Assembly: GCA_048882385.1 (NCBI GenBank) | Contig: JBHLRQ010000010.1 | Span: 1-15,849 of the forward strand | DNA length: 15,849 nucleotides | Source of the DNA: Candidatus Thorarchaeota archaeon | GTDB lineage: Archaea > Asgardarchaeota > Thorarchaeia > Thorarchaeales > Thorarchaeaceae | Reading direction: 5' to 3' | Shown here: positions 1 to 15,849 of the stretch, in pieces | How the letters are laid out: every line of letters begins with the position of its first letter | How positions within the stretch are numbered: the stretch's first letter is position 1 | The notes under the pieces: generated by a model | Told to the model about the DNA's origin: nothing | The model's input: only the letters and a program-made list of their open reading frames with translations | The model's database searches: none | Program-made: the position numbers and the translations under genes

Positions 1-10
1 AATGTTTAGT

Positions 11-23
11 AAAAGAGAAAGGA
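11..23 (-). terminator. Putative archaeal oligo-pyrimidine/U-rich terminator at the end of the hdr-mvh-vhuU operon
   Basis: Minus strand reads TCCTTTCTCTTTT immediately after the base of the SECIS-containing stem. Archaeal intrinsic terminators are typically U-rich tracts. Confidence 0.45.
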
Positions 24-24
24 T

Positions 25-123
25 GGAAGGAGGTGCGACCAACGCACCCTTGCGGGGTGTGTCAGACCCGGCCCGTTCGTTTACGGCCAGACCTTCATCC
101 GCCGCTGGTCACAAGCTCCTTCC
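25..123 (-). promoter_or_regulatory. Eukaryote-type SECIS element (selenocysteine insertion sequence) within an extended stem
   Basis: Minus strand, paired by hand: AUGAA (98-94), GGUCUGGCC (93-85), GU-AAA-CGAACG (84-74), GGCCGGGUC (73-65), UGAC (64-61). This gives a UGAN/NGAN core, a 9-bp helix (plus 2 bp after a bulge) and apical AAA 12 nt after AUGA. Lower helices are GUGACCAGCG (112-103)/CGUUGGUCGC (44-35) and GGAAGGAG (123-116)/CUCCUUCC (32-25). The core lies about 80 nt downstream of an in-frame UGA. Confidence 0.85.
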
Positions 124-247
124 TGACTATCTCGCGACCCTCATCGTCAACCACGACGAAATGAGCGCCGCAGGATAGTCAGCAGTCGTAGCACCGCACA
201 ACCATCTCAATTAGGTTGAGCAGTCCTTCAGGTATTTCTTCAGTCAT
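95..247 (-). CDS. vhuU: Selenocysteine-containing small [NiFeSe]-hydrogenase subunit (separately encoded C-terminus of the large subunit), 50 aa
   Basis: Manual translation: MTEEIPEGLLNLIEMVVRCYDC-U-LSCGAHFVVVDDEGREIVRKELVTSGG*. The TGA at 181-179 occupies the first Cys of the L2 motif (RxxDPCxxCxxH), and the motif continues after it. A GGTG SD-like site lies upstream, and the ATG is 11 nt after the vhuA stop. The upstream large subunit lacks this motif. Not in the ORF track. Confidence 0.93.
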
Positions 248-258
248 ATTTTACACCA

Positions 259-1575
259 TTATCTCTTGACCATCGGTTCAGGAAGTACAAGGCTCTCATG
301 GGCCTTGTCTTCGAATATCTGCTTCGCTGCGACCATGAGGCTCTTCTCAATGCCTGCGATGTTGTTATTGGTCGCAACTACCAGATTGGCTTTAGTAAGC
401 ATCCCTTTTTCATCTGACACATAATTGTGCATCAGAGTTCCTCTTGGAGCCTCAACAATACCGACTCCATTGCCTGCCTTGGGTTTAACATCAGCAAGTT
501 TCACATCAGTATTGCAGATGTCAGGATCCTGCAGCAAAGTGGCAATCCATTCGAAGGCTTGGACCATCTCGACGATTCTGGCATAGTGATAAGCGAATGT
601 GTGATGTGATGGTCTTCCTACGAGTTCACGCATCTCCTTGAGAGCTGCATCAGCGAGTGGTGTTGCCATCCTCTCATTCACATTGCATCTTGCAAGGGTG
701 TTTGCTCTCCATATTCCTTCAGGATAGCCTGCAGGTTTGTAGTACATGTGAGTTGCATAGCTATGTTTTGCTACATGCTCTCCATAATACTTAGTGTAGT
801 CCTTGGGTTCAAAATCAGCCACAATCTCACCATCTGGCTCCTGTACTCTGACTGTTCCATCATAGATGTCAAGAGTTCCCTCGTTCGAGAGACCGATGTA
901 GTATGTTGGAACAACAGCTACTTTGGTGATGACATCCAGATAGTCATTCACAACTTTCTTGGCAAGATCCACTGTGTTCAAGGTGAGTTGTTGAATCTCC
1001 TCGAGTCGACCCAGGAAGAAGTCTCGGTCCTCTTCCTTCAAAGACATAAGTGATCCTCCAGGAATTTGAGTTGTCGGGTGGATTGCTTTGGCCCCAACAG
1101 TCTTGATTAGCTCTTGACCAAACTCCATCATCTTGATTGCCTGCACTGCGACATCCGGGAGGTCTCTCAAGACTGCAGCGACATTCCTGTCAGCTGGGTT
1201 GGCGAAGGGGCCATAAACAAAGTCTGGTGCTGCAAGGGCATAGAAGTGGATGACATGAGATGAGAACTGCTTAGCCTCAATCATCAAACGTCTCAACTTT
1301 ACGGCAGCTGGGGGAGGAGTAATGTCCCAAGCAGCTTCGACAGCCTTCACTGATGCTAGGTGGTGTGGAATAGGACAGATTCCACATATTCTGGGGGCAA
1401 TCCTAGGAGCTTCCTCCATAGGACGTCCCTCAAGGAATTTCTCGAAGAATCTGGTCGAGTTAACGTTGAATTGGACATCCTTCACCTTGCCGTCCTTGCT
1501 CAGTGTTAGTGTTAGTGATCCGTGACCCTCCAATCGGGTAACGGGATCAATTCTTATTGTCTTGTCGCCAGTCAT
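259..1575 (-). CDS. vhuA: F420-non-reducing (group 3c) hydrogenase large subunit, split form (VhuA/MvhA) without the L2 motif
   Basis: N-terminal PVTRLEGHG, L1 motif RICGIC, and EAPRGTLMH. The protein ends without DPCxxCxxH. ATGA overlap with mvhG. Confidence 0.93.
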   Translation of the reverse strand: MTGDKTIRIDPVTRLEGHGSLTLTLSKDGKVKDVQFNVNSTRFFEKFLEGRPMEEAPRIAPRICGICPIPHHLASVKAVEAAWDITPPPAAVKLRRLMIEAKQFSSHVIHFYALAAPDFVYGPFANPADRNVAAVLRDLPDVAVQAIKMMEFGQELIKTVGAKAIHPTTQIPGGSLMSLKEEDRDFFLGRLEEIQQLTLNTVDLAKKVVNDYLDVITKVAVVPTYYIGLSNEGTLDIYDGTVRVQEPDGEIVADFEPKDYTKYYGEHVAKHSYATHMYYKPAGYPEGIWRANTLARCNVNERMATPLADAALKEMRELVGRPSHHTFAYHYARIVEMVQAFEWIATLLQDPDICNTDVKLADVKPKAGNGVGIVEAPRGTLMHNYVSDEKGMLTKANLVVATNNNIAGIEKSLMVAAKQIFEDKAHESLVLPEPMVKR

Positions 1576-2495
1576 TTGTTTTTGACCTCCTCGCGTTTGA
1601 TTCGAATATTACCCAAGTAACTTGTTGGATAGTCGAATCGATAGAATGTTCCTAGCGGGTCTTTCACTTGTTCCTTGATCTCTTCAGGTGGAAGAGGTGC
1701 ATAAGTTCCAAGCATAGCCATTGAGTTTGAACCATGGTCCTGGGTGATTGGAGGTGGTGGACCAAAGCATCCTCTACATGTGGCACCCTTGTTTACACAT
1801 TGACCTTCACATAGTCCCCATGTGGACGATCCAACGCAGATGTAGCCTTGTTCAAGCAAACATCTGTCAGGATCTGCAATTCCTTCATAAGGACGAAGAA
1901 TTTTCTCAATTGGGGTTTCTTTCTTCTCTCGATTGCAGTAATGGCAGACAGTGTGAGGTGGTAGCTCGATTGGTTCTCCTGCCAGTAGCTTGCTCACAGC
2001 AGTAAGTATCAGACTTGAAGTGGGAGGACATCCTGGTAGGTATATGTCAAAGTCAACAAAGCTACTATTTGGTTTCACCACAGGAGCAATACCAGGCAAG
2101 TTCTCACTGGGTACAACACCATCTGTAACGGTGGCATTGTTACGGAACTTGACATCATAGCATTCCTCAATGTCCGAGAAATTAGCAAGACCTGGAATAC
2201 CCCCAAAGCATGAACAGGAGCCAAATGCAATCAAGACTTGACACTTATCTCTCATTAATTTGAGTAAATGAATATCCTCCTCTGTTCGGGCCATGCCCTC
2301 ATAGAGACCAACAACTATCGACTTGTCTTCATAGCTCTCGAGGTGGTGGAGCTTGAAGTCAGCGACAGCTTGCCAATACTTGATTTCAAGAGCGGGTAGA
2401 ACAGTAGCTAGGTTGAGATGAATATCGACCAGACTCTGGAAACATCCCCAACATGAACTGCCTTGACCCATTGCAATAGACACTGGATCTCCCAT
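1572..2495 (-). CDS. mvhG: F420-non-reducing hydrogenase small Fe-S subunit (MvhG/VhuG)
   Basis: CWGC, GSCSCFGGIPGLAN, PGCPP, VCHYC, CLLEQGYICVG and CRGCFGP motifs. Lies between mvhD and the large subunit. Confidence 0.93.
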   Translation of the reverse strand: MGDPVSIAMGQGSSCWGCFQSLVDIHLNLATVLPALEIKYWQAVADFKLHHLESYEDKSIVVGLYEGMARTEEDIHLLKLMRDKCQVLIAFGSCSCFGGIPGLANFSDIEECYDVKFRNNATVTDGVVPSENLPGIAPVVKPNSSFVDFDIYLPGCPPTSSLILTAVSKLLAGEPIELPPHTVCHYCNREKKETPIEKILRPYEGIADPDRCLLEQGYICVGSSTWGLCEGQCVNKGATCRGCFGPPPPITQDHGSNSMAMLGTYAPLPPEEIKEQVKDPLGTFYRFDYPTSYLGNIRIKREEVKNK

Positions 2496-2498
2496 TTC

Positions 2499-2735
2499 CT
2501 AGACCTCCTTTAATACGAAAACCATTTCGTGGTTCTCTTCTCCAATTGCCTCAACAATTCCCCATCGCAGCATTCCCATGAGATTCCATACAACGAGATC
2601 TTTTGCATAAATTGTATTTTCTGCAATCTTTGAAACAGATGCAGGTCCGTTTTTGAGTACAGTCTCAATTGCCTTTCTTTGTGTTCGGACATTGCCCTTT
2701 TTCTGAGTGAAGTAGCTAGCAAAGAGACGACTCAT
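2499..2735 (-). CDS. Small putative winged helix-turn-helix protein, 78 aa
   Basis: The ATG at 2735 overlaps the mvhD stop (ATGA) and follows GGAGG. The ORF fills the mvhD-mvhG gap exactly. LKNGPASVSKIAENT...VVWNLMGMLRWGIVE resembles a wHTH pattern. The track start at GTG 2741 is the alternative. Confidence 0.7.
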   Translation of the reverse strand: MSRLFASYFTQKKGNVRTQRKAIETVLKNGPASVSKIAENTIYAKDLVVWNLMGMLRWGIVEAIGEENHEMVFVLKEV

Positions 2736-3175
2736 CTCCACTCCCTCCTAATCGGACCGAGCTCTCTCACTTGTTCGGTGAGTGTTCTAACACCATCAGC
2801 AAATATCTGCGCTTCAGATGCACTCGCCCACTGGAGTCTGACCCTCCGCGGATCTACGCCAGCCTGCTCAATTGCAGTTTCCATCAAAGCCCATCGTGCT
2901 CGAGCTTTGAGATTGCCGCTAGTATAGTGGCAGTCTCCAGGGTGACACCCCGAAACAAGAACGCCATCAGCTCCCATATCGAGTGCAGCTAGAATGAACT
3001 CTGGACTTATGCGTCCTGTACAGTTCACACGCAGGATTCTTGCATTTGTTGGGTATTGAATCCTGCTCGTTCCCGCAAGATCAGCTCCTGCATACGAGCA
3101 CCAATTACAACAATATGCCATAATTCTTGGTTCCCATTCTTCTTCTTGTTTTGTAACAGTTTCAGCTGTTGTCAA
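2732..3175 (-). CDS. mvhD: Hydrogenase/Hdr [2Fe-2S] adaptor subunit MvhD (Cys form)
   Basis: CCNWCSYAGADLAGTSRIQYP, RVNCTGR and GCHPGDCHY signatures. The TTG start overlaps the hdrA stop (TTGA) and is preceded by GGAGGTG. Confidence 0.95.
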   Translation of the reverse strand: MTTAETVTKQEEEWEPRIMAYCCNWCSYAGADLAGTSRIQYPTNARILRVNCTGRISPEFILAALDMGADGVLVSGCHPGDCHYTSGNLKARARWALMETAIEQAGVDPRRVRLQWASASEAQIFADGVRTLTEQVRELGPIRREWR

Positions 3176-4923
3176 GCTGAACCACCTCCTTCAGCTTCAG
3201 GTGCAGGACATAGGAAAGCCTCCACCATAGTTAGAATTTGATCATCGGTAGAATGATACATCACGATCGCACTACTCGGGCATGATGCAGCACAGGTGCC
3301 GCAGGAATGGCACTTGGCTTCAGTGACCATAGCTATTGGTGGATCATGAGTCTCATCGAATGTGATAGCATGATAGGGACATGCAGTCAGACAGGTGTGA
3401 CATGATGAGCATAGTTCTGGAATAACGTGTGCAACAGTCGATTCGATCTCAACATCACCTTGCGCCATTAGACCGACTGCCTTTGCGGCTGCCCCACTTG
3501 CATCAATTACAGACTCAGAAGCGTTCTTTGCCGCTTGAGCAGCACCAGCTATCATCACCCCTGCAGTGTGAGTGGTGAGAGGTGCTAGTTTGATATGTTC
3601 AGGATTGAAGAAACCATCACCGCTTCGAGTCAGACTGAAAGTATGTGAGGTTTCTTCTACGTCATCTGGTGGAATCATAGCACTAGAAAGAATCACCATG
3701 TCAGGTTCAAATTCAAGGGGTTCTCCTGCAAGGACATCAAACCAGTTCACCATGATCTTGCCATTGTTTACTGTAACTTCAGGTTTAGCATCCCTTGGAA
3801 ACTTGCTATAGATGACATGTTTTTGCCGCGCCATTCTGTGTAACTCTTCATGTCCTTTGCCATAGGTTCGAATATCTTGATACAAGACAAGAGCTTCGTC
3901 GACTCGACTTCGAAGATCTGATGCAGCTTTAGCAGTGGCTGAGCAACAATGCCTTGAACAATGTTCGTGACCCTTGACTCCAGGTTCTCGAGACCCAACA
4001 CAACCGATGAAGACGATATTCTTTGCTGGCTTTCCAGTACTGGGAACTAGAAGGGTATCGCTGGGTGGAAGTTTCTGAAGCTCTGCTAATGTCAGAATGT
4101 CTGGAGACTCGCCATAACCGTAGTAACCTACAGGCCTGAATGGTTCAAACCCAGTAGTGACAATAGCGGTTCCTACTTCTATCTTCTTTTCTTGTCCAGT
4201 CTTCAGATTCTTTATTGTAGCAGTAAAATTACCGATGTATCCTTCAAAAGAAGAAACCTTGCTATCAAGATGAACCTTGATTCGTTTGTGTTTGTTTACA
4301 GCTTTGACTAGAGGTACAATGACATCAACACCAGATTGACCCAATGGGAAGAGGTGTGTCCAATTTACAACATTCCCGCCGAGTTCCGATATCTTCTCAA
4401 TTAGCACAACATCGAAACCTCTTTCTGCAATATCTAGTGCTGCTCGTAATCCAGCAATTCCACCACCAACAATCAAAGTTGTGGGTAGAACCCGTACCTT
4501 CTTGACAGGTAGTTTCTCCAATTTTGCAGCTCTGGCTACAGACATCCTTACGAGATCATTTGCCTTTTCTGTTGCAAGTCCAGGCTCTCGCATATGACAC
4601 CAAGACACATGCTCACGAAGGTTGACTTGGTCAAACAGATATCTGTTCACACCTGCCTCTTCTACGACTCTTCGGAATGTGGGTTCATGCATCCGAGGGG
4701 AACAACTAGCTACAACCACACGGTTGAGGTTATGTTCAGCAATCTTCTCTTTAATGAGAACCTGTCCAGCATCTGAACACATGAACATTTCATCTGTGGC
4801 ATGGGCAACTCCAGGCAATTTCGAGGCCATTTGTGCAACTTCTTTAACATCAACAGTACCAGCGATATTGTGTCCACAGTGGCAAACAAACACGCCGATT
4901 CTAGCTTCGTTAGTTTCTGACAT
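3172..4923 (-). CDS. hdrA: Heterodisulfide reductase subunit A-like flavoprotein (N-terminal domain, FAD domain, C-terminal ferredoxin; no inserted ferredoxin)
   Basis: IGVFVCHCG, MCS, VVASCSP, NLREHVSW, GGGIAG, CVGSR..CSRHCC, and C-terminal CSSCHTCLTACP / CHSCGTCAASCP. Confidence 0.92.
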   Translation of the reverse strand: MSETNEARIGVFVCHCGHNIAGTVDVKEVAQMASKLPGVAHATDEMFMCSDAGQVLIKEKIAEHNLNRVVVASCSPRMHEPTFRRVVEEAGVNRYLFDQVNLREHVSWCHMREPGLATEKANDLVRMSVARAAKLEKLPVKKVRVLPTTLIVGGGIAGLRAALDIAERGFDVVLIEKISELGGNVVNWTHLFPLGQSGVDVIVPLVKAVNKHKRIKVHLDSKVSSFEGYIGNFTATIKNLKTGQEKKIEVGTAIVTTGFEPFRPVGYYGYGESPDILTLAELQKLPPSDTLLVPSTGKPAKNIVFIGCVGSREPGVKGHEHCSRHCCSATAKAASDLRSRVDEALVLYQDIRTYGKGHEELHRMARQKHVIYSKFPRDAKPEVTVNNGKIMVNWFDVLAGEPLEFEPDMVILSSAMIPPDDVEETSHTFSLTRSGDGFFNPEHIKLAPLTTHTAGVMIAGAAQAAKNASESVIDASGAAAKAVGLMAQGDVEIESTVAHVIPELCSSCHTCLTACPYHAITFDETHDPPIAMVTEAKCHSCGTCAASCPSSAIVMYHSTDDQILTMVEAFLCPAPEAEGGGSA

Positions 4924-4935
4924 TTACTTATTCTC

Positions 4936-5802
4936 CTAGTGTGCTTCAAGGATTGCTTGAGGTTTGATTTTGATTAGTTGAATTCCGAGTGAGTCACCAT
5001 CGATTCCAAGTGCATGACCCAAGAACTGTGGGAGGGTTATGACAGGAATCTTTGGTTTGTCATCGGATCCTTCCCCAAATTGAACCTGGGTCAATTGAAT
5101 ATCACAGAACACACATGCTGTGATAATTCCGTCAGCATTTTCTGCACGGATGTTCTCGATTTTGTCACGTCCAATAGCATTCCCGACTTCTTCATCCATA
5201 GCGAGGAGAGGACCACCACAACATCGGGTTTTACCATTGTAGTCGACAGCTGTTCCTCCAGCTGCTCGTATTATCTGGTCAATGATAGTTGGATTTTCTG
5301 CATTATCGACCTGAACAATTTCTTCAGGACGGGTTACGTGACAACCATAATGTGCAGCCAAGCGAACATCCTTGTAGGGATTAACAACTGCAGATCTGAT
5401 GGCATCATAGCCAATGTCTTCCCTGAAAATTTGTAATAGATGTTTGACTTGTACATTCCCAGTATACTTCAGACCTTCCTCTTCTAAGACATCGTTGACC
5501 TCAGCCAGTAGTTCTTCATTGTTATCTAAGTCATGTTTGACATGCTTGAGGGAACCAGAGCAGGCACCACAGATGGCTAGAATATCCATATTCATGCTTT
5601 CAGCAAGTGCAAGAATTCTTCCACTCATAGCAGCAAACGCAACATGGTTTACTGACTCAATGTATTGAGCACCACAACAGTTTGCATCCTTCATTGTTAC
5701 TAGTCGGACACCAAGTTTCTCCATAACAAGCTCTACTGCTTTCTCATACGCAGGAAGTCTCACTGGAGTCGTGCAACCAGTGTATAGTACGAATTCCTTC
5801 AC
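4936..5802 (-). CDS. hdrB: Heterodisulfide reductase subunit B
   Basis: Two CCG domains: YTGC...NCCG...CGAC and HYGCH...RCCGG...CVFC. GTG start 1 nt after the hdrC stop, with GGAGG upstream. Confidence 0.93.
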   Translation of the reverse strand: MKEFVLYTGCTTPVRLPAYEKAVELVMEKLGVRLVTMKDANCCGAQYIESVNHVAFAAMSGRILALAESMNMDILAICGACSGSLKHVKHDLDNNEELLAEVNDVLEEEGLKYTGNVQVKHLLQIFREDIGYDAIRSAVVNPYKDVRLAAHYGCHVTRPEEIVQVDNAENPTIIDQIIRAAGGTAVDYNGKTRCCGGPLLAMDEEVGNAIGRDKIENIRAENADGIITACVFCDIQLTQVQFGEGSDDKPKIPVITLPQFLGHALGIDGDSLGIQLIKIKPQAILEAH

Positions 5803-5803
5803 T

Positions 5804-6319
5804 TCAGGAACCTCCTTCGAAATATCTCTTCTTTAGCTTCTTGACAAAATCATTATTCCAACCTAAGTCAGTGTCAAGACCTAAATCGTCACGATCATCT
5901 TCCTCGAAGTCTGTATACGCATCATTGAGCAACCAACCATCCTCAAGCACCTTATTGATCGTATTCTGGAAAACAGGAGGTATATACCCCTCACGAGCGG
6001 CCATCTCTCGAACTGCTGTGAAAATCTCTGATAAATCGACATCTTCCTGGCATCTTTCCTCACACAGTCGACATGTCATGCAAAGCCATGGCAGCTCACT
6101 CTTCAGAACTTCCTCTCGCTTTCCGAGGAGTATCTTCTGGATGAGCTTTCGCGGTCGATAGCGTTCAGTTTTACTTGCAACCATGCACGAAGCAGTACAC
6201 ATTCCACATTGAATGCACTGCATAATACCTTCGCCACCAGGCTCTTGACTTATCTCCTTGGCAAAGCTTGAACTGGGTGCATGATTGATTGGTGGTTGTT
6301 CTCGAGTTTGCTGTGTCAT
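5804..6319 (-). CDS. hdrC: Heterodisulfide reductase subunit C
   Basis: Two [4Fe-4S] motifs, CIQCGMCTASC and WLCMTCRLCEERC. Directly upstream of hdrB, with a GGTGA SD. Confidence 0.93.
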   Translation of the reverse strand: MTQQTREQPPINHAPSSSFAKEISQEPGGEGIMQCIQCGMCTASCMVASKTERYRPRKLIQKILLGKREEVLKSELPWLCMTCRLCEERCQEDVDLSEIFTAVREMAAREGYIPPVFQNTINKVLEDGWLLNDAYTDFEEDDRDDLGLDTDLGWNNDFVKKLKKRYFEGGS

Positions 6320-6337
6320 TTTTCACCACTCTCTCTT

Positions 6338-9088
6338 TCATAATTCTTCATCGACTTTTGATAGTATGATTGTAGCCCTCATGGCTGCTGCACTACCCGC
6401 GGACACTGAGTCAGGGATATCCTTGGGACCATCAGCGCATCCGCAGACAAATACACCTTCAATAGATGTATCAACAGGTTTCGTCATGCGGTCGTCAACG
6501 CAGACGTATCCTTCTTCTGAGAGGTTCATATTTAGCTCTACAGCAATGTCTGCAAGACCATCTGGAGGTTGGATTCCAGGACTGATTACTACCAGATCAT
6601 GTTCTACTTGCTGTAGAAAACCTGTCTCAGTATTTTCAAATCTAACAAAGAGCGAATCGTTCTCTTTTTTGTGTAGAACTTCAGCAACTCTTCCTCGCAC
6701 AAAGTTCACACCGAAACGTGTACGTGCCATCTCGTAGAATTCTTCAAAGCCCTTTCCAAAGGCTCTGATGTCAGCATAGTACACTGTAACATCGGTATCC
6801 TGATTGTGTTCCTTTGCCATCACAGCATTTTTGATACCATACATGCAACAGACACGGCTACAGAATGGAACCCCCTTTTGGACATCACGAGCTCCTACGC
6901 ACTGAATGAACCCAATACTCTTGGGAATTTTTCCATCTGTAAGACGAACAAGATGACCATGTGTTGGACCAGCGGCGTTGATGAGTCGCTCGTACTCCAT
7001 AGCATTGATGACGTTTGGTAATTTCCCATAACCAAGCTGTGGATACTCCTCGACATTGAATAACTTATACCCAGTTGCAAGAATTATGGTGCCAACATGA
7101 AGATCGATTACTTTGTCCTCCATTGAATGATCAATTGCAACTCGAGTGCAAGCATCAACACACTGTTCGCAATCACAGCAGACTGCACATCCTAAACAGC
7201 GTTCAGCTTCAGCAGCTGCCATTGCTTCATTGAATCCAAGCTCAACTTCTGTGAATTTTCTCACTCTTGTTGAAACTGCTTGCTTTGGCATTGCTGCCCT
7301 CATTTCATATGGGATTCCTGTCTTATCGACTTCAAAGGATTGCACACGATGATTTCCATTTCGTCGACCATCTTTAATGTCAGCGCCACGTATGAAACGA
7401 TCAATAGAGATAGCTGCTTCCTTCCCATGGCCGACAGCCTTTACAACTGTAAGAGGTCCTAGTACAACATCACCACCTGCAAATACCCCAGGAATGTTTG
7501 TTTCGAGAGTAATTGGATCAGCTTTGACAGTAGCCCACTCAGAGCAGCTAAGCTCAGTCTGAACTCCTGTTGGATCTGTGGATTGTCCAATCACGACAAT
7601 CATATTGTCGACTGCCATTGTGAACTCAGAGTTGGGTATCGGAACTGGACGTCTTCTTCCTGAGTGGTCAGGTTCACCAAGATGCATCTTAATGCATCTA
7701 AGTCCAGTAATCTTGCCCTTCCGATGAAGAATCTCAATAGGTGAGGTCAATAACATGAATCTGATGCCTTCCTCCTTAGCATCTTCAACCTCACTTGGAA
7801 TGGCAGGAATTTCGACATGTGATCGTCGATAGATGAGTGTGACTTCCTTTGCTCCAAGCCTGATCGCAGTTCGAGCCGAATCGACTGCTGCATCTCCACC
7901 TCCAATAATCGCAACACGCTTGCCTAATTCCACATTTTCTCCTTTATTGACTTGTTCAAGAAAATCAATTGCATGGAGAACGCCTTCTGACTCTTCACCA
8001 TCAATCTTGAGTTTGTTACTATTCCATGCACCTGTTGCTACAAAAATAGCTTTGAAACCTTTATCCATTAATTCGTGGATTGAAGTAACTTTGGTATTTG
8101 CTTTGATTTTAACCCCCATGTCAACTACACGTTGTATCTCCTCATCTAGTACATCACGTGGTAGTCTATACTCGGGAATTGCATATCTTAGCATTCCTCC
8201 TGCCTTTTCACGAGTTTCAAAAATTGTAACTGGATATCCCATCTTTGCAAGATGGTAGGCGCAACTGATGCCGCCTGGACCAGCTCCGACTATGGCTACA
8301 CGTTCATTTTTATCTATTTTGGCTTCAACGAGTGCAGATCCATTTAGACGTTCATAATCTGCGAGGAATCTGTGGAGATTTCGAATACTAATACTTTCAT
8401 CATGCATTCCACGCTCACATTCTCCCTCACAAAAACCAACACACACACGACCGAGTACTCCTGGGAATGGAATGGATCTCCTGACGATATCAAGAGCTTC
8501 TTCCATTCTTCCATGTCGCATCATTGTTACAAAACCCTGAGCATTGACATCTGCAGGGCATGTTGATCGGCATGCTGGTTCCCCTTTCTTGTCGACTGTC
8601 ACAACATTAGGCGTAGCTTGAGGAAAAGGAGTATAGATAGCCTTTCTGAATCCAAGTCCCTGATCAAACTCATTTGGAACCTCAACTGGACATACGGCTA
8701 CGCAATCACCACATCCAGAGCATTTGTCCTCATCAACATAACGAGATTTCTTGTGAACCCGGACCATGAAATCGCCAGTTTCACCATGTACTGACTTCAC
8801 TTGGGCATACGTGAGAAGGTCGATATTAGGATGTCTTGAAACCTCACTTAGTTTTGGTGTAAGAATACAGGCACTACAGTCTAAGGTGGGGAAGGTTTTG
8901 TCAATCATTGCCATACGCCCGCCAATAGAGGGTGTCTGTTCGAGAAGTGTGACTTTGAACCCCTGGTTGGCGATGTCGAGAGCTGCTTGCATTCCAGCAA
9001 CGCCGCCGCCGACAATTAGTGCTTCATTGGATTTGAGATGGTCTTTGCTTGTTTTAGAGCTTGTTCTGAGTTGTCTTTCAGTAGTCAT
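6338..9088 (-). CDS. hdrA: HdrA-like flavoprotein with an inserted glutamate-synthase-beta (GltD/NfnB-like) NAD(P)H module (HdrL-like)
   Basis: HdrA parts: GGGVAG, GGRMAMIDKTFPTLDCSAC, CSGCGDCVAVCP, FIQCVGARD..CSRVCC, GPKDIPDSV. Insert: ACRSTCP, GRVCVGFCEGEC, GAGPGG, GGMLRYAIPEYRLP, GGGDAAVD..YRRS, GVFAGGD, EAERCLGC. GGAGG SD upstream of the ATG. Confidence 0.9.
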   Translation of the reverse strand: MTTERQLRTSSKTSKDHLKSNEALIVGGGVAGMQAALDIANQGFKVTLLEQTPSIGGRMAMIDKTFPTLDCSACILTPKLSEVSRHPNIDLLTYAQVKSVHGETGDFMVRVHKKSRYVDEDKCSGCGDCVAVCPVEVPNEFDQGLGFRKAIYTPFPQATPNVVTVDKKGEPACRSTCPADVNAQGFVTMMRHGRMEEALDIVRRSIPFPGVLGRVCVGFCEGECERGMHDESISIRNLHRFLADYERLNGSALVEAKIDKNERVAIVGAGPGGISCAYHLAKMGYPVTIFETREKAGGMLRYAIPEYRLPRDVLDEEIQRVVDMGVKIKANTKVTSIHELMDKGFKAIFVATGAWNSNKLKIDGEESEGVLHAIDFLEQVNKGENVELGKRVAIIGGGDAAVDSARTAIRLGAKEVTLIYRRSHVEIPAIPSEVEDAKEEGIRFMLLTSPIEILHRKGKITGLRCIKMHLGEPDHSGRRRPVPIPNSEFTMAVDNMIVVIGQSTDPTGVQTELSCSEWATVKADPITLETNIPGVFAGGDVVLGPLTVVKAVGHGKEAAISIDRFIRGADIKDGRRNGNHRVQSFEVDKTGIPYEMRAAMPKQAVSTRVRKFTEVELGFNEAMAAAEAERCLGCAVCCDCEQCVDACTRVAIDHSMEDKVIDLHVGTIILATGYKLFNVEEYPQLGYGKLPNVINAMEYERLINAAGPTHGHLVRLTDGKIPKSIGFIQCVGARDVQKGVPFCSRVCCMYGIKNAVMAKEHNQDTDVTVYYADIRAFGKGFEEFYEMARTRFGVNFVRGRVAEVLHKKENDSLFVRFENTETGFLQQVEHDLVVISPGIQPPDGLADIAVELNMNLSEEGYVCVDDRMTKPVDTSIEGVFVCGCADGPKDIPDSVSAGSAAAMRATIILSKVDEEL

Positions 9089-9455
9089 GTACTGTCCTCC
9101 GTAACGACCACGTGGATTTCACCGTGCACAGGTTCGACGCAATTTGGTAGGACGAGCTCTCAACCACTATTCCTTATCGGAGTCTAGATAGAGGATTTTG
9201 TGATTTTGAGACCAAATTGTCGATTTGTGATTGTGGTGTTCTGGAAAACAAGTGACTATATGCTTGCCGAGTATGACAACGATAGAGTGCATTACCACCA
9301 GTTACTCTTTCTGACAATATTCTTTAAGCGATGTTCGAAAACAGACATTTTTCTAATAATGATGAAAATCGTGATTTTTGGAGTTTTTTTGAGGGTTTCA
9401 GAGTGAAACCAATCATTTCCGAATACGAACGAAGTATGACGCAAAATGGCTGAAA

Positions 9456-11330
9456 TCATTCAAATGTTAATGGAGTAATGTAATCACCATGTTCGTTCTG
9501 AGCATCCAAAAGTCGTTCTCTCTGTTCTTGAAGCAAGTCAAAAAGAATCTGTGGCGTATCGTCAACCGTTTCTTTGTATATCGTAGAAATTCGATCAAGT
9601 TTGTCAAGGAGTTCAGGCACACGAATGGTGAACTGAGTGTCATACTCCTGATTTGTATAGTCTTTATCAAGATAGGTCTTGAATAGACCAACCAAATCCT
9701 CAAAGAGAGGAATATAACCAGTTGGAGTTTCAATAGCTCCAGCTTCATTATGGACACGAAGTTCCATCCATTTTAACCAAACAGTTTTGTCTAGCTTGTC
9801 AGTGATAAAATTACTATTCTCATCTCTAAGAAAATAATTAACAGCAAATATCTGAGGAACATGTTTAGCTGAATTGATGAAATCAAGATGATTCTGGATA
9901 TATCTTCCAAGAGGAATTGAGATGAAGTCAAGATTAGAGAAAGGTTGGAACTTACGTATACCACTAGGTCCAAGTGTTGCGGCGGTGGTCTCAGACTCTA
10001 GGCTTGCACCCATTGTGATGACACCATGATTCCAATCATATGATTGCTGCACTGGAACCCAGGTATCTCTATCTCGACCACCATAGATGATTCCGTTTAC
10101 CTCGACTCCACGAGGATCGTCCAACGCATCATCAAGATTTGAGAGGCCCTCTAAACCTATTGTATATCTTGCATTCTTGTTTGCAAAAGGAATTTCTTCA
10201 CCATTGCGGTCGACTTTTCCTTCAAACCACTCACCTGAATGATTGATTCCTACCTCTGGAGGTTCAAATCCATCATCCAACCAGCGAATTTCCTCATCTT
10301 CTGTTACTAGAACGTTTGAAAAGATTGCAGGTCTACGAGAATGAAGAGCATCCCAGATCACCGGGTCATCCTTCTGTGTCACTGAACGAATAATTCCAAA
10401 GATACCTCGTTCAACATTGACTGCTCTGACTTTTCCGTCCATAACACGAATGTATGACAGATCATCACCTACGATAGTGTTTCCACGGACCATGGAAGTG
10501 CTAGTCTTTCCACATCCAGAAGGATATGCACCAGTGAAATACGTCTTGCGGCCCGAAGGACCATGAATGGCCATCAAAAACATGTGTTCTGCTAGCCATC
10601 CCTCACGATCAGCTTTGCGAATAGCTAATCGTAGAGCCAGTTTCTTTAGTCCAATAGTGTTTCCTGCGTACTGTGTGTTTACGCTATAGACAGTATTGTC
10701 CTTGAAGTCAATCATGACACCACGTTTCTTCCAATCGGTACTTACAGAATGAATCAGCTTACCGGATGAATGGATCATCCAGAATAGCTCTTTGTCATCG
10801 GGAAGACGTCTGAAATATTCATACCCACGTCGATAAAGTAAATCCTCACTATGTGCCACATAAAAAGAGTCTGTAATCTGTACTACTGGTATCGAGAAGG
10901 GAGAGTCTAAAGGACCAAGACAGAAGAATCTAACAACCATCTTCTTGTTGTCCATGCTTCCATCCAGGCGTTTCCGGACAATTTCAAGACCCTTGTTCCT
11001 ATCCATCTGTGTTAGCTGTTCCCCAAGACTTTCTCCTTCAGGCACAAGGTACACTGTACTCTCCTTATCACGAGCCTGATCATGAAAGCCATCAAAATGA
11101 ACAGTATGATACGGATTTGCTAACGGGGTTTCTTCACCTCGAGCAATTGCAGTTCTTCGAATATATTCAGTATCCATCTTCGAGTCGTTACAAATGAAAA
11201 CCTTCATTGGTTTGCAGAGCTGGATAGATTCTGCAACAACGCTGTGTACCCTCCTATTTGGAATTGCTAGTAATTTCCTGAAATTCACATCAGTTAGTGA
11301 TTTTTCCAATATTTCGAAGGTTTCATTCAT
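9456..11330 (-). CDS. pckG: Phosphoenolpyruvate carboxykinase (GTP), archaeal type, about 624 aa
   Basis: YAGNTIGLKK, WLAEHM, P-loop YPSGCGKTS, IVGDD, NARYT, IIYGGR. I prefer ATG 11330 (MNETF) to the track's TTG at 11399 because a promoter-like box lies between them. Confidence 0.93.
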   Translation of the reverse strand: MNETFEILEKSLTDVNFRKLLAIPNRRVHSVVAESIQLCKPMKVFICNDSKMDTEYIRRTAIARGEETPLANPYHTVHFDGFHDQARDKESTVYLVPEGESLGEQLTQMDRNKGLEIVRKRLDGSMDNKKMVVRFFCLGPLDSPFSIPVVQITDSFYVAHSEDLLYRRGYEYFRRLPDDKELFWMIHSSGKLIHSVSTDWKKRGVMIDFKDNTVYSVNTQYAGNTIGLKKLALRLAIRKADREGWLAEHMFLMAIHGPSGRKTYFTGAYPSGCGKTSTSMVRGNTIVGDDLSYIRVMDGKVRAVNVERGIFGIIRSVTQKDDPVIWDALHSRRPAIFSNVLVTEDEEIRWLDDGFEPPEVGINHSGEWFEGKVDRNGEEIPFANKNARYTIGLEGLSNLDDALDDPRGVEVNGIIYGGRDRDTWVPVQQSYDWNHGVITMGASLESETTAATLGPSGIRKFQPFSNLDFISIPLGRYIQNHLDFINSAKHVPQIFAVNYFLRDENSNFITDKLDKTVWLKWMELRVHNEAGAIETPTGYIPLFEDLVGLFKTYLDKDYTNQEYDTQFTIRVPELLDKLDRISTIYKETVDDTPQILFDLLQEQRERLLDAQNEHGDYITPLTFE

Positions 11331-11372
11331 TATTACTGACCAGCCAGATTTTGATGTGTCTATAGGATTTGA

Positions 11373-11385
11373 ATATAATTCCGTC
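11373..11385 (-). promoter_or_regulatory. Putative BRE-TATA promoter of pckG
   Basis: Minus strand GACGGAA-TTATAT, about 43 nt upstream of ATG 11330. A similar GTCGGAATCATATAT occurs upstream of the aor-like gene. Confidence 0.45.
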
Positions 11386-11418
11386 GCCAGCTGCAACAAA
11401 TCAAGTCGTTTGAAGTTT

Positions 11419-13572
11419 CTATCGTTTCTTTAGTACAAAAAGAACAATCACTACCGCGGCGATACCAATACCTACAATACTGAGTGTAAGTATATTTGAC
11501 ATATCCACACCAGTTCCAGTTGGAGATGTTGTGCCAGTTTCTGACGGAGTTGTTGGATACGTTGGTGTTTCAGTCGCACCTGTAGTGGTTGTTGTGGTAT
11601 CTGTAGATGTTGATGGCTCAATAGTAACTTGTACATCATCTGATATACTGTTGCCTGCTATATCAACCAATAAAACAGTGAAGAGAAAAGTTCCTGGTGG
11701 TAAATCATCTAGAGAGTATTGAATTAGAGACATGTCAGAAGTCCATACAGAAGTTTTGATCAGTATACCATCTTTGTAGATCTCGTATCTCACAGGATTG
11801 TAATCATAGACATTCCAGACAATAGAATGTCCGATTTCTCCTTCCATAAACAGCATGTCAGGAGGAGAATCAACAACAGGTAATATACTGTCGATCACAG
11901 ATATGGAAAGAACATGTGATACGAAATTATCGGATGGATCATAAGCTCGAACTTCCAAATAGTACACACCATAGAATAATGTGTCAATATTTCGCAAAAC
12001 ACCCGAGTCTATACTGAACTCAGTGTTGTTCACCCACCATCGAGTAATACCATAGTGATCAGAAGCTTCAAGTTGATATGTTAAAGAGCTCCCGCACTCG
12101 AGAACCTGATCTTCAGGTGTCTGTATCCACTCAGGATTTGTGGTGTCAACAACTGTCAAAATCACAGTATCACTATCAGTTACTCCACTCTCTGTTGCGA
12201 GCGAGAGATCAAACCTATAGATTCCGAGATCCAAACCCGCGAAAGCAGCTGAAGGTGACGAGCCATTCCAGATTCCCTCGTCTAATATGACTCCATCCAA
12301 TGATATCGAGAAATAGCTTGGCGAGAATGCAGTTGCGGACCAATCTATAGTTCCACTCGCTGGTCCTTCGAGGATAAGATCAGATGGAGAGTTCAAATAT
12401 AAAATGTAATGAGGATCATTATCCAAACTCCCTCTGTCTCCAGAAATGCTGTAGTTCAGCCCGCCCCGGTAGCCTGACCAAGCGTTTGTGTCCCAATTGT
12501 TCAAAAGACCCTTTATTGAAGAACCAAGAACATCAACTGCATTTGATCCTATCGTGAATCCAATTTCATTTTTATGAATTTCAGCACCTGTTACACCAAA
12601 TAGGTACACTCCGACACCTCGATTATAGAATACAATGTTCGATATAATATTGATATCATTACTATTCTTGATATGAAGGCCATAGTCGCTATTCGATTTG
12701 ATGATGTTGTTCGAAATCGTGCCCATATCAACCTCAAGATATGATACTCCATACCTGTTCCACTTCAATTCAGATGATGAAACGTTACATTCCTGAGAGT
12801 ATGCATAATACAAACCATATTGTGAGTGATGAATCAGGTTCCCTGTTGACTGACTCCGACTTATGCCGTGGAAGTACAATCCAAAGAAAGATCCTGATAT
12901 TTCATTAGACTTAACTTCAATACCAGTTCCACTATCTGCAAGAATACCGTAATTACAATCCTCAAAATTGTTTGAAATGATGGATGTGAAATCTGTCTTA
13001 GTCAAGTGCATTCCGTAGTCAGAATCTGTGAGATTATTTCCGTAAAGGGACATGGATTTGGATTGAGAAAAATAGATGCTTTTACCAAGTCGCGATAGAC
13101 TGTTTGTGTTGAAATCGCACTTTTCGGATTTGACTACATAAATTCCAAAGGCAAGTGTATGGATGTAATTATCAATAATAACGCCATTCACTACTTTCTC
13201 AAAGTAGATTCCAGTTCCGGATTCTTCATCATACGAATACACGATACAATTTCGAATTTCAAAGAATACTGAGGTCGATTTGATGCTAATTCCAATACCA
13301 CTGAACTTTGCATGGATTGAGAGGTCTTTGATTACGTATGGATTCACTGCGGTTCCATTTCCCTCAAAACCCAGTTTTTCGAAATCTGCATTATTTGAAA
13401 TAGATATTGGATCATGCTGCATCCATGATTTGGTAGGTGTTTCTGAATAAGGACCAATTCTATTGATCTGTGTCGAAACGGGGGTTATGAGTAGGGTAAA
13501 ATTGGAGAAAAGTAGCGCACTTATTCCGAGTATAACTAGAATTTTGTGTTTATACCCATTTTTCCTAAGCAA
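11419..13572 (-). CDS. Secreted, C-terminally anchored surface protein: NosD/CASH-type parallel beta-helix, Ig-like repeats, Thr-rich linker, TM helix
   Basis: Basic plus hydrophobic signal peptide, GNGTAVNPYVI, roughly 22-aa repeats of the type N(x)nYG(I/L)Y, beta-rich domains ending VDTTNP and IDSILP, PSTSTDTTTTTTGATETPT linker, and a hydrophobic tail ending KKR. TTG start after GGAGG. Confidence 0.82.
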   Translation of the reverse strand: MLRKNGYKHKILVILGISALLFSNFTLLITPVSTQINRIGPYSETPTKSWMQHDPISISNNADFEKLGFEGNGTAVNPYVIKDLSIHAKFSGIGISIKSTSVFFEIRNCIVYSYDEESGTGIYFEKVVNGVIIDNYIHTLAFGIYVVKSEKCDFNTNSLSRLGKSIYFSQSKSMSLYGNNLTDSDYGMHLTKTDFTSIISNNFEDCNYGILADSGTGIEVKSNEISGSFFGLYFHGISRSQSTGNLIHHSQYGLYYAYSQECNVSSSELKWNRYGVSYLEVDMGTISNNIIKSNSDYGLHIKNSNDINIISNIVFYNRGVGVYLFGVTGAEIHKNEIGFTIGSNAVDVLGSSIKGLLNNWDTNAWSGYRGGLNYSISGDRGSLDNDPHYILYLNSPSDLILEGPASGTIDWSATAFSPSYFSISLDGVILDEGIWNGSSPSAAFAGLDLGIYRFDLSLATESGVTDSDTVILTVVDTTNPEWIQTPEDQVLECGSSLTYQLEASDHYGITRWWVNNTEFSIDSGVLRNIDTLFYGVYYLEVRAYDPSDNFVSHVLSISVIDSILPVVDSPPDMLFMEGEIGHSIVWNVYDYNPVRYEIYKDGILIKTSVWTSDMSLIQYSLDDLPPGTFLFTVLLVDIAGNSISDDVQVTIEPSTSTDTTTTTTGATETPTYPTTPSETGTTSPTGTGVDMSNILTLSIVGIGIAAVVIVLFVLKKR

Positions 13573-13793
13573 AGATTCGCCTCCGAATCACCAAGAGGCG
13601 CGGCCAACCATGAACGCGTGTCTGGACTCCTTAAAATACGTATAGATTTCATCTCTTAAGGTTCGTAGTAAAAATCATCTCATATTCTTTTATCAAAAAA
13701 TCGAGTATATCATATCAAGAATCGATAGTAACTGCAAAATTTCGTAACTTTGATACTCAAATCTGTGAATAAACAATTGAGTTCTATTCAACA

Positions 13794-13808
13794 GTCGGAA
13801 TCATATAT
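13794..13808 (+). promoter_or_regulatory. Putative BRE-TATA promoter of the aor-like gene
   Basis: GTCGGAATCATATAT about 108 nt upstream of ATG 13916, resembling the box upstream of pckG. Other AT-rich candidates exist further upstream. Confidence 0.3.
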
Positions 13809-13915
13809 CCATATGTTTCATCAAACATGTCGGATACGGCAAGACTCAAATGTGAGGGAGAAGCGACATCGCTTCACTAGCCTGAAGACAGGTGGATAAA
13901 ATTGTTGGTGATACT

Positions 13916-15849
13916 ATGCTGAAAGAGTTCACCTATGATGTACCAGATATTGAGCGTGGCTATGCAAATCAGACGCTCTATGTGAATCTAAGCAACAACG
14001 AGATCATAATCAAACCTGTGGATGAAAAGATGAAAGATACTTTCACAGGTGGAAAGGGATTTGATCTCTGGCTAATGTGGAATGGTCTTCCCAATGATCG
14101 AATAGTCAAATGGGATGATCCTGAGAACGAGATATGCATCGCTACTGGTCCTCTTGGTGGAGTCACTCAGTATCCTGGTGCTGGAAAGTCAATCGTTACT
14201 TCTATTTCACCTATGACCGGAATTCCAATTGATAGCAATGTTGGAGGATATGCAGGACCAAACCTGAAGTTCTCAGGATTCGATGCGATGGAGATTCAGG
14301 GAAAAGCCAACAAAGATGTGTACATCCTTATTGATGGGGACAATGGAAGGATCGAGATTCGCGATGCAGGCGACCTCCCAGAAACAGCGTATGAAATAAC
14401 ACGTGTACTCACTGACCGTCACACTGAGAAGGAAGGAAAGGACATGGCGGTTGTCACTGCGGGACCAGCCGCTGAACATGCATGGATGGGATGTTTGAAC
14501 TTCTCTTGGTGGGATATGCGTAGAAACGTTCCAAGGTACAAACAAGCTGGTAGGGGAGGTATAGGTACTGTCTTCAGAAATAAGAAGATTAAAGCTATCG
14601 TGATGAAGAAAGAAAAAATCACACTTGAGATGAACGGACCTGCAGATATCGACGCTGTAAAGGCTGTAGGTCGAGACCATTCAGGAGAGATTCTTGAACT
14701 AGACAAAGTGCAGAACAGAATGAGGGTAGTTGGTACTGGTCATCTTCCATCGATAATGGATGAGTTCGATCTTCTTCCGACTCGCAATTTCAGAACAGGT
14801 AGTGACCCGGAGGCAAAGAACCTCTTTGGTGATGTATGGGAAGAAATCTTCACCAACTCAGGAAAGGGATGGGATGGCTGTTGGCGTCCTTGTGCAATTA
14901 ACTGTTCACATTGCATTGAGGGATTCGTCCCCAAGACCGGGCCTTTCAGAGGAAAGAACGTCGTTGTGGACGGACCAGAGTATGAAACAATAGCTGGATG
15001 TGGTTCAAACATAGGAATCTTCGATCCGCATTATGTTGCTGAACTGAATTTCTATTGCGATGCTTATGGTATAGACACTATCAGTTTCGGCACCACTATG
15101 GGTTTTGTCATGGAACTCTTTGAGGAAGGTCATATTGACGAGAAAGCCACTGGCGGACACAAGCTCAAATGGGGCGCTGCTGAAGAATCACTTGCGATCC
15201 TTCACGAGATAGCAGAAGGCAAAGGATTTGGAGGTGAACACTTTGGGAAGGGAGTCCGCTATCTGAAGGGATACTTCGGTGACAAGTTCGGTGTAGACAA
15301 ACAGGTCATGCAAGACATAGGCATGGAGCACAAAGGTCTCGAGTACTCTGAATATGTCACGAAAGAAAGTTTAGCGCAGCAAGGTGGATATGGTCTCACA
15401 CTCAAGGGTCCGCAACACGACGAAGCGTGGCTCATCTTCCTCGACCAGGTGCACAACTACATGCCTACGTTCGATGACAAAGCTGAGGCATTACATTATT
15501 TCCCGAACTGGCGGACTTGGTTCAGTCTCAATGGTCTATGTAAACTGCCTTGGAACGACGTAGTTCCTGCAGATAACTCTGAAACAGATGAACCAGCTAA
15601 GGTTCCAGGTCATGTCGCATTCTATGCTAGATTTTTCGAAGCGATGACCGGGAAACCAACAAAAGGAGAGGACCTTATAGAAATGTCAGAGAGGGTCTAC
15701 AACTTCCAAAGAATCTTCAACATCCGCCAAGGTAAGGGTCTCAGACTTCATGACTCGTTTATCCCTTATCGAAGTGCTGGACCAGTTACTGATTGGGAAT
15801 ACGAATCACGTGCTGACCGCTACGATGAGCAACTTAAGGAGATTGGCGT
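13916..15849 (+). CDS. Tungsten-containing aldehyde:ferredoxin oxidoreductase (AOR/WOR) family protein, 3'-truncated by the window edge
   Basis: Manual translation: MLKEFTYDVPDIERGYANQTLYVNLS...FTGGKG...ISPMTG..DSNVGG..LKFSGFDA..QAGRGGIG..CWRPCAINC..DGPEYET..CDAYGIDTIS..GLCKLPW. GGTGAT SD. I checked the frame at these motifs; its absence from the ORF track is consistent with no stop before the window end. In-frame GTG 13892 is an alternative start. Confidence 0.92.
   Translation, partial: MLKEFTYDVPDIERGYANQTLYVNLSNNEIIIKPVDEKMKDTFTGGKGFDLWLMWNGLPNDRIVKWDDPENEICIATGPLGGVTQYPGAGKSIVTSISPMTGIPIDSNVGGYAGPNLKFSGFDAMEIQGKANKDVYILIDGDNGRIEIRDAGDLPETAYEITRVLTDRHTEKEGKDMAVVTAGPAAEHAWMGCLNFSWWDMRRNVPRYKQAGRGGIGTVFRNKKIKAIVMKKEKITLEMNGPADIDAVKAVGRDHSGEILELDKVQNRMRVVGTGHLPSIMDEFDLLPTRNFRTGSDPEAKNLFGDVWEEIFTNSGKGWDGCWRPCAINCSHCIEGFVPKTGPFRGKNVVVDGPEYETIAGCGSNIGIFDPHYVAELNFYCDAYGIDTISFGTTMGFVMELFEEGHIDEKATGGHKLKWGAAEESLAILHEIAEGKGFGGEHFGKGVRYLKGYFGDKFGVDKQVMQDIGMEHKGLEYSEYVTKESLAQQGGYGLTLKGPQHDEAWLIFLDQVHNYMPTFDDKAEALHYFPNWRTWFSLNGLCKLPWNDVVPADNSETDEPAKVPGHVAFYARFFEAMTGKPTKGEDLIEMSERVYNFQRIFNIRQGKGLRLHDSFIPYRSAGPVTDWEYESRADRYDEQLKEIG

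Follow-up and report, generated by a model that had tools for sequence, protein, structure and literature searches.

The vhuU stop codon in the Thorarchaeal DNA analyzed here coincides with the UGA of the 5′ core of a SECIS-like hairpin. This DNA, hereafter the window, comprises the first 15 849 nt of contig JBHLRQ010000010.1 of Candidatus Thorarchaeota archaeon (assembly GCA_048882385.1). The observation of the stop-adjacent hairpin, made in an initial annotation, is confirmed. The hairpin is very probably the Asgard ‘eukaryote-like’ type I SECIS of the Thorarchaeon vhuU, in which an AUGA/GA core of kink-turn type is combined with an upper helix of 10 bp and a loop of 11 nt that starts with GUAAA. 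The initial annotation had left open whether such an overlap had been described; it has, in the Discussion of Mariotti et al. (2016; PMC4989117) and in the Methods of Huang et al. (2024; PMC11227280), and the stop-in-core layout in Asgard archaea has thus been in print since 2016. The window adds another clean Thorarchaeal example of the published arrangement and leaves the picture unchanged. The question behind it is a basic one of decoding: one UGA is read as Sec, and another in the same short mRNA as a stop. Three results go modestly beyond print: the stop-in-core layout is near-universal in vhuU (72/75 distinct sequences) and yet dispensable (three natural variants); the same layout is shared by selD of the genus (20/20); and for vhuU as well as selD, a three-way junction carrying a conserved side hairpin is supported by covariation.

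According to Pfam searches, the minus strand of the window carries a hydrogenase operon with the gene order hdrCBA-mvhD-vhuG-vhuA-vhuU (Table 1). The best match of VhuA, at 94% identity, is the homologue from Candidatus Thorarchaeota archaeon SMTZ1-45; proteins in 14 records, mostly of Candidatus Thorarchaeota archaeon, are 88–94% identical to it, while identity to proteins of Promethearchaeota (Loki-type) is ∼60%. The start of vhuU (247) lies 12 bases past the vhuA stop. A Pfam search gave no family for the 50-residue VhuU; in a search of solved structures, its residues 16–46 aligned with the C-terminus of FrhA (3zfs_A, residues 373–403, E-value 1.6e-6). Further matches were to MvhA (5odc_F) and to a 27-residue chain named ‘F420 non-reducing hydrogenase subunit’ (9sfi_M). 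In these large subunits of [NiFe] hydrogenases, it is the very end of the chain that is matched. As U23 falls on the first Cys of DPCLSC in these enzymes, we identify the 50-codon frame as vhuU, predicted from its sequence to encode, as a separate polypeptide, the C-terminal Ni-binding part of an F420-non-reducing [NiFeSe] hydrogenase, with the UGA at 181–179 in the Sec position of [NiFeSe] enzymes. The motif D.U..C..H is present in 82 Asgard loci, and the VhuU tail past His29 aligns with the C-terminal extension of FrhA. The C-terminal tails of [NiFe] hydrogenases are reportedly cleaved off during maturation; if so, the last vhuU codons would be free to double as RNA structure.

Table 1. Features of the vhuU locus and of the RNA element at its 3′ end (window coordinates; RNA features are read on the minus strand)
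Feature	Position	Strand	Details
Operon genes (Pfam)		-	916-residue flavoprotein, hdrC, hdrB, hdrA, mvhD/vhuD (FlpD family), family-less 80-codon frame, vhuG small subunit, vhuA
vhuA/mvhA-like [NiFe] hydrogenase large subunit, without C-terminal Ni-binding peptide	259..1575	-	438 aa; Pfam NiFeSe_Hases, E 2e-30
vhuU	95..247	-	50 codons + stop; MTEEIPEGLLNLIEMVVRCYDCULSCGAHFVVVDDEGREIVRKELVTSGG* (TGA read as U)
Sec codon UGA, vhuU codon 23 (U23)	179..181	-	84 nt upstream of stop; matches first Cys of DPCLSC in solved hydrogenases
Outer helix H0, 5′ strand (GGAAGGAG)	116..123	-	codons R-K-E; predicted to pair with 32–25 (RNAalifold, MFE)
Basal helix H1b, 5′ strand (GUGACCAGCG)	103..112	-	within vhuU codons 46–49; predicted to pair with 44–35
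AUGA, 5′ core of SECIS	95..98	-	97–95 = vhuU stop codon; invariant in 20/20 Thor-type sequences
Upper helix H2 and apical loop	64..94	-	94–85 with 73–64, 10 bp; 11-nt loop 84–74 (GUAAACGAACG, AAA at 82–80); fold, covariation
3′ GA of core quartet	62..63	-	UGA 64–62 in frame; A62 invariant; preceding bases vary in relatives (UGA, GGA, AGA, UAA)
Side hairpin P3	45..59	-	CACCC 59–55, CGCAA loop 54–50, GGGUG 49–45; in MFE of 115-nt fold
Alternative hairpin T	32..48	-	GGUGCG 48–43, loop 42–38, CGCACC 37–32; excludes P3 plus H1b
Basal helix H1b, 3′ strand (CGUUGGUCGC)	35..44	-	covariation, RNAalifold, single-sequence MFE
Outer helix H0, 3′ strand (CUCCUUCC)	25..32	-	start of pyrimidine-rich tract; RNAalifold, MFE

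Translation of TGA as U reveals three UGAs in the frame of vhuU, at 181–179 (U23), 97–95 (U51, the stop) and 64–62 (U62). The pattern AUGA-N12-AA-N17-GA reported by the initial annotation is correct in all its coordinates: AUGA 98–95, N12 94–83, AA 82–81 (AAA 82–80), N17 80–64 and GA 63–62. Reading the minus strand in the vhuU frame likewise bears out the claim that the stop is the UGA of the 5′ core. For the helix, put at 9–11 bp, the fold has 10 bp, A94-U64 through C85-G73, with no mismatch and three G-U pairs; G74 is bulged, and two further, optional pairs (G84-C75, U83-A76) fall within the loop.

The bare AUGA pattern is not rare: it occurs three times in the window, where 1.45 occurrences would be expected, and a count of three is reached by 36 of 200 shuffled sequences. 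Nor is the 76-nt fold more stable than those of shuffled sequences (z −0.29; 66/200 fold as well). Hence the support for the element comes from its position, its conservation and the larger fold. The element falls precisely at the stop codon of a gene that contains Sec; among relatives, AUGA, AAA and GA vary little or not at all and the helix covaries; and the full 115-nt context (128–14) folds at −55.2 kcal/mol (z −3.81), with none of 200 shuffles as stable. A motif-plus-helix scan gave 82 matches on both strands of the 3.70-Mb genome, a rate of ∼1e-5 per position that likewise sets the element above chance, though most of the matches were noise; the scan is loose, was designed after the element was known and missed the type II SECIS of selD, and therefore was not used to list selenoprotein genes. 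A genome-wide IUPAC pattern, with 923 matches against 317 in a reversed control, was too loose to use. No RNA run contained half of the sampled words; contigs from four metatranscriptome runs with small shares, from relatives at 85–100% identity, span positions 11–272 including the SECIS and the downstream hairpins, which is not proof of transcription and gives no transcript ends.

Regarding the class of the element, the initial annotation had argued for the eukaryotic type of architecture against the methanogen GAA/A type, and this assignment holds. The core 5′-GA_[G/A]A-3′ given by Huang et al. (2024) for type I elements is found at GA 96–95 and GA 63–62; the upper stem, which should have 7–15 bp with ≤2 mismatches, has 10 bp, none mismatched; and the loop, which should have 8–20 nt without a ministem, has 11 nt (84–74). 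In reading both the sequence and the fold by eye, we saw no GAA_A bulge of the methanogen eaSECIS in 98–62. The lokiSECIS is described as having AUGA before the stem, a 9-bp stem, an 11-nt loop with A-rich first five bases and a final G, and GA (AA in VhuU) (Mariotti et al. 2016, PMC4989117). The window element has the AUGA, the 11-nt loop, G74 as the last loop base and the GA, but its stem is of 10 bp and its loop starts with GUAAA (three of five bases A). Like lokiSECIS and eSECIS-like elements, it ends a gene that has a Sec-UGA in frame, and the genome encodes the Sec machinery. The annotation's statement that eukaryote-like SECIS elements had already been described for Lokiarchaeota and Thorarchaeota agrees with the lokiSECIS of Mariotti et al. 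(2016) and the Thorarchaeia frhA elements of Huang et al. (2024).

Comparison with the eukaryotic covariance model, proposed as a check in the annotation, gave a divided answer. Rfam SECIS_1 (RF00031) aligns with the element end to end (model positions 1–64), with AUGA, AAA and UGA in register; the 17.7 bits scored when 260 nt were searched (E 0.69) fall, however, far below the gathering score of 35. In a search of the whole window against Rfam at E-values up to 10, no SECIS family was reported; there were three chance-level matches only. The element would work like a eukaryotic SECIS, yet by the Rfam threshold it is no member of that family. We infer from position, conservation and covariation that the element directs Sec insertion; the sequence signature of AUGA ... 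GA flanking the helix is that of a putative kink-turn, in which tandem sheared G.A/A.G pairs would kink the helix and be bound by an L7Ae-type protein.

The genome is equipped for Sec insertion. A tRNA-Sec is located at C4:5427-5517, adjoined by genes for EFsec (306.7 bits) and SepSecS (444.8 bits), both above their curated cut-offs, and SelD is itself a Sec-containing protein with one in-frame TGA. Searches of the genome by tblastn with HdrA, MvhD and VhuA of the window found paralogues, with no in-frame TGA within any match; the MvhD paralogues that we inspected have Cys, and a second SECIS of the hdrA-vhuD kind was not demonstrated in the genome.

To compare vhuU 3′ ends in Asgard archaea we used two sources. 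Among 41 related genomes, 14 loci held the whole region. Of 80 loci found via VhuA, 68 had a Sec-containing vhuU with its stop; left out were one with vhuU cut by the contig end, two ending before vhuU and nine with an hdrC-like gene after vhuA instead. Of the 75 distinct sequences among the resulting 82 loci, 20 were Thor-type and 55 Loki-type. The stop was located within the core in 72 of the 75, i.e. in 20/20 Thor-type and 52/55 Loki-type sequences from two Asgard classes. The stop does not always coincide with AUGA, a point that the initial annotation had proposed to check: in three Loki-type genes (L036, L055 and L066), a 2-nt insertion produces a UAG 4 nt upstream with AUGA intact. Two other Loki-type genes (L052 and L065) keep the stop and have UUGA rather than AUGA in the core. 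Most loci (62 of 69) have the Sec-UGA 84 nt from the stop; in four the distance is 96 nt and in three 81 nt.

Covariation of the helix, another check that the initial annotation had proposed, was assessed by pair counts and is present: 4 of 12 pairs of H2 in Thor-type and 5 of 9 in Loki-type sequences are changed on both sides, counts that overstate the number of independent events because the relatives are closely related. In the Thor-type alignment, 87% of H2 cells are paired; for the whole three-helix structure the figure is 91.5%, compared with 28–40% when the structure is slid along the alignment. In the Loki-type alignment the corresponding figure is 98.1%, versus 25–55% for slid structures; seven pairs are changed on both sides, and none of 500 shuffles reach these values.

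The position of the 3′ core UGA (64–62) in the vhuU frame, also pointed out in the annotation, is true of the window, but an in-frame UGA is kept in only 10 of the 20 Thor-type sequences and is thus incidental. In the other ten, the triplet is UAA in one, GGA in six and AGA in one, and in two the UGA is out of frame by a 1-nt indel.

The same layout was seen in selD. In the genome of the window, selD ends in the UGA of an AUGA and a type II SECIS with a ministem follows (C7:28884-28838); its basal helix (GAGACCG/CGGUCUC) has the 5′ strand in the last codons, and it has a side hairpin, GCUGC-UGCGA-GCAGC. A survey of 25 genomes of the genus, its own included, gave a match in 20, and in all 20 the selD stop was within [A/G]UGA (10 with A, 10 with G). 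The H1 helix of selD is 99.3% paired in the genus with two pairs changed on both sides; its P3 is 97% paired with three such pairs.

How one UGA could specify Sec and the other termination may be pictured as follows. With the ribosomal A site on the Sec-UGA (181–179), about 40 nt would separate the leading edge of the ribosome from the point where the structure begins (123), and the folded element, 84 nt downstream of the codon, would recruit EFsec with Sec-tRNA-Sec. The gene's own stop is the UGA of the core AUGA. Inside the ribosome are about 12–15 nt of mRNA downstream of the A-site codon; thus a ribosome at the core UGA would have already melted the SECIS, having unwound the basal helices (123–103) and the 5′ strand of the upper helix (94–83). 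With the SECIS gone, a release factor would read the UGA at 97–95. Termination by such melting, the mechanism put forward in the initial annotation, is plausible and matches the structural-constraint, or minimal-distance, inference of Mariotti et al. (Mol Biol Evol 33:2441, 2016, PMC4989117), who argued that UGAs close to a SECIS cannot be recoded.

It may well be, with a chance only a little short of even, that the overlap has no function of its own: AUGA contains UGA, the frame could be set by a short 3′ end or by a fixed length of the VhuU tail, and a nearby UGA would terminate translation anyway. The three Loki-type genes that stop at UAG just before an intact AUGA speak for this reading, and they indicate that embedding of the stop is not required; the two genes that keep the stop with a UUGA core also favour the reading. 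The tail length (22 residues after His) is common to methanogen FrhA, and in Methanococcus maripaludis fruA, which has another type of SECIS, the UGA–SECIS distance is 88 nt (Peiter and Rother 2022, PMC9622424). Retention in 72 of 75 vhuU sequences from two Asgard classes, and in all 20 selD genes of the genus, where the first base of the core is A or G and the UGA is constant, is, on the other hand, more than drift alone predicts, although the UGA there is already fixed by the core itself. On balance, we regard the embedding of the stop in the core as compact and tolerated, not as something that the element needs.

The element probably extends beyond the SECIS arm. We suggest that the whole of it is a three-way junction of ∼99 nt (123–25) formed by H0, H1b, the SECIS arm and the side hairpin P3. 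Besides H2, the Thor-type sequences support H1b (94.5% of cells paired, two pairs changed on both sides) and P3 (96.8%, one such pair). In H0, seven of the eight pairs are unchanged in all 20 sequences and the outermost is G-C in 15 and G-U in five, so that none is changed on both sides. Both H0 and H1b were also predicted independently by RNAalifold on the 20 sequences. For the 55 Loki-type vhuU sequences, RNAalifold and our own pair count gave the same three-way junction (helix 1, 99.5% paired), with a hairpin homologous to P3. The putative junction and its side hairpin, with loop YGCRA, are common to vhuU of the two Asgard classes and to selD.

The lower part of the element can also be drawn as in a plain two-helix eukaryote-like SECIS, with a helix H1a (GCGG.GG 105–99 with CCCCGC 57–52) below the core; the apparent junction would then merely result from a downstream module that has nothing to do with the SECIS. 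In the 20 sequences, 99.2% of H1a is paired, RNAalifold uses a register-shifted form of it, and [U/C]GG_C[C/U][A/G] lower-stem pairs are reported for frhA (Huang et al. 2024, PMC11227280). In addition, three further copies of a 50–60-nt module with P3 and hairpin T are present on contig C12, none of them adjoining a SECIS. Yet no H1a pair is changed on both sides, as compared with two in H1b and one in P3, and the single-sequence MFE structure of 128–14 (36% of the ensemble) consists of H0, H1b, P3 and the SECIS arm. The three-way layout covaries strongly in Loki-type vhuU (37 sequences have UA and 15 have AU at pair 14-88; 29 have CG and 24 have UA at pair 17-85), and Thor selD is also three-way (P3 pair 91-101 is UA in eight and CG in seven). 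We hold the two-helix form to be rather unlikely, if worth keeping in mind. Hairpin T, with 97.2% of cells paired and two pairs changed on both sides, is a further competitor for the 3′ strand. Since three partly exclusive lower pairings (H1a; H1b with P3; hairpin T) all fit the Thor-type data, the case for the junction is weaker in the window than in selD or in vhuU of the Loki type.

One could speculate further that Asgard SECIS elements are in general three-way junctions whose basal 5′ strands lie in the last codons. A terminating ribosome would then unzip the entire structure and, in the Thorarchaeon of the window, the freed 3′ strand could refold into hairpin T near the U-rich tract. Translation would thereby control whether the SECIS is active, and its completion could influence what happens to the 3′ end of the transcript; a docking site for an archaeal SECIS-binding factor could be provided by the junction and its YGCRA side hairpin. 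As a whole we consider this scheme improbable. The three-way junction itself is a modest, unconfirmed refinement that would matter for archaeal SECIS search models and for the search for a SECIS-binding protein; no SBP2 is known in Asgard archaea (Mariotti et al. 2016, PMC4989117). With respect to precedent, the main texts of Mariotti et al. (2016), which does not name a lower stem, and of Huang et al. (2024), which gives lower-stem pairs, did not yield a side hairpin or three-way junction of Asgard SECIS elements, and none was found in passages of a 2026 review, whose main text likewise does not use the term lower stem; nor did titles and abstract openings returned by a full-text literature search reveal an Asgard case.

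It is very improbable that the hairpin is mainly an element of the transcript 3′ end, such as a terminator or stability hairpin, with Sec insertion directed by something else. A pyrimidine- and U-rich tract does follow (32–11), the downstream module is found at three other intergenic spots of contig C12 and hairpin T covaries. However, the recurring module begins only at ∼62, without AUGA or H2; AUGA, AAA and GA show little or no variation; selD has the same core layout in unrelated sequence; and neither the motif-plus-helix scan nor the Rfam searches produced another SECIS candidate near vhuU. Separately, we considered the downstream repeat as the start of a protein on the opposite strand (MEGGATNA...) and rejected this, as the frames range in length from 19 to ∼79 residues and resemble one another over no more than the first ∼13. 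Also very improbable is partial recoding of the UGA at 97–95 as Sec to give an extended VhuU (peptide ...TSGGURSGRKRTGRV): the UGA at 64–62 does lie in frame 11 codons later, here as in 10 of the 20 Thor-type sequences, but the other ten have no in-frame UGA there (one has UAA, and in nine the next stop is elsewhere or beyond the 100 nt examined), in Loki-type genes the next stop follows after anything from 3 to 32 codons and the peptide in between is not conserved, and three genes use UAG instead.

Among the closest known systems are the Asgard type I eSECIS-like elements (Huang, Xiao and Zhang 2024, ISME J 18:wrae111, PMC11227280), a work in which the Thorarchaeia frhA SECIS elements are catalogued and the stop-core layout is repeated. 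The window element shares all three features of core, stem and loop with them, and its loop start is of the G[U/G]AAA form typical of Thorarchaeia frhA; the main text of that paper mentions no side hairpin that would separate the lower stem from the 3′ GA. The lokiSECIS of Lokiarchaeota VhuU.1 (Mariotti et al. 2016) is similar in having AUGA directly before the stem and an A-rich 11-nt loop ending in G, and in being located at the very end of vhuU. The two differ in the stem (9 bp there, 10 bp here), in the 3′ core (AA there, GA here) and in the loop start (AAAAA there, GUAAA here), and the window element is GC-rich. With the methanogen eaSECIS of M. maripaludis fruA (PMC9622424), it has in common the 3′ region of a homologous [NiFeSe] hydrogenase gene and a similar spacing from the Sec-UGA (88 nt there, 84 nt here), while it lacks the GAA_A bulge with three S-S pairs of that element and has an AUGA/GA core. 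Finally, the eukaryotic SECIS_1 (RF00031) has the same layout of AUGA, helix, AAA and UGA; the window element differs from it by its low score against the gathering threshold, by its shorter upper helix and by its overlap with coding sequence.

The overlap of stop codon and SECIS core seen in vhuU recurs in selD of the same genome (G000), where the selD stop is likewise the UGA of an AUGA core; across the genus, [A/G]UGA contains the selD stop in all 20 genomes with a match. The G000 gene has one in-frame TGA, 990 nt upstream, and 3′ of the core lies a type II SECIS whose ministem is CCC/GGG. The element also has a basal helix, the 5′ strand of which falls within the last codons of selD, and a side hairpin with the loop UGCGA. 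The genes for tRNA-Sec, SepSecS and EFsec adjoin one another on one strand of contig C4 (span 5427-8913).

Coordinates of the features discussed (G000, the window's own genome; C4, C7 and C12, its contigs)
Feature	Location	Strand	Remark
hdrA + mvhD/vhuD	window 2732-4923		583 aa + 147 aa
80-codon frame	window 2499-2741	minus	between mvhD and vhuG
Module copy	window 1-62	minus	downstream of vhuU
Module copies	G000:C12:46222-46273, 48067-48117, 49696-49723
tRNA-Sec	G000:C4:5427-5517	minus
SepSecS	G000:C4:6255-7520	minus
EFsec	G000:C4:7879-8913	minus
selD SECIS	G000:C7:28838-28884	minus	inside L101 and L104

In vhuU, GGAAGGAG at 116-123 (codons R-K-E) is the perfect complement of CUCCUUCC at 25-32 downstream; the predicted structure joins the two strands in an outer helix. 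Among 20 Thor-type sequences both strands stay constant, even at third codon positions, and the one variable base (C in 15, U in 5) is the outermost of the downstream strand. The downstream strand is also similar to the anti-Shine-Dalgarno sequence.

The region downstream of vhuU belongs to a recurring module composed of two hairpins, CACCC-CGCAA-GGGUG and GGUGCG-N5-CGCACC, and a tract of CUCCUUCCAUCCUUUCUCUUU. In relatives, several copies lie 3′ of vhuU, and orientation varies with respect to flanking genes. Three copies of this 50-60-nt module lie near the end of C12, spaced about 1.6-1.85 kb, with no SECIS beside any of them. The assembly break at window position 1 is probably due to this module.

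After vhuA, 9 of the 80 VhuA loci, all Loki-type records, have an hdrC-like gene (product MV.VDYELRKK...CNRCTDVCP) in place of vhuU: L035, L038, L039, L045, L048, L059, L079, L088 and L092. The Ni-binding peptide is then either absent or encoded at another site.

The 80-codon frame, which overlaps the mvhD end in another reading frame, matched no Pfam family. Published Lokiarchaeota hdrA-vhuD pairs have Sec in both genes and one SECIS in common, whereas the window's hdrA and mvhD/vhuD contain no in-frame TGA, and no SECIS-like element was found 3′ of mvhD; vhuU is the sole selenoprotein gene of this operon.

The Sec-UGA lies 84 nt from the core UGA in 62 of 69 vhuU loci, Thor- and Loki-type alike (window 95-181; L021-L100, found via VhuA). 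Protein length may set this spacing, since the VhuU tail aligns with the C-terminal extension of FrhA. For M. maripaludis fruA, Peiter & Rother (2022, PMC9622424) give 88 nt from UGA to SECIS, a spacing close to that of vhuU, although the SECIS is of a different type.
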